Part shown: piece after piece, positions 1-64,000 of the stretch
Numbering within the stretch: position 1 is the first letter of the stretch
How the letters are laid out: each line of letters begins with the position of its first letter
From: Candidatus Latescibacterota bacterium
Lineage (GTDB): Bacteria > Latescibacterota > UBA2968 > UBA8231
Reading direction: 5' to 3'
NCBI GenBank assembly: GCA_965217585.1
Contig: OZ244561.1
Coordinates: 4,928,001-4,992,000, forward strand
Length of the DNA: 64,000 nucleotides
Made by a program: the position numbers and the translations under genes
Notes under the pieces: generated by a model
Told to the model about the DNA's origin: nothing
Seen by the model: the letters and a program-made list of their open reading frames with translations, nothing else
Database searches by the model: none

Positions 1-161
1 GGCAGTGCGTCTGGCAGGGCGCGCCCAACGCGTGGGATGTGGAAATCGACGGGGCCGAATTGCCAACGCCGACGGGCGAATGGTCCTATTACTATCTGCG
101 GCTGCGGCAACAAGACGGGCACCGGGCGTGGTTGAGTCCGGTGTGGTTGGATCGGGTATGA
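1..161 (+). CDS. 3' end of DUF3604/CehA-McbA-like metallohydrolase (partial, runs off window)
   Basis: Frame from nt 3 reads ...WSYYYLRLRQQDGHRAWLSPVWLDRV*, matching the YYxRxxQxDGxxAWxSPxW C-terminal motif; the stop overlaps the next ATG (ATGA). Confidence 0.6.
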   Translation, partial: QCVWQGAPNAWDVEIDGAELPTPTGEWSYYYLRLRQQDGHRAWLSPVWLDRV

Positions 162-352
162 ACGGAACGAGACGGGCCGATATAGAGCGTGGGATACGCG
201 TTGCCATCGTGCAGAAGCAGGACCAACGCACGGGTCGGCTGACCGAGGGCGTTGTGCAGGATATTCTGACCAAGTCGGCGACGCATCCGCACGGGATTAA
301 GGTGCGCTTGGCGACCGGCGAAGTTGGCCGGGTTAAGCAGGTGCGCGGTTAG
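158..352 (+). CDS. YwbE family (DUF2196) small protein
   Basis: MNGTRRADI...KQDQRTGRLTEGVVQDILTKSATHPHGIKVRL...GRVK signature. Confidence 0.85.
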   Translation: MNGTRRADIERGIRVAIVQKQDQRTGRLTEGVVQDILTKSATHPHGIKVRLATGEVGRVKQVRG

Positions 353-2046
353 AAGTAGTAGAACGAATAGACCAAAGACGACCCGCCCACGCCGACGCAG
401 GCCCCCATGATAAACCCCAGAAAGAGCGGCCGCACTTTCCTGTATAGAATGACCCCTCCGTAGCTAATCAGAATCGACTTAACAAGCCAAGCGAGGAACA
501 TCCCAAACCAGTCGCCGCGCACGGTATTGGTCAGGGCCACAGCTAGCCCCACCGGGTGCAGCGGCCAACCGGCTAGGCGGTGCTAGGCCAAGGAGAGCAG
601 TCCGGCGAGTCCAGCGCCGATGCCGGTGAACAGGGTGGTCAGGTGTTGGGGCGGGTGTGGGTTGTTGACCGTTTTGGCGACCCAGCCCCACTTGCTCAGC
701 GGCGAGTTGATATAGTACCAGCGGAATCCGTGCATCATGCCGTGCTGATAGCCCAGCCATATATAAACCGAGATGGTGGTGACCGCGCTGACGACGAAAG
801 CGGAGGCGAGGAAGAACAGCAGCTTGCGGGCGCTGATCTTTTCCTTGACTTCCTCAAATACCAACAGCGCGACCAATAGAAAGGCCAAGCTCCAGCCGAG
901 GGAAAGGCCGGTGGCATGGAGGAAGTACGCCATATAGCCCAGCCCGACGATCCCCATCAGCGCCGATGCGCGCGGCGAGGGCAGGTGTGTGTCTGGGCCT
1001 CTGGTGCCACTGACGATAGTGCGCCACTGGTCTTTGAGGAAGTCGCGCGACATCCACAGCGACGAGACGAGCAGGAAGATGAGCGCCCCCATCTGCTGAT
1101 GCGACATCAGCACCGAAACCTGCTGGTGTGGCTGGGCAGGGAGGTTGACGGCGACGCCGAAAAAGCCCAACAGGCCGTGTTCGAGATAGACGAGGATGTG
1201 AAAGAGCCAGACGCTCAAGAGCACATTGAGGTTGAGCAGATAGCCGAGGCCGACGACGAGGAAGTTGACGTTGATCCCATAGGAAATGCCGATGCGGCGC
1301 AAAAAGATGCGCGTCGAGGGGATGCCGAAGTTGTTAATGGTCTCAAAGTCGAACACTTGGTCGAGCATGTTGACGGTCGGGATGATCCAGGCGATGAAAA
1401 ACCCGACCCAGAAGAGCGGGTTCTTAAAGAGGCTTTTGGCCGGGTTTTCCACGCTCTCGACCATGGCCGTCGGCACTACGGCCAAGGGATAGACTAAGCG
1501 CTCGCCGCGGGCCCACTGGTGGTGGAGCAGGGCGATGAGCGAGAAGCTGACCAAGAAGAAGGCGACCATGAAGAGGCCCCAGAAAATACTAGGGCCGAGC
1601 CAAGCATCCCAAGGTAGCGGCGTACCTTCTGGGGCGCCCTCGAAGAGGTTGCGGATCATCTCTAGGTCGCGCGGGGCGGCCCAGTCGGGGATGTGATCCC
1701 AGAGCAGTTCGCGCCAGTTATTTTCCGGGGTGGCGTAATAGAAGACGCCGGCGAGCAAGGGGATAAAATAGCCGCCAAAGCCCATGGTCGGCATGACCGT
1801 GGCTACCATTAGCGCGGCGTAGATGAGGGCGAAAGTCGAAGTCGGCAACCGCAGGAAGGGACGCAGCAGCGAGAGCAGCAAGGCGGTAAGCGCGACCCAG
1901 AACAGAGCGAAGATGACGCCGACGGTATTGAAGTGGTCGGCGTAGCCCGAGTAGTGGTCGAGCAGTATGTAGCTGCGCACCCCGATGAAGTTGTGGCCGA
2001 CGCACAGCGCCATGGCCAGCGTCCATTCGAGGACGGGTCGCATCAC
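349..2046 (-). pseudogene. DUF6785-like polytopic membrane (putative peptide transporter) gene, disrupted
   Basis: Many TM segments with YYATPEN and ERLVYPL motifs; in-frame TAG at 585-583 is followed in frame by HRLAGWPLHPVG...RPLFLGFIMG; apparent internal deletion at ALLVF|EEVKEK. Confidence 0.7.
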
Positions 2047-2219
2047 TTGTTGCCCTTGCGCCCGGCCTCCCAGTCGTCGTCAAGCATTTTGAGCAGCGCG
2101 GCTGGGCCGCAGAGCAGGGCTGAGGCGGTGGATTTTTCGATGGAAGCTCGCTGCATGGCGCAGGTGTAGTAAAAAAAGGTGCCTAGTATGTCAAGCACTG
2201 CTCGATCAATGAGGATACT

Positions 2220-2909
2220 ATGAGCGGAGTACTGACGCAGTACCACAAGCACAAGGGGTTGTTGCTGCTGGTGGCACCGGGGCTGGCCTTTTTCCTCGTC
2301 TTCAATTACCTGCCCATGTTCGGGCTGGTGCTGGCCTTTAAGGAGTTTCGCCTGAGCGCCGGCATCTTAGGCAGTGAGTGGAGCGGGTTGGAGAATTTCT
2401 TCCGCCTCTTTGGTGGGGCGGATTTTCCCAATGCCCTGCGCAACACGGTAGCCATCAGCTTCTTGCGCTTGCTGTTTGGCTTTTTCGCGGTGGTCATCGC
2501 CACGGGGATATGGCAGGCGGCTGGCTACGGGGCGGTGATCTACTTGGCGGCACTGGCCGGGATTTCCCCCGACCTGTACGAGGCGGCTGTCGTCGATGGG
2601 GCCGGGCGCTGGAAGCAGACCTTGCACATCACGATCCCGGGGCTGGTGCCGACGATTATCACGCTTTTCATCCTCAATCTAGGCCACGTGCTCAACGCCG
2701 GCTTCGACCAGATTTACAACATGTACAATCCCATGGTGTACGACGCGGCCGACATTATCGACACCTATGTCCTGCGGCGGATCGTGCTGATGGACTTTGG
2801 GCTGGCTACTGGTGCCGGGCTTTTCAAATCGGTGGTTGGCTTGTTGATGGTGGTGCTGGCCAACTCGCTGGCCCGGCGGCTCAGCGGAGGGGAGCAGGGA
2901 ATATGGTAA
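2220..2909 (+). pseudogene. Carbohydrate ABC permease (LplB-like), internally deleted
   Basis: N-terminal FNYLPMFGLVLAFK and C-terminal EAA motif (DLYEAAVVDGAGRWK) present, but the central TM block appears missing at LFGFFA|VVIATGIWQ; only 229 aa. Confidence 0.65.
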
Positions 2910-3781
2910 GCCGCACGCGAGGCGAGAAGGTGTTCAACGTCTTTAACCTGACGGTGTTGGGCTTGGTCGGGCTGATGGCGCTCTATCCTTTTGTGTACAC
3001 GATTTCGATGTCGTTGAGCAGCGCTGCCGAGGCTATGCGCGCCAGCCTGCACCTCTACCCACGGGACGTTTCGCTGACCTCGTACCGCATGGTGCTGTCC
3101 AACCCCGAGATCGTCACGGGGTTCACCAACTCGATCCTGCGCACGGTCTTGGGCACGGCGCTGACCCTCTTTTTTACTTGTCTGACGGCCTATCCGCTGG
3201 CACGGCGCGAGATGCCGCACCGCAGTCCGCTGCTGTTCTTGGTGCTCTTCACTATGCTTTTTAGCGGTGGTATTGTGCCCAATTATCTGCTGGTCAAGAA
3301 TCTGGGCCTGATTGACTCAATCTGGGCGCTGGTGCTGCCGCAGATGTTGACGGCGTTTAACATCATCGTGGTCAAGAATTTCTTTCAAGCCATTCCCGAA
3401 AGTCTAGCCGAGTCGGCCAAGATCGACGGGGCCAGTGAGTTTAATATCCTCTTTAGGATATACGTGCCTCTTTCCAAGCCAGTGCTGGCGACGATTGGGT
3501 TGTGGACGGCGGTGGCGCACTGGAACCACTGGTTCGACGCCATGCTCTATATCGCGTCGGACGAGAATCAGGTGTTGCAGACCTTTTTACAGCGGATCGT
3601 CATCGAGAACAGCGTCGAGCTGATCGAGCAGGGGCTGGTCGATCCGAACATCACCGAGTTCACGCCCGAGACGATCAAGGCGGCGACTGTGGTCGTTACT
3701 ATCCTGCCGATGCTGTTGGTCTATCCGTTCGTGCAGAAGTACTTCGTGCGTGGGATCATGCTGGGCAGCGTCAAGGAGTAA
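2903..3781 (+). CDS. Carbohydrate ABC permease (LplC-like)
   Basis: ESAKIDGASEF EAA motif; ends YPFVQKYFVRGIMLGSVKE; ATG 2903 overlaps the upstream stop. Confidence 0.9.
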   Translation: MVSRTRGEKVFNVFNLTVLGLVGLMALYPFVYTISMSLSSAAEAMRASLHLYPRDVSLTSYRMVLSNPEIVTGFTNSILRTVLGTALTLFFTCLTAYPLARREMPHRSPLLFLVLFTMLFSGGIVPNYLLVKNLGLIDSIWALVLPQMLTAFNIIVVKNFFQAIPESLAESAKIDGASEFNILFRIYVPLSKPVLATIGLWTAVAHWNHWFDAMLYIASDENQVLQTFLQRIVIENSVELIEQGLVDPNITEFTPETIKAATVVVTILPMLLVYPFVQKYFVRGIMLGSVKE

Positions 3782-3793
3782 ACAAGCCCGATT

Positions 3794-4621
3794 TCACATC
3801 TGAAAGCCGCCGGCCACCAACATCGATACGCCGGTGAGGTAATCGGCTTCTTCCGAGGCGAGAAAGGCCACGGTGCGGGCCACGTCCTCGGGCGTGCCAA
3901 TGCGGCCCAAGGGCGTTTGCGCTTCGAGGTCGTGGACTAGGGAGGCCGTGGTGTCGGCGTCTGGTTCGTCGCGCTTGGCGAGGCCCGCGGCGATGTAATG
4001 GGTGCGCTCGGTGAGGGTGTTGCCCGGGCAGACGGCGTTGACGTTGATCCGGTGGGGGGCGAGCTCGCCGGCGAGGGATTGGGTAAGGCCGATGATGGCG
4101 AATTTGGACGCGCAGTACGCGGCGTAGCGCGGTATCCCTTGGCGGCCGGCCGTAGAGGACATGTTGATTATTTTGCCGCCGTCGCCGCGGTCGATCAGGT
4201 GTCGGGCCACGGCGCGCGAGCAGAGAAAGGTGCCCTTGACGTTGACGCTTTGCACTTGGTCCCAGGCGGCTTCGCTTAGATCGACGACTGGGACGCGGTC
4301 TGGCCCGGGACGCGAGCCGGCGTTGTTGACCAGTAGGTCGATGCGGCCAAAGCGGGCGAGCGCGTCTTGCACCATGCCCTCGACTTGGGTGGCGTCGGAT
4401 ACGTCGGCCTCCACTGGGGCGGCCTGCCGACCGGCGGCTTCGACTTCGGCGACGAGGGCGGGCAGGCCGCCCCAGCCAGACGCGCTATAGGGCTGGGCGC
4501 GCAAGTCGTTGACCACGAGGTCGCAGCCTTCGCGCGCTAGGCGCTGGCAGATGGCGCGGCCAATGCCGTGCTCGCCGCCCGCGCCGGTGACGAGGGCGAC
4601 TTTGCCGTTGAGATTGTACAT
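3794..4621 (-). CDS. SDR family NAD(P)-dependent oxidoreductase
   Basis: TGAGGEHGIG Rossmann motif, NNAG, YCASK catalytic motif. Confidence 0.92.
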   Translation of the reverse strand: MYNLNGKVALVTGAGGEHGIGRAICQRLAREGCDLVVNDLRAQPYSASGWGGLPALVAEVEAAGRQAAPVEADVSDATQVEGMVQDALARFGRIDLLVNNAGSRPGPDRVPVVDLSEAAWDQVQSVNVKGTFLCSRAVARHLIDRGDGGKIINMSSTAGRQGIPRYAAYCASKFAIIGLTQSLAGELAPHRINVNAVCPGNTLTERTHYIAAGLAKRDEPDADTTASLVHDLEAQTPLGRIGTPEDVARTVAFLASEEADYLTGVSMLVAGGFQM

Positions 4622-4715
4622 GAGATTCTCCGCAGGATTAAGGAGTTGGGTGGCGGCATTTCGACGGCGTCGTATATACCAGTCTCTGTGCCATCGGACA
4701 CTTAGAATATGTCGA

Positions 4716-5114
4716 TTACGTCAACTGCTCGAACAGCGTGAAGTTAGATGCTTTTTTGTCAAAAGTGAGAACACCATCACAATTTGAAAATTTCGCTGAA
4801 TGTGCAATTAACAAATCCGCAAGATCTGTTTTGTTTATCTGAGCGGCTGAGAGAGTACGTTGCAGTACAGATTGGGCCTCAAATATCAAAATAGGCATGA
4901 GAAGAAGCTCCTGAAGGGACGCGCGGATTTCTTCTCGTGGAATTTCATATACAGATTCCAATACCCAGATGGTTTCGAGCACGACGAGCAGAGGGACAAA
5001 AAAGGGTTCGTTTGTACTCTCTGCTCGCTTAAAAAGTCTGTACACAATTTCTGCTTGTTTTTTATCATCCCGCACAAGAAAGCGAACAATCACATTTGTG
5101 TCTAATGCTTTCAC
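4716..5114 (-). CDS. vapC: PIN-domain (VapC) toxin
   Basis: ALDTNVIVRFL, ETIWVLES, ADLLIA, LTFDK acidic PIN residues; AT-rich. Confidence 0.9.
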   Translation of the reverse strand: MKALDTNVIVRFLVRDDKKQAEIVYRLFKRAESTNEPFFVPLLVVLETIWVLESVYEIPREEIRASLQELLLMPILIFEAQSVLQRTLSAAQINKTDLADLLIAHSAKFSNCDGVLTFDKKASNFTLFEQLT

Positions 5115-5365
5115 TTAAAACTTGCCTTCATTTTTCGCCTGATTTCAGACTTCATTTGGTGGACCGAAACAGGCTTTCTTCCAAATTTATACAACTTCCC
5201 GAAAATCTCATCTACCGCTACTTTTTTGGTCATAGGCTTTAGGAGTGCTTCACCATTTTCTGTGAGCATAAAATCGACTTTATCGCCTTCACGGAGTTCC
5301 AGAGCATCTCGAACGGTTTTGGGAATTGTAATTTGCCCTTTACTTGTCAGCGTTGCCGTTGCCAT
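5111..5365 (-). CDS. AbrB/MazE/SpoVT family antitoxin
   Basis: TLTSKGQITIPKTVRDALELREGDKV; overlaps the toxin by 4 nt. Confidence 0.92.
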   Translation of the reverse strand: MATATLTSKGQITIPKTVRDALELREGDKVDFMLTENGEALLKPMTKKVAVDEIFGKLYKFGRKPVSVHQMKSEIRRKMKASFK

Positions 5366-5391
5366 GCTATGCTCCTCTTATTGAATGTTTA

Positions 5392-5414
5392 TTTCTTACT
5401 TAAAAGTAAGGAAA
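5392..5414. promoter_or_regulatory. Palindromic operator upstream of AbrB-VapC operon
   Basis: CTTACT-taaa-AGTAAG inverted repeat about 30 nt upstream of the antitoxin start. Confidence 0.55.
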
Positions 5415-5526
5415 ATGACACTTGAGTGCAAATGACAGTTGGAACGTCGGCCTTGAGCAAGTCAAACGCCGTTTCCGTCGCGAGGGCGGCAGATGACGAA
5501 GCTTTCCAGGTCAAGGTGCGCGGCAC

Positions 5527-5601
5527 CTATCCAGCCTCGCTGATCGCCGGGGTGATGAAGGCGTCGCATATCTCCGCTTCGTTCTGGATGCTCTTGTCCA
5601 T
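5527..5601 (-). pseudogene. Remnant resembling N-terminus of type I restriction subunit HsdR
   Basis: MDKSIQNEAEICDAFITPAISEAG* resembles the ExxIcxxFItPAlxxaGW start of EcoEI-type HsdR, with TAG in place of TGG. Confidence 0.4.
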
Positions 5602-5652
5602 CGCCGATAACGGATTTGCCTAGGATCTTTGACGCGCCGCAGCGGACGACGA

Positions 5653-6214
5653 TCAGGAGACCGTGAAGCTGTTGCCGGTGAACGTGGGCAGACCGCTGAA
5701 CTGCCAGCCGACTAGGTTGATACCGCCGTACTGGTAGGACAGTTCGACGATGGCCCAGGCAGAGCCGACTAGGGTGACGAGGATGGCTCCAACCACGGCC
5801 CAGAACAGCCGCCGTCCCTCCAGCGCCGTTTCCTGGGCTAGCTTCACGCCGGTCGCCGCCGAGGCCATCACAAAGGTGCGCACGTCCGCCGACCAAGCGA
5901 AATTCAGCCCTAGAATGGTCAGCCCTGGTGCTCCCACTAGGGAGCTGCCCAGCGCATTGACCGTGAAGACGGGGGCCGCTACCGTGGCCCGGTATGAGGC
6001 CAGGCCCGTCTGGGCGATGATCCGCGTCAGCCCGATGAAGATCACCATGGACATGGTGAGATGGTGACCGCGAAGAGACTCCAGATCAGCAGCGGCGGTC
6101 CCCAGGCACCCCAGGAGACCGGCTCGCCGCCGGCGATGATGAAGCTGCCAAGCAGCCCCAAGAGCACTGCCCGTCGGGATACGCCGTGAACGGCCTTACA
6201 GGGGCTTGTGCCAT
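5653..6214 (-). pseudogene. Second DUF6785-like transporter, collapsed by several internal deletions
   Basis: Juxtaposed blocks SRRAVLLGLLGSFIIAG | GEPVSWGAWGPPLLIW | VIFIGLTRIIAQTG...YQYGGINL, with frameshifts. Confidence 0.65.
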
Positions 6215-7008
6215 CTACTTCTCGCTGTGTGGACCCACTAAGCCAGCAGATTTTCCGGCTACAATCCCCGGCCCGTAATCTGCCATCGCGGTCATGATGT
6301 ACTCGTTGAGCAAGTGTTCCTCGTGCGCAAGGCCGAACGTCCAGATTCGGCGATACATCTCCTCGACGACTGGCTGGTATTGCGGATCAGGGACGAGGTT
6401 CTGCATCTGTCCGGGATCGCGCTCTAGGTCGTACAGCTCGTCGTAGTCAAAGCCATTATAGACAAATCGCCACTTGTCAGTGACGGCGGAACGTTGGATG
6501 CCATAGGTCTCGTTGCCATTCGTCTGGAAGAAGAGCGCATCGCGCCAATCGGCGGGTGTTGCGCCCTTGAGCAACGGCAGCAGGCTTGCACCGGCGAACT
6601 CCACAGGGCTCTCCGCTGAGCCCATCTCGAGCAACGTCGGCGCGAAGTCGCAGAGAGACACGAACTCGTCGCGCACCACGCCCTGCTGCCCGCCCGGCAT
6701 CTTCGCGATCGCCGGCACGTGGTAGCAGCTCAAAAACGACGGCAAGCCCTTACACCACAGGCCGTGGTCGCCTAGGTAGTCGCCGTGATCGGAGAGGTAG
6801 AGAACGATTGCGTCTTCGTACTCCCCGCGCTCTTTGAGCTTGTCGATCAGCCGCCCGAAGAGCCAGTCCTCATAGGTGCAGAACGCCAGGTAGTGCTTGA
6901 TCGCGTCCTGATGTTCCTCGCGCGTCAACTGAGTAAAGCGGTCGCGGGTGCGGCGGAACACGCCCGTTGCTGGTCGGTCATGAAGATCAGTATGTTCGGC
7001 TTGTTCAT
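6215..7008 (-). pseudogene. Sulfatase, internally deleted
   Basis: ATG 7008 gives MNKPNILIFMTDQQR, joined out of frame to the C-terminal half (SDHGDYLGDHG, ELYDLERDPGQ); no CxPxR active-site motif. Confidence 0.8.
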
Positions 7009-7098
7009 ATCGGTTTCCTAGTTATTGCAAAACAATTCCAAGTTCGCACGCAGACCAGCAACGCGTCGGTGCGCCAGTTCGTGTTGAGCTTGTACTTA

Positions 7099-7776
7099 TC
7101 AGATCGGCCTGGTAGGGTCAGTTCCCAGCGGCACCGGATACGGACGCTGCTGCCCGCGCCGGCCGTATTCTTTATCGGCCCACAGTCCATTGTGCCCGTC
7201 CACCGTATTGTAGTAATGGCCCCCCTGTGCCGAGCGCATCACATCGCGCCACAGTGCCGTATCTAGGCGTTGATAGTGGTCGGCGTGTGCGGCCGACTGG
7301 CTGAGGTCGTGCTGCTCCTGCGGGTCGTTTTCTAGGTCGAAGAGTGCTTGAAAGCCGCTGGCGTACTTGCATAGCTTGTAGCGCCCGTCGAAGGCCATCC
7401 ACGCGCCCTGCAGAAATCCCACCAGCATGTCGTTCGCCGATTCGCCGGCTAGTCCCAAGCCAGGTAGAGGCTGTGAGTCCATGTAGGACGGCACCCACAC
7501 GGGTCTGTCGGCCACTGGCTTCCTACTCTGGTTAGCCGGCGGCCCGTCGTTCCTTTGTGCCCCGTGTATTTGCGGCGCGCCCGGTGCCGCTGGAGGGATG
7601 GTCGATGCATCGATCTTCTCCAACCATTCGGCCGTCGGATCATAGGGATCATGGGGGCCGGGGAACCCCACCATCAGCGCAAAGGGACGCTCTTGGTCAT
7701 ACTCGCGCACAAAGCGCGCCGCCTCTTCGCCGACGAAGTAGTCCCAGTAGCAATCCGAGGGCAGCAGGCTGGTCAC
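7099..7776 (-). pseudogene. Sulfatase fragment lacking N-terminus
   Basis: PFALMVGFPGPHDPYD and LFDLENDPQEQHDL present; no catalytic N-terminal domain and no SDHG block. Confidence 0.7.
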
Positions 7777-8010
7777 AGCGCCGTAGTTCTCGTCGTAGCC
7801 GGGATGCTCCTGGCTCCTGGATTGTGGAGGCGGATCTGGGCCTCCAGCGCCGCCGAGCCTCGATGGACCGTCAGGCTGACTCTCTGGGTCAGGCCCGTCA
7901 GCGGCTCCGTCGTCGCCATCGACATAGATACCCTTTCTGGGCTGTCCTCAAGGATCTTCCATGTCCAGGGCATCGCGAAGGTCGTGCCGTGTTCGTAGCC
8001 CGGAAGCGTA
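7773..8010 (-). pseudogene. DUF5107-like fragment
   Basis: EHGTTFAMPWTWKILEDSPERVSMSM...LEAQIRLHNP; short and truncated at both ends. Confidence 0.4.
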
Positions 8011-8013
8011 TAC

Positions 8014-8526
8014 TCAATCCCACCAATCCACCTCCTTCACACTGGACAGGATAGCCATGTGATACCCGCGAACCCGTTGGCGAGCTTTAGGGTGCTCTTT
8101 ATAACCCTTGAGGCATACTTCGTAGACGACTTCATTGAGGCTGACCAACAGCGCCTGCAAGAGCGGGTTGCCGGTCGCCGTTGCGAGGCCTGAATGGAAG
8201 GCCACATCGGCTCTGGCACATTCCTCGTTGGTCGCACTGGATTCGGCGAGCACTTCTATAGTAGCTTCGAGCGAGCGGATATCGCCCTCGGTGGCCCGTA
8301 GGGCAGCGAGGGCGCTGATCTCAGGCTCTACTATGTTCCGTGCCTCGATCATGTGTTCTGACTTCGCCAAGGAGAGCGCCGTCGCGCGATCACGGATCCG
8401 GGCCAGAATTTCGCTCAGGCCCATCAGCGCCTCTACGTGCAGACTATCCGAGCGAAGAACCATTTGGAACTGATCCATCGACCGATCCGTTTGCCCCAAG
8501 TCGAGCAGCACGCGGGCAAGCAACAC
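8014..8526 (-). pseudogene. Chimeric remnant: TPR fragment fused to GntR/FadR FCD domain
   Basis: LARVLLDLGQTDRS (TPR-like) followed by EARNIVEPEISALAA...ADVAFHSGLATATGNPLL; no HTH domain. Confidence 0.6.
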
Positions 8527-8564
8527 CCGGGTCTCGAGATCTCCGGGATGCTCGCGCAGTCGTT

Positions 8565-8684
8565 GTCGTAGTCGAGAATGCCCTGAACCTGCTCAACGTC
8601 CCGACGTTCTATCAAAACGTGGTTCGAGGCATCATCCTATTGGCCGCCGTCATGCTCGATCAACTCAAGAACCGCGCGAGGTAG
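8565..8684 (+). pseudogene. C-terminal remnant of RbsC-type sugar ABC permease
   Basis: VVENALNLLNVPTFYQNVVRGIILLAAVMLDQLK*; start coordinate approximate. Confidence 0.65.
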
Positions 8685-8926
8685 CCCTCCGGCTATCCCC
8701 GGCGAGATTGACCACTCTGCGGGTTCTGAGATATATTGCGAGTCATGCCTGATCGTCAGCATCGAGGCAGTCGCTGGTACCGAGTTTCTGACGAACCTGC
8801 TGCGGCAATCACGGCGATCCTGGCTGTTGAAAGAGCTAATCCCGTCGGCGTGTCCGGCGACCCACTTTCTTTTTTGGCAAATCCCTCAGAGCTAAACCTG
8901 TATAATCGCTAGACAAGGAGCGCGAT

Positions 8927-10078
8927 ATGGACAAGGTGCGAATCGGCATTATCGGCCTCGGCGGCATGGGTGGCAGCCACGCCACTTATCTTTCCCAAGG
9001 CCAAATCGCCGGCGCGGAACTCGCGGCCGTATCTGACATCGATCCGGCCCGGCTCGCGGGCGTACAGGACAAATACGGCGCGAACGTGCAAGCGTTCGCC
9101 GGGGCCGATGCCCTGTTTGCGGCCCAATGCGTGGACGCCGTGATTGTCGCCACCCCCCACTACTTCCACCCGCCGCTGGTGATCCAGGCCCTCGAAAACG
9201 GCCTGCATGCGATGAGCGAAAAGCCGGCCGGGGTCTATACGCGCCAAGTCCGCGCAATGAACGAGGCTGCGGACAAAAGCGATCGGGTCTTTGGCATGAT
9301 GTTCAACCAGCGCGCGCGCGGCGAGCACCAGAAGCTGAAGTCGCTCGTCGAATCCGGTGAGCTGGGGCCGATTCGGCGCACGATTTACATCATCAACACT
9401 TGGTTCCGCGCCCAAAGCTACTACGATTCGGGTGGCTGGCGGGCGACTTGGGCCGGCGAGGGCGGCGGCGTGTTGGCCAACCAGTGCCCGCACAACCTCG
9501 ACCTGTGGCAGTGGATCTGCGGGATGCCGCAGCGGGTGCGAGCCTTTTGTCGCTTTGGGCAATACCACGACATTGAGGTCGAAGACGACGTAACGGCCTA
9601 CGTCGAATACGAGAACGGAGCTACGGGCGTTTTTATCACTTCTACGGGCGAGGCTCCGGGGACCAATCGGCTGGAGATTTCAGCGGACCGCGGCAAGGTG
9701 GTGTTGGAGGGTGGAAAAATCACCTTTTGGCGCACGACGGAGTCGGCGAGCAAATTCCTCGTGGAGTGGCCGCATGGGTTTGGCAGCCCGGAAGTCTGGA
9801 AGTGCGAGATCCCAGGCGGCGGTGGCGCAGAGCACAAGGGGATTACCCAAAACTGGGTGCAGGCTATCCGCACGGGGGCACCGCTGTTGGCCGCGGGGAC
9901 CGAGGGGGTCAACGGCGTAGAACTATCCAATGCGATGCTGCTTTCGACGTGGACGGATGATTGGGTACCTATTCCAGTGGACGAGGATTTGTACTACGAG
10001 GAGCTGCAAAAGCGGGTGGCTAGCTCCACGGTGAAGGAGGGGGGCGGGCAGGTGATGGATGTGCAGGGGACGTTTTAA
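8927..10078 (+). CDS. Gfo/Idh/MocA family oxidoreductase
   Basis: GIIGLGGMG, ATPHYFH, EKP, GGGVLANQCPHNLD; AAGGAG RBS. Confidence 0.93.
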   Translation: MDKVRIGIIGLGGMGGSHATYLSQGQIAGAELAAVSDIDPARLAGVQDKYGANVQAFAGADALFAAQCVDAVIVATPHYFHPPLVIQALENGLHAMSEKPAGVYTRQVRAMNEAADKSDRVFGMMFNQRARGEHQKLKSLVESGELGPIRRTIYIINTWFRAQSYYDSGGWRATWAGEGGGVLANQCPHNLDLWQWICGMPQRVRAFCRFGQYHDIEVEDDVTAYVEYENGATGVFITSTGEAPGTNRLEISADRGKVVLEGGKITFWRTTESASKFLVEWPHGFGSPEVWKCEIPGGGGAEHKGITQNWVQAIRTGAPLLAAGTEGVNGVELSNAMLLSTWTDDWVPIPVDEDLYYEELQKRVASSTVKEGGGQVMDVQGTF

Positions 10079-10141
10079 TACGAAAAAATTTACCCGCCGC
10101 TGGTTTGGATTTTGGTCGGCGGCCCACGATAAGGAGCGAAC

Positions 10142-10927
10142 GTGAAACTTGCGTTGATGCGAGGAGACTTGCTGTCGCCGGCAGAAATGCGGCCCGAGGG
10201 GTTCGAGGCGGTGCAGATGTTTTTCGGCTGGGGAGCTGACGAGGATGCGCAGGATCCGTCGGCGGAAGATATCGATAAAGTTCTACAGGCGGCTGATATC
10301 GCGCTGGCGGCGATGACCTTGCACGTCGATCTGGTCGGGCCAAAAGGCGCGGTCCAGGACGATGTCGCAAGGCTGGTGCGCTGCGTGGAAAAGACCGCGG
10401 CGCTCGACGGGCGTTTCGGCGACAACGCACAGCCGGTGCTGGTGTGGCATCCGTCGGGCTATCCAGAAGAGGGTGTTGACGATCGGGCGGTGTTTGAGGG
10501 GTTATGCACAGGGCTGGCGACGGCCTGCGCGGCGGCAGAGGAATCCGGCGTTGTCATCGCGGTGGAAATGACACGGGGGGGGAGCATCGACGGGGCGGAG
10601 CGCTTTTTGCGGGTGCAGGACCGGGTGGGGTCTGCGGCGCTCAAAGTCTGCATGGACGCGGCGAACTTCGCGCCCGACCGCACCCCGCTGGTGCGCGCGG
10701 TGCGGATGCTCGGCCCCGACATCGCAATCGCCCACGGCAAGGATGCGCGCTTTGCCGAGAATGGCGAGGTGACCGACTACGGGCCGACGGGGTCGGGATG
10801 CTTGGACTATCCGGCCTATATCGGCGCGTTGCAGGAGTGGACGCAGGTGCCCTATTTCGTCTTTGAGTACTACAAAAGTCGCGATGACATGTTGAAGGCA
10901 CGCGACATTGTGCGGGCCTGTTTGTAG
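10142..10927 (+). CDS. Sugar-phosphate isomerase/epimerase (xylose-isomerase-like TIM barrel)
   Basis: IAVE, DAAN, HGKD, FEY metal ligands; GTG start with AAGGAG. Confidence 0.8.
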   Translation: MKLALMRGDLLSPAEMRPEGFEAVQMFFGWGADEDAQDPSAEDIDKVLQAADIALAAMTLHVDLVGPKGAVQDDVARLVRCVEKTAALDGRFGDNAQPVLVWHPSGYPEEGVDDRAVFEGLCTGLATACAAAEESGVVIAVEMTRGGSIDGAERFLRVQDRVGSAALKVCMDAANFAPDRTPLVRAVRMLGPDIAIAHGKDARFAENGEVTDYGPTGSGCLDYPAYIGALQEWTQVPYFVFEYYKSRDDMLKARDIVRACL

Positions 10928-10968
10928 AAAGGGCTTTCAGCCTCTTTTAAAATCGACGGACATACACT

Positions 10969-12039
10969 GTGAAAGAAATAGCCTGTGCAAATTTCTATTC
11001 TTGGTCCATCTTCAGCCAAGAGCGCCAGATCGACTTCAACGGCCATCTGTGGGTGCGTGAAGAAGGCAATGTCCTGATCGATCCGGTGCCCATGACAGCG
11101 GCTGACTTGGATCAGTTCGACCAATTGGGTGGGGCCGCTTGGATCGTGCTGACCAATCGCGACCACGAGCGCGAAGCTGCTTTTTTTCGGGACCGCACCG
11201 GTGCCCGCATCGCCGCCCATCGCGCCGACGCCGACTTGTTTGAGCAGCCACTGGACCGTCGGCTGGACGACGGCGAGGAGATCGTTCCTGGGCTCCAAGT
11301 GGTTCATTTGGCACACGGCAAGAGTCCGGGGGAAATCGCCCTGTACTGGCCGGCCCTCAAGCTGATCTTGGCTGGCGATCTGGTCGTCGGTGCGCCGCTG
11401 GGCCGCATTACTTTGCTACCGGACGCTAAGCTAGCTGATCCGGCTCAAGCTGCCTTGGATCTGCGCAAATTGCTGCAGCTCGACTTTGACGCCCTGTTGA
11501 TGGGCGACGGCCATTCCATTCTGCACGATGCTCGCCGACTGTTGCTCGAATGCTTGGAGGAACGGACCGACATTTACATCAACAAGATCAATATAGAGGA
11601 TATTCCCTGGACGCCGGGGGGGGGACCTGCGGGCTACCGCTGGGAGATCAAGGATATTGACCCGCTCATCGGCGGCCAGCATTTGGGCTACTGCCTCTTC
11701 CGCCTGTCCGCTGGCCAGTCGATCTGTCCGCAGCACTTTCACCACTTTGAAGAGGAAATGTTCTACATCCTCGAAGGGTCCTGCACGCTGGTCGGCCCCC
11801 GCGGTCCAGTGGCGGTGGAACGGGGCGACTTTATCGCCTTCCCACCCGGTCCCCGCAGCGCCCACAAATTCACCAACCAAGGCCAGCAGCCCTGTGTGGT
11901 ATTGGCCTTGAGCAATGTCCTGCCGCACGATTTGACCCAATATCCCGATTCCGACAAAATCAACATCCGTTCCTTAGACCGACAGCGCATTTTCCGCCGC
12001 GCCGATGCGGTGGATTACTGGTCGGGTGAAACCGCTTGA
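10969..12039 (+). CDS. MBL-fold hydrolase fused to cupin domain
   Basis: LIDP, TNRDHER, AGD, MGDG in the N-terminal part; HFHHFEEEMFYILEG...AHKF cupin in the C-terminal part. Confidence 0.8.
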   Translation: MKEIACANFYSWSIFSQERQIDFNGHLWVREEGNVLIDPVPMTAADLDQFDQLGGAAWIVLTNRDHEREAAFFRDRTGARIAAHRADADLFEQPLDRRLDDGEEIVPGLQVVHLAHGKSPGEIALYWPALKLILAGDLVVGAPLGRITLLPDAKLADPAQAALDLRKLLQLDFDALLMGDGHSILHDARRLLLECLEERTDIYINKINIEDIPWTPGGGPAGYRWEIKDIDPLIGGQHLGYCLFRLSAGQSICPQHFHHFEEEMFYILEGSCTLVGPRGPVAVERGDFIAFPPGPRSAHKFTNQGQQPCVVLALSNVLPHDLTQYPDSDKINIRSLDRQRIFRRADAVDYWSGETA

Positions 12040-12064
12040 TTGCGATCTTTAAAGTGAGGGCAAC

Positions 12065-12814
12065 ATGAGCAATTTTTTACGACTCAATCTGCGTTCCCAG
12101 CGCCTTGCCCAAGACGAGGGCGACTACGCTATCTGGCGGGTGCAAACCAGCACCCAAGAGTGGGCAACGGACCAAACCGCGCTCTTGCTCTGCGACGTGT
12201 GGAACGGCCATTGGTGCCGCGGTGCGGTCGAGCGTCTCGACGCTATGGTCGAGCGCATGGACGCGGTAGTCAGAGCGGTGCGTGCGGCCGGTGGCCTGAT
12301 CGTCCACGCGCCTTCGGATACCATGGATTTTTACGCCGATGCGCCGGCGCGCCAGCGCGCGCTCGCAGCACCCCAAGTTGCGCCGCCGCTCGACGCCGAG
12401 CGCCCAGATCCTCCCTTGCCGGTGGATGCCTCAGATCACGGGGCGGACACGGGCGAGACCGAGACCCACAAGGCTTGGAATCGCCAGCATCCGGGGATTG
12501 GGATCGACCAAGAGCGGGATATTATTTCGGATAAGGGGCCGGAGGTGTATAGCTACTTACAGCACCAAGGGATTGCACATCTGCTGATTATGGGCGTCCA
12601 CACCAATATGTGCGTTTTACACCGAACCTTTGCCATCAAGCAGATGGTGCGCTGGGGGGTGGATGTGGCGCTGATCCGCGACTTAACCGACGCGATGTAC
12701 AATCCAGCCATGCCGCCCTACGTCAGCCATGACGCGGGCACGGGCTTAGTGGTTGAGTTTATCGAAAAATTCTGGTGTCCGAGCGTGGAGAGTAAGGATG
12801 TAATCGGGGAGTAA
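12065..12814 (+). CDS. Isochorismatase/cysteine hydrolase family protein
   Basis: LLCDVW, HAPS, MGVHTNMCV. Confidence 0.85.
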   Translation: MSNFLRLNLRSQRLAQDEGDYAIWRVQTSTQEWATDQTALLLCDVWNGHWCRGAVERLDAMVERMDAVVRAVRAAGGLIVHAPSDTMDFYADAPARQRALAAPQVAPPLDAERPDPPLPVDASDHGADTGETETHKAWNRQHPGIGIDQERDIISDKGPEVYSYLQHQGIAHLLIMGVHTNMCVLHRTFAIKQMVRWGVDVALIRDLTDAMYNPAMPPYVSHDAGTGLVVEFIEKFWCPSVESKDVIGE

Positions 12815-12889
12815 AATTGCGCCCCGTTAATCAAGTCGCCTATGTCCAGGCGACTCGCACCTAAAAGCAAACCCAAAGGAGGTGCTTTT

Positions 12890-13786
12890 ATGCGACTCAT
12901 CAGTGTGTTTTGCCTCATGCTGGCTTTTGTGCTGGCCGGAAGTGCCCATGCCCACATCGGCGAGAAGGTCTATCTGATCTTCGAGATCCCGGATGCCGAT
13001 TTGGGGGATCTCGACCTCTTCGATGGGGACATCTCCGACTGGGAGGATGTGGTCGGCGACGCTTCACTTAGGCCTGATGACTTTTTTGCCGACCCGACTG
13101 TCGGCGACGGTGCCCAGTACGATCCAGCCGATATGGACTACCGGGTCTGGCTGGGCTGGAACGACACCAACAACCGGCTCTACCTCGCGGCCGAGCGCAC
13201 CGACAATGTGTACATCAACGAGTACGCCGGCGGCCAGCCCGCCTCGGTGTGGCAGCACGATTCGATCGAGTTCATGGTGGATGGCGACCACTCCGGTGGC
13301 CAGTACAATTTCAACAACGACGAGACCATGACCGACGAGGAGAAGGCGCTCAATCAGAACCGCCAAGCTCAGAAGTGGAACGCGATTTTCGACGTGCCCG
13401 ATGGGCGGTTTTTGGGCTATCCCGGCCGGGCCGATTGGCTCAACGCGCCACCCTTGAGCGATGGCGGCGGCAAGTCGGTCGGCGAAGGGCCGACTGTCTC
13501 GGTGCTGGAGATCTACGTCACACCCTACGACGACATCGTCTTCAGCGACGAGGCCGCTAGCGTAGCCACCGACTTAGAGGTCGGCAACATCATCGGCTTA
13601 CAGATCGCCATGCCGGACTTCGACACCGCTCCTCAGGAGTACCGGGCCTACCACACCCTCTCCGGCCAAGCAGCGACCTTCCGCTTTGCCGAGCGCTTCG
13701 TCGATGCCCAGCTAGTCGGTGCCGACGACGCGACCGCGGTGGCTGACCGGTCATGGGCGCGGATCAAGGCGAGTTTTAGCGAGTAG
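12890..13786 (+). CDS. Secreted CBM9/DOMON-like acidic protein
   Basis: Signal peptide; DGDISDW, LYLA, DSIEFMVDGDHSGG; ends AVADRSWARIKASFSE; AGGAGG RBS. Confidence 0.7.
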   Translation: MRLISVFCLMLAFVLAGSAHAHIGEKVYLIFEIPDADLGDLDLFDGDISDWEDVVGDASLRPDDFFADPTVGDGAQYDPADMDYRVWLGWNDTNNRLYLAAERTDNVYINEYAGGQPASVWQHDSIEFMVDGDHSGGQYNFNNDETMTDEEKALNQNRQAQKWNAIFDVPDGRFLGYPGRADWLNAPPLSDGGGKSVGEGPTVSVLEIYVTPYDDIVFSDEAASVATDLEVGNIIGLQIAMPDFDTAPQEYRAYHTLSGQAATFRFAERFVDAQLVGADDATAVADRSWARIKASFSE

Positions 13787-13799
13787 GCTTTTTGCTTTT

Positions 13800-13849
13800 T
13801 ACCCCCTGCGCGAGAGGTAGCACCTTTCGCGCAGGGGGTATTTTATTTT
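13800..13849 (+). terminator. Intrinsic terminator
   Basis: TACCCCCTGCGCGAGAGGT-agc-ACCTTTCGCGCAGGGGGTA stem followed by TTTTATTTT. Confidence 0.85.
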
Positions 13850-13892
13850 AGAAGCCGTCTGCGCCCCAAGAGCGAACGGTTTCTAAGGGCCG

Positions 13893-14856
13893 ATGTTATC
13901 GACTCTTTTGCAAATAACAACACCTAACAAAGTCATCGGCTGGACGGCCGTTGTGCTGGGGCTGTTTTGCGGCCAGGTGGCGGCGCAAGCGGCGGCTCGC
14001 GTTGAAGTGCCCATTTTTGAGGGCGGTGCGGGATTGGACTTTTTCTTTTTTGCCGCGCGCGAATACGAAAAGGCCCGTCCCGATGTGCAGGTTGATCTCT
14101 ATGGCGACCCGCGCATCGCCGATAAGGTGCGGGTGCGGATCCTCGAAGGGACGTTCCCGGAAGCCAGCAACGCGGGTCTCAACTACTGGGCGCTGATACG
14201 CAACGGCGAAATCCTGCCTCTCGACGACTATCTGGACGGGCCGAGCTGGGATGGGGACCGGACTTGGCGCGCGTCCTTCCTGCCCGGCAGCCTCGACCGC
14301 TATGAGCACGAGGGCAAGATCTACGGCATTCCCTTCCTCTATTCGGTCTATGCCGTCTGGTACAACAAGAACATGTTCAAAGAGCACGGCTGGGCACCGC
14401 CGCGCACTTGGGACGAGTTTTTCGCCCTCTGCGAGCAAATCCGCGCAACAGGAGTTTGGCCGCTGGCCTTTCAGGGGCGTTATCCAGGCTATATCGGCGG
14501 CGTGACCGACAACGCCTATTATCATCTCGCTGGCCGGACGCGCTTCTACGAGCAGAAGGAGTTGGTGCCGGGCAGTTTCGCCAATCCCGAATACGTGACG
14601 GCGCTCGGGCTTATTCAGCGCACGGCGCAGGAGTACTTCCAGCCCGGTGCCCTCGGCATGAGCCACACTGAGGCGCAGCTCGAGTTTTTCTTGGGGCATA
14701 CCGCGATGGTCTTTTGCGGCTCTTGGCTCAAAAGCGAGATGATGGGCAAAATCCCCGACGGCTTCCGCTTGGGGACGTTTAATTTGCCCGTGGTCGAGGG
14801 CGGAGCCGGCGAACCCGGTGCCATCTATACTGGTGCCGGGTATTACTTTGTCTTCA
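13893..14856 (+). CDS. Exon 1 of solute-binding protein/ABC permease fusion (interrupted by group II intron)
   Basis: GKIYGIP, WYNKNMF, PRTWDEF SBP motifs; joining 14856 to 17780 restores frame YYFVF-K-NSAHPELG (770 aa in total). Confidence 0.85.
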
Positions 14857-15300
14857 GTGTGAGCTTAAAGTCGCTCATGTCCAGTGAAAACAAGAACTTG
14901 CAGTCTTGTTTTCTTCATTAGTATGCAGATGAATCTCCACATCCCCTTGCGTCCTGAGTAATTGGGAGGTCTGAAACAGGGATGGAAAAGCCTAATGTCC
15001 AACGAAACTACTATCGTGGGACAGGGCAAGGAGAAGTGAGAAAGGGTGAACGGAAGTGAATCTGTATAGGCTTCGTAACGATTAACCGCCGAAACAGTAG
15101 TTGATTACGGCGGACGGGCTAAGAAATCGGCTGCGTCTCAGGCCGATGAAGGTCAAACGTGCTGAAGAGCGTTTGACTGGCATACCAAGGCCCCGGAGTA
15201 TTTGCAGGCACCCGACCCTCACGTTTCTGGCATGTGCGGAAAAGCGGAACACCATTGAGGTCTGTGGGAAACAGAAGATAAAAAGATGCCCAGATTGAAC

Positions 15301-15343
15301 AAAAAAAGAGGCAGGGGTGTTGACAATGACATCCCCCACCTCT
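15301..15343 (-). terminator. Intrinsic terminator on minus strand within intron domain II
   Basis: Minus-strand stem GAGGTGGGGG/CCCCTGCCTC (two G-U pairs) followed by seven T. Confidence 0.65.
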
Positions 15344-15494
15344 CTTGCTGTTTAACTGAAAGAGGTCCCGGAACCTTGATTAATTTGAGTGGTCATAGCA
15401 CTCAAATTCAAGTTACCCGTGAGCCTGTAGGAGATGGGTTGATTTCTCAAAAACCCCATCAACTCCACTCGTTGATTAAACGGAGTAGAACTAC

Positions 15495-15656
15495 TTATTC
15501 ATCCTCCTCCTCTTGGTCATCATCCAAGAGGGATTGGGCGGCTAACGTAGCTCCAACTCCAATAGCGAGCGGAATACCTACGGCAGCAATAAGCGGTATC
15601 GAGAGAGCCTTTCCTATAAAAGGTATCCCGACTATTGCAATATTGCCCAAGGACAT
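15495..15656 (-). CDS. 53-aa hydrophobic peptide with acidic tail, antisense cargo in intron domain II
   Basis: GAGGAGG RBS just upstream of ATG 15656; MSLGNIAIVGIPFIGKALSIPLIAAVGIPLAIGVGATLAAQSLLDDDQEEEDE; downstream terminator. Confidence 0.7.
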   Translation of the reverse strand: MSLGNIAIVGIPFIGKALSIPLIAAVGIPLAIGVGATLAAQSLLDDDQEEEDE

Positions 15657-16025
15657 AAAAAATCCTCCTCTGACAGTAAAAGCTGGTGGATAAAAGTGGC
15701 GAAAGGACGGCCTTCGCCACACCCGCCAACTGAGAACGAAGGACAAGAACGACCATACGGTCAGACTTGTCAAGTTCTTGACAGCTTCAATCTCTGGCTC
15801 TTTTGATAACTCTCTGACTACCATAGTAACCCAACCGCAAGGGAGGCTGAATCCCTCAGTGGTAACAGGATGTCCCAAGATGCGAAAGCCCGCAGCCGAA
15901 AGGCACCGGAAATACATAACCGGCGGGATAGGGCAATACCCAACGCGAAAGCGTGCGGACGTGGGACAGGTGAAACCGTCCATAAGGTTGCAGAAGTAAC
16001 CTTGAATCAGAAAGGAGACGCGCAG

Positions 16026-17720
16026 ATGGGATACCCGAGCGATCCACTGAAACTAACTCGATGGAACGACATTGACTGGTTCAACACCATCGACGCAGTT
16101 AAAGGCTTACGACAGCAAATCTTCAGGGCGTCTAAGTCAGGAGACAAGAGGAAACTCAAGTCTCTGCAACGACTGATGTTGAAAAGCAAGGCCAATGCCG
16201 CTGTCAGTGTCCGGCAGGCCACGCAAGTCAACAAAGGTCGGGGAACACCGGGAACCGACGACCGTATTGCTCTGACCGGCGAGTTGAGAACTGAGTTGAT
16301 GCACGAAATACTGAGCATTGACGACTGGACTCCACAGCCAGCCAGAAGGGTCAACATCCCGAAGGCCAATGGCAAAACCAGACCATTAGGCATTCCAGCT
16401 ATTGCCGACCGCTGCAAGCAGGCGATGGTGAAGAATGCGCTTGAACCCCAATGGGAAGCCCGGTTTGAACCCTGTTCATATGGGTTCAGGCCGAGCCGAT
16501 CCTGCCATGATGCGATTGGCCGCATTTTTCGCGTAGCCCTCCCACACGGAAATAAAAAGTGGGTGGTCGATGCGGATATAAAGGGAGCCTTCGACAACAT
16601 CAGCCACGAACACCTATTAGACCAGTTGCAGGGTTTTCCAGAACTCGGACTGATTGAAAAGTGGCTCAGAGCTGGTGTGATGATAGAGGGCATCTTTCAG
16701 GAGACAGTAATGGGAACCCCGCAAGGGGGTGTTATCAGCCCGCTACTGCTCAACGTAGCTTTGCATGGAATGGAGGATGCGGTAGGGGTGCGTTACCAGC
16801 AGCACGGGAAATACACCCAACTGATAAGCAACGTGGCTCTAATCCGATATGCAGATGACTTCGTTATCTTCGCTACTACTAAGGAAGAAGCCGAATCATC
16901 GAAAGACCGCATAGACGATTGGCTCAAGGACAGAGGGCTGGAACTCTCGCAAGAGAAAACCAGTATCCGAAATCTGCGAGAAGGGTTTGACTTTTTGGGT
17001 TTCAACATCAAGGAATACCAGAAAGCAAGCACTGGAAAAGTCAAATTGTTCATCAGGCCCAGTCAGGATGCAGTCGCGCGATTTCAGGACAGGTTACGGC
17101 AGGAATGGACCAATCTACGGGGCCAAAATGCCGATACTGTAATGAGCAGACTTAATCCGATTCTTAGAGGTTGGGGAAACTACTATAAGCATGTAGTCTC
17201 ATCGCGCATCTTCAGCAAGATGGATGACTTCAACTACTGGAGAAGCCGTAGGTGGATGAATAAGACCCACCCGAAAAAGAGCGATGACTGGAAAACAAAC
17301 CGCTACCACCAAGTGCAAACCAAGCCGGGCTTAGTCAAAAGATTCGGGAATGTCGAAACAGGGCAATATCTCTTTCGATTGACTGACCTTCGGATTGATA
17401 GGCACATCCTAATCCGGCATGGAGCATCACCGGATGACCCAGAGATACGGAACTACTGGAAGAAAAGGGAGAAGCGGAAAACGGAACTCCTACCAAGTGC
17501 CAAGCATGAGGCATTGGCCCAACTGCAAGAGGGCGTGTGTGCCGAGTGCATGGGGAGCTTATACGGAGATGAAAAACTGGAAATTCATCACTGTATCCCA
17601 AAAGGTCAAAGTGGGAGGGACAAGCTCGTTAATCTCCGATTGGTTCACCGTATTTGCCATGAGCAAATAAGTTCCAAAACACTTAGAGGCGAAACGGTTT
17701 GCTTGAGCCGTGTGCGGTGA
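16026..17720 (+). CDS. ltrA: Group II intron reverse transcriptase/maturase with HNH endonuclease
   Basis: RVT_N (WNDIDW), RPLGIP, SYGFRP, GTPQGGVISPLL, RYADD, maturase LNPILRGWGNYY, C-terminal CxxC...EIHH...N...HRICH; AGGAG RBS before ATG 16026. Confidence 0.95.
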   Translation: MGYPSDPLKLTRWNDIDWFNTIDAVKGLRQQIFRASKSGDKRKLKSLQRLMLKSKANAAVSVRQATQVNKGRGTPGTDDRIALTGELRTELMHEILSIDDWTPQPARRVNIPKANGKTRPLGIPAIADRCKQAMVKNALEPQWEARFEPCSYGFRPSRSCHDAIGRIFRVALPHGNKKWVVDADIKGAFDNISHEHLLDQLQGFPELGLIEKWLRAGVMIEGIFQETVMGTPQGGVISPLLLNVALHGMEDAVGVRYQQHGKYTQLISNVALIRYADDFVIFATTKEEAESSKDRIDDWLKDRGLELSQEKTSIRNLREGFDFLGFNIKEYQKASTGKVKLFIRPSQDAVARFQDRLRQEWTNLRGQNADTVMSRLNPILRGWGNYYKHVVSSRIFSKMDDFNYWRSRRWMNKTHPKKSDDWKTNRYHQVQTKPGLVKRFGNVETGQYLFRLTDLRIDRHILIRHGASPDDPEIRNYWKKREKRKTELLPSAKHEALAQLQEGVCAECMGSLYGDEKLEIHHCIPKGQSGRDKLVNLRLVHRICHEQISSKTLRGETVCLSRVR

Positions 17721-17779
17721 AAGTCGCACGCACGGTTCTGAGGGGGGCGGAGGCTGGCGACAGTCTCCGCCTACCCGAC

Positions 17780-19128
17780 AAAACAGCGCCCACCCCGAGT
17801 TGGGCGTGGATTTTTTGCGCTTTATGACCTCGCGGGAGATGGCCGGCACCTTCGCCGAGATGCGCGATGTTTTGGTGGCCGTCGATGGGGCGATGGAAGG
17901 GCGGACCAGCGAGGATTTGCAGGATTTGGTGGAATTGGCGCAGCAGGCTTCTACGGCCTATGGCACCGCTCCGGGCGAGGGCTTCCCGGAGATGGACCAG
18001 TTCCTCAACGATGTGCGTTTCAAGATCGTCAATGGGCAGCTAACGCCGGAGGAGGGGGCCAGAGAGCTGGAGTCGGCGGCTGAGGCGGTGCGCAACCGCA
18101 GCCAGCACCCAGATCAGATTACCATCCGCCATCTGTGGAAACCTGCGCTGCTGTTGGGCCTTTTGGCGTTGGCGATGGGCTATTGGTTGTACACGACGGC
18201 GCGGCAGTGGCGCGCGAGGCAGGTCGGCCAAGCGCCACGGCCTACTAGCACCGTGCGTTTGAAGTGGGCTGGGGTGGTGTTCTTCGTCGGGCCGGCGGCG
18301 GCGTTCTACACGCTCTTCGTGGTGGTGCCCAGCATCAAGTCCTTCTTCTGGAGCGCGATGCGCTGGGACGGGCTGACGGAGATGGTCTTTGTCGGGCTGT
18401 TGCACTTCCAGCGGCTGCTTTTTGAGAGCGACGAGTTCTGGATCGCGCTGTCGAACAATCTCTTCATCATGTTCATCATCCCGCTCTGCGTGTTGCCGCT
18501 AGCGCTTTTTCTGGCGGTGTGCATCAGCCGCGAGGTCGTCGGGGCTAAGCTCTTCCGCATCGTCTTTTTCTTTCCCAACATTCTCGGCGGGGTCGCGGCG
18601 ACGCTGCTGTGGATGCACCTATACAATCCACAGGGCGGGCCGATCAACACGGTGTTGGTAGCCTTGGGATTGGAGGGGTTTGAAGGCTTTGCTTGGCTGG
18701 CGCAGGACAATCTCTACTGGGCGCTGATACCCATGTCGATCTGGGGTGCGGCCGGGTTCAATATGGTGCTGTTTTTGGCGGCGATGGAGAGTATTCCGCA
18801 GAGCATGTACGAGGCGGCTGACATCGACGGGGCCTCGGCTTGGCGGCAGTTTTGGTCGATTACGGTGCCGCTGATTTGGGAGGTGCTGTCGATAGCGATC
18901 GTGTTTATGATCATCGGCGGGATGAAGGCGTTTGAGGTGATTTGGCTGTTGACCAATCAGCGGCCGACGACTGACAACCACGTGATCGGCACGCGGATGG
19001 TGCAGGCGATGTTTACTGAGTTCAAGGTGGGGGAGGCGACCGCGATTGCAGTGTTGCTCTTTTTGATCGTGTTCTTTGGCACTACCGCGACCTTGCGCGC
19101 GATGAAGCGCGAAGCTGTGGAGTTTTGA
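17780..19128 (+). CDS. Exon 2 of solute-binding protein/ABC permease fusion
   Basis: SBP C-terminus followed by MalF-type permease with MYEAADIDGASAWRQF EAA motif. Confidence 0.85.
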
Positions 19129-19130
19129 AT

Positions 19131-19988
19131 ATGGTCGAGCAACGCAAATTTTCTCTCGCCAAACCTTTCGTCTATCTGGCGCTATGCGGCTATCTGACGG
19201 TTGTGGTTTATCCGATGCTGTGGCTGTTGTACACCTCGCTAAAGACGGATCGCGAAATTTTCCTCAATCCCTTCAGCCTGCCCGAGCTTGGCGATCTGCA
19301 ATGGATCAACTTTACCAACGCTTGGACTAAGGGTCACTTCGGTGATTACTTCTTCAACAGCGTCTTTTTGACCGTCGCGACCGTGGCGGTCTCCATGCTG
19401 CTGGCGTCGATGGCGGCTTATGCGCTGGCGCGCTTTCGCTTCTTTGGGGTGCGGCCGATGTTTTTCTACTTCTTGGCCGGGCTGATGATTCCGTTGCAAC
19501 TGTCTATTGTGCCGCTCTTTTTTCAGATGAAGGACTTTGGATTGCTCAATTCGCGGCTGGGTATTCTGATGGTCTATGTGGCCTTTGGGATGCCGTTTGC
19601 CATCTTTATTCTCACGGGGTTTTTCAAGTCTTTGCCTTCTGGGTTGCACGAGTCGGCGCTGATCGATGGGGCGGGGGAGTTTCGGGCGTTTTGGTCGATT
19701 ATGTTGCCGTTGGCGCGGCCGGGGCTTATTACGGTGGGCATCTTCGCCTTTTTGGGGGCTTGGAACGAATTTTTTATGGCCTTTATGTTCCTGTCCGGGG
19801 AGGGGTCGCAGGAGTTGCGCACGCTGCCGTTAGGGCTGGCCAACATTACCATTGTCAGTCAGTATCGCAGCGATTGGGGCATGGCCTTTGCCGGGTTGGT
19901 GCTGATCATGGCACCGACGATGTTGGTGTACGCTTTTCTGCAGCAATACTTGACGAAGGGGATTACTGTTGGGGCGCTTAAGGGGTAG
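19131..19988 (+). CDS. Carbohydrate ABC permease (MalG-type)
   Basis: ESALIDGAGEF, WNEF; ends GITVGALKG. Confidence 0.92.
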   Translation: MVEQRKFSLAKPFVYLALCGYLTVVVYPMLWLLYTSLKTDREIFLNPFSLPELGDLQWINFTNAWTKGHFGDYFFNSVFLTVATVAVSMLLASMAAYALARFRFFGVRPMFFYFLAGLMIPLQLSIVPLFFQMKDFGLLNSRLGILMVYVAFGMPFAIFILTGFFKSLPSGLHESALIDGAGEFRAFWSIMLPLARPGLITVGIFAFLGAWNEFFMAFMFLSGEGSQELRTLPLGLANITIVSQYRSDWGMAFAGLVLIMAPTMLVYAFLQQYLTKGITVGALKG

Positions 19989-20064
19989 AAAGAGGCTGTG
20001 ACGATTGATGAGCAAAACGACGATACGGCTAACGGCAGCGTCTTCAGAACAGTGAGGAAGTAAT

Positions 20065-21165
20065 ATGCCAAAATTGAAGAATATAACGATCAGGGGCTTT
20101 CGGTCCATCAAAGAAATGACGCTGGAACTCCGGCCGCTCAATGTTTTGATCGGTGCCAATGGGGCTGGTAAGAGCAATCTCATTGCCTTCTTCAAGTTAG
20201 TAAATGAATTAATGGGTGGACGGCTTCAGCAACATATTGGGGCGACCGGGCGGGCCACGGCCAATTTGCATTTTGGCCCGAGGATAACTCCTCAATTGGA
20301 AGCGGAGATGGCGTTTGAGGTAGAAAATGGAACAGACACCTATAGAATGCGGCTGTTCCACGCTGCCGGTGATTCGATGATTTTTGCCGAAGAGACGCTC
20401 TCCTTCCATCAAATAGGCTATCCGAGACCAAAGGTAGTATCGCTAGGGATGGGCCATCAGGAAACGCAGATTGGAGACGAGGCAGAAAAGAACGAACCGG
20501 CGGCAAAAACACTCAGGTATTTGCTGAATCGCTGTTGCGTCTATCACTTCCACGATACATCGCCGACTTCGAGAGTCCGGCAGTATTGTTACGTCGGCGA
20601 CAACCGCTGGCTCATGCCCGATGCAGCGAATCTGGCAGCTTTACTGTATGCCCTCAAGTCCTCCAAAGAAACGGCTTATCGCCGGATTGTGGGGACCATT
20701 CGGCAGGTGGCACCGTTCTTTGAAGACTTTGATCTGGAGCCGACCGATTCTAAAGACATCATTCTCAACTGGCGGCATTGCAAGTCCGATCTCGTGTTCG
20801 GTCCTCACCAACTCTCAGATGGTACACTGCGGGCCATCTGCCTGATTTCGCTGTTGTTACAGCCCCAAGAAGATCTCCCGATACTCATAGTGGTGGACGA
20901 ACCGGAAATCGGATTGCACCCTTACGCGCTCAATGTGATTGCCTCGCTACTTCGCGCCACAAGCCACCATACGCAGGTTCTCGTCAGCACCCAGTCCAGC
21001 GCGTTTCTCGACAGCTTTGAGTCTGAGGATATCGTGGTTGTCGAGCGGAATGGTGAAGCCACGGAGTTCTCCAGACCAGATGCCGAAGAGCTCGAAACAT
21101 GGCTGGAGGAGTACTCGCTTGGGGAAATCTGGGAAAAGAACGTCATCGGCGGAGGGCCGCACTGA
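20065..21165 (+). CDS. ABC-type ATPase (AAA_21/AbiEii-like)
   Basis: Walker A GANGAGKS, LSDGT signature, Walker B VVDEPEIGLHP. Confidence 0.9.
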   Translation: MPKLKNITIRGFRSIKEMTLELRPLNVLIGANGAGKSNLIAFFKLVNELMGGRLQQHIGATGRATANLHFGPRITPQLEAEMAFEVENGTDTYRMRLFHAAGDSMIFAEETLSFHQIGYPRPKVVSLGMGHQETQIGDEAEKNEPAAKTLRYLLNRCCVYHFHDTSPTSRVRQYCYVGDNRWLMPDAANLAALLYALKSSKETAYRRIVGTIRQVAPFFEDFDLEPTDSKDIILNWRHCKSDLVFGPHQLSDGTLRAICLISLLLQPQEDLPILIVVDEPEIGLHPYALNVIASLLRATSHHTQVLVSTQSSAFLDSFESEDIVVVERNGEATEFSRPDAEELETWLEEYSLGEIWEKNVIGGGPH

Positions 21166-21854
21166 TGGTGCGACTCCATCTCTTCGCCGAAGGTGAAACA
21201 GAGCTGACGTTTGCCGATACGGTCTTGAAGCCGCATCTAGCGAATCTCGGCGTCTATATGCAGAAACCGACCTTGATTGCCCACGCCCGGAAGAAGGGAA
21301 TAGTCCATCGAGGAGGAGGTAGAAACTTCAGGGCGATGCAGAATGACATCGATCGCCGTCTCAAGCAAGAGGCGGGGAATGATGTATTTTTTACCACGAT
21401 GATTGACCTTTATGCCTTGTCTGTGAAATTTCCCGGCGTTGAAGAAGCTAGGAAATTGCGCCACGATCCGTATAAACGGGTGGAGGCTCTCGAAAGATCG
21501 TGGTTCAACGAGACCGACGATCATCGCTTTATCCCGTTCATTCAGTTGCATGAATTTGAAGCGTATTTGTTTTCTGATGTATCCCAGTTCGCTTTCTTCT
21601 TTGATAATGCAGATCCCCCAATCTCCGCTTTGCAGAGCATTGTCGATGATGTTCAGTCCCCAGAACTGATTGACGACGGACAACATACGACTCCATCGCA
21701 GCGGATCATCGCCGAATTTCCCGAATACTCCAAAACAACAGTAGGACCGCAGATGGCCGAACGGATTGGCTTGGAGAACATCCGCTCCAAATGTCCTCAC
21801 TTTAAGGCGTGGGTTGAGCGACTTGAGAAACTCAGAGCACCGAAGCGGCCATAA
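21165..21854 (+). CDS. DUF4276-like (TOPRIM-related) protein
   Basis: FAEGETE, MIDLY, HEFEAYLF, CPHFKAW; translationally coupled to the ATPase. Confidence 0.75.
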   Translation: MVRLHLFAEGETELTFADTVLKPHLANLGVYMQKPTLIAHARKKGIVHRGGGRNFRAMQNDIDRRLKQEAGNDVFFTTMIDLYALSVKFPGVEEARKLRHDPYKRVEALERSWFNETDDHRFIPFIQLHEFEAYLFSDVSQFAFFFDNADPPISALQSIVDDVQSPELIDDGQHTTPSQRIIAEFPEYSKTTVGPQMAERIGLENIRSKCPHFKAWVERLEKLRAPKRP

Positions 21855-21860
21855 CAGGTG

Positions 21861-24800
21861 ATGACCAAAACGACGCGACTGACAACAGCGGTTGAGACCT
21901 ATCTCGCCGATCTGCAACGAGTCCGCGCTTCCGGCGGCGCGACTGGTGAGCGGTCGATCTATGGGCCGCTCGCCAACTTGCTGAATGCCATCGGCGCAAC
22001 GCTCAAACCCAAGGTGTTTTGCGTCGGCGAGTTGGCCGATCAGGGAGCGGGGCATCCCGACTTTGGACTTTATGCAGCAAAGCAGGTGCAGAAGGGGCAA
22101 CCGAAACAGGGGCAGGTGCCCGAAGGCGGCGTGGTTGAAGTGAAGGCGGCTGACGATGACGCTTGGCTGACGGCGGCGGGCGATCAGGTCAGCCGCTATT
22201 GGGACCGCTATCGGCTGGTGCTGGTGACCAATACGCGCGACTTCGTGTTGGTGGGCGAGGATGCGGCGGGGCGACCGGCCAAGCTCGAAACGTTTCGGCT
22301 GGCGACAAGCGCGGCGGAGTTCGCGCAACGGTTGGAGAGTCCGCCTGCCTTTGCCGGTGAGGTCGGCACGGGTCTAGGGGAATATCTGTGCCGAGCGTTG
22401 TCGCATCGGGCGCGGCTGGTGGAGCCGAAGGACTTGGCTTGGCTGTTGGCGTCTCATGCTCGAGATGCGCTGGCGCGAGTCGAAGCCGCGGGCGATGCGC
22501 CGTCGTTGGCGGCAGTGCGGACGGCGCTGGAAGAGGCGCTGGGCGTCCGCTTTGAGGGCGAACGGGGGGCGCGGTTTTTCCGTTCGACGCTGGTGCAGAC
22601 GCTGTTCTACGGGGTGTTTTCCGCTTGGGTGCTGTGGGCGCGGCAAACACCGCCGCCCGTGAAAGCGTTCAATTGGCGCGAAGCGGTTTGGTATTTGCGG
22701 GCACCAGTGCTACGGGCACTGTTCCAACAAATCTCCGATCCCGGTCGACTGCAACCGCTCGGCCTTGTCGAGGTGCTAGACTGGACATCTGCTGCGCTCG
22801 ACCGGGTCGATTGCGACGCCTTCTTTGCCCGCTTCAACGAGGGCGAGGCTGTAACCTATTTCTACGAGCCGTTCCTCGAAGCCTTCGATCCCGATCTACG
22901 CAAGCAGTTGGGCGTTTGGTACACACCAGCGGAAGTGGTGCGCTACATGGTCGCCCGCGTCGATAAGGCGCTCCGGGACGATCTCGGCATTGCCGACGGG
23001 CTAGCGGCGGAAAACGTCTATGTGCTCGATCCGTGCTGCGGCACCGGGGCCTATCTCGCGGAAGTGCTGCGCCGCATTGCCGCCAATCTGGAAAGTCGGG
23101 GATTGGGTGCGCTGACCGGCGCGCGAGTCAAGCAGGCGGCGACCGAGCGCGTATTCGGCTTTGAGATTATGCCTGCGCCTTTTGTCGTCGCCCATCTACA
23201 AGTTGGGTTGACCATGCAGGCGCTCGACGCGGTGCTGGCCGATGACGGGCAGGAACGCGCCCAAGTGTTCCTCACCAATGCGCTGACCGGCTGGGAGCCG
23301 CACCCGACCAAGCCGTTGCCGTTTCCCGAACTGGAGGAAGAACGCGACCGCGCCGAGCGGGTGAAGCAGGAGACGCCGATTCTAGTGATTTTGGGCAATC
23401 CGCCCTATAACGGTTTTGCTGGCATGGCGGTGGACGAGGAGCGCGAGCTGTCGGAAGCCTACCGCATGACCAAGCGGGTGCGCCGACCTGAAGGCCAAGG
23501 GCTGAACGATCTCTATGTCCGCTTTTTCCGCATGGCGGAACGGCGCATTGCGAGGACGGGCCAAGGCGTGGTGTGCTTCATTTCCAACTATTCCTGGCTC
23601 GATGGGCTGTCGTTTACGGGAATGCGGGAGCGCTATCTGGAGACGTTCGACGCGATACGGATTGACTGCTTGAACGGCGACAAATACAAAACCGGCAAAG
23701 TTGCGCCGGACGGTTCGCCGGACCCGAGCATCTTTTCGTCACCGGACGATCCAGTCGGCATTCAAGTTGGGACGGCGATTGCAACGCTGGTGCGCAAGGC
23801 CGATCATGCACCAACTGGAGAGGTCGGCTTTCGGCATCTGTGGGGACAGGCCAAGCGCGAGGAACTGATTGAGACGGCAGAGGCGGAGCCGGGAAAGCTC
23901 TACGACAGCGTTAAGCCAGTGTTGCCGCTTGGTCTGCCGTTCGCACAAACGGCGGTGAGCAAGGATTGGTTCGACTGGCCTGCGCTGCCCGACTTGTTCC
24001 CGGTTTCGTTTCCCGGGGTCACCACTAGCCGCGACGGGTTTCTCGTCGATACCGATCTCGACCGGCTCAGGGAGCGAGTCTCCGACTACTTCAACCCACA
24101 GTTGAGTCATGAGGAAATCACGCGGCGCTATCCGGCGGCGATGAGAAAGCTGTCAGGGTCCGTAGCGTCCGATGCTCGTGCGGTACGTGACGCGCTACTC
24201 AAGCGTGGCGGCCCGAACGAGACCGGCTTCGTTCCCTACTCCTATCGGCCCTTCGACACCCGATGGCTCTATTGGGATATGGATGGCGGCTTGCTTGATC
24301 GTCCACGTCCCGACTACCAACCGAATGTATTCGAGGGGAACATATGGTTGTCCTCCGCTCAGCACCTGCGGAAGGGTGCGACGGAACCCCAAGTCTGCTT
24401 CACGCATCATATCGCGTCTTATCACATGATTGAGCGGGGTGCCCTTTGGTTCCCCGCTTACCTCCGCGATGACGGCTTCGGAATCGGCGGCAACGGAATA
24501 CAACGTCGCCCCAATTTGTCCGGTACCGCACAACGCTATCTCCACCATCTCGGCGCGAGCGTAGAGGACCTCTTCCACCACGTCCTCGCGACCCTCCACG
24601 ATCCTGCTTACCGCGAAGCCAACGCCGGGGCGCTCCGCATGGAATGGCCGCGCATCCCGCTGCCGGGCTGGCCCGATGGCGAAGCCGACGGCGCAGCAGA
24701 GACGCTCACTGCATCAGCGGCGCGGGGCCGCGAACTGGCCCGCCTGCTCAACCCCGAAGCGCCCGTGCCGGGCGTTACCCAAGGCACGTTGCGCCCGGAG

Positions 24801-25217
24801 GTCGCCGCCCTCGCCGTGCCCGCCACCACCGACGACCGCAATATGACCGGCGACGATTTCGCACTCACCGCCGGGTGGGGCCACTACGGAACGGGCGACG
24901 CCGTAATGCCGGGCCAAGGCCGCATCGTCGAACGCGAATACACGGACGATGAACGTGCCGCGCTAGGGGATGCCATATCCGCGCTCGGCGAAAAGACGCT
25001 GGACGTGTATCTGAACGACCACGCCTTCTGGCGCAACGTCCCCGCCGCAATTTGGGACTACAAACTCGGCGGCTACCAAGTCCTCAAGAAATGGCTATCC
25101 TACCGCGAGCGCGATGTGCTTGGGCGGGTGCTGACGCCGGAGGAAGTGCTGTATTTTGCGGAGATGACGAGGCGGGTTGGGGGGATGTTGGTGGTAACAG
25201 AGAAAAGCAGGGCGTGA
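21861..25217 (+). CDS. Single-chain restriction-modification enzyme (nuclease + N6-MTase + type ISP-like specificity domain)
   Basis: PDFG...VEVK PD-(D/E)xK, GVWYTP, LDPCCGTG motif I, GNPPY motif IV, YRPFD and GGYQVLKKWL C-terminal region; no helicase motifs seen. Confidence 0.85.
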   Translation: MTKTTRLTTAVETYLADLQRVRASGGATGERSIYGPLANLLNAIGATLKPKVFCVGELADQGAGHPDFGLYAAKQVQKGQPKQGQVPEGGVVEVKAADDDAWLTAAGDQVSRYWDRYRLVLVTNTRDFVLVGEDAAGRPAKLETFRLATSAAEFAQRLESPPAFAGEVGTGLGEYLCRALSHRARLVEPKDLAWLLASHARDALARVEAAGDAPSLAAVRTALEEALGVRFEGERGARFFRSTLVQTLFYGVFSAWVLWARQTPPPVKAFNWREAVWYLRAPVLRALFQQISDPGRLQPLGLVEVLDWTSAALDRVDCDAFFARFNEGEAVTYFYEPFLEAFDPDLRKQLGVWYTPAEVVRYMVARVDKALRDDLGIADGLAAENVYVLDPCCGTGAYLAEVLRRIAANLESRGLGALTGARVKQAATERVFGFEIMPAPFVVAHLQVGLTMQALDAVLADDGQERAQVFLTNALTGWEPHPTKPLPFPELEEERDRAERVKQETPILVILGNPPYNGFAGMAVDEERELSEAYRMTKRVRRPEGQGLNDLYVRFFRMAERRIARTGQGVVCFISNYSWLDGLSFTGMRERYLETFDAIRIDCLNGDKYKTGKVAPDGSPDPSIFSSPDDPVGIQVGTAIATLVRKADHAPTGEVGFRHLWGQAKREELIETAEAEPGKLYDSVKPVLPLGLPFAQTAVSKDWFDWPALPDLFPVSFPGVTTSRDGFLVDTDLDRLRERVSDYFNPQLSHEEITRRYPAAMRKLSGSVASDARAVRDALLKRGGPNETGFVPYSYRPFDTRWLYWDMDGGLLDRPRPDYQPNVFEGNIWLSSAQHLRKGATEPQVCFTHHIASYHMIERGALWFPAYLRDDGFGIGGNGIQRRPNLSGTAQRYLHHLGASVEDLFHHVLATLHDPAYREANAGALRMEWPRIPLPGWPDGEADGAAETLTASAARGRELARLLNPEAPVPGVTQGTLRPEVAALAVPATTDDRNMTGDDFALTAGWGHYGTGDAVMPGQGRIVEREYTDDERAALGDAISALGEKTLDVYLNDHAFWRNVPAAIWDYKLGGYQVLKKWLSYRERDVLGRVLTPEEVLYFAEMTRRVGGMLVVTEKSRA

Positions 25218-25321
25218 GTGAGATGGACGACAAGAGATTCGAAAGTCCCGAGAAATTTCAAGCGTTTCTTGACGTAGTAAGCCAACACCTTGCGCCTCTA
25301 GTAATAGAATAGCAGCACCTC

Positions 25322-26062
25322 ATGAAAATCGCTACTCCCGTAGTATTAGAGGTGATGTCGGAGTTTAAAAAATGGGATTTTAGCGACGAGGTTCTTGGGA
25401 AGGCCGGATGGTTACCCCATTACACAACGCCATTCGACGGTATCGCGGAATGTGGTAAGGACGACAAGGCAGTTCAAAGTCAACTCCTCGATTACTATGA
25501 GAATAACTGGCAAAATGTCCGCTCGGAAATAGAAATGCACCTATCGGGTTACAAGATAGATTCGGAAGCCAAAGCGACTCTTCGTGAAGCACTCGATGCT
25601 CATGAAGCTGGGCTTTATAGGTGCGTATGCCGTGTCTTATTTCCAGAAATCGAACGAGTGTTCCGCACAGAGTTATTTAATGGTAAAATTGGACATATCA
25701 CTTACGAAGAATTTATCAAAAAGCTGGTTGATGACGAGAAAAAATCCATTGATGCCTTTATACTTGAAGGTCTCTATGATCTGTCCATATTCGGACATCT
25801 GACAAAGGCCTTCCGAGAGAAGGATAGAAAAAAGCGCAAAGAAGAGCCTGTGTCCGAGAGTGACGAATTAATCTTCGGACTGTTTACAGACGTCAAGAGC
25901 GAAAAGCACCGTGAATGCCTCAAGCAGAACCCGGTTCCAAATCGTCATGCCGCCATACACGGCTTGGTAGCCTATTCCTCACAGCAGAACAGCTTGAATA
26001 TGATTTTCTTGGCCGATTATATTTTTCAGGTGATTAACTCTTCAAAGAATGCCGGACGGTAA
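25322..26062 (+). CDS. Hypothetical AT-rich protein with HEPN-like RxxxxH motif
   Basis: PNRHAAIHG near the C-terminus; preceded in frame by a 29-codon ORF (25223-25312) ending in TAG. Confidence 0.6.
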   Translation: MKIATPVVLEVMSEFKKWDFSDEVLGKAGWLPHYTTPFDGIAECGKDDKAVQSQLLDYYENNWQNVRSEIEMHLSGYKIDSEAKATLREALDAHEAGLYRCVCRVLFPEIERVFRTELFNGKIGHITYEEFIKKLVDDEKKSIDAFILEGLYDLSIFGHLTKAFREKDRKKRKEEPVSESDELIFGLFTDVKSEKHRECLKQNPVPNRHAAIHGLVAYSSQQNSLNMIFLADYIFQVINSSKNAGR

Positions 26063-26124
26063 AGGATCGCGGTCCTTAAACCGTCCATGTTGACATTACG
26101 CTGGTACTTGAAACCGCCATTAGA

Positions 26125-26355
26125 TCAATTACCGAGCAGATCAATAAATGCCTCTCGGTCAATCCCGACATCTCTCTGAATCTTGGACATAAGGCCAACG
26201 CCGATCGTTTCACCGCCGTGAATAGGCACAACCGTGCTCCGCCCATCAGGGTGCTTCATAATCGCATGACTCCCCCGTTGCCTCACAAGCTCGAAACCGA
26301 CTTTCCGCAGAGATCGGACCACATGAGCACCCGTCACGCGCGGCATTCTGTTCAT
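26125..26355 (-). CDS. hicA: HicA family toxin
   Basis: GFELVRQRGSHAIMKHPDGRSTVVPIH. Confidence 0.92.
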   Translation of the reverse strand: MNRMPRVTGAHVVRSLRKVGFELVRQRGSHAIMKHPDGRSTVVPIHGGETIGVGLMSKIQRDVGIDREAFIDLLGN

Positions 26356-26564
26356 ACGGATATTCTTTGAACGCCGACCAGTTCAAGCGGACTTGGAGCG
26401 TTTTCGCTATTGGCCTCAAGCCAGAGTGCGATTGCCTCCTCCATCCGTTCGAGCAACTGGTCGATTGACTTTCCTTGGGTATGACAGCCCGGAAGGCCGG
26501 GGACACTCCCAACGTAATAACCGTCTTCATCTTTCTCGATGACGATGGTGTATTCAGTACTCAT
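26352..26564 (-). CDS. hicB: Short HicB family antitoxin
   Basis: IEKDEDGYYVGSVPGLPGCHTQGKSIDQLLERMEEAI. Confidence 0.9.
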   Translation of the reverse strand: MSTEYTIVIEKDEDGYYVGSVPGLPGCHTQGKSIDQLLERMEEAIALWLEANSENAPSPLELVGVQRISV

Positions 26565-26719
26565 TGGATTCTCCCATAGCATTCCGCAGGACGCGGCAGA
26601 TTCAGAAAATAGTGATAAACCTCTGGTTAAGCGAAACTCTCACCTCCCATGTTTACTATTCGAGAACTTTTTGCATCGAAGATATTGACAAACAGCCCTC
26701 GAAAGGTAAATCTTAGCAT

Positions 26720-26980
26720 ATGTACGAAGTTCGCTATCAGAAGCAGGCTGCTAGCCAACTCTTTCGCATGTCGCGCAACGTTGCACAGCGGATTTGCGCC
26801 AAGATCGACGCGATTGCGGCGGCTCCTTATGCGGAGCATTCGAACGCGATGCGGCTGCGGGGAAGGGATGGCGACTTCCGGCTCCGCGTAGGTGTCTGGC
26901 GCGTGATATACTCGCTCAACGACGAGCGAAAAGTGTTGTTGGTGGCGAAGATCGACCAGAGAGGACGAGTTTACAGATGA
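26720..26980 (+). CDS. RelE/ParE family toxin
   Basis: MYEVRY...FRLRVGVWRVIY...RGRVYR. Confidence 0.88.
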   Translation: MYEVRYQKQAASQLFRMSRNVAQRICAKIDAIAAAPYAEHSNAMRLRGRDGDFRLRVGVWRVIYSLNDERKVLLVAKIDQRGRVYR

Positions 26981-27363
26981 GCGAACAGGATGTGCAGATC
27001 ATTGAGAAGAACGGCGAGCCAGAATACGCCGTCGTCCCAATTGAGAAGTACCGTCGCATGGTCGCCGCGCTTGAGGACGCGGCCGATTCTGCGGCTATCG
27101 AGCGAGCATGGGCCGAGGACGCAGCCGGCGAGACGATTCCGGGCGAAGTCGTAAAGGCCATTCTCGCTGGCGAATCGCCCTTGCGTGTGTGGCGGAAGCA
27201 CCGCGCATTCACGCTGGACGCGCTAGCCGAACGAGTGGGAGTCTCAAAAGGGTATTTGTCGCAGATTGAGAACGGACAGAAGCCCGGGACGCTCGGCCTA
27301 TTCCGCCGACTCGCGGGCGTGCTCAATGTGGCGCTGGACGAGCTAGCACACCCAACGAGCTAA
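26977..27363 (+). CDS. XRE-HTH antitoxin
   Basis: NGEPEYAVVP N-terminus; LAERVGVSKGYLSQIENG HTH; ATGA overlap with the toxin. Confidence 0.85.
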   Translation: MSEQDVQIIEKNGEPEYAVVPIEKYRRMVAALEDAADSAAIERAWAEDAAGETIPGEVVKAILAGESPLRVWRKHRAFTLDALAERVGVSKGYLSQIENGQKPGTLGLFRRLAGVLNVALDELAHPTS

Positions 27364-27569
27364 TGAAACCCAACATGAAGACGCCACAGATGGACCCGAT
27401 CATAGCTGAAGTCCGGGCTATACGAGACCAACACACGGCCCGATTTGGTTACGACGTCAAAGCAATTTTCAGAGACATTCAAGCCAAGCAACAGGCTTCT
27501 GGCCGCCAGTACGTCCGCTATCCCGCTCGCCGCACAGCCCCTGAGTCAGAAGTTCAGGCGACCCGGTGA
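27363..27569 (+). CDS. Small hypothetical protein (TA-associated type)
   Basis: DPIIAEVRAIRDQHTARFGYDVKAIF resembles small proteins recalled as PIN-gene neighbours. Confidence 0.55.
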   Translation: MKPNMKTPQMDPIIAEVRAIRDQHTARFGYDVKAIFRDIQAKQQASGRQYVRYPARRTAPESEVQATR

Positions 27570-27666
27570 GGCCGGCTGGGCCAAGGCCGCTATCTTTCTG
27601 ATAGGACGCATGGGATAAAGCAACGATAACTACAGCAGCTTCTTCCTTGGTTTGAGCCGGATATCT

Positions 27667-28098
27667 TCAGAACGCTTCGGGAAGTAAGGTAAAGCCTTCT
27701 CGATAGCCCACGTCACACAGGCGTTGATCAAACGACACAAAGCCCTGTCCTGTTGTAAGCCCCTGACACCATAGGATGGCGGCGGCTAGTTGCAATGCAT
27801 CCGCTGCCCGCAACGGATGAACAGCTAGTAACCGCTCGGCTGTACTGCGCAACGCCTCACTCGGCTGCATCTCAGCCCAAGTTTGCATCAGGGTGTGCAA
27901 TACGTGGCGAGCGGCGCGTTCGTCAGTGGGTGCCAAGCTGCCCTCTCGTACCTGACGCATCAGGGCAGAAATACACTCGGTGCGTGTGCCCCACCACACG
28001 ACCATGGACGGATCCTCGGCGAGAATCTCTCGTACCGTGGCCGAGTTAGGCTCTTGCACACACAACGGCACCACAGCCGACGTATCCCAGAATTTCAC
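27667..28098 (-). CDS. vapC: PIN-domain (VapC) toxin
   Basis: FWDTSAVVPL, LRAADALQLAAA, SFDQRL. Confidence 0.9.
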   Translation of the reverse strand: MKFWDTSAVVPLCVQEPNSATVREILAEDPSMVVWWGTRTECISALMRQVREGSLAPTDERAARHVLHTLMQTWAEMQPSEALRSTAERLLAVHPLRAADALQLAAAILWCQGLTTGQGFVSFDQRLCDVGYREGFTLLPEAF

Positions 28099-28385
28099 CG
28101 GCCTTCCTCCCGCTCGCGCAAGACTGCTGAACGCACGGTTGCTTGGGGGTCAGCAGGACGCGGCAGATCCCAAAAATCATCGGGTAAAGGCTTCTCTCCA
28201 CGCTTGAGGAGCCCCTTTTCTTCAAGGTCTCTCAAGTGCTCAGGGAAGGGCACAGGACTGGAGAGGGGCAGCAAGCGCGCAATGGGACGGCCATGCTCGG
28301 TAATTACTACTTCTTCACCGGCTTTGACTTGACGCAAATAGGCGCTCAACGACATTTTGAGTTGTGATACCGTTGTAGTCTGCAT
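28095..28385 (-). CDS. Phd/YefM family antitoxin
   Basis: LKMSLSAYLRQVKAGEEVVITEHGRPIARL. Confidence 0.92.
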   Translation of the reverse strand: MQTTTVSQLKMSLSAYLRQVKAGEEVVITEHGRPIARLLPLSSPVPFPEHLRDLEEKGLLKRGEKPLPDDFWDLPRPADPQATVRSAVLREREEGR

Positions 28386-28499
28386 GGAGTATCCTTTCTG
28401 GTTAATAACTTTAGACCAATATAGTCAAATTATATCGTCGATCAATTATCGCACAGTATATCAAAGCTTTATTCCAAGGTACTGGATCAAGGCGATAGC

Positions 28500-29429
28500 T
28501 TATATCGCTTGCCCCGTGGTAGAATTGACGCGGCGAAAGATGTGGATGAGTCGGTCGCGCGTCTGTTGCGTCAGTGGTGGGCGGGCGAAAGACGCGAGGT
28601 TGGCGTCGAGGTGGTCGGCGTTGCCTGTGCCGGAGAGGACGACGTGGACGCCAGGCTCGTCGCGGCAGAAGCGGTAGGCGGCATCGGGTAGCGATGGGGC
28701 CTCGGCCAGCAGGAAGTCGGGGAAGGCGTCGAGGTCGGCGGGGTCGAGTTCCCCTTTTTCGACGAGCGCGGCGGTGAATGCGCGCAGATTGTCGGGGTGG
28801 CCAAGTGCCTTGCGGACGGCGAACATGATTTGGATGCCAACGTTTTGCGCGATGGCTTGCGCGAAGACATTGGCGCGGGCGGTCTGGTTGAGCAGATTGA
28901 AGCCGACCATCAGGACATCCCACAGGTCGTCGGCCAGAGCCTGCTGGAGCATGGTGTGTTCGAAGTCCTCGTTGAACATCTCGCTGAGGCCGACAAAGCG
29001 GATTTTGCCCTGCTGCTGCGCCTTTTGCAGAGCGGGGTAAATGTCGTTGACGAGATAGCGGTAGTCTTGGGGCACGACGCCGTGGAGGTTGTAGAGGTCG
29101 ATGTAGTCGGTGCCTAGGTGCTTTAGGCTCTCGTCGAGGCTGGCTCGCAAGGCGTCGGGTGTGACCTGCTCGTGGCGGGTAGATTTTTTGGTCGAGAGGA
29201 TTACGGAGGTGCGGTCGCGGCCCTGTAGGGCTTGGCCGATGATGGATTCAGTGCCATAGCCTTCGGCCGTATCGACGAAGTTGACGCCGCGATCTAAGGC
29301 GCGGCGGATGAGATCGGCGGATTGGGCGTCGGTTAGGCCGATGTTGCGCCCAAGTCGGCTGTGGCCGCCAGCACCTAAGCCCATGCGCGCGACGGTTAGG
29401 TTGGTGCGGCCTAAGATGGTGGTTTGCAT
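28500..29429 (-). CDS. Aldo/keto reductase
   Basis: LGRTNL, DTAEGYG, STK, SLKHLGTDYIDLYNLH. Confidence 0.92.
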   Translation of the reverse strand: MQTTILGRTNLTVARMGLGAGGHSRLGRNIGLTDAQSADLIRRALDRGVNFVDTAEGYGTESIIGQALQGRDRTSVILSTKKSTRHEQVTPDALRASLDESLKHLGTDYIDLYNLHGVVPQDYRYLVNDIYPALQKAQQQGKIRFVGLSEMFNEDFEHTMLQQALADDLWDVLMVGFNLLNQTARANVFAQAIAQNVGIQIMFAVRKALGHPDNLRAFTAALVEKGELDPADLDAFPDFLLAEAPSLPDAAYRFCRDEPGVHVVLSGTGNADHLDANLASFARPPLTQQTRDRLIHIFRRVNSTTGQAI

Positions 29430-29516
29430 GTAGGCTCCGGGGGGTAGCTCAAGGTGGTCGGCGACGCGAAAGATGCTAATATAGATATTCTATTAATCCA
29501 CGAGAATTGGCAGAGT

Positions 29517-29785
29517 ATGAAACTGTCGCCACAGGAAATAGAACAGCAGCATCTCGACGCCGACACGCTGGCCGAGGCAGTGCGCCAAGTGCGGGAAGCA
29601 GGCTTTGTCATTTTGGAGGAAACCATGGATCGGACGTGGTGCGATGCGATACGCGAGGCATGGGACGGTCATTTGGAAAGCCAGACGCCAAGGCAGCCGA
29701 TCCGCTACCGGCGGAAATCATGGACCAGCTATCGGCGCGGGCGCAGCGGATTTTCCGCTTCAATAAGCAAGAAGCGCACGAGTAA
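29517..29785 (+). pseudogene. Phytanoyl-CoA dioxygenase-like gene reduced to its two ends
   Basis: MKLSPQE...AVRQVREAGFVILE joined out of frame to ...PAEIMDQLSARAQRIFRFN; no HxD motif. Confidence 0.55.
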
Positions 29786-29804
29786 AACTAAGAAGGCTGC
29801 CCAG

Positions 29805-30434
29805 GTGAAATACATCGCGTTGGCCCTGGCGTTACTCGGCGGCAGCGTCTATGCCGAGGAGGCGGACTCCAGCCGCGTCATTCTCTTTTTTGGCGATAGC
29901 CTGACCGCCGGCTATGGCCTCGACCGCGAACAGGCCTTCCCGGCCTTGGTGCAGGCGCGGATCGATTCGCTCGGCTGGAACTTTGAAGTCTTCAATGCCG
30001 GGCTTAGCGGCGAGACCTCGGCGGGCGGCTTGCGCCGCATCGACTGGCTCTTGCGTCGCCCAATAGATGTCTTCGTCCTCGAATTGGGAGCTAATGACGG
30101 GTTGCGCGGTATTGATCTGCAGGACACTCGCAGCAACCTGCAGCAGATCATCGACCGGGTCAAAGCGAAAGATCCCGCGACCGCCCTTGTTATCGCCGGC
30201 ATGCAGATGCCGCCCAATCTCGGCCCCGAGTACACCGAGGAATTCGCGGGGCTTTTCCCGGGTTTGGCCGAAGAAAATGGCGCGGCGCTGATTCCCTTTC
30301 TCTTAGAAGGCGTGGCCGACCAACCCGAGTTGAACCTGCCCGACGGCAACCACCCGACCGTTGCCGGCCATCGCCTAGTCGCCGAAACCGTCTGGGCGAC
30401 GCTCGGCCCGGTGCTGGAGCGGTTGCGCCGCTAA
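29805..30434 (+). CDS. Arylesterase/TesA-like SGNH hydrolase
   Basis: Signal peptide, GDSLTAG, NAGLSGETS, ELGANDG, DGNHP; GTG start. Confidence 0.9.
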   Translation: MKYIALALALLGGSVYAEEADSSRVILFFGDSLTAGYGLDREQAFPALVQARIDSLGWNFEVFNAGLSGETSAGGLRRIDWLLRRPIDVFVLELGANDGLRGIDLQDTRSNLQQIIDRVKAKDPATALVIAGMQMPPNLGPEYTEEFAGLFPGLAEENGAALIPFLLEGVADQPELNLPDGNHPTVAGHRLVAETVWATLGPVLERLRR

Positions 30435-32959
30435 CCGACCGAGCGCAGGACTTCGAGCGGCGGGCTGGAGTGGATACCGCGGCTCGACAGCGCGCCGACG
30501 GCGACGGTCAGCCCGCTGACGAGCCAGAAGGCCACGACCACGGGCAGGTAATCGGGCGCGAAGCCGACTTCGAAGAGATAGCGGCTCAAAGCCCAGACCC
30601 CGCCCAGCGACAGGACCAGACCGGTCGCCGCGGCAAACGATCCCAAAAACAGATATTCGAGTACCATGATTTTGACGACTTGGCGGCGGCTGGCGCCCAG
30701 GGTCTTGAGCAAGACGCTTTCCTGGATGCGCTGATAGCGGCTGCCGGTGATCACGCCGACGAGAACGATCAGGCCGACCGCGACGCTGAAGAAGGCCATA
30801 AAGCGGATCACCAGCGAGACCTTGCCGAGGATATTGTCAACGGTGCTCAAGATGCTGCCGAGGTCGATGACCGAGATATTGGGGAAGCGGCGGACGACAT
30901 CGCGCTGTAGGGCGGCCATCTGCTCGGTGGAGTTGGCGCGGGTGACGAGGACGTGAAATTGCGGTGCGGGCTCGAGGACGCCGGTGGGGAAGACCACCAG
31001 AAAATTGGGCATGACCCGCTGCCAGTCGACCGAGCGCAGGCTACCGACGACGACATCGACGGGTACCCCCTGGACATCGAAGGCTAAGGAGTCGCCGATG
31101 CCGACGTCCAAGGAGGAGGCCACGCCTTCTTCCAAGGAGACGAAAATGGTGTCGCCGGTGCTTTGCCCGCGCCACTGGCCGGCGCTGATCGTTTCGGTGT
31201 CGGTCAGGTGGTCGCGGTAGGTCGAGCGGTACTCGTGGCGCAGGGCCCAGTTGCCGCGGCGGCGATTGCCGGTGGTGTCGCGGCGGATCTCGCGGGCGAG
31301 TCGGCCCTTGACGCTGTGGATGTGCATGGTGACGATGGGGACCTGTTGCAAAAGGGGCAATCCCGCCGCCTCTACTTGCGCGTTTAGCTCCTGGCGCTGG
31401 TCGCTCTGGATATCGAAGAGCACGACGTTGGGCTGCTCGTCGGAGCCGACGCTTTCGATGTGTGCCAGCAGGTTGGTCTGGGCCAGAAAGAGGGTGCTGA
31501 GCAGGAAGGTCCCCAAGCCCAGGCCCAACATCAGCATCGCGGTCTGGTTGTTGGGCCGGTAGAGGTTGGCCAAGCCCTGGCGCCAGATATAGCTCCAGGA
31601 AGAGGGGAAGAAACGCCGAGCGCCATAGGTGATTGCCCGAGCGACGAGACCTAGGAGCGCGAAGGCCAAGCCGACCCCGCTGGCAAAGCCGAGGGCGAGG
31701 GGCCAGCGGCCAGTGAGGCGATAGGCGAAGAGGACGATGGCCAGAGCGATCCCCAGATAGAAGACCCAGCGCAGCGGGCCGCTGTCAGCGGGTTTGGCTT
31801 CTTCAAAGGACGCCCGCAGGGTTAATAGCGGCGAGGTCTTGCGGATGGCCAATAGTGGCAGGGCGGCAAAGAGCAGCGAGAGGCCGAGGCCGAGGCCGAG
31901 ACCTTCCAATAGGGCGAAAGGGTCGAAACTCGGATCGACTTCGAGGGGCAATACGTCGGCGAGGACACCCGGAAGCAAGTAGAGCACCCCGAGCCCGAGC
32001 AAAGACCCGGCGAGTGAGCCGACAAAGCCCATCGCCCCGGCTTGGATCAGGTAGATCAGGAAGGTCTGGCGGGCAGTGGCGCCGAGGCTGCGCAGCACGG
32101 CGACGGTGGGCAGCTTCTGTTTGGTATAGACGTGGATGGCGCTGGCCACGCCCACCCCGCCGAGCAAGAGGGCGATAAAGCTGCCGAGGTTTAGGAAGCG
32201 GTAGAGATTGCCCAAGGTGCGGCCGAGGCGTCGTTTGCGGTCGGCGATGGTTTCTACTCGTAGGCGATTGGCGCGGGTTTGCGGGCGGATGGATTGGGTC
32301 AGGGCTCGGACATCGCGCTCGGCGGCAAAGCGAAAAAAGGCGGTGTAGGTGACGCGGCTGCCCTTTTGGATCAGGCGGGTGCGGTCGAGATAGTCCATTG
32401 AGATGTAAACGCGCGGCTGTATATCGCTGAAGAGCGCGTTTTCGCCTGGGATGCGCAGCAACCGGCCGCCGATGCGGAAGAGCATATCGCCGATTTTGAT
32501 CGAATCGCCGACGGCGGCCCCAAACTGTAGCATCAGCGCCTCGTCGACGAGGGCCTCGGGGCGGCTGCGGAAAATGTGCGCGGCTTCCGTAGGGGCGGTC
32601 TTTAGTGCGCCGTAGAAGGGAAAGGGGCCGGTCAGGGCGCGGATCTGGGCCAGGCGGGTGCCCTCGCTCTTGGGCAGATAGACCATGGAGTTGAAGCTGA
32701 CTTGGCGCGCCTGGGTGCCGCCGATGGAATCGATGAGTGATTCGGTGCTTTTCGCGAAGGGTTGGCGGCTTTCGAGGGTCATATCGGCACCCAAGAGGCT
32801 GGCGGCTTGTTCGTCGATAGCCTCTTCGAGCGTGGCGCTGAGGCTGCCCATGCCGACCAAGGCACCGATGCCGATGGTGATTGAGGAGGTGAAGAGCAGG
32901 AGTTTGCGGCGGTGGCTGCGGCTGTCGCGCCAGGCCATTTTGAGCAGCCAGGCGGTCAT
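30431..32959 (-). CDS. FtsX-like ABC permease (YbbP-type)
   Basis: 842 aa with two permease halves; MAWRDSR, LLGAD, LKTLGA. Confidence 0.9.
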   Translation of the reverse strand: MTAWLLKMAWRDSRSHRRKLLLFTSSITIGIGALVGMGSLSATLEEAIDEQAASLLGADMTLESRQPFAKSTESLIDSIGGTQARQVSFNSMVYLPKSEGTRLAQIRALTGPFPFYGALKTAPTEAAHIFRSRPEALVDEALMLQFGAAVGDSIKIGDMLFRIGGRLLRIPGENALFSDIQPRVYISMDYLDRTRLIQKGSRVTYTAFFRFAAERDVRALTQSIRPQTRANRLRVETIADRKRRLGRTLGNLYRFLNLGSFIALLLGGVGVASAIHVYTKQKLPTVAVLRSLGATARQTFLIYLIQAGAMGFVGSLAGSLLGLGVLYLLPGVLADVLPLEVDPSFDPFALLEGLGLGLGLSLLFAALPLLAIRKTSPLLTLRASFEEAKPADSGPLRWVFYLGIALAIVLFAYRLTGRWPLALGFASGVGLAFALLGLVARAITYGARRFFPSSWSYIWRQGLANLYRPNNQTAMLMLGLGLGTFLLSTLFLAQTNLLAHIESVGSDEQPNVVLFDIQSDQRQELNAQVEAAGLPLLQQVPIVTMHIHSVKGRLAREIRRDTTGNRRRGNWALRHEYRSTYRDHLTDTETISAGQWRGQSTGDTIFVSLEEGVASSLDVGIGDSLAFDVQGVPVDVVVGSLRSVDWQRVMPNFLVVFPTGVLEPAPQFHVLVTRANSTEQMAALQRDVVRRFPNISVIDLGSILSTVDNILGKVSLVIRFMAFFSVAVGLIVLVGVITGSRYQRIQESVLLKTLGASRRQVVKIMVLEYLFLGSFAAATGLVLSLGGVWALSRYLFEVGFAPDYLPVVVAFWLVSGLTVAVGALSSRGIHSSPPLEVLRSVG

Positions 32960-33657
32960 GGGGTAGTATCCTCAACGAGTTGGTCCGCGGCGACCCGGCC
33001 GCCCTGTAGGCGGATAATGCGCTGGGTGAGCCGGGCCAATTCTAGGTCGTGGGTCACTATAATCAGGGTCGTGCCCGCCGCCTCGTTGAGCTCGAAGAGC
33101 AGGTCCCACACCTGGCCGCTGGTGTCGTCGTCGAGATTGCCGGTAGGCTCGTCGGCGAAGAGGATCGTCGGGCGGTTGATAAAGGCCCGAGCAAGGGCCA
33201 CGCGCTGCTGCTCGCCGCCTGAAAGCTGCGCCGGGTAGTGGTGTAGGCGGTCGCCCAAGCCGACCCGGCCGAGCAGGTCAACGGCGCGGGCGCGGGCGTT
33301 TGCCTCGCGGCGCAATTCGAGCGGCACCATGGCGTTTTCGAGGGCGCTGAGGGTCGGGATGAGCTGGAAGTTTTGGAAGACGAAGCCGACCTTTTCGCTG
33401 CGCAACAAGGCTCGTTGATCTTCGTCGAGTCCGTCCAAACCGACGCCGCCGAGAGATACCGAACCCGAGCTGGCGCGGTCCAATCCGGCGCACAGGCCCA
33501 GCAGCGTAGTCTTGCCGCTGCCGGAGGGGCCGACCACGGCGCAGGTGGTTCCCGCCGCGATGGCGAAACTTACGTCGTCGAGGACGGTCAGGGCGTTTGG
33601 CTTTTCCCCGTAGGTTTTGGTCAGGTGGCTTACTTCCAGAGCAACCGCGTCGCTCAT
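32956..33657 (-). CDS. ABC transporter ATP-binding protein (YbbA-type)
   Basis: GPSGSGKT, LSGGEQQR, ADEPTGNLD. Confidence 0.93.
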   Translation of the reverse strand: MSDAVALEVSHLTKTYGEKPNALTVLDDVSFAIAAGTTCAVVGPSGSGKTTLLGLCAGLDRASSGSVSLGGVGLDGLDEDQRALLRSEKVGFVFQNFQLIPTLSALENAMVPLELRREANARARAVDLLGRVGLGDRLHHYPAQLSGGEQQRVALARAFINRPTILFADEPTGNLDDDTSGQVWDLLFELNEAAGTTLIIVTHDLELARLTQRIIRLQGGRVAADQLVEDTTP

Positions 33658-34553
33658 TGTTGCTCCTCTTCGGGCTGGCGGTTCAGGATGCGTAGTAGGC
33701 GGTCGGGGTAGTCGGTGATTAGGCCATCGACGCCTAGGTCCAGATAGTGCTGCATGGCGTCGGGATCGTTGATGGTCCAGACGTGGACTTGGATGTTGTG
33801 GGCGTGGGCGCGGGCGATGAAGCGCTGGTCTATCAGGTTGATCTTGCCGAAGCGGGTCGGAAACTGAAAGGCCTGGCTGGTGGGGTGGTAAGCCGCGTCG
33901 AGCCTCAGCCAGTGGAGAAAGACAAAGGACAATCCTGCTGATGAAGGAGCCGAAGTCGCTACTTCGGGGCAAGTCTGGCGCAAGCTGGCTAAGGGGCGGC
34001 TGCGGAACGAGGCGGCGGTGACGCGGTCGTTTAGCTCGAAGCGCCGGATCGTGCGGCAGAAGTCGCTTACTAAGTCGGCAGAGTCGTCTTTGATTTCGAT
34101 GAGAAAGCGCATGTTGGGAAAGGCTGTAAATACCTCGTCTAAGGTGGGGATTGCGACCCCTTGGCCGCGATAGGGAAAGGTTTGGCCGTCTGGACTGAAA
34201 TGGTAGCCGGCGTCTAACTGTTTCAATTGGGCTAGGCTCAAGCTATCGGCTGCGCCTTGGCCGTTGGTCGTGCGGTCAACGCGCTGGTCGTGCAGGACGA
34301 TGAGTGCGCCGTCGCTGCTTTGGCGCAAGTCCATTTCTAACACATCGACCCCCAACGCGGCCGAGCGGGCAAAGGCCGTCAGCGTATTTTCCGGTGCCAG
34401 CCCTTTGCCGCCTCGGTGGGCAATGACCAAAACGTCCCCTGATGCAAAGTAGGGATGCGGCTCCACGGGGTGCGATGTTAGGGCGAAAGCACCGTACAAC
34501 ACCGGTGCCAAAAGCAGCAAGGCGATCAGGGCCCGCTTGAGGTATAGACGCAT
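33654..34553 (-). CDS. Glycerophosphodiester phosphodiesterase
   Basis: IAHRGG, PENTL, EMD, HD, WTIN, ITDYPD. Confidence 0.93.
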   Translation of the reverse strand: MRLYLKRALIALLLLAPVLYGAFALTSHPVEPHPYFASGDVLVIAHRGGKGLAPENTLTAFARSAALGVDVLEMDLRQSSDGALIVLHDQRVDRTTNGQGAADSLSLAQLKQLDAGYHFSPDGQTFPYRGQGVAIPTLDEVFTAFPNMRFLIEIKDDSADLVSDFCRTIRRFELNDRVTAASFRSRPLASLRQTCPEVATSAPSSAGLSFVFLHWLRLDAAYHPTSQAFQFPTRFGKINLIDQRFIARAHAHNIQVHVWTINDPDAMQHYLDLGVDGLITDYPDRLLRILNRQPEEEQQ

Positions 34554-34681
34554 GGATTATGTAGGGGTTCTATCGGGAAAGTAGGGCAAGAAGATACCTA
34601 GCGGCTGGATTCGGGCAAGTTTTGAACTGTCCGGTTCTTCTTTATGTTCACCGCTGCATAGACAATGGAAAGGAGCCGTCA

Positions 34682-35497
34682 ATGATCGTCGATACACACG
34701 CACATATTTACCACGGAGACGAGACGCAATACCCCATGATAGAAGACCCCTTCCGCCCGTCGTCGGGCATAGGGACCATCGAACACTTGCGGCGCGAAGC
34801 TCAGGCCAATGGCGTCGGGCGCGTGGTGTTGATCCAGACCGGGTCGGCCTATCGCTGGGACAATCGGTTGTTGGCCGATACGGCTCGGGCCAATGCCGAC
34901 TGGACGGTCGGGGTTTGCACGTTGGACCCGGCTGGGGACGATAGCCCTGACGAGCTGGAGCGGCTGGTGACCGCATACAACGTCAAGGGAGTCCGCCTCG
35001 AAGCCGCGCCCGCGGGGTACGACCAGCCTGGGGCGGAGCGGCTCTGGCGTCGGGCCGGTGAAGTCGGCGCGGTAATTTGCGCCCATTTGCGCCGGGAGCA
35101 ACTCGGCGAGTTGGCAGCTTTGCTAGCGCGATTCCCCCACGTCCCGGTGGTGCTGGACCACTGCGCCTATCCGGTGGCGGCTAACGGGATCGAGGACACG
35201 GCAGTGCGTCAAACAGCGGATTTGGCGCGCTTTGACCAACTCCACGCCAAGCTAACCTTTGCGGTGACTAGCTCACAGCAGGAGTACCCCTTCGCCGATA
35301 CGCACCCGCAGCTACGCCACTTGCTCGCAGCTTTTGGTCCCGAGCGCTGTATCTGGGGATCGGATTTCCCGTGCGAGCACTGGTTGGAAAACACGACCTA
35401 CGCCCAGCATTTGGCGGTGTTTACCGAGGAATTGGGGCTGAGTGCGGCGGAGCGGGAGCAGGTGTTAGGGGGGACGGCTATGCGGCTGTTTTTTTAG
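34682..35497 (+). CDS. Amidohydrolase family 2 protein
   Basis: IVDTHAH, LDH, WGSDFP; AAGGAG RBS. Confidence 0.9.
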   Translation: MIVDTHAHIYHGDETQYPMIEDPFRPSSGIGTIEHLRREAQANGVGRVVLIQTGSAYRWDNRLLADTARANADWTVGVCTLDPAGDDSPDELERLVTAYNVKGVRLEAAPAGYDQPGAERLWRRAGEVGAVICAHLRREQLGELAALLARFPHVPVVLDHCAYPVAANGIEDTAVRQTADLARFDQLHAKLTFAVTSSQQEYPFADTHPQLRHLLAAFGPERCIWGSDFPCEHWLENTTYAQHLAVFTEELGLSAAEREQVLGGTAMRLFF

Positions 35498-36225
35498 CGC
35501 CGCCGCCAGAGCGAGGGACGCGCCGCCTTATAATACTGGTCTAACCGCTCGGCTAGATCGGCGGGCAAGGGCGTCAGGGGAGCAAGTGCCGTGCGTACTT
35601 GGGCTTCGGCTGCGGTGAGGTCTGAGGCCTTAAGCTGCAAGCCGGCGGGTACGTGCCGCGAGAAGGCCACTTGTTGGTTGAGCCGTTCGACGCAAGCGTT
35701 GGCTTGGCGCAGGGAGCCTAGGTACTCGGCGATGGCGACTTCGATGCGGCGGTTGTACGCGGCGACGAGTTCGGCTAGGCGTCTGGCACCGTCGAGAAAG
35801 GCGCGACGGGCGGGCAAGGGCGCATCCTCTGGTGCGGAGAAATATTCGGGCCAAGTCGCTAGGCTGAGGGCGGCCAATGCGGTTGGGCGGTCGGGAAAGA
35901 AGCGGCATAGAGTAGGAGCTTGAGCACAAATTTTGGCCTTTAACGCCGACAGGTAGTCCTTTTGCGTCGCTAGTGTTTGGCTGGCTTGGGTGTGGAGCTG
36001 TTCGGCGTCGCGGCGGTCCTGCAAGGCTTGGGGCAAAACCGCGTTGTCCTTGAGCAGCTTGCTGGCGATGCGGTGTTCGGGGCCGCTGGCAAAGTAAGCG
36101 CTCAGGTCGAGGGGTTGCCCTTTGCCGGGCAGCGCGGCAAAATCCTCGCCGGCGATGGCTTGGGCCAACAGTTCGTCAACGCTGCGCCATTCGGGGTGGC
36201 CGTCGGGCTGGCGTCGGGGCGGCAT
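35494..36225 (-). CDS. DUF1992 (DnaJ-C28 conserved domain) protein
   Basis: AIAGEDFAALPGKGQPLDL, LLKDNAVLP. Confidence 0.75.
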   Translation of the reverse strand: MPPRRQPDGHPEWRSVDELLAQAIAGEDFAALPGKGQPLDLSAYFASGPEHRIASKLLKDNAVLPQALQDRRDAEQLHTQASQTLATQKDYLSALKAKICAQAPTLCRFFPDRPTALAALSLATWPEYFSAPEDAPLPARRAFLDGARRLAELVAAYNRRIEVAIAEYLGSLRQANACVERLNQQVAFSRHVPAGLQLKASDLTAAEAQVRTALAPLTPLPADLAERLDQYYKAARPSLWRRR

Positions 36226-36476
36226 GGAAAGCTCCTTTACTTTCGTTCGCAGACGTAATCGAAGACAACGACCGCTACATGGGCGCAAACGGCCAGTGGC
36301 GGTACTTAGCAGCTTGCTCTTTCTCTTGCACGATGGCGCGACTTAATAAAAATAAACAGCGGCCCAAGATGAGTAAATCTCTTGTTGCGGTCGCGGCCAA
36401 AGGAGTTGCACGATGGCGACACAGTGGATTCTAACCCGATGTGCTCTTTCAAGTCGCCGACCTGATGGAGTCTGAT

Positions 36477-37325
36477 ATGGGCGCGGTGGCAGTCATTGGC
36501 TCGGCGACGATTGACCGAGTGGTGCAGGGCGGCGTGGGCGCGTATAAGCGCGGGGGAGTGGTCGCGTATGCTGGGCTGACCTTTGCCGAGTTGGGCGTAC
36601 AGACTCGGGTGTTGACCAACGTCGCCGAGGCCGACCGGGCGATGCTGGCGGTGTTGCAGCAACGGGGTATTGCAGTCTATGTGGGCCAGAGCGCGGCGAC
36701 GACCTGTTTTGTCAACTACGTCGATGGCGACGCACGGCGTCAGGATTTACTCGCTTGCGCCGCGCCGATTGCCGCAGCGCAGCTCGGGCCGGTACTCGCC
36801 GGTGTGGAGCACGTGCATTTGGGGCCGCTACATCCCCATGATCTGGCCGAGGATGTGCTGGCGGCGATGGACGGCGTGGTGAGCTTGGACCTCCAAGGCT
36901 ATGCGCGACGGATTGAGGGGACGCGGGTGTACCAAGGGGTTACTGGAGGTTTGTATGCCGCCCTGCAACGCGCGGATTATGTCAAAGCGGGCAACGATGA
37001 ATTAGAACTCGTGCTCGCCGATTGCGGTCTGACGCTGGAACAGTTGATGCGCGATTACTCGGTAGCAGAGTGGGTCGTCACCGAAGGATCGCACGGTGGC
37101 TGGGTCGCAAATCGTCAGGGACAGCGGACGAAGTTTGCGTCGGCTCCGGTGGCGACAGTGGCTGATCCCACGGGAGCCGGGGACGTGTTTTTCGCCGCGT
37201 ATATAGCGCATCGCCTGCATCGAGGGGCGGGGATTGCTATGGCTGCTCAACGCGCTGCGGCGTTGGCTGCGCGCCACGTGGGGGGCGGTTTTATCGACGC
37301 GGTAATGTTGCGTTTGGAGGGTTGA
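36477..37325 (+). CDS. PfkB family carbohydrate kinase
   Basis: GG near the N-terminus; DPTGAGDVF PfkB signature. Confidence 0.88.
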   Translation: MGAVAVIGSATIDRVVQGGVGAYKRGGVVAYAGLTFAELGVQTRVLTNVAEADRAMLAVLQQRGIAVYVGQSAATTCFVNYVDGDARRQDLLACAAPIAAAQLGPVLAGVEHVHLGPLHPHDLAEDVLAAMDGVVSLDLQGYARRIEGTRVYQGVTGGLYAALQRADYVKAGNDELELVLADCGLTLEQLMRDYSVAEWVVTEGSHGGWVANRQGQRTKFASAPVATVADPTGAGDVFFAAYIAHRLHRGAGIAMAAQRAAALAARHVGGGFIDAVMLRLEG

Positions 37326-37369
37326 CTGCTGTGTTCAGCACTCGGCGCAGACCGCTCCCACATACCGCC

Positions 37370-37706
37370 CTTACAGCAGGCCGCACCGAGTATCCGCCCG
37401 ATCTCGTCAAACAACCGTTGGCAATGACAGCATCGTGCCTTCACCTTCTCTGCGTCAACCCGTTTCAGCAGATCGCTCGCATGTCTGATCTTGTGGTAAC
37501 ACCGCATTGTCACTGTTATTGACGGCATCTCGAAAGCGTTTGAATGTCTCATTGCGTGTGCCGTAACAGGCCAACTTCCAGGATAGCTCCTTATTTCTGG
37601 CCGCTTCCTTAAGCGGCTGAAGGAACCTTTCCATCCCTTGGCGAAGAGTCGTCTTGGTTGCATTACCGTCACCACCGCCTTCCATGTAGATAGCAATACC
37701 GCTCAC
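37370..37706 (-). pseudogene. DUF4276-like gene, internally deleted and frameshifted
   Basis: IYMEGGG N-terminus joined out of frame to YHKIRHASDLLKRVDAEKVKARCCHCQRLF; 3' coordinate approximate. Confidence 0.6.
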
Positions 37707-38947
37707 GGGTTGGCCCCAAGCTCGCCCATCCGCCACAGGTCGCCGAGTAGATAGTCGTCTAACCAACTGGCGAGCTTTTCGGGATCAAGGCGGCGCAACA
37801 CGGTGCCAGCTCCTGGCCGCTCGCAGGCGACGATGGCGGCCGGCTGATTGGTCAGCGCCGACACAAGGGCGTCGGAATGCGTCGTGACCACAAGCTGCAT
37901 CCGTTGGGAGGCTTCGACGAGCAGGTCGGCGAGTAGCGCCACCGTGTCGGGATGCAATCCGAGCTCTGGCTCCTCTATGCAAACCAACGACGGCGGCTCT
38001 GGGGCCAGCAGAGTCGCCAGCAGCGCGATGAATCGGATGGTGCCGTCGGACAGCCGGGTTGCGGGAATCGGCGCACGGAAGCCGGATTCGTGCAGATAGA
38101 ACTGCACGGTGCCACCTGAGATCACGGTAGATATGCGCTCGAACCGGGGAAAGAAGTGTTTCAGATGCTCGTTGAATATCAGGCCGGACGTGTGCTCAAT
38201 CTGGTGGAGTACTAGCGCGAGATTGCGGGAGTCGGGGAGTAGCCTTTGCTCCGGAAGATCGGCTTGCTGCGGCTGTCGCAACGCGCTGTAACGGCCGAAC
38301 GTCCACTCGCGGAACGTCTGTATTAACTGGAACTGCCACCCGAGCCAATAGAGTTCCGGATAGAGATCCCGATCCTTGCGCTGCTCAAGAACGGATTGAT
38401 CCAGTGAGTGATCGTCCCATTGCAATTTTCGTTCCTCGGTTCGTCCATCCGGTGTCCGTACGCGAATGTAGATCGTTGGGTGCCCTTGTTGGAACGTGTA
38501 GTAGAAGTACGGCTTGACCCCCTGCTGGGTATTCACCTTCTCGATGGACTCGGCAATGATATTGACTCGGGATCTGATAGCGGTAAACGACAGACGATAT
38601 TTTAATGGTCGGACGATTCTCTGACCTCGACTCATTTCGACTTCTATGGTCGAGGCCTTGGGAGACAAGCTCAATACATCTGCCGGGTCTCTGCCCCTCA
38701 TTACTTCTTCAATCATATGCTTGGTATAATCGCCTTTCCACACCCACTCCGCCGCGCCGCCCCCGTCCTGGATTGCGGCGGCAAAGTTCGTTGGCGTGGC
38801 GCACAGGAGTTCCAGCACCTCGATGAAGTTCGTTTTTCCCGAGGCGTTCGGACCGATAAGGACGTTCAATGGTTGCAATTCAAAGAAGTCCATATCTGGA
38901 GGGAACGACAGCAGGCCGCCCATGCGAAGGCGTTGGATGAATTGCAT
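37703..38947 (-). CDS. ABC-type ATPase (AAA_21-like)
   Basis: GPNASGKT, LSDGT, IEEPELGLHP, TTHS. Confidence 0.9.
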   Translation of the reverse strand: MQFIQRLRMGGLLSFPPDMDFFELQPLNVLIGPNASGKTNFIEVLELLCATPTNFAAAIQDGGGAAEWVWKGDYTKHMIEEVMRGRDPADVLSLSPKASTIEVEMSRGQRIVRPLKYRLSFTAIRSRVNIIAESIEKVNTQQGVKPYFYYTFQQGHPTIYIRVRTPDGRTEERKLQWDDHSLDQSVLEQRKDRDLYPELYWLGWQFQLIQTFREWTFGRYSALRQPQQADLPEQRLLPDSRNLALVLHQIEHTSGLIFNEHLKHFFPRFERISTVISGGTVQFYLHESGFRAPIPATRLSDGTIRFIALLATLLAPEPPSLVCIEEPELGLHPDTVALLADLLVEASQRMQLVVTTHSDALVSALTNQPAAIVACERPGAGTVLRRLDPEKLASWLDDYLLGDLWRMGELGANP

Positions 38948-39008
38948 CGGATTAGCCCTCCTTAAACGGTGCTAGGTCGTGATTGCAAAGGTCAGATTGA
39001 AGTAGAGC

Positions 39009-39857
39009 TCAGCACTCGGCACCGCGCACTTCGCCGCCGAAATGCTGCATGCGCTCATCGGTGTCGATTTGACCAGCGCTGGCGGGTCGGTAGTGCAGTT
39101 GCAGGGCGCGGCGCATTTTTTGCGAGGGGTTGGTCGGGCTGCCGTGGTGGGTCATGCCGTGCCAGAGCAGGCAACCGCCAGGGGCGAGGGGCACGACGAT
39201 GTCGCGCTCGGTCTGGACATCGGTGTCGCAGATCTGCCAATCGCGGCGCTTGAAGTGATTGACCGGACCCTCGCGGTGGGTGCCGGGCAAAATGTGCAGA
39301 CAGCCGTTTTCCGCGCTGGCGTGGTCTAAGGAGATCCAAACGCCAATGATGGGAGTGCCCAAGGGATAGTTGAAGTACGCGCAGTCTTGGTGCCAGGGTT
39401 TTTCACGGCCCCCAGGCGGCTTGAGCAGGGCCATCTCTTGGAAGAGAACGGGCGTGTCGCCCATCAAGCGGGCGAGGACGTCCAAGAGATCCGGGTCGGC
39501 GGCCAGCGGCTGAAAGCGCACATCCCAATCGACGAACTTCATCAGCTTGCGCACCGCCTCACGCCGCGCTGCGCCCGTCAGCTTTTGGCCCTGCGTGGAG
39601 GCTTCGAGTTGGACGCCGCGAAATTCGGGCTGTTTGCCGTCAATTAGGTCGTACACCGCGTCGCCAGCGTCGGCGACTTGGGCCGGAGAAAACGCCTCTG
39701 CTACCGCGAGGTAGCCCTGCTGGTGAAAGAAGGCTAGCTGCTCGGGGCCGATGTCGGCGAAGCGAGCAACCTGCTGGGCCTCAGTGTCGTAGCGGTAGAG
39801 GTCTGGGGCGTAGTCGGCAAAGACGCCGTCGTCAATGATCGGTTGGGTGCTGGTCAT
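39009..39857 (-). CDS. Phytanoyl-CoA dioxygenase family protein
   Basis: KPWHQD, ENGCL, HHGS, RRA. Confidence 0.92.
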   Translation of the reverse strand: MTSTQPIIDDGVFADYAPDLYRYDTEAQQVARFADIGPEQLAFFHQQGYLAVAEAFSPAQVADAGDAVYDLIDGKQPEFRGVQLEASTQGQKLTGAARREAVRKLMKFVDWDVRFQPLAADPDLLDVLARLMGDTPVLFQEMALLKPPGGREKPWHQDCAYFNYPLGTPIIGVWISLDHASAENGCLHILPGTHREGPVNHFKRRDWQICDTDVQTERDIVVPLAPGGCLLWHGMTHHGSPTNPSQKMRRALQLHYRPASAGQIDTDERMQHFGGEVRGAEC

Positions 39858-40087
39858 GTTTGTTCAGCCTCGTCTTCCTCGTCCGCTGACTGGTCCCGGA
39901 CCAAGATTGCCATGGGAATCAGTACGCAGTAGCCGACGACTAGGAGTACCGGCGCTAGGGTGAGGGAGAGGAAACCCTCGGCCGGAGGAATGCGCAAAAA
40001 CACATAGCCGAGCAAGATCACGGCTAAGCCGGCTATGGCCAAGGACCAGTTTTTGCGCGTAAAAGGCAGGTCCCCGCGTTGGGCCAT
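39854..40087 (-). CDS. Small 2-TM protein (DUF3098-like)
   Basis: FTRKNW, ILLGYV, SLTLAPVLLVVGY. Confidence 0.7.
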   Translation of the reverse strand: MAQRGDLPFTRKNWSLAIAGLAVILLGYVFLRIPPAEGFLSLTLAPVLLVVGYCVLIPMAILVRDQSADEEDEAEQT

Positions 40088-40101
40088 GGCGTGGCCCCCT
40101 C

Positions 40102-40455
40102 TTACCGCGTCCCCTTTTGGGGGATGCGGGCGGCGCGACCTTTGCGACCGCGCAGGTAAAAGAGGCGTGCCCGGCGCACCCGGCCCTCGTGCAGGCGCTC
40201 AATCTTGGCGAGGCGCGGCGAGTGCAGGGGAAAGATGCGCTCGATGGCGATGCCCTGAGAGATCTTGCGCACGGTAAAGGTCTCTTGAATGCCGCTGCCT
40301 TTGCGCTGGATGACGGTCCCTTCAAAGACTTGGGTGCGCTCCTTGTCACCCTCGATGACCCGCACGTGTATGCGCACGATGTCACCGGCACCGAATTCGG
40401 GGAGATCGGTTTTGAGTTGGTCCGAGGTTAGCTCGCGCAGGATGCTCGTATCCAT
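40102..40455 (-). CDS. rplS: 50S ribosomal protein L19
   Basis: EGDKERTQVFEG, TFTVRK, GRVRRARLFYLR. Confidence 0.97.
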   Translation of the reverse strand: MDTSILRELTSDQLKTDLPEFGAGDIVRIHVRVIEGDKERTQVFEGTVIQRKGSGIQETFTVRKISQGIAIERIFPLHSPRLAKIERLHEGRVRRARLFYLRGRKGRAARIPQKGTR

Positions 40456-40471
40456 TGTATCACCTTGTTTG

Positions 40472-41212
40472 TTACGGGGCTTCTTCCAGCCCTTGCTCGT
40501 GCCAAGTGGCGATGAGCTGTTGTTCTTCTTCGTCGAGTTCGATCTGTTGCAGCAAATCGGGCCGGCGCACAAACGTGCGCCGCAGGGCTTGGCGTCGCCG
40601 CCAATGCGCTACGCGCTCGTGATCGCCCGAAAGCAGCGCATCGGGGACGCGCTGGCCGCGGAATTCAACCGGTCGAGTGTACCAAGGGCAATCGAGTACG
40701 ATCTCTTGGAACGAGTCGTCCAAGGCCGAAGAAAAATTGCCCAAAACGTTGGGTATGAGCCGCACCACAGCGTCGATGAGGACGAGGGCGGCCGGCTCGC
40801 CGCCGGTGAGCACGTAGTCGCCGATCGAAATTTCTTGGTCGATAAGCCCGGTGCGGATCCGCTCGTCCACGCCTTTGTAATGCCCGCACAACAGCACCAA
40901 TCGCTCCTCGAGCGCCAGCTCGACGGCGAGGGCTTGGTTGAGCGGCTGGCCGTCGGCTGTCAGGTAGATACAGCGACCGGCCGCTAAGCTCTGCTCCTGC
41001 CAGAGCTGATACACGGGCTCGGGCTTGAGGACCATGCCGCCGCCGCCGCCGTAAGGCGCGTCATCCACGGTGCGGTGTTTGTCGGTGGCGCAATCACGCG
41101 GATCGTGGGTCTCGACGGCCAACAGGCCCCGGGCGATTGCGCGGGCCATCATGCTGGTCGCCAACGGCGAGGCGAAAAAATCCGGGAAAAGGGTTACGAT
41201 GTCTATTTTCAT
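40472..41212 (-). CDS. trmD: tRNA (guanine37-N1)-methyltransferase
   Basis: VDDAPYGGGGGM, SIGDYVLTGGE, YTRP. Confidence 0.97.
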   Translation of the reverse strand: MKIDIVTLFPDFFASPLATSMMARAIARGLLAVETHDPRDCATDKHRTVDDAPYGGGGGMVLKPEPVYQLWQEQSLAAGRCIYLTADGQPLNQALAVELALEERLVLLCGHYKGVDERIRTGLIDQEISIGDYVLTGGEPAALVLIDAVVRLIPNVLGNFSSALDDSFQEIVLDCPWYTRPVEFRGQRVPDALLSGDHERVAHWRRRQALRRTFVRRPDLLQQIELDEEEQQLIATWHEQGLEEAP

Positions 41213-41718
41213 GGCTCGAATAGCTCTTCAACGCCCCGCACGACGACCCGACCCGGCGCGATTTCTACGATAAAGTCCCCGACGGCCGGCACGAGGGCTT
41301 CGCCTTTGGTGCCGCGGACTACGTAGGCATCTGTGCTCGGCATGGATACGACCTCGACGATGCGGCCCAATGGTTGTCCCTCCGGGCTGACGACCGCGCA
41401 ATCCACTAGGTCGTCGATGTAGTGCGTGCCTTCTGGCAGGGGATCGCGCTGATCTGGAGCGATGGTGACATAGCCTCCGACCAAAATTGAACGCGCCTCT
41501 TCAGGGGCGTCGATGCCAGCGAATTTGAGCAACAAGCTCTTGGCATCGACGCGCCAGCGCTCAAGTTCGAGCGGTCGGTCGGGTCGGCCCGCGCATTGGA
41601 GGACGACGTCCCGCAGGTCGCTGAAGCGCTCGACGCGGTGCGTGAGGGCCTCGGCCCGGACTTCGCCGCGCACCCCCCACGGGCGGGAGATATAGGCTAC
41701 GGCGACGCGCCCGGCCAT
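41209..41718 (-). CDS. rimM: Ribosome maturation factor RimM
   Basis: PWGVRGEV, LPEGTHYIDDLVD; lies between rpsP and trmD. Confidence 0.92.
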   Translation of the reverse strand: MAGRVAVAYISRPWGVRGEVRAEALTHRVERFSDLRDVVLQCAGRPDRPLELERWRVDAKSLLLKFAGIDAPEEARSILVGGYVTIAPDQRDPLPEGTHYIDDLVDCAVVSPEGQPLGRIVEVVSMPSTDAYVVRGTKGEALVPAVGDFIVEIAPGRVVVRGVEELFEP

Positions 41719-41731
41719 GCGGTTTGTCCCT

Positions 41732-42097
41732 CTAGGCCTCTTGCTCTTGATCGGCTGGTTCGGCTGGTTCAACTGGCGTAGCGGCCGCGTTCTTGCGTCG
41801 GCGCTTGGGCTTGTCGCGGGAGAGGGCGTCGTCGCGCACCCGGCCCTCCGCACCCTTCCAGCGGGCCAATATCCCTTGGCTGTCGAAGAGGTTGGCGACG
41901 GTCTCGCTCATCTGTGCGCCTTTATTGAGCCACTCTATGGCGCGCTCTTCGTCGATTGTAACTCTGGCGTGCAGGGGGTCGTAGAGACCCACCTCCGCGA
42001 TGGCGCGGCCATTGCGGGCGACGCTGAAGTGGGTGGCGACGATCCGGTAGTAAGGCTGTTTGCTTTTGCCTATTCTCTTAAGGCGAAGTTTGACCAA
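41732..42097 (-). CDS. rpsP: 30S ribosomal protein S16
   Basis: VKLRLKRIGKSKQPYYRIV, GLYDP, WLNKGAQMS; TTG start with AAGGAG. Confidence 0.95.
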   Translation of the reverse strand: MVKLRLKRIGKSKQPYYRIVATHFSVARNGRAIAEVGLYDPLHARVTIDEERAIEWLNKGAQMSETVANLFDSQGILARWKGAEGRVRDDALSRDKPKRRRKNAAATPVEPAEPADQEQEA

Positions 42098-42122
42098 TGC
42101 TATTCTCCTTGGCGAAGGATGC

Positions 42123-43451
42123 CTAGCCCACAAGGGGCATTCTTATCTTCGAGCGGCCGCCTTTGGCGCGGCCCATCTGCCTGATCATTTTCTGCATCAT
42201 CTGAAATTGCTTGACTAGCTGGTTCACATCTTGGACGGTCGTGCCGCTGCCACGGGCGATGCGCTTGCGACGGCTGCCGTTGAGAATTTTGGGTTGGACG
42301 CGCTCTTGGCGAGTCATGGAGTTGATGATGGCCTCGACCTGGGTGAACGCGCCGTCGTCGAGCTGCATGTTCTTGGCGGCCTTACCGCCTCCAGGAATCA
42401 TGCCCATGAGCTGGTCGAGAGGCCCCATGCGGCGCACCGCTTGCAACTGCGAGAGAAAATCCTCAAAAGTGAAAGAGGCCCGGCGGAGCTTTTCTTCTAG
42501 CTGTTTGGCCTTGTCGCGCTCCATGGCCTGCTCGGCCCTTTCCACGAGCGAGACAATGTCGCCCATCCCGAGGATCCGGGAGGCCATGCGGTCGGGATGA
42601 AAAGGCTCTAGGTCTTCGATTTTCTCGCCGGTGCCGACGAATTTGATCGGCCGGCCGGTGACGGCGCGGACCGACAGCGCGGCCCCACCGCGGGCATCGC
42701 TGTCGAGCTTGGTCAGGGCACAGCCGGTAAACGCGAGGCGCTGGTTAAAGCGGGCGGCGGTTTCCACGGCGTCTTGGCCCTGCATGCTGTCGGCGACAAA
42801 GAGGATCTCGTGCGGCTCAACGGCCTGCTGGATGCGATCCAACTCGTCCATCATCTCTTCGTCGATGCTCAGGCGGCCCGCCGTGTCTATGAGCGCGACG
42901 CTGCGATGAGTCTGGCGGGCTTGGTCGATGCCACGGCGGCAGATGGCGACCGGATCAACGCCCGCAGGTTGGCTGAAGACGGGTACGTCGATAGAGACCC
43001 CCAGCGATTGGAGCTGGGCTACGGCGGCCGGGCGATATACGTCGGCGGCGATCAACAGCGGTGGCCGCCCTCTTTCCTTGAACTGGCGGGCCAGCTTGGC
43101 GGCCATAGTCGTCTTGCCACAGCCCTGCAGACCGACGAGCATGACGACGGTGGGGGGGTGCTCGGCGAGGTTGGGTGGGCTGTTGCTGCCCCCCAGCAAG
43201 GCGACGAGCTCGCTGTGGACGATTTTGACTAGCTGCTGGCCCGGGGTCAGGCTCTTGAGGACGTCTTGGCCGAGGGCCTGCTCTTTGACCCGCTGAATAA
43301 AGTCCTTGGCGACCTTGAAGTTGACGTCGGCTTCGAGCAGAGAGCGGCGAATCTGGCGCAGGGTATCGTCGATGTTGCGCTCGGTGATACGCCCCTGCCC
43401 GCGGAGCGAGCGGAAGAGGTCGTCAAAGCGTTCGCTGAGTCGGTCAAACAT
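42123..43451 (-). CDS. ffh: Signal recognition particle protein
   Basis: LLEADV, GLQGCGKTT, DTAGR, RILGMGD, M domain. Confidence 0.97.
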   Translation of the reverse strand: MFDRLSERFDDLFRSLRGQGRITERNIDDTLRQIRRSLLEADVNFKVAKDFIQRVKEQALGQDVLKSLTPGQQLVKIVHSELVALLGGSNSPPNLAEHPPTVVMLVGLQGCGKTTMAAKLARQFKERGRPPLLIAADVYRPAAVAQLQSLGVSIDVPVFSQPAGVDPVAICRRGIDQARQTHRSVALIDTAGRLSIDEEMMDELDRIQQAVEPHEILFVADSMQGQDAVETAARFNQRLAFTGCALTKLDSDARGGAALSVRAVTGRPIKFVGTGEKIEDLEPFHPDRMASRILGMGDIVSLVERAEQAMERDKAKQLEEKLRRASFTFEDFLSQLQAVRRMGPLDQLMGMIPGGGKAAKNMQLDDGAFTQVEAIINSMTRQERVQPKILNGSRRKRIARGSGTTVQDVNQLVKQFQMMQKMIRQMGRAKGGRSKIRMPLVG

Positions 43452-43530
43452 GGGCCGATGCGTCGAGTGGTAGAATGGGACAAAGAAGCTAAAATATAAA
43501 TTAATATATAGATATGGCAACAGAAGCAGG

Positions 43531-44181
43531 TCAGCCGCGCAGGTCGGCGATAACGCGGGCAGGGTCTTGAGCGCCGAAGACGGCTGACCCAGCCACTAAG
43601 CTCTGGGCGCCGGCTTGGCGGCAGGCGGCCGCGTTGCCGGGATGGACCCCGCCGTCGATGCCGACGGGTATGTCTAGCCCACGACGCGCGATTTCCGCGC
43701 ACAGGTCGTGAATTTTGTCAAGGGCTGCGGGCTGGAAGACTTGGCCGCCAAATCCTGGCTCCACGGACATGACCAAGGCCGAGTCGAGCTCGTCGAGATA
43801 GGGGTAGAGGGCGGAGACGGGCGTGCTTGGATTGACCGCGAGGCCGCATTGGAGACCGTGCTGACGAATGGCGTCGAGTACGGTCGGAAGGTCGGATTCG
43901 ATTTCCACGTGGACCACGAGCGAGTCCGCGCCCGTCTCTTTGAAGGGGCCGATAAAGGGCAAGGGATCTTGCAACATCAGGTGCGTGTTGAGTTCGAGAC
44001 GGGTGGTTTGGCGCACGGCCGCGACGACCGGTAGCCCAAAGCTGATGTTGGGGACGAAGTGCCCGTCCATTACGTCGAGATGAAGAAAGTCAGCTCCTCC
44101 GCGTTCGACGCGTTCGATGTCCTCGGCTAGGCGGGCGAAGTCGGCGGCCAAGAGGGAAGGGCCGATGCGCGTGGCGTTCAT
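43531..44181 (-). CDS. rpe: Ribulose-phosphate 3-epimerase
   Basis: PSLLAADF, HLDVMDGHFVPN, MSVEPGFGGQ, IDGG. Confidence 0.97.
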   Translation of the reverse strand: MNATRIGPSLLAADFARLAEDIERVERGGADFLHLDVMDGHFVPNISFGLPVVAAVRQTTRLELNTHLMLQDPLPFIGPFKETGADSLVVHVEIESDLPTVLDAIRQHGLQCGLAVNPSTPVSALYPYLDELDSALVMSVEPGFGGQVFQPAALDKIHDLCAEIARRGLDIPVGIDGGVHPGNAAACRQAGAQSLVAGSAVFGAQDPARVIADLRG

Positions 44182-44951
44182 GGTTCCTCCCAGTTGTCGA
44201 AGGCGTCCGGTTCCGGGGGCGGTGGTGCGGCGCTGACGACGAGGTCGATGCGGCTGCGGCGCGGGATGCGCTGCTCGCTCATAGGTGCTTGCGCCAAGAC
44301 CGTGCCGACGGGTTTTTGCGCGTCAATGCGCTTGGCGATGTGGCCGATGCGCAATTCGTATTTGCGCAAGGTGTCCTCTACAACCCCGATGGACAGGCCG
44401 ATTAGATGCGGGACGCGCTTGAGGGCCGCGGACGGGCCGTTGCTAATCTGTAAGTCAATCGCGCTGCCGCGGGCGAGTTGGGCACCCGGGGGGGGCGACT
44501 GCCCGACGACAGCGCCCTCGGGGAGGGCATCTGAGGAGCGGTAGAGGATTTGGCCGATCTTTAGCTGGTTTCCCTCTAGTTGCAAACGCGCCTCGCGGAG
44601 GCTGACGCGGCGCACGTCGGGAACCTCGTAGTAGCGCGGCCCTTTGCTCACGGTCAAGACGATGCGCCGCCCCTTTTTGACCAATTGCCCAACACTTGGA
44701 TTTTGATCGACGACCGCGTCGGCTGGGATGGTCTCGTGGTGCAGCGAATCACCGATGGTCATCTTCAGCCCCTCTTCCCCGAGGCGGGCGGATGCTTCGG
44801 GCGCAAAAATGCCTTGGAGGTCGGGTACTTGGACGCTGGGCGTGTCAACGACGTAAGGCATGATGATCTCGTCGAGCAGGACGAGGGCGATGATGCCAGC
44901 GAGGAGTGCGGCCGCCGCGAGCAGGCCCAATTGGTGGAGGATGTTTTTCAC
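44178..44951 (-). CDS. PASTA domain protein
   Basis: TM helix plus three VP(D/H)..G/S...V..Q.P repeats; start (GTG) inferred. Confidence 0.85.
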   Translation of the reverse strand: MKNILHQLGLLAAAALLAGIIALVLLDEIIMPYVVDTPSVQVPDLQGIFAPEASARLGEEGLKMTIGDSLHHETIPADAVVDQNPSVGQLVKKGRRIVLTVSKGPRYYEVPDVRRVSLREARLQLEGNQLKIGQILYRSSDALPEGAVVGQSPPPGAQLARGSAIDLQISNGPSAALKRVPHLIGLSIGVVEDTLRKYELRIGHIAKRIDAQKPVGTVLAQAPMSEQRIPRRSRIDLVVSAAPPPPEPDAFDNWEEP

Positions 44952-44958
44952 GATGCGA

Positions 44959-45023
44959 AACGCTTTATCCGCTGACCCGAAGGGGCAGTGCAACGCTTTA
45001 TCCGCCGACCGAAGGGTCGGTGC
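44959..45023. repeat. Tandem pair of 32-33 bp hairpin-containing repeats
   Basis: AACGCTTTATCCGCTGACCCGAAGGGGCAGTGC followed by AACGCTTTATCCGCCGACCGAAGGGTCGGTGC. Confidence 0.7.
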
Positions 45024-46329
45024 CTTTGCGGATGCGCGCGGCAAAACTGCCGTCGCCGGCGTGTTGGCCCGGTATGGTCAATACATAGCGGCCGGCCCAA
45101 GGCTGGGCGGGAAAGTGGGCATCGGCGTGCTCCAGCCGCGCGGTTGGGGTCTGCTTTAAGAAGCGCTCGACAACGGCCTCGTTTTCCTCTTCCTCTAAGC
45201 TACAGGTGCTATACACCAAGATACCACCGGGCCGCAGGTGCTCATAAGCGCGTTGGATGAGCACCTGTTGCCGCGCCGTCAATGCCGCAAATTCGGCGGG
45301 TTTACGCCGCCAGCGGGCGTCCGGTCGCCGCCCCAGTACGCCGGTAGCACTGCAGGGCACATCGGCGAGGACTCGGTCGAAGGTGCCGCACCCAGAGGTT
45401 GTGCCGTCGCGGGCTACTGGGCGGATGGAGCGCAGGCGCAGGCGCCGGGCGTTTTCGCGCACTCGATCCAGCCGCGGCAGCGAAATGTCGGCGGCTACGA
45501 CCCAGCCGCGGTCGGTCATGGCGATGGCGGCTTGCACGGCCTTGCCGCCGGGCGCGCTGCACAGGTCGAGCAAGCGTTCGCCTGGCTGCGGGTCGAGCAG
45601 GGCCACGGCCAAGCCGGCGTTGGGGTCTTGGACCTGAAACTGCCCCTGCTGGTAGGCGCGTGAGGCAAAGAGATCCGCGCCGTTTGCCGCTCGGTAAAAG
45701 CCCGGCCTCGACCCGACCGGTGCTAAGTCGAGTTCGGCGGCCAGCTCGCGACTGGCGCGCAGCGGATTGAGGTAGATGTTGAGTGCGGCGGGCTGGTTGT
45801 TGGCTATGAGCAAATGCTCGGCGATTTCGCGGCCCCAGCGGCCGACCCAGCGTTCGACCAACCACTCGGGATGGGAGTGGTACACCGCTAGGTAGCGCGT
45901 CGGGGTCTGCTGCTGATCGGGATAGCGCACCCGCGCACGTTGCCGCAACAAGTTGCGGAGCACGGCGTTGACCAGTGAGGCTATGCCTTGGTGCGTCAAG
46001 TGCTTGGCTAGCTCGACCGAAGTATGGACGGCCGCGGAATGGGGCACGCGGTCGAGCCAGAAGAGTTGATAGGTCCCGAGGCGCAGGATGTGGCGGGCCC
46101 AGGGCGAGAGTTGGGCGACCGGGCGCGCACAGCAGGTGGCGATGATCCAATCGAGCCGCTTCTGCCACCGCACCGCACCGAGGACTAGCTGGCGGGCGAA
46201 ACGCACGTCGCGGTTGGTCGGCAAGCTCGCGTCGAGGGCTTGCAGCAGTTGGTCGAAAGGCTGGGCCTGCTGCTCTAGGTCGTGGAGGAGGCGAGCAGCC
46301 GCAAGGCGGGCTGGGTCGGGAGGGCGCAC
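44998..46329 (-). CDS. rsmB: 16S rRNA m5C967 methyltransferase (Sun/RsmB)
   Basis: NusB-like N-terminus, DLCSAPGGK, DVPCSATG, YSTCS. Confidence 0.93.
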   Translation of the reverse strand: MRPPDPARLAAARLLHDLEQQAQPFDQLLQALDASLPTNRDVRFARQLVLGAVRWQKRLDWIIATCCARPVAQLSPWARHILRLGTYQLFWLDRVPHSAAVHTSVELAKHLTHQGIASLVNAVLRNLLRQRARVRYPDQQQTPTRYLAVYHSHPEWLVERWVGRWGREIAEHLLIANNQPAALNIYLNPLRASRELAAELDLAPVGSRPGFYRAANGADLFASRAYQQGQFQVQDPNAGLAVALLDPQPGERLLDLCSAPGGKAVQAAIAMTDRGWVVAADISLPRLDRVRENARRLRLRSIRPVARDGTTSGCGTFDRVLADVPCSATGVLGRRPDARWRRKPAEFAALTARQQVLIQRAYEHLRPGGILVYSTCSLEEEENEAVVERFLKQTPTARLEHADAHFPAQPWAGRYVLTIPGQHAGDGSFAARIRKGTDPSVGG

Positions 46330-46332
46330 GGC

Positions 46333-47541
46333 TCAGCGCAAGAGGAGCATGGTGCGGTGCAGCTCGGCCGAATCCGTCCGCAGGCGGTAGATGTAGAGGC
46401 CGCTGGCCGCGGGTGCGCCGGTTGCCGACTGGCTATCCCAGTGGACCACATGCCGCCCCGAGGGCGTGCTCGCCGCAAAGGGCGTGGCCACCTTTTGACC
46501 CATTAGGTTGAAGATGTCGATTTGGGCAAAGCGAGGCCCTCCCGCGGGGATGGCGAAGGGGATAGAGGTGCCGGCGTTAAAGGGATTGGGGTAGTTCGCC
46601 GCGAGGGTGAGTTCGCGCGGCAAAGCGAGGCCGGACGGCTCTGAGATGGAAGTGGAAATGCCCCCCCATACTACTTGGCTTTCTGCACACGAGCCTTCGG
46701 CGCAGGTATTGAAAACGAGCGTGGTCTCCTGTTCGGCGTCGAGGAGCAGGTAGGTCTGGCCGCGCTCGTCGCTGGTGGTCGTCACCTGCTGGGCCGCGCC
46801 GGCCGGGATGAGGATGGCCTCGCCGTTGACGAACGCATATACCGGGCCTGCGCCGGAGTTGGCAATGTCCCAAGTAAAGGCCGCGCCAGCGCGGAAGTGC
46901 CCAGCCTGCAAGAGGCGCGCTGACACGAGGATTTCGCCTGCACTGGCGTCGGCCAAGCCGCCGGTAGCGGTCGCAGAAAGGGAGTGGTTTTGCCCGGCCG
47001 AGCGGAAGAAGATACCTTCCGGCAAAGCCTGCCCCTCGGCGTCGCAGTAATTGCGCAAGAACGCGACTTGGGGGCGGATGTCGTCGCGCTCAGTAAAAGA
47101 AGGACCGAGCGACACCACGTCGAGGTAGATGTCTATGGGCGTGGTGGGGCTGATGGAGTCGGCCAAGGTGAACGCCATGTTCACAAGATGTCCCTCGCCC
47201 GCTATCCCAGCGCCGCCGAGGGTCGCTATGCCCCATTGGGCGGTCTGGCCTGCTATTTGCGGTGGTCCCGGGGTGACAAAGGAATTGGCCCTCGCCGTCT
47301 CGCCTAGCGCGCCCGTGATCGCGGCGATGGCGTCGGCCGGCTCCCAGCTAAACTCGAATTTGACTTGGCGCACGCTGCTCATGTTGCGCGCCGATACGCT
47401 GAACTCCACGGTGCTATTGGCTGCAAACCCGCAGAAGGGGCCTTCTTCGCCGATGAGGATTTCGGCTGCTGCGTTGGGGCCAGCGGCCGCGAGGCGGGGC
47501 AACGCAGCGACACTTAAGAGGGCTATATACCAGAGGAACAT
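46333..47541 (-). CDS. Secreted protein with C-terminal FlgD-Ig/sorting-type domain
   Basis: Signal peptide; NYPNPFN...IFNLMGQKV...ASGLYIYRL...MLLLR. Confidence 0.8.
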   Translation of the reverse strand: MFLWYIALLSVAALPRLAAAGPNAAAEILIGEEGPFCGFAANSTVEFSVSARNMSSVRQVKFEFSWEPADAIAAITGALGETARANSFVTPGPPQIAGQTAQWGIATLGGAGIAGEGHLVNMAFTLADSISPTTPIDIYLDVVSLGPSFTERDDIRPQVAFLRNYCDAEGQALPEGIFFRSAGQNHSLSATATGGLADASAGEILVSARLLQAGHFRAGAAFTWDIANSGAGPVYAFVNGEAILIPAGAAQQVTTTSDERGQTYLLLDAEQETTLVFNTCAEGSCAESQVVWGGISTSISEPSGLALPRELTLAANYPNPFNAGTSIPFAIPAGGPRFAQIDIFNLMGQKVATPFAASTPSGRHVVHWDSQSATGAPAASGLYIYRLRTDSAELHRTMLLLR

Positions 47542-47627
47542 GTAATTTTCCTGAGTGATTAAGTTCAAAAAGTACAGCGAACAAATGTACACAACACTAG
47601 CGTCTAGGCAAGCACGTCGGCTGCGCC

Positions 47628-47655
47628 TTGACCGAGTTTTGTCGCGTTTTATTAT
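47628..47655 (+). promoter_or_regulatory. Sigma70-like promoter for recJ
   Basis: TTGACC-16 nt-TATTAT. Confidence 0.45.
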
Positions 47656-47721
47656 TGTCTAAGCCGATTGTCTAAGCCGAGTCATGCCAACCCCCATATA
47701 GGTGGATTATCTAAAATAATT

Positions 47722-49401
47722 ATGCGCCGTTACCCGGTCTGGAATGTCATCCGCGACGACCCGTACGATAGCTTAATTGATGCCCTACTCGCCGGCCGCG
47801 GTCTGACCCGCGCTGAGCTACAAGTCGGCCCCGCAGCCCTGCATCCGCCCGAGCAAATGCAGGACATGTCAACGGCGGTTGCGCGCCTAGAACGCGCCGT
47901 GCGCATCCGCGAGAAGATCGTCGTGTACGGCGACTACGACGTCGACGGGGTTTGCAGCACCACCGTGCTGATGGATTTTCTCGAGCACGTGGGTGCCGAC
48001 TGCGACTGCCTCTTGCCCGATCGCCACAAGGACGGGTACGGCCTCAAGCCGCCCGGGGTCGAGCACGCCATAGCAAAGGGTGCGCGCGTCATCGTCACGG
48101 TTGACAATGGCATTTCAGCCTATGATGCCCTAGAGCTGGCCGCGGTGCGCGGCGTGGAGGTCGTAGTAGTCGATCATCACCAGCAACTCGCCGAACTGCC
48201 GCGCGCCCTTGCCATCGTCAACCCCAATCGCCGCGATTGCGCGTATCCTTTCAAGGATTTGGCCGGCGTCGGCGTCACCTTCAAGCTGGTGCAGGCCCTC
48301 AGCGAAGCCTTTCTCACCGGCGAGGAGCGCCGCCGCTATCTCAACGAATTGCTCGATCTCGTGGCCTTGGGGACGGTGGCCGATCTCGTGCCTGTGCTAG
48401 GGGAGAATCGCCTATTCATTCAGCGCGGCCTGCAGATCCTCCAGCGCACCAATCGCCTCGGGCTGCGCGCACTCAAGAGGGTGGCTAGCTACCGAGACCA
48501 GCCCCTCGATGCCGCCAGCTTGAGCTTTCGCTTGGGGCCGCGGATCAATGTCGCTGGCCGCTTGAAGACGCCCGATATAGCGCTGCGGCTTTTGCGCTCC
48601 GAAAACGAGGGGGAGGCCGCGCAGTTGGCCGACGAACTCAACAAGCTCAACTCCCAGCGGCAGGCTTGGCAGCGCGACGGCATACGAGAGGTCGAGGAAC
48701 AGGTCGGCCCGGAAGAGCACGTGGAGGACCACATCATCGTGGTGCTGGGGGAATGGAATGTGGGGATCGTCGGCCTGTTGGCCAGCAAGTTGTGCGAAAA
48801 ATACGCCCGCCCCGCCGTCGTGTGTACCCAAGGCGGCGACCAGGGCCTCTGCGTAGGCTCGGCCCGCAGCATCCCGTGCTACGACATCAGCGAGGGAATC
48901 CACGCCTGCGAAGAGTACTTGCAGACGCATGGTGGTCATCCGGCTGCTGCGGGTTTTTCGCTCGCGGCCGACGCCTTTGAGAGCTTTCGCCTCGCGCTGA
49001 TCGGGCACGCCAACGCCCACATTAATCCTGAGGCGCTGCAACCCGTCTTGGACATCGACCTGATGCTCAAGCCGGCCGATTTGACGCTGGATACAGTAGA
49101 GCAACTCGCCGCACTAGAGCCTTTTGGCAACGGACACCGGCGTCCGGTTTTTGTCCTAGAGGACTGTCGGGTCGTTTGGTCACGGCAGATCGGCACCGAC
49201 GGCCTCCACTTCAAGGCCGAATTGGAGGTGGAGGGCCGCCGTTGTACTGCGCTGTGGTGGAACCAAAAAGACCTCGCGGAAAAGGTGCAGCCGGGCGACC
49301 GGCTGAGCGCAGCTTTCGAGCTGGAGGCAGACACGTATACCGGCAACGGTGCCGTGCAGATGGTCATCAAGGACTTGTACTTGCGGGAGTCGGTGGCTTA
49401 G
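47722..49401 (+). CDS. recJ: ssDNA-specific exonuclease RecJ
   Basis: GDYDVDG, TVDNG, DHH, GSARS, GGHPAAAG. Confidence 0.96.
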   Translation: MRRYPVWNVIRDDPYDSLIDALLAGRGLTRAELQVGPAALHPPEQMQDMSTAVARLERAVRIREKIVVYGDYDVDGVCSTTVLMDFLEHVGADCDCLLPDRHKDGYGLKPPGVEHAIAKGARVIVTVDNGISAYDALELAAVRGVEVVVVDHHQQLAELPRALAIVNPNRRDCAYPFKDLAGVGVTFKLVQALSEAFLTGEERRRYLNELLDLVALGTVADLVPVLGENRLFIQRGLQILQRTNRLGLRALKRVASYRDQPLDAASLSFRLGPRINVAGRLKTPDIALRLLRSENEGEAAQLADELNKLNSQRQAWQRDGIREVEEQVGPEEHVEDHIIVVLGEWNVGIVGLLASKLCEKYARPAVVCTQGGDQGLCVGSARSIPCYDISEGIHACEEYLQTHGGHPAAAGFSLAADAFESFRLALIGHANAHINPEALQPVLDIDLMLKPADLTLDTVEQLAALEPFGNGHRRPVFVLEDCRVVWSRQIGTDGLHFKAELEVEGRRCTALWWNQKDLAEKVQPGDRLSAAFELEADTYTGNGAVQMVIKDLYLRESVA

Positions 49402-49457
49402 GGTCAGAGGGGGCGGCTTCCCGTAGAATTGAACTTAACAAAATAGAGAATACCAAC

Positions 49458-50666
49458 ATGATAAGTTCCCAGTACACCAAGGATTTGTGCATCCGGGACA
49501 GCGACGCCAAAATCGTCCTGTTGGTCGTCGATGGCTTGGGCGGGTTGCCCCATCCCGCCACTGGCAAGTCCGAGCTGGAGACGGCCCGGTTGTCCAACTT
49601 AGACGCGCTGGCCAAGGGGGGCACCTGCGGCCTGAGTTCGCCTTTAGGGGCCGGCTTTACTCCGGGCAGCGGCCCGGCCCATTTGGCCCTCTTTGGCTAC
49701 GACCCTTGGCAGAGCCAAATCGGTCGCGGTGCCCTTTCGGCCCTCGGTTTGGGGTTGGACTTCGCCCGCGGCGACGTGGCGGCGCGCCTCAATTTTTGCA
49801 CGGTGGATGCTGCGGGTCGGGTGTGCGATCGCCGCGCCGGCCGCATCCCCACGGAAAAAGGCCGCCAGCTTTGCGAAGTGCTAAGAGCGATCGCAGTGCC
49901 TGGGGTGGAGGTGCAGGTCGCCGCCGAGATGGAATACCGCGCCGGCGTGGTGTTGCGCGGCGCGGGCTTGGGCGACCAAGTCTCGGATTCAGATCCGCAG
50001 GTGACGGGCGTACTGCCCAAGCCCCTGACGGCGCTCGCGCCGGGTTCCCAGCGCACCGTTGAAGTGGCAGATGCCTTTTTAGAGCAAGCCGCCGCATTGC
50101 TCGCTGACGAACACCCGGCCAACATGGTGTTGCTGCGGGGATTTGGTCGCTACCCAGAACTGGTGTCGATGGACGAGGCGTACGGGTTGAAAGCACTGGG
50201 CATTGCTGGGTATCCCATGTACCGCGGCGTGGCCGGGGCCGTGGGCATGGATGTCGAAGAGGTCGGCTGGGATCTCGCATCCGAGTTCGCCTTGCTCGAA
50301 AGCCGCTATGCGGACTACGACTTTTTCTACGTCCACGTAAAGAAGACCGACAGCGCGGGTGAGGACGGCGATTTCGACTTGAAGGTGCGGCTGTTAGAGG
50401 AGGTAGATACCTACATTCCGCGGTTGCTCGCGCTGCAACCCGAGGTGCTCATCGTCACCGGCGATCACTCGACCCCTTCGATTATGCGCAGCCACAGTTG
50501 GCATCCGGTGCCCACGGTCATAGCCAGCCAGTGGGCGTTGGCCGACGCCGCGGATGAATTCTCCGAGCGCGGTTGCAGTGCCGGCAGTCTCGGAATCGCG
50601 CCGGCGACCAGCTTGATGGCCCTCGCGTTGGCCCACGCGCGCCGGCTCGACAAATTCGGCGCTTGA
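49458..50666 (+). CDS. apgM: 2,3-BPG-independent phosphoglycerate mutase (ApgM type)
   Basis: DGLGG, TPGSGPAHLALFGYDP, KKTDSAGEDG, TGDHSTP. Confidence 0.9.
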   Translation: MISSQYTKDLCIRDSDAKIVLLVVDGLGGLPHPATGKSELETARLSNLDALAKGGTCGLSSPLGAGFTPGSGPAHLALFGYDPWQSQIGRGALSALGLGLDFARGDVAARLNFCTVDAAGRVCDRRAGRIPTEKGRQLCEVLRAIAVPGVEVQVAAEMEYRAGVVLRGAGLGDQVSDSDPQVTGVLPKPLTALAPGSQRTVEVADAFLEQAAALLADEHPANMVLLRGFGRYPELVSMDEAYGLKALGIAGYPMYRGVAGAVGMDVEEVGWDLASEFALLESRYADYDFFYVHVKKTDSAGEDGDFDLKVRLLEEVDTYIPRLLALQPEVLIVTGDHSTPSIMRSHSWHPVPTVIASQWALADAADEFSERGCSAGSLGIAPATSLMALALAHARRLDKFGA

Positions 50667-50667
50667 G

Positions 50668-51516
50668 ATGATTACTCCCCTGCGCATTGCCCACCGTGGC
50701 GCATCCGGCCCAGGGCTGGCGCCCGAGAATACGTTGGCCGCTTGCGAAAAGGCCCTCCAGATCGGCGTCGATATACTCGAAATCGACGTACACGCCACCC
50801 GCGACGGTCAGATCGTGGTCTTGCACGACGCGGCGCTTGACCGGACTACCAACGGCACCGGGTTGGTCGCCGACCTCTTGGGTGAGGAAGTGCGCCAATT
50901 CGATGCTGGCCGCTGGTTTAGCGCTGATTTTGCCGACGAGCGCGTGCCCCTGCTCGAAGACGTGCTCGACTTAGCGAGGAATCAGGCCCTCGTGCTGATA
51001 GAGATCAAGGCCGATGGCATTGCCGAGCGCGTCCTGCAGGTAATTGAGGCGGCGAATGCGGCGGAGCGCGTCGTGGTGCAAGCGTTCAATCCGCAAACCG
51101 TCCAGCGGCTCAATTTGCTCGCCCCGACCCTGCCCACCGCGCTGTTGGTCGGCCAGTTGCCGACCACGCCCTCGCGGGTGCGTGCGCGCCGCCTCGTGCG
51201 TCAAGTGCTGCAAGTAGGGGCCAACGCGCTGGCGATGTGGTACGCGGCGCTGACCCCCCCCTTCCTCGAAGAGATGCGCAAGCGGGGTATTGCAGTCTGG
51301 GCTTGGACCGTTGACGAGGACATTGCAATGCGCGACTTGGCGACGATGGGGGTGCAAGGGATCATCACCAATCAGCCAGACCGGCTCAATCGAGTGCTCG
51401 ACGAACTGGTCGCCGACGGGCAACTGCGGCCGCCCTTGGGCCAGCGCGTCAAGCGCAGTCGCTGGGGTCGCCGCCGCCAATTGCGCAAGCTCAAGGCCGC
51501 CAAGAGGGATCGCTAA
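50668..51516 (+). CDS. Glycerophosphodiester phosphodiesterase
   Basis: IAHRGAS, PENTL, EIDV, WTVD, ITNQPD. Confidence 0.92.
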   Translation: MITPLRIAHRGASGPGLAPENTLAACEKALQIGVDILEIDVHATRDGQIVVLHDAALDRTTNGTGLVADLLGEEVRQFDAGRWFSADFADERVPLLEDVLDLARNQALVLIEIKADGIAERVLQVIEAANAAERVVVQAFNPQTVQRLNLLAPTLPTALLVGQLPTTPSRVRARRLVRQVLQVGANALAMWYAALTPPFLEEMRKRGIAVWAWTVDEDIAMRDLATMGVQGIITNQPDRLNRVLDELVADGQLRPPLGQRVKRSRWGRRRQLRKLKAAKRDR

Positions 51517-51546
51517 AGACTCGGTAGAGCGGGGAGGAGGTCGCAG

Positions 51547-51753
51547 ATGTTCTACACCTTGTTAGCCGTATTACTGCTGGTCGTCGTGGTGCTGAAGTTC
51601 TGGTCGCCCTTTGGCCAGCGGTGTCCCGAGTGCCAAATCCGCCGGGAAGATGCGGAATATCCCTTGTGTCCAAATTGCGGGTGGATATATGAAGTGCCCG
51701 GGGAAGAAGACGAGGATTTTGCGCCGGACGACGACGAAAATGCGAAATTCTGA
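51547..51753 (+). CDS. Small membrane-anchored zinc-ribbon protein
   Basis: TM helix, CPEC...CPNCG, acidic tail; GGAGG RBS. Confidence 0.7.
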   Translation: MFYTLLAVLLLVVVVLKFWSPFGQRCPECQIRREDAEYPLCPNCGWIYEVPGEEDEDFAPDDDENAKF

Positions 51754-51871
51754 AGGGCGCGAAGCCGCGTTGCTGCGCCCTGTTTGCGCTTGACAATTCC
51801 CTGTACTTCCCTTTAGATTGTCTCTGATTATATAGGGAAGCACAGAACGTTCAAACTCAGGAAGGTGGACC

Positions 51872-52495
51872 ATGAAAATGCGGGCAATATCGCTGTTTGT
51901 CGCCGTCGCGGTTTTGGCGGGCTGTGCCGACCCTCCCACAGCCGAGCTAGACGCGGCCAAGCAAGCCCTCGACTCGGCCCGGGATGTCGGTGCCGAGCAA
52001 TTTGCCGCCAGCGAGTACTCGGCCGCTCAGCGCGCGTACAACGAAGCTGAAGCAACGACCAACACCGAAGCCGAGCGCTTTTTCCTCTTCAAGGACTTTG
52101 AGCAGGCGCGAGCGCAAATCGCCGATGCCAAGACCAAAGCCATGCGGGCAGAGTCGTCTGCGGAAGCTGAAAAGAAACGCCAGAAGGAGTCGGCCGAAGC
52201 AGCGATTGCCGCCGCCCGCGACGCGGTCGGTGCCGCATATACCAGCTTAGAAGAGGCGCCGTCTGGCAAGGGCACGGAGGCCGATATTGAGGAACTGCGC
52301 GCCGAGTTGAGTGCGGCCGAAGCCGATATAGAAGCGGCCGAAACTGCGCTGAACAGCGAGAATTTCTCCGATGCCGAGTCCCTCGCCGACAGCGCGGATC
52401 AGAAGGCCACCGAGGTCGCCGACGGCGTGATGGTGGCCGTGGATAAATATCACGAGCTGGTCGAGAAGATGCGCCCTTGGTACGAGCGCATCTGA
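51872..52495 (+). CDS. Helical lipoprotein (DUF4398-like)
   Basis: Lipobox LAGC, PPTAELDAAKQAL, Ala/Glu-rich coiled coil; TTGACA at 51790. Confidence 0.75.
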   Translation: MKMRAISLFVAVAVLAGCADPPTAELDAAKQALDSARDVGAEQFAASEYSAAQRAYNEAEATTNTEAERFFLFKDFEQARAQIADAKTKAMRAESSAEAEKKRQKESAEAAIAAARDAVGAAYTSLEEAPSGKGTEADIEELRAELSAAEADIEAAETALNSENFSDAESLADSADQKATEVADGVMVAVDKYHELVEKMRPWYERI

Positions 52496-52505
52496 GCGCG
52501 CGCCA

Positions 52506-53099
52506 TTGCAAGCCCCAACCACAGGCGGCCGGGAGTTGCTCCCGGCCGCTTTGTTTTTTTTGCTGTCGCTGTGGGGGCCGCCCGCCGCGTCTGGGTCCGC
52601 GCTCTGGTTAGAGCACCAGCAACTGGTGCAAGCCGTTGGGCGCCACGACCTAGCTACTCCCTACATCGTCATCAACACCCAAGACAATCTAATCCTGCTC
52701 CGCGCGCGAGAGCAGGTGTTGCGCCAAGCCGCCTGTGCAACGGGCAGCGGCCGCAAGCTCGAAGGCGCCAAGCGGTGGCATCGCTGGACCTTCGACACCC
52801 CCAAGGGACGCTTCGCCATCCGCCGCAAAGTCGCCGACCCCCTGTGGACTCGGCCGACTTGGTTCTTTGTCGAAAACGACGAGGAAATTCCCATTTTCGC
52901 CGAGGATCCGCGGCGGTTCCAACGCGGGGTCTTGGGCACGTACGCATTGTACTTCCTCAAGGATTTTATGATCCACGGCACGCTCTTTGAAATCAACTTG
53001 GGCAAGAGCATAACCCACGGCTGCGTACGGGTGGGAAATGAGGATCTGGAGTACCTCTACGAAGCCGTCGAGATCGGCTGGCCGGTCTTTATCTACTAG
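52506..53099 (+). CDS. L,D-transpeptidase (YkuD family)
   Basis: TPKG, IHGT...THGCVRV catalytic motif; start uncertain. Confidence 0.88.
   Translation: MQAPTTGGRELLPAALFFLLSLWGPPAASGSALWLEHQQLVQAVGRHDLATPYIVINTQDNLILLRAREQVLRQAACATGSGRKLEGAKRWHRWTFDTPKGRFAIRRKVADPLWTRPTWFFVENDEEIPIFAEDPRRFQRGVLGTYALYFLKDFMIHGTLFEINLGKSITHGCVRVGNEDLEYLYEAVEIGWPVFIY
52523..52562 (+). terminator. Intrinsic terminator overlapping the start of the L,D-transpeptidase ORF
   Basis: GCGGCCGGGAG-ttg-CTCCCGGCCGC followed by TTTGTTTTTTT. Confidence 0.7.
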
Positions 53100-53108
53100 C
53101 AGTTAGCG

Positions 53109-53630
53109 ATGAAGCACCTAGCGTTGGTTTGGGCCTTTGCGTGCGGCGCGAGCGCGGCGTCGGCTGAGGACTTAGCCTATGTCAACGCTGCGTTGCGGGC
53201 TTGGTTGCAGGCCATAGAAGCGGACGCGCCGTACTTGCTGGTGGATCGGAGTGCGGCCGAGCTGCGGCTGATGCACGGGAAGGCGCTCTTGCGGCGCGTC
53301 CCGCTCGCGGCCGATTCCCTTGGGGAGCGACCGCTGGTGCAATCTTCGCTCGCGGCCCGGTTGCGGCGCTATCGACCCAGCAGCCCTTGGCGTGGCTTGG
53401 TTCCCAGCCCTTTCGACTGGGAACAGAACTTGGTCGTCGATGCCGCGGCCACCAGTGCCCTGTACTTCGCGAGCGGACTGCTGATCTATGCCAGCCCGGC
53501 TTGGCTTCGCCCTAGTGCTATGGGACTGCAAATCGGGGTCGCTGATTTGCGCGCTCTGTACAATGCCTGCGGCCCGGGCACTGCGCTCGTCGTCCTGCCC
53601 GCCAACTGGAGAGAGGGACCTCAGCAGTGA
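53109..53630 (+). CDS. Secreted hypothetical protein, possibly degenerate YkuD-like
   Basis: Signal peptide; YLLVD...LRL, LYF...LLIY, DLRALYN...GT echo the upstream LDT, but no HG/HGC motif. Confidence 0.5.
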   Translation: MKHLALVWAFACGASAASAEDLAYVNAALRAWLQAIEADAPYLLVDRSAAELRLMHGKALLRRVPLAADSLGERPLVQSSLAARLRRYRPSSPWRGLVPSPFDWEQNLVVDAAATSALYFASGLLIYASPAWLRPSAMGLQIGVADLRALYNACGPGTALVVLPANWREGPQQ

Positions 53631-54886
53631 CCTTATACTTTGGCGCGGTGGCCGCTGACATCACGCCGCCGGTCGGCATCGCAATGGGTGGGTATTGGGG
53701 GCGGCGGTCCGGGGCCACGCATATCCGTGATCGCCTCATGGCCAAGGCCCTTGTCTGCGGCCTCGGGTCGGCGCGCGTCGCCTTGGTCGCCGTCGATTTG
53801 GTGGGGTTGGACGCCGCCGTTGTGCGGGCGATTCGGGAGCGGGTAGCGTGCGCCACCGGCATCGAAGTCATGGCTGTGATGATCTGTGCCTCCCACACTC
53901 ACTCCGGCCCGCTAACCTTTCCCTTCCGGGGCATGGGCCGCATCGACAGCCGCTACTTGGAGCAGGTCGTGGACGCCGTGGTCGAGGTGGTGATAGCTGC
54001 TGCCGCCGACAGCCGACCGGGCCGCTTATACTATGCGCGCCCCCAGGTGCAGATAGGCCGCAATCGCCGGCCGCAGAGCGTCAAAGGCGAGTTTGTGCCC
54101 TACGCGCACGTGTTGCGCTTTGTCGCCGAGTACGGGGCGGAGGCCACGCTTTTTAGCTACGCCTGTCATCCGGTGGTTTTGGGCCGCGACAATCACCAGA
54201 TCAGCGCCGACTTCCCCGGGGTAGCGGCCCGCTGCATTGAGGCGGCGACCGGCGGGCGGGCTCTGTTTGTCAATGGGGCCTGCGGCGACGTCAACCCGCG
54301 GATCGCCAACGGCTCGTTTGCAGATGTGGAGTGCTTGGGGGAGGAGTTGGGGAGGGCCGTGCTGGAGGGGCGGGCGGAGGCCACGCCCGTGGACGCCTCG
54401 GCGCTACGCTGGGCGCACGAGCGATTGGATTTGCCGCTGAGACCCTTACCACCGCGCTGGCGTGCCGAGGCTGAGAAACTCAAATGGCATCTGCGGGCGC
54501 GTTTGGCGCGGGGCGGCGAGGTGCCCACAGCGCAGCTCGAATGGGCTGTGGCCATGCGCAAATGGGTGCGGGCTGGTGCGGAGCGCTCTCGGGTCCAGCC
54601 CTTTGAGCTACAGGCGTTGGCCCTTGGCGAGCTGGTGCTCTTGGGTATGGAAGGCGAGCTTTTTGCCCGCTATCAACTCGACTTGGAGGCCGCGCATGGA
54701 CCAGCCGTCTTGTGCGGCTTTGCCAATGGTTGCATTGGCTACGTGCCCACGGCCGACGAGTACGCGCGCGGCGGCTACGAGATTGACCTAGCCTACAAGG
54801 TCTATCCGAGCGTGCAGATGATTGCGCCGGTGAGCGAGTCGCTGATACGGCAGCGGGCTGCGGCGTTGGTAGCAAAAGTGCGCTAG
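53627..54886 (+). CDS. Neutral/alkaline ceramidase-like protein
   Basis: DITPP, SHTHSGP, YACHP, SADFPG, GACGDVNP, GYVPT. Confidence 0.82.
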   Translation: MTLYFGAVAADITPPVGIAMGGYWGRRSGATHIRDRLMAKALVCGLGSARVALVAVDLVGLDAAVVRAIRERVACATGIEVMAVMICASHTHSGPLTFPFRGMGRIDSRYLEQVVDAVVEVVIAAAADSRPGRLYYARPQVQIGRNRRPQSVKGEFVPYAHVLRFVAEYGAEATLFSYACHPVVLGRDNHQISADFPGVAARCIEAATGGRALFVNGACGDVNPRIANGSFADVECLGEELGRAVLEGRAEATPVDASALRWAHERLDLPLRPLPPRWRAEAEKLKWHLRARLARGGEVPTAQLEWAVAMRKWVRAGAERSRVQPFELQALALGELVLLGMEGELFARYQLDLEAAHGPAVLCGFANGCIGYVPTADEYARGGYEIDLAYKVYPSVQMIAPVSESLIRQRAAALVAKVR

Positions 54887-54904
54887 ATTACAACAGGAGG
54901 ATGT

Positions 54905-55579
54905 ATGCGCGATCTAGAGGTACTCTACGATCAAGTTCCGGCGACGCGGTGTGCTGGGACGGGCGATTGCTGTGCGCTCACGGACGAAGAGTTCGACACC
55001 TACTACGCCACTATGTTCCCGCTCTACCGGGCCGAATACGTCCACATCGTCGCCTATGTGGAGCGGCACTTTTCCCCTCAGCGTCGCCAGGAATTGCTGA
55101 GCTTTACCGAGGAGCGGCCCCGTCGCTGCCCCTTTCTCGGCGCGGACCATAGCTGTACCATCTATCCGGTGCGCCCACTGATTTGCCGCACGTACGGAGC
55201 GATGAATCCGGTCTCGATCGCCCGCCAAGCCCTCGCGCATCAGGGCGCTTTGCCGTCGGCGCAAATCCGCGCCTTTGTGCGTCGCGAGGCCGGCATGGTG
55301 TGTCCGCGGGTGGCCGTGCTGGAGCCGGAAAAGGTCGCGCGGCACGCCCGCATGCTCATCGAGGGGACGTACGAGCGCGAATTGACGCGGCTCAGCGCCG
55401 AGGTGGAGCTGACGGGCGGGATACGCAAACGGCTCTTCCAACGGCTCACCGGCCGGAGAGAGTGGCCGCTGCGCTGGTCTTGGGGGGGCTTTAATGCACT
55501 GCGCTTTGCGCCGCTGGCATGGCTGCGCCAGCACTTTGCTGCGTATTGGAAAAAAGCCGAGTTAATCGATGGCAAGTAA
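54905..55579 (+). CDS. YkgJ family cysteine-cluster protein
   Basis: CAGTGDCC, CPFL...CTIYPVRPLICR. Confidence 0.85.
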   Translation: MRDLEVLYDQVPATRCAGTGDCCALTDEEFDTYYATMFPLYRAEYVHIVAYVERHFSPQRRQELLSFTEERPRRCPFLGADHSCTIYPVRPLICRTYGAMNPVSIARQALAHQGALPSAQIRAFVRREAGMVCPRVAVLEPEKVARHARMLIEGTYERELTRLSAEVELTGGIRKRLFQRLTGRREWPLRWSWGGFNALRFAPLAWLRQHFAAYWKKAELIDGK

Positions 55580-55598
55580 CGCGAAAGGAGATTGCACC

Positions 55599-56756
55599 AT
55601 GCAACAATACCGAGTCGCTATTTTGGGCTGCCGCAGCCGGGGCACGGCCGCGGCCCGCGCGTATCATCAGCATCCCCGCACCGAGGTCGTAGCATTGTGC
55701 GACCTTGTGCCCGAGCGGCTGGCGGAACTCGGCGACGAGCTGGGGGTTGCGGCCCGCTACGACGACCTCGACCGGATGATCGAAGCCGAGGCCCCGGACA
55801 TCGTCGCCATCCCCACGGGCACTGAGTTCCACTATCCGCTCGCCATGCAAGTGCTGGAGCACAGAGTCCACATCGACATTGAAAAGCCGATCTGCACGAC
55901 CTTGGCCGAGGCTGACGCGGTTTTGGCCAAAGCCGCGGAGCAAGGGGTACAAGTAGCCGTACATCACCAAGGGCGCAGCGGCGGCGCGCTGCAAGCGGTC
56001 AAAGCGGCGATTGCCGAGGGCCGGATCGGCGACTTGCGCTATGTGCAGGGCAGCGGCAAGGGCTACTACGGAGGCTACGGCCTGATGAATATCGCCACGC
56101 ACTCGCTCAACGCCATGCTCGGAGTGGCTGGGCCGGTGCGGAGTGTCCAAGCTGTGGCCCTGACCGATGGCCGCCCGATCACGCCCGAGGATGTAGTGCC
56201 GTCGCCGAGCGGCATGGGCTACATCGCCGGCGAGCACGTGACCGCAGCCCTCGCCTTTGCCAGTGGGATTTCGGCCACTCTCTTGCAGCACCGCTTCCCC
56301 AAGATGGATTCAACGGCCTATATGATCGAGGTCTACGGCACCGAGGGTCGGCTCTACTGGAAGAGCGGTGCCCCGTGGTTTTTGTCCACGCCGCACTTTG
56401 CTCCCGGCCAAGCCGAGTGGCAGCCGCTCGCCCCCCTAGTGCCCGAACACTACGACCCGGCAGGCTCGGCTTCGGTAGAGGACTACCAGTTCGCCGATGA
56501 GTACGTGCAGGCGCTCGACGAGGGCCGTGCGCACGAGTGCTCGGGCGAGGCTGGTCGCCACGTGCTGGAGATCTTGATGGGGATTTTCGAGTCGGGGGCG
56601 CGTGGGAAGCGCGTGGATTTGCCGCAAGCGGACCGCGACCACCCGCTCTTGCGCTGGCGCGAGGAACACGGCCTGGGCCTGCCCAGTTCCATGCCGCGCC
56701 CGTATGCGGAGTGGCTCGCCGCTGAAGACCGCCGGTTGGGCCGGAGCGCGAGTTAG
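55599..56756 (+). CDS. Gfo/Idh/MocA family oxidoreductase
   Basis: ILGCRSRG, EKP, YGTEG; AAGGAG RBS. Confidence 0.88.
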   Translation: MQQYRVAILGCRSRGTAAARAYHQHPRTEVVALCDLVPERLAELGDELGVAARYDDLDRMIEAEAPDIVAIPTGTEFHYPLAMQVLEHRVHIDIEKPICTTLAEADAVLAKAAEQGVQVAVHHQGRSGGALQAVKAAIAEGRIGDLRYVQGSGKGYYGGYGLMNIATHSLNAMLGVAGPVRSVQAVALTDGRPITPEDVVPSPSGMGYIAGEHVTAALAFASGISATLLQHRFPKMDSTAYMIEVYGTEGRLYWKSGAPWFLSTPHFAPGQAEWQPLAPLVPEHYDPAGSASVEDYQFADEYVQALDEGRAHECSGEAGRHVLEILMGIFESGARGKRVDLPQADRDHPLLRWREEHGLGLPSSMPRPYAEWLAAEDRRLGRSAS

Positions 56757-58207
56757 CCTGCCAGTTTTCCCAACAGCCCCCAACCGCTGACGGCGGACGA
56801 GACGATCAGTACCACGGTCGAGAGTACCGCGCCGATGAGGACCCAGGCGCGGGTGCGGTAGGAGGCGGGTAGCTTGAAGTTGAGATAGATGGCTGCCACC
56901 ATCATCATGGCAATGGCCAGATTGGCGATGAGGAAGCCGGCGATCTGGGTCAGGATGTCGAAGGGGATGTTGTTCCAGACGATGAGCATGGTGGTGGCGA
57001 AGATGTAGAGGCAGATGACGCGCTTTATCGACTGATATTCCCAAGTGCGGTCGGGCCAGCGGGCGGCGAGAAACTCTTGGGCCACGCGGGCGTAGATTTC
57101 GGGGAGGGCTTGCAGGGTGCCCCACAGCGCGGCGAGGATGCAGACGTAGTAAATCCACACTAAGCTCGGATGAATCTGACGCCAGACGTGGGCTTGGTGC
57201 GTCAGTAGGTTCCAGCCCTCAAAGCGGGTCTCGAGCGGGAAGAGCACTGCCGCTCCAGAAACCATAAAGGCCCCGGTGACGATGAAGAGGACCAGCGCTC
57301 CCAGCGCCACGTCCCAGCGCAGCGGCGATACCCGTTGCCGCAGGTAATGGATTTGCTGGGGATCGTCGGGTAGGTAGTCGATGGTGTCGCTGCGGGCGGC
57401 GCGGGCGCGGATGGCCTCGATGTCCTTGTGGCCAGTCAGGCCCCACTTGTGCAGGCCGATCCAGTTGGCGTAGGCGATGTAGCCAATGACCGAGCCGCCG
57501 ACGTAGCCAAAAGTGGTGCCCAACGTCAGCAGCGGATGCGCGACTGTGTCGGCGGGTGCCCAGTCCGGGAAGGGAGGCAGGTCGCCAAAGCGGAAGGTCC
57601 CCACAAGCGCCGCGATCAGGTCTGGGCGCACGATGAGGGTCCCGGCAATGGTGCCCGTGACTAGGATCCCGCAGATGAGGAGCTGTTGCTTTTCAAGGCG
57701 TTCAAAGGACAGGCGGATACCAAAAAGCAGCGCCAAGGCAATAAAGGCCGAGGTTATGGCGTTTTCCCAGAAGACTTCTTCCTCGCCGGCGGGCAGCAGG
57801 TCGCGCAGCAAGAAGTGAAAAAGGTCGCCGCAGGGCTTGGAGACGGGCACCCAGGCTAGAGGTGCGCCGATCATTTCAAAGAGCAGAATGGTCAACAGCA
57901 GCCATCCACGCGGCCCGGGCAGGCGCACGAGGCGGTGGCCGATCAGCTCGCCGCTGACGGCTGTATAGCGGCCGATCAGATAGGTGAAGAAGACGCCCTT
58001 GACCAAGCAACTGAGCAAGACCATCCACAACAAACCATAGCCGGCCCAAGCCCCGGCCCGCACCACGACGATGGTCTCGCCGGCACCAATGGCGACCGAG
58101 GCGACGATGGCCGCCGGGCCGAAGACGGCGAGCATACCTAAGAGTTTCTGCAGCGACCAAGATTGGCCGAAGACGCCTTCGGGCGGCGGGATTTCTACTT
58201 TGTTCAT
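56753..58207 (-). CDS. Nramp-like/APC superfamily transporter
   Basis: GPAAIVASVAIGAGE, GYGLLW, IGRYTAVSGE; multiple TM segments. Confidence 0.8.
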   Translation of the reverse strand: MNKVEIPPPEGVFGQSWSLQKLLGMLAVFGPAAIVASVAIGAGETIVVVRAGAWAGYGLLWMVLLSCLVKGVFFTYLIGRYTAVSGELIGHRLVRLPGPRGWLLLTILLFEMIGAPLAWVPVSKPCGDLFHFLLRDLLPAGEEEVFWENAITSAFIALALLFGIRLSFERLEKQQLLICGILVTGTIAGTLIVRPDLIAALVGTFRFGDLPPFPDWAPADTVAHPLLTLGTTFGYVGGSVIGYIAYANWIGLHKWGLTGHKDIEAIRARAARSDTIDYLPDDPQQIHYLRQRVSPLRWDVALGALVLFIVTGAFMVSGAAVLFPLETRFEGWNLLTHQAHVWRQIHPSLVWIYYVCILAALWGTLQALPEIYARVAQEFLAARWPDRTWEYQSIKRVICLYIFATTMLIVWNNIPFDILTQIAGFLIANLAIAMMMVAAIYLNFKLPASYRTRAWVLIGAVLSTVVLIVSSAVSGWGLLGKLAG

Positions 58208-58208
58208 G

Positions 58209-58247
58209 CGAGGGGATGCGCTTTGCAGAGGGGAATAAGGCTCTGGG
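58209..58247. repeat. 39-bp degenerate copy of 63940-63978
   Basis: 35/39 identical by manual alignment; lies in a 22-codon mini-ORF 58272-58204 on the minus strand. Confidence 0.8.
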
Positions 58248-58320
58248 TGATGATGATGATGCGTAAATTCATGGTGGGCAAAGTACGGTGGGCGGATAGG
58301 TGGCGCAATAGGCCGCGCGC

Positions 58321-61300
58321 TCAATTGCTGCGATACTCGAGTACGACCCGATTGACAGGGCCTTGGAGGCCCATGGTATTGACCGCTTTTGCCTGCAGCG
58401 TGTTGCTGCCCGGGCGCAGTTGCCACGCGAAAGACGGGTCGCTCTCCTGCCATGCGCCCTCGTCCAAGCTGACCTCAAAGCGGGCGAAATTAGGAATGGG
58501 GCCGGACAATTGCACGGACAGGGCCGCGGTCGTCTCGGTGTCTTCTAGGTCGATCCTCGTTTTGTTCAAGGACCAGTAGAAATCCTCCGGCCGGGTGGTC
58601 TGGAGCGAATATTCCGGGTACCTCGGGTCGAGACTGTCGGTCCACCACAGATGGCCGTCCCAGTGGTACTGATCCATGCCCTGTTCCAGTTCCTGGGGCT
58701 CGGAGCGGTACAGGTGGTCATTGCGCAGCGGTATTCCGAAGCGCAGGTACAGATCGACAAACATCTGCCGCATCCGGTCCACGGGAATGGGCGGTGGGGG
58801 AATAATATCGATATCCTCGGCACTGTTGGCGGCGGCGCTGCGATGCATTTCGAGCGCATTGATGGGCACACCGGCCCTTTCGTACTGGAAAGCCACTTGG
58901 TGCCCTGGCAAGAGCCCCGGATCCTGGAGAATCCACTTGCCGTACTGGTCCGACCAGATCTCGGCTAGGCAGTGGTGATCGACGATGAGGGCACGAGCGT
59001 GGTACCCGAGGGCCGCGGCGCACTGGGCAAAGACAGCCGCATAGTGGGTGCACATCCCCAGCGCCAAGTTCTGCGGAGCCAGTTCGAGGATCTCCAGCGC
59101 GTCCCACTGTGGGCAGTAGTTGTACTCGTTTTCGTTCCACCCTTCCCACTGCCGGCGGACCCACTGGCGCAAAAGGGCAAACTTTTCCATCTCCGTTTTG
59201 CCGGGGGCGACTATTTCGTCCAGTCGGTATTTTTCCCGCAGGTGGCGCATGCGGGGGTGGTGTGGATCGGCGTAGTCGAAATCGTACGAAGAGACCGCAA
59301 TGGCATGGTCCGGTGCCTCGATCACCTCGATGTCCGGGTGATTTACCCCACTGACCCGGCCGGAAGCCTCAATGGTCACTTTTTTCACCAAGGGCGTGAT
59401 GCGGGCATCCCGGCTGGAAAGGGTCGCTCGCCACTGCACAAAGCGCTGTCCGGGCAAGGTGCTGGCCGAGTCGGCTGCCTGCCAGGGACTCCATTTATCC
59501 GGCGCGTAGCGGGCCGTCGAGCCAGTGCGCACTGCTAACCGGACAGCAGTCTGCGGCCGCAGTGCCAGATCGGCGGACAGACGCAGGGCGCTCACCTCCA
59601 CCTTGGGGGGCAGGGCATATTCTGCGGCTACATCAATTATCGGGGAAGTCAGGGTCCCCTCGGGCGGATAGCCGTGGACCCGGATGCGGACGACGTACTC
59701 GCCCGAGAGATTGTTCTCGGACCCGAGTATGTCGCTCTTCCACTCGCTGCTCTCCCCGGCAAGGCGCTTGAAACTGTTTTTGCCGGGCCTATCCGCATCG
59801 ATGAGTAGAAAACCCGCTCCCGAAAAGACCAGTTCGTTGCTGCCCTGCTGCAGGTAGCGGCCGGGAATGGTCTCCCGGTCCCAGCCGCCCGTGAGCATTT
59901 TTTCCCTGTTCTGAACATGGCGGATCTCGTGCCCGTTGACCACAATGAGCATGGGTGTTTGCTCGCTACCACCCCCGCCGAAAAAGAGGATTTCGGCTTT
60001 TTCGACTGCTGATGGCAATTCGAAGACCTTTTTCACTTGGATTTGGTCCGTCAGGGGTTCGCTGATTTTCGAACTGCGGGCCATGGCATCGGCAATCAGA
60101 TAGGTGGGCGCTAGGCCAAGGGCACCAGAGGCGGCGGAAAAATCGATGAAACGGTCGCGGGTGCAGTTGGTGAGAGTCTCGCCCTCAAAGGTCCTTTTCC
60201 ACTTGGACGAGGTTGCGCTGGCAGTGGTGTAGCGCGCTTTGGTCTCCGCAGTCCTCGGCGGCTCACCGGAGGACATCTGCCGGTCTTGCGGGTAGTACAA
60301 CAGCAGATAACCGCGCCGCTCGCGCTCGCCACATATGAGGGTGCCGTCGGCCGTGCTGACGACCGCGCCGATAGCGCCGAAGGTCCGGTGCCCTCCTTCC
60401 GGCTGCATGCCGCCCGGCCAGGTACCCAGGTACATCCGGCGTTGGACCGGGTCAAAGGCAAACAAGCGCGGCAGCCCTCCCTGTTCTCCGCCCACGCCGT
60501 AAATCAGGCCATCCGCCCCCCGGGCCAGCCCTGGGATGCGGTGCTGCCGCAGGGGCTTGCCAAAACCCTCTACCAATGCGGCTTTGGGGTCAAAGCGGAA
60601 CAGATGGCCATCTGTCGTGCCGGCGAGAAAGCTGCCGTCGTCCAGTTTTACCGCGGCGTCGATGGCGGCGAAGCGCCGTCGCCCCACTATGGCTGGCAAT
60701 CTGGCATCGAGGGGCTTGAGGACGCCTGTGCGGGGATCCAGTTCGAGGATGCGACCCATGTCGTCGTCGCCACTCGCCCCGGTGCTGGTGCCGCTGAGGT
60801 AGATCTTGCCGTTGTCTGCGGCCAGTAGGACTTTGCTGATCGGGCGGGTATGGTGGTGTTGGGGTAGGGGAACTACCTCGCCGTAGTCCTTGTTCTGGCC
60901 CGACGACAGCGCCACGGTGAAAAGCCGCCCTCCGGGTGCGGTAAGGCCGCAGAGTATTTGCCCGGTGGCGTCGACGGTTAGGGCTCCTACTCCGTCCGGC
61001 TCGGGAAATTCAGGCAGGGCGATCTCTGCGAGCAAGCGACCAGCGGGCGAGTAGTGCCGGAGGGGCATGCCTGGGGCTGCTCGATCCATCAGGTGGGGCG
61101 GCGGCACGGAGTCGCGGCGTCTGAAAGTGCCGGGGGTGTGGGGGCGCTGCCGCAGGCGCTCGAAGAAGAACTGCTTGTCGTAAGCGCGTCGGGCACCCAG
61201 ATAAATGTCCCCTTCGGGTCCGAGCGCTAGGCGCGGCTCGTCCCACCACAGGGCCTCGAAGCAGTCGAGCATTTTCACTGTTGTGCTGCTAGGGTCAAAG

Positions 61301-61533
61301 CTGAACAGGCAGATTTCCTTTTTGCCGCAGGTGGCTCCAATGATCAGGCCGTCGCGCTGCCGGCGGACCATTGCAGTCACCATGCACTCATTGACGGGCA
61401 GGGCCTCGAACAGAGGCACCATCTGGGCGCTTTCCCGCTTTAGGTCCAGCGCGGGGCTGGCCGCGTTGCCAGCGTCGGCGAGCAGCAGGGAAAAAGCGAA
61501 AATGGCGCAGCTTGTGAATTTTATCCGATACAT
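58321..61533 (-). CDS. Large secreted protein: beta-propeller + transglutaminase-like domain
   Basis: Signal peptide; propeller-type repeats (FDP, DGLIYG); GMCTHYA...HHCLAEIW...WILQDP Cys-His-Asp pattern. Confidence 0.75.
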   Translation of the reverse strand: MYRIKFTSCAIFAFSLLLADAGNAASPALDLKRESAQMVPLFEALPVNECMVTAMVRRQRDGLIIGATCGKKEICLFSFDPSSTTVKMLDCFEALWWDEPRLALGPEGDIYLGARRAYDKQFFFERLRQRPHTPGTFRRRDSVPPPHLMDRAAPGMPLRHYSPAGRLLAEIALPEFPEPDGVGALTVDATGQILCGLTAPGGRLFTVALSSGQNKDYGEVVPLPQHHHTRPISKVLLAADNGKIYLSGTSTGASGDDDMGRILELDPRTGVLKPLDARLPAIVGRRRFAAIDAAVKLDDGSFLAGTTDGHLFRFDPKAALVEGFGKPLRQHRIPGLARGADGLIYGVGGEQGGLPRLFAFDPVQRRMYLGTWPGGMQPEGGHRTFGAIGAVVSTADGTLICGERERRGYLLLYYPQDRQMSSGEPPRTAETKARYTTASATSSKWKRTFEGETLTNCTRDRFIDFSAASGALGLAPTYLIADAMARSSKISEPLTDQIQVKKVFELPSAVEKAEILFFGGGGSEQTPMLIVVNGHEIRHVQNREKMLTGGWDRETIPGRYLQQGSNELVFSGAGFLLIDADRPGKNSFKRLAGESSEWKSDILGSENNLSGEYVVRIRVHGYPPEGTLTSPIIDVAAEYALPPKVEVSALRLSADLALRPQTAVRLAVRTGSTARYAPDKWSPWQAADSASTLPGQRFVQWRATLSSRDARITPLVKKVTIEASGRVSGVNHPDIEVIEAPDHAIAVSSYDFDYADPHHPRMRHLREKYRLDEIVAPGKTEMEKFALLRQWVRRQWEGWNENEYNYCPQWDALEILELAPQNLALGMCTHYAAVFAQCAAALGYHARALIVDHHCLAEIWSDQYGKWILQDPGLLPGHQVAFQYERAGVPINALEMHRSAAANSAEDIDIIPPPPIPVDRMRQMFVDLYLRFGIPLRNDHLYRSEPQELEQGMDQYHWDGHLWWTDSLDPRYPEYSLQTTRPEDFYWSLNKTRIDLEDTETTAALSVQLSGPIPNFARFEVSLDEGAWQESDPSFAWQLRPGSNTLQAKAVNTMGLQGPVNRVVLEYRSN

Positions 61534-61539
61534 GGATCC

Positions 61540-62826
61540 TCAATCCGCGGTCAGCCGGGGAAATTCGAGGATGTAATACGGATAGGTCGCCATGATGTAC
61601 AGGGTTCCATCTGGCCCTATTGCCGAGCCTTGGATCGAGCCCAGACCATTGTGCAAATCTCGGTGTGCGGCAAACTCCGCATCGACGACATAGCCGAGAC
61701 ATTCGCCTTGGCCCCGGTGCGGATCGTAGCGCATAATCAGGGTCTGCTTCGGGTTTTGGCCCACATCCGCGGTCCAGTAGATCCGGCCCTTGGCGTCCTG
61801 TATCATGGTGTGGATATCGCTGCTCTCGGCAAAGGGCTCGGGGACTGAATTGCAGACATAGCGCATGGGCACGACTCCGCTGTCGGCGCCGGCTAGGTCG
61901 AATTCCTGAATTTGCCTGAGGTCGCCTCCGTAGAGCTTCATGCCGCGCCGGTTGAAATCGGCCCCGAGTTTGCTACCGCCGCCGCCAATTACACAGGCGT
62001 ACGGTTTTTCGTAGGGCGGCGCACCTGCTGGGACGCGCACTTTGTACTCGACGAGTTCGTCTCTTTCCACGTCGTAGCGGGTCATTCTGCCGCGATTGGG
62101 TATCCACACATCGCCCCGATCGTCCATGTCGATGTAGCGGCTCCAGGTGCCCACTCGCCCTTTGTCGATCACCTGGTGCGTGTCCAGTTCGTAGATGAGA
62201 AAGTGCATGCGCGGTTCGGTTTTGAAATAGATGCGGCGGCGCTCGTGGTCGACAATGCCGTTCATTAGACCGTCCTGGGCGCGCAGGATGCCAAGGTCCT
62301 GAGCTAGGCCCGTGCGCGGATCATAGGCGATTAAATGACCGCCGGGATAACCGCCGGCCTGTTCGCCGATTTCGGGTCTGGTGGCAAATAGTTCGTGTCC
62401 TTGCTTGGTGCCACCGTATATGCGGCCATCGGGGCCGATGGCCAGTTGCGTGTGCGTCTTACCCTGGGTATTGGTGTCGTACAGGTTTTCGGCGATGGTC
62501 CGGCTCAGGTCGACTACTTTCTCGATACTGCGGTCTCGGGGGTCATAGACCAGCCAGTCGCCGTAATCGTAGTAGTTGGCCGTGCCCAGGTAGACCTTGC
62601 CGTCGGGCCCTGCCACGCAAGCGGTGTACCCCGATTTGTTGTTGGCGTATTCATCGGGCACCGGGGTGGCCCAGCAGAACAGCGGCTCGAGGTCGGCCAC
62701 TTCGGGTTGCTGTAGGGCGGCGGGCACTGGTCCTGTGGGCTCTGGGGCCGTGCGGCAGAGGGCAGGACCCGCTAGCAACAGGCCCAGGGCCGGGAGCACC
62801 CAAAGCGATGCGGCTCGATTTTTCAT
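61540..62826 (-). CDS. Secreted beta-propeller protein
   Basis: Signal peptide; repeated GPDG(K/R/T)xY and YDP blades. Confidence 0.75.
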   Translation of the reverse strand: MKNRAASLWVLPALGLLLAGPALCRTAPEPTGPVPAALQQPEVADLEPLFCWATPVPDEYANNKSGYTACVAGPDGKVYLGTANYYDYGDWLVYDPRDRSIEKVVDLSRTIAENLYDTNTQGKTHTQLAIGPDGRIYGGTKQGHELFATRPEIGEQAGGYPGGHLIAYDPRTGLAQDLGILRAQDGLMNGIVDHERRRIYFKTEPRMHFLIYELDTHQVIDKGRVGTWSRYIDMDDRGDVWIPNRGRMTRYDVERDELVEYKVRVPAGAPPYEKPYACVIGGGGSKLGADFNRRGMKLYGGDLRQIQEFDLAGADSGVVPMRYVCNSVPEPFAESSDIHTMIQDAKGRIYWTADVGQNPKQTLIMRYDPHRGQGECLGYVVDAEFAAHRDLHNGLGSIQGSAIGPDGTLYIMATYPYYILEFPRLTAD

Positions 62827-62830
62827 GGAC

Positions 62831-64000
62831 TTATTCTCTGCCGGGCGGATCGCCGAGGTCGGGTATTGGGAGGAGGGCACCTCCCTGGAGGGCGGACTCG
62901 TGGGCGACGAGGCCGGGGAGCATGTAGCGGGCTGCGTCCCAGGCGTTGTTGGGTGGAAGCTGGCCGCTGGCGCAGGCGGTGACGAAGTCGTGGACGAGGA
63001 ACTGATGCGCGCCCGCGTGGCCATTGGGCAGGCCAGCGAACTCGCGCGGCAGGTGCTCGACCGGGTGAACGGCCGATGCGCCGAGGTGGGTGCCGTCGGC
63101 CGCGGTGACTTTATTCATGGGATCGTCGGCTTGGAGCGGCTGGCCGGTGCAGGCTAGGAGCTGATCTAGGTTTTCTTGTTGGGCGTGGTCTTTGGTCAGC
63201 CAACGGGCACCGCTGGCGGATTGCTCGAAGCAGCCTTCGGTACCTTGGAGGATCATCTGTACGCAGCCGGGGTGGCCGATGCGGCGGAATTCGTTGATGC
63301 GGCAGGCGCTGCCGTCGGACATCTTGTACAGGGCGCTCTGGTTGCTGAAGGGGTTTTGCCAGTCGTTGTGCTGGTAGATGCCGTCGGCGTGTTCGTCGCG
63401 GAATCCCTGGCAGGACACATGCGTCATGTAGGCACCCGTAACGGAGATGATCTGACTCGTCGAATGGGTCGGGTAATACATCGGCGGAATGCCAGCGCTC
63501 GCCCGCCAATTTTCTCCGCCGCGCCAGCGCGCCACGTCGTAAAGGCCGTGATCCCAGTCATGGTAGTACTCGGCTTGGCCATAGACGATCTGGCCAAAAG
63601 CGCCACGGGCGTGCTGCTGGCGGCAGTAGAGCACGCCGGGATAATAATAGCTGGTCTCCCCGAGCATGTACACCTTGCTGCTGCGCGCGGCGGCCGCGAC
63701 TAGGTTTTCTATTTCCGCGTAGCTAATGCCGGGGGGCACGGCTGAGTACACGTGTTTGCCGGCCTCTAGGGCTTGGATGGCTTGGGGGCCGTGGAGCCAG
63801 TTTTGGGTGAAGAGGCAAACGGCGTCTATGGACGAGCCACAGAGCGCGTCGAGCGAGGGGCTTAGGTCGGTTATCGCGTGTTTGGCGGCGTTGCGTGCCA
63901 ACTTCTCGCGGTCCAAATCGCAGAGGACGACTTGGCCGACGAGGGGGTGTGCTTTGAAGAGGGGAATAAAGCTCTGGGCGAAAGAGCCTGTGCCGACGAT
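62831..64000 (-). CDS. Gfo/Idh/MocA family oxidoreductase (5' end outside window)
   Basis: IVGTGSFAQ at the window edge, AGKHVYSAVP, YPTHS. Confidence 0.88.
   Translation of the reverse strand: MVGTGSFAQSFIPLFKAHPLVGQVVLCDLDREKLARNAAKHAITDLSPSLDALCGSSIDAVCLFTQNWLHGPQAIQALEAGKHVYSAVPPGISYAEIENLVAAAARSSKVYMLGETSYYYPGVLYCRQQHARGAFGQIVYGQAEYYHDWDHGLYDVARWRGGENWRASAGIPPMYYPTHSTSQIISVTGAYMTHVSCQGFRDEHADGIYQHNDWQNPFSNQSALYKMSDGSACRINEFRRIGHPGCVQMILQGTEGCFEQSASGARWLTKDHAQQENLDQLLACTGQPLQADDPMNKVTAADGTHLGASAVHPVEHLPREFAGLPNGHAGAHQFLVHDFVTACASGQLPPNNAWDAARYMLPGLVAHESALQGGALLPIPDLGDPPGRE

Follow-up and report, generated by a model that had tools for sequence, protein, structure and literature searches.

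The window analysed here, a 64,000-nt stretch of contig OZ244561.1 from a Candidatus Latescibacterota bacterium, contains a IIB-like group II intron which interrupts the reading frame of a fused ABC transporter and which holds, on its opposite strand, a putative small gene. The carrier of the intron is an uncultured soil-type bacterium. The host gene and the main parts of the intron are as follows, with the evidence for each in brackets.

13893-14856, + strand: 5' exon of the host gene, the substrate-binding part of the fused ABC transporter ORF (ORF list, exon join)
14857-17779, + strand: group II intron, IIB-like, 2923 nt, GTGTG...AC (RF00029, nhmmer against relatives, contig junctions, exon join)
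16026-17720, + strand: intron-encoded protein (IEP), 564 aa, with RVT_N, RVT_1, GIIM and HNH (Pfam)
17703-17779, + strand: domains V and VI (Rfam RF00029)
17780-19128, + strand: 3' exon of the host gene, fused ABC transporter ORF (in-silico exon join without a stop)

The 5' end of the intron, GTGTG at 14857, fits GUGYG, and the Rfam model RF00029 matched DV/DVI at 17703-17779 with 69.3 bits (gathering score 40). The closest solved chain to the IEP was 6me0_C (full-length match, E 5.6e-108), which we take to be that of a IIB intron RNP. Joining the exons in silico gave an uninterrupted ABC-transporter ORF, and the corresponding 14856->17780 junction, with exactly 2923 nt skipped and GT..AC at the ends, was found in contigs of all four sequencing runs (4/4). 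Homology to relatives across DI-DIII was detected by nhmmer on both flanks of the insert described below (E 3e-31 and 4e-30), and consensus structures of DII and DIII could be obtained from these relatives. The intron is single-copy in its own genome; a DV/DVI fragment elsewhere in the genome (L002) is without a 5' intron part. With the IEP domains intact, the ORF restored by the exon join and the intron-less junction present in 4/4 runs, the intron looks functional.

Within the intron, DII departs from that of its relatives by a long insert, which is delimited by the following elements.

15251-15260, + strand: DII basal stem, 5' arm ACCATTGAGG, pairing with 15854-15863 (sequence, covariation in 50 relatives, kept in the MFE fold)
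15262-15267, + strand: DIIa sub-hairpin stem, 5' arm CUGUGG, pairing with CCAUAG at 15821-15826, with the insert in its loop (homology, sequence)
15268-15820, no strand assigned: lineage-specific insert of about 553 nt, GC about 0.46, in the DIIa terminal loop (nhmmer alignment split at 421/424)
15278-15299, + strand: left arm of an imperfect (77%) 22-nt inverted repeat, right arm at 15786-15807 (repeat search, paired in the MFE fold)
15830-15847, + strand: retained DIIb hairpin with a GCAA tetraloop (conserved columns 45-62 in 50 relatives, sequence)
15854-15863, + strand: DII basal stem, 3' arm CCTCAGTGGT (sequence, covariation in 50 relatives, MFE fold)

An earlier sequence-only reading of this locus had proposed that DII is oversized and closed by pairing of 15251-15260 with 15854-15863, and both proposals held. 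The basal stem is present, including one G-U pair, and it covaries: the DII consensus predicted by RNAalifold from 50 relatives (every second DII segment, 50 of the 140 locatable) contains 18 pairs, 16 of which show compensatory changes. DII measures 613 nt in the window intron, compared to 61-96 nt in 152 relatives. When the intron was aligned by nhmmer to a model built from insert-free relatives, 14857-15266 corresponded to model positions 1-421 and 15819-15984 to positions 424-592; because the alignment splits at 421/424, about 552 nt are extra in the window intron. The DIIa stem falls in columns 14-18/37-41 of the relatives' DII alignment, where loop length varies. Together these data support the insert occupying a length-variable terminal loop inside DII, which keeps its core elements, the basal stem and the GCAA hairpin among them. 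The inverted repeat at the insert ends closes the insert as a long helix in the MFE fold of the intron RNA, and compared to shuffled sequences the insert folds strongly on the + strand (z -8.95) and on the antisense strand (z -8.44).

The signals of the putative gene all lie on the minus strand of the insert.

15752-15781, − strand: candidate weak promoter-like site, TCAAGA, 18-nt spacer, TATGGT, 7/12 matches (relaxed scan)
15696-15720, − strand: in the mini-gene's 5' leader, a GC hairpin of 10 pairs with TTTTAT after it (terminator scan)
15670-15664, − strand: Shine-Dalgarno (SD) GAGGAGG, spaced 7 nt from the ATG at 15656 (sequence)
15495-15656, − strand: ORF of 53 codons plus stop, encoding a hydrophobic peptide with an acidic tail, P0001 (translation)
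~15346-15301, − strand: intrinsic-terminator-like hairpin followed by T7 (sequence; a 58-nt segment folds at -27.8 kcal/mol)

The GAGGAGG, the 53-codon ORF and the hairpin with T7 had been noted by the sequence-only reading and were recovered where it had placed them. The terminator scan did not list the hairpin and T7 at 15346-15301; it did list a second minus-strand hairpin in the leader, at 15763-15750. Between the ORF and its end the transcript would have a structured 3' UTR of about 150 nt. A stricter promoter scan found nothing in the window cassette. A search for sequencing runs containing 15100-16100 listed no RNA run. Inside the insert there was neither a + strand terminator nor a promoter/terminator pair of the kind expected of a dedicated antitoxin sRNA gene. 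In the MFE fold of a 501-nt antisense RNA, the ends of which were guessed, every base of the SD is paired, some of them with 15361-15365 of the 3' UTR.

P0001 consists of a hydrophobic stretch of about 40 residues and an acidic tail, and was modelled by AlphaFold2 as one long helix (pLDDT 71, pTM 0.35). Its homologues P0003 (E 1.6e-17, 80% identity) and P0009 (73% identity) differ from it, by eye, mostly in exchanges of one hydrophobic residue for another. Searching 1.84 billion proteins gave a match at E 2e-7 and five representatives at E<=0.001, and the family, with 12 members, has the invariant residues G15, A17, P21, G27 and P29, all five of which are kept in P0001. The sequence-only reading had suggested a tBLASTn search to see whether the peptide occurs mainly inside introns: the family is not confined to introns, as free-standing copies with a Shine-Dalgarno are present in two other genomes of the phylum (G073 and G076). 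The other phylum-wide tblastn matches (E<=0.1) were mostly transmembrane segments of long ORFs and were set aside. No copy was confirmed in JGI metagenome contigs, and the best score in the protein atlas, 0.79, gave no lead. These data support the view that the antisense ORF is a genuine gene which codes for a conserved protein and has a Shine-Dalgarno and a terminator of its own, and, as far as sequence can tell, its product is a membrane peptide of a rare, unannotated and conserved small-protein family.

The window intron belongs to a well-supported clade, placed by a quick version of the tree search, in which four of the five introns have large loop inserts. When relatives were compared for DII length and content, as the sequence-only reading had proposed, the window insert proved lineage-specific and other, unrelated antisense mini-genes were found in the DIII loops of three clade introns (27, 27 and 82 aa), which strengthens the earlier idea of a cargo bay. 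In two of these introns, L006 and L122, the antisense strand of the DIII loop carries a 27-codon hydrophobic/basic ORF which is preceded by an SD and has a terminator directly after its stop, and in the MFE folds of both cassettes, again with guessed transcript ends, the SD is paired with the leader. The third, L007, has an antisense 82-aa ORF with a homologue, P0008, at 70% identity; a 52-aa hydrophobic frame starting at TTG was dropped as it overlaps the 82-aa frame, which has the 70% homologue. The IEPs of L006 and L122 are 87% identical, their inserts occupy the same site, and on its 3' side the intron cores are, by eye, closely alike, yet their cassettes cannot be aligned, and the inserts of the relatives as a whole have no common sequence. 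The 27-aa peptide of L006 found only itself among 76 family genomes, and its insert DNA, searched in 5 genomes, gave only itself plus 26-nt chance matches. Of seven large inserts looked at, two (the DII insert of L139 and the DI insert of L007) lacked a convincing antisense gene, and the gene was doubtful in one further insert, L124.

No promoter matching at 9/12 or better was found in the cassettes of the window intron, L006, L122 or L007. A TATGGT-like word that recurs near the minus-strand 5' ends of several inserts was rejected as a shared promoter motif, because its spacing to TTGAC words is inconsistent and because in L007 and L122 it is apparently one arm of a hairpin (by eye). No toxin or other family in Pfam, NCBIfam or PADLOC was matched by the cassette peptides scanned, with the scan covering Pfam only for the 82-aa ORF, P0008 and the L122 and L124 peptides. 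As to how the introns were located, querying the genome contigs with a single IEP sequence gave no match and an alignment query succeeded, while DV detection with a single-sequence model missed 73 of 165 loci and says little beyond L124. A multi-copy intron in G098 has a 5' part of normal length, and L078 and L090 look nested and twintron-like by nhmmer. The insert-bearing introns are single-copy in their genomes and the insert-free L005 is present in two copies, from which the insert load may carry a cost in mobility.

We consider the chances evenly balanced that these antisense cargo genes are real, sit in tolerant loops and are probably type-I-toxin-like, with the intron transcript as their complementary RNA. 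A IIB-type intron with an intact RT/maturase/HNH protein would have taken into its DIIa terminal loop, on the opposite strand, a self-contained cassette comprising a structured leader, a strong Shine-Dalgarno, a 53-codon ORF, a structured 3' UTR and an intrinsic terminator. The antisense orientation would spare the intron RNA from truncation by the terminator and disturbance by the ribosome site, and pairing of the insert ends in the intron RNA would let the insert fold away as an extension of DIIa. Were P0001 type-I-toxin-like, the intron transcript would be its cis-antisense partner, because the P0001 mRNA is complementary over its whole length to the intron/pre-mRNA produced upon transcription of the host gene, and it would repress translation or trigger cleavage of the duplex. 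If the sense transcript were lost or silenced, a stable, folded peptide mRNA would then be freed, giving an addiction-type or shut-off-sensing module which would be copied with the intron through its RNA intermediate.

The sizes of the peptides (27-82 aa) and the hydrophobic helix, the strong folding of the antisense strand (z -8.44) and the pairing of the SD predicted by the MFE fold probably make up a set of toxin-like traits. Of these, the SD pairing, which depends on guessed transcript ends, carries little weight. P0001 differs from most described type I toxins in its acidic tail and hydrophobic stretch of about 40 residues. The best promoter match in the window cassette, at 7/12, also speaks against this reading, and an addiction effect is hard to picture where the toxin and the template of its antisense RNA are lost together.

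That the insert is instead an IS/MITE remnant, an inner intron or an assembly error seems to us extremely unlikely. The sequence-only reading had reported neither a transposase nor IS ends. No ORF of the insert region matched a transposase, but there is the imperfect 22-nt inverted repeat at the insert ends, which together with the twintron-like nesting in L078 and L090 is what such an origin has in its favour. The insert is, however, present once in its own genome and in none of the 75 other family genomes (76 searched), which with the lack of a transposase ORF rules out an IS element or MITE. No second DV or group II match was found by Rfam within 14800-17850 at E<=5, and with the inner DV/DVI absent a twintron is ruled out as well; misassembly is ruled out by contigs of four sequencing runs that cross both insert junctions with 0 differences. 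Two of the objections that the sequence-only reading had itself foreseen, a known IS/MITE remnant and a misassembly, thus fall away: there is one copy of the insert, no Rfam family fits it, and contigs of four runs span it free of mismatches. Searches of a phage collection with the insert DNA (blastn) and of a plasmid collection with P0001 (tblastn) also gave no match. A LAGLIDADG-bearing intron was likewise considered and set aside, the peptide having no Pfam match and the ORF being antisense.

The remaining alternatives differ in what the insert does. It is rather unlikely, in our estimate, that the cassette is a neutral or host-beneficial hitch-hiker, an expressed gene for a small membrane protein that is neither toxic nor functionally tied to the intron RNA, although the free-standing members of the P0001 family and the missing toxin homology would suit it, and antisense could be the only orientation tolerated: because a terminator in sense would be expected to truncate the intron RNA, orientation alone is no argument for regulation. 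Against it, at least three cassettes unrelated to that of the window intron, with tiny peptides bearing a hydrophobic segment, recur in one intron clade, and cassettes have turned over between introns with 87%-identical IEPs; both facts are easier to reconcile with selfish modules than with ordinary genes captured at random, and full complementarity to a transcribed RNA would hardly be without effect. Decaying debris, meaning captured foreign DNA that is unexpressed and tolerated in a free loop with the ORF as a relic, would account for the lack of a convincing promoter, the ORF-less inserts of L139 and L007 DI and the single copy of the window intron; we hold it to be improbable, as ORF and terminator are undamaged, the SD keeps its optimal spacing, the five invariant residues are kept, the changes relative to P0003 and P0009 are mostly hydrophobic exchanges (by eye), and three further cassettes have intact ORFs, two with SD and terminator. 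A function of the sense-strand RNA, with the insert selected for stability, protein binding or folding of the intron and the antisense ORF incidental, is highly improbable: the strong + strand fold (z -8.95) and paired insert ends agree with it, but complementary strands share helices and the fold is therefore not specific to the + strand (antisense z -8.44), the ORF is conserved as protein across 12 members including free-standing genes, and there is neither an Rfam match nor a common sequence among the relatives' inserts.

A wider proposal, which is more tentative and which we regard as doubtful, is that across this intron clade the terminal loops of DIIa and of a DIII sub-hairpin serve as exchangeable pads for antisense type-I-toxin-like genes with the intron transcript (pre-mRNA or excised intron) as antitoxin. 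If this were true, the intron would carry a module acting against cells that lose or silence it, or one set off when phages shut down transcription, and retrohoming would spread it. Toxin-antitoxin systems would thereby gain a new class, and retroelements a new way to survive. Natural antisense cargo would show retroelements ferrying genes through an RNA intermediate, and a selfish RNA may be coupled to small membrane peptides in a TA-like circuit with the ribozyme transcript as regulator. The finding also adds a rare, unannotated small-protein family and candidate toxins invisible to homology searches.

Among known systems, type I toxin-antitoxin modules (hok/sok, fst, tisB/istR-1, ldr) share with the window cassette a small (<~60 aa) hydrophobic peptide (53 aa with a predicted single helix; 27 aa in relatives), a complementary RNA from the same locus, location on a mobile element, and poorly conserved sequence with fast turnover; their folded mRNA with a sequestered SD is predicted for the cassette too, with guessed transcript ends. 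They differ in that the cassette peptides scanned are without homology to known toxins (Pfam, NCBIfam, PADLOC) and that no separate sRNA gene for an antitoxin is visible, so that the whole intron/pre-mRNA would have to be the complementary RNA. To our knowledge, the group II introns of bacteria count as minimal retroelements which encode solely their own reverse transcriptase. The sequence-only reading knew of no described example of such cargo, and searches of an open-access literature library likewise found no description of antisense cargo of this kind in group II introns, nor do the intron variants covered in the available sections of a 2015 review include independent antisense genes (PMC4424553), which suggests that such haulage is previously undescribed.

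According to the available parts of two sources, LAGLIDADG homing-endonuclease ORFs sit in DIB, DIII or DIV loops of group II introns of fungal/algal mitochondria and Thiotrichaceae, and like the window intron these have gained, repeatedly and independently, a foreign ORF in a peripheral ribozyme loop beyond the usual DIV (PMC13190283, PMC4424553). Those ORFs are called intron-encoded proteins in the parts available, which we take to mean sense, and are mobility enzymes modelled as following loss of the RT, whereas those of the window clade are antisense, have their own SD/terminator and encode tiny membrane peptides beside an intact RT/maturase/HNH protein. Integron-associated (attC) group II introns have internal promoters active on the opposite strand which, as far as the accessible text describes them, drive neighbouring cassette genes outside the intron, while the window gene lies inside a ribozyme loop (PMC7923331). 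Twintrons and IS insertions in bacterial group II introns, in the review sections available, also nest extra DNA within an intron (PMC4424553). Unlike these, the window insert is without intron or transposase features and is single-copy. Engineered targetrons carry foreign genes in DIV through retrohoming. Their cargo is artificial and confined to that domain, in contrast to the natural antisense cassettes in DII or DIII of the window clade, which would mark the DIIa and DIII loops as size-tolerant insertion sites useful for targetron engineering.

What had been observed in this stretch is confirmed: the group II intron in the window (plus strand) is otherwise intact and has, in a tolerant loop, a complete gene in antisense orientation. 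Related introns show the same design. It is the one group II intron in the window and present as a single copy in the 7.3-Mb genome. Contigs of four sequencing runs from one study held a junction from 14856 to 17780 (with flanking sides of just 19-30 nt), skipping exactly 2923 nt that start with GT and end with AC; this sets the intron limits at 14857-17779 and shows that these samples also contain an intron-less form. When joined in silico, the exons gave a single uninterrupted ORF, encoding a substrate-binding (solute-binding) domain fused to an ABC permease (host gene, 13893-19128). Domains V and VI (DV, DVI) matched Rfam at 17703-17779 (69.3 bits), and the intron-encoded protein (IEP) of 564 aa (16026-17720) has RVT_N, RVT_1, GIIM and HNH domains, its best solved relative being chain 6me0_C (full-length match, E 5.6e-108), from what we take to be a IIB intron RNP.

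A different joint, from 15974 to 17695, was seen in contigs of 4/4 runs (X1-X4) and leaves out the IEP ORF; its word depths were 20-96, versus 11-58 for bins of the full-length intron, and IEP-less (ORF-less) derivatives of related introns seem to be common in these samples. A single low-depth (3.7) contig of run X1 joined the intron 3' end (17762) back to the 5' end (14859) with 19 other letters between, and could represent related introns, arranged in tandem or nested, or a form derived from a circle. Elsewhere in the genome, an orphan DV/DVI fragment (L002, G000:C1:3437313-3437385) with 93% identity to the 3' end of the intron lies directly after a small gene, with neither a 5' intron part nor an IEP in its surroundings.

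Domain II (DII) and its insert contain the following features:

15251-15260 / 15854-15863, plus strand: DII pairing, 10 bp with one G-U
15262-15267 / 15821-15826, plus strand: stem of hairpin DIIa
15268-15820: ~553 extra nt replacing the DIIa terminal loop
about 15830-15847, plus strand: GCAA hairpin
15670-15664, minus strand: Shine-Dalgarno sequence (SD) GAGGAGG
15656-15495, minus strand: 53-codon ORF (peptide P0001), its ATG 7 nt beyond the SD
about 15346-15301, minus strand: GC hairpin followed by T7, -27.8 kcal/mol

To place the insert, IEP relatives were collected from the phylum (18 places in 9 of 168 genomes), from species-representative genomes (80 loci) and from metagenome contigs (another 80 loci). 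A DI-DIII nucleotide model made from two relatives without an insert (L005 and L008) aligned in one piece to nearly all relative loci, and in the window the alignment stopped at model position 421 and resumed at 424, with ~552 unaligned nt in the gap. DII measured 61-96 nt among 152 relatives and 613 nt in the window. The RNAalifold consensus of 50 of these 152 comprised a basal stem, hairpin DIIa with a loop of variable length and a second hairpin with a GYAA loop, with compensatory changes in 16/18 predicted pairs. The window DII has kept the basal stem, the DIIa stem and the GCAA hairpin, all retained in the minimum free energy (MFE) fold of the 613 nt, where the insert is closed by a long helix whose arms form an imperfect inverted repeat at the insert ends. 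The GYAA hairpin and basal stem presumably carry the known DII tertiary contacts. The sequence-only reading had placed the extra DNA within DII from the DI/DII junction, the 10-bp pairing (found as described) and a DIII-like segment that follows; the alignment break, the DII length of the relatives and the covariation consensus locate the insert in the DIIa terminal loop.

The SD, ORF and terminator that had been proposed for the minus strand are all present, the terminator hairpin not being among the calls of a terminator scan, which gave two other minus-strand hairpins, both in the leader (15720-15696 and 15763-15750). Protein records for the 7.3-Mb contig include the exact 53-aa P0001 among the called proteins, and its homologue P0003 (54 aa) shares 80% identity (E 1.6e-17). 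A profile search of 1.84 billion representative proteins returned 5 at E<=0.001 and a word-indexed profile search 12 family members, among them P0009 (73% identity); all members are unnamed, and singletons or in small clusters. They share a Gly/Pro-punctuated hydrophobic core with five invariant positions, followed by tails that vary between acidic, basic and polar. A profile search within the phylum (168 genomes) detected the family in 3, with one further weak match, and the genes in G073 and G076 (L209) are free-standing, outside introns and have good SDs. No fitting family for P0001 was found in Pfam, NCBIfam or PADLOC, and its AlphaFold2 model is one long helix (pLDDT 71). On sequence grounds, the 53-codon ORF is a real gene. 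Its frame is open upstream for another 109 codons, reaching DIII (15495-15983, minus strand), an extension that we take to be incidental because the homologues begin at the SD-preceded ATG. In G073 (L103 1179-1632), two family genes with strong SDs lie in tandem directly upstream of an AAA_15 ATPase, which matches defence ATPases of the NsnB/AriA/GajA/Old type.

The insert is single-copy in its own genome and absent from 75 other genomes of the family, where one 31-nt chance match was seen. It had no match in phage and plasmid collections, an Rfam scan of both strands (E<=5) gave nothing beyond noise, and the absence of a transposase was borne out by the list of ORFs of the region. Both insert borders were crossed with 0 differences by contigs of four runs (X1, 14827-16957; X2, 15059-16949; X3 and X4, 15184-16014), which rules out that the long contig was misassembled here; doubt at the strain level stays, as the runs may include the source sample of the genome.

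Large inserts were rare among the related introns, and besides the window were found just in these loci:

L139: DII, 244 nt; no convincing gene
L006 (same place as L022), 3258-3677: DIII sub-hairpin loop; minus strand, AAGGAGG-type SD and 27-codon ORF (P0016) with hydrophobic core and lysine tail; terminator an 8-bp hairpin (7 GC pairs) with T-run, 7 nt past the stop
L122, 1-400: DIII sub-hairpin loop; minus strand, TAGGAG SD and another 27-codon ORF with hydrophobic core and arginine tail; 11-bp terminator about 20 nt past the stop
L124, 3032-3356: DIII sub-hairpin loop; minus strand, 66-codon ORF with hydrophobic C-terminus, without clear terminator
L007, 957-1359: same DIII loop; minus strand, 82-aa ORF, with an 81-aa homologue (P0008, 70% identity)

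The DIII inserts are 320-420 nt long and fall at model positions 514-521, which the structure derived from 129 distinct DIII sequences assigns to the loop of a hairpin. No nucleotide similarity was detectable between inserts; L006 and L122 have IEPs that are 87% identical and cores that by eye align closely as far as the insertion point, whereas their cassettes are unalignable and their 27-aa peptides unrelated. L007 has a second insert of ~400 nt (about 90-460) in DI, some 30 nt past the 5' splice site, neither strand of which has a convincing ORF. L124 has 295 extra nt (5129-5424) without evident ORF between the IEP stop codon and DV, where no other of the 92 loci with a detected DV exceeds 60 nt. 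At L078 340-1456 and L090 1785-2900 (Actinomycetota MAG), a complete second copy comes directly after the 5' part of one intron (model positions 1-490), giving a twintron-like nesting at about position 490.

A maximum-likelihood tree (quick version) calculated from 69 intron proteins put the window in one group (SH-aLRT 99) with L006, L122, L007 and L005, the last of these free of inserts (inserts in 4/5 rows), and L124 and L139 fell in other clades. Over supported branches, no fewer than 3 changes of the insert label are needed, and just 5 of 500 shuffles got by with a number as low as the observed one. Cargo thus clusters in one clade, occupies two structural sites and was gained or exchanged several times. 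Insert-bearing introns are single-copy and insert-free L005 has two copies, which hints that the insert load costs mobility.

The 'cargo bay' proposed by the sequence-only reading, a ribozyme loop with a gene inside, is real, and so is the gene; the interpretation is partly supported, with expression of the gene and retromobility of the loaded intron as its putative parts. The intron may tolerate its cargo in antisense orientation alone, as terminators or ribosome sites on the sense strand would probably harm the ribozyme transcript, and the cassette terminator would keep antisense transcription out of DI and the upstream exon. The cassette products are very small, each with a hydrophobic segment. 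The minus strand of the insert, the mRNA sense, folds strongly (z -8.44). MFE folds also predict an occluded SD: part of it pairs in the window with a segment of the 3' UTR right before the terminator, and segments of the leader cover it in L006 and L122. Any transcription through the host gene would yield RNA perfectly complementary to the mini-gene mRNA, a logic like that of type I toxin-antitoxin systems, with the peptide as putative toxin and the intron RNA as antitoxin. Our preferred reading, far from proven, is that the cassette may form such a type I-like pair with intron RNA as putative antitoxin. No promoter scoring at least 9/12 was found in the window, L006, L122 and L007 cassettes (best in the window 7/12), nor any homology of cassette peptides to known toxins or a separate antitoxin gene.

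No description of antisense cassettes inside group II introns was found in the open-access full-text literature, in agreement with the initial impression that no example had been described. The accessible part of a 2015 review of intron variants covers En-less introns, degenerate IEPs, LAGLIDADG ORFs and ORF-less forms, along with trans-splicing, altered splice sites, alternative splicing and twintrons, and antisense cargo is absent from the variant list there (PMC4424553). The nearest precedent for the window cassette is the set of LAGLIDADG ORFs in DIB, DIII and DIV loops, for which a 2026 study argues repeated modular capture (PMC13190283). In integrons, toxin-antitoxin cassettes are described beside introns and not inside them (PMC7923331).
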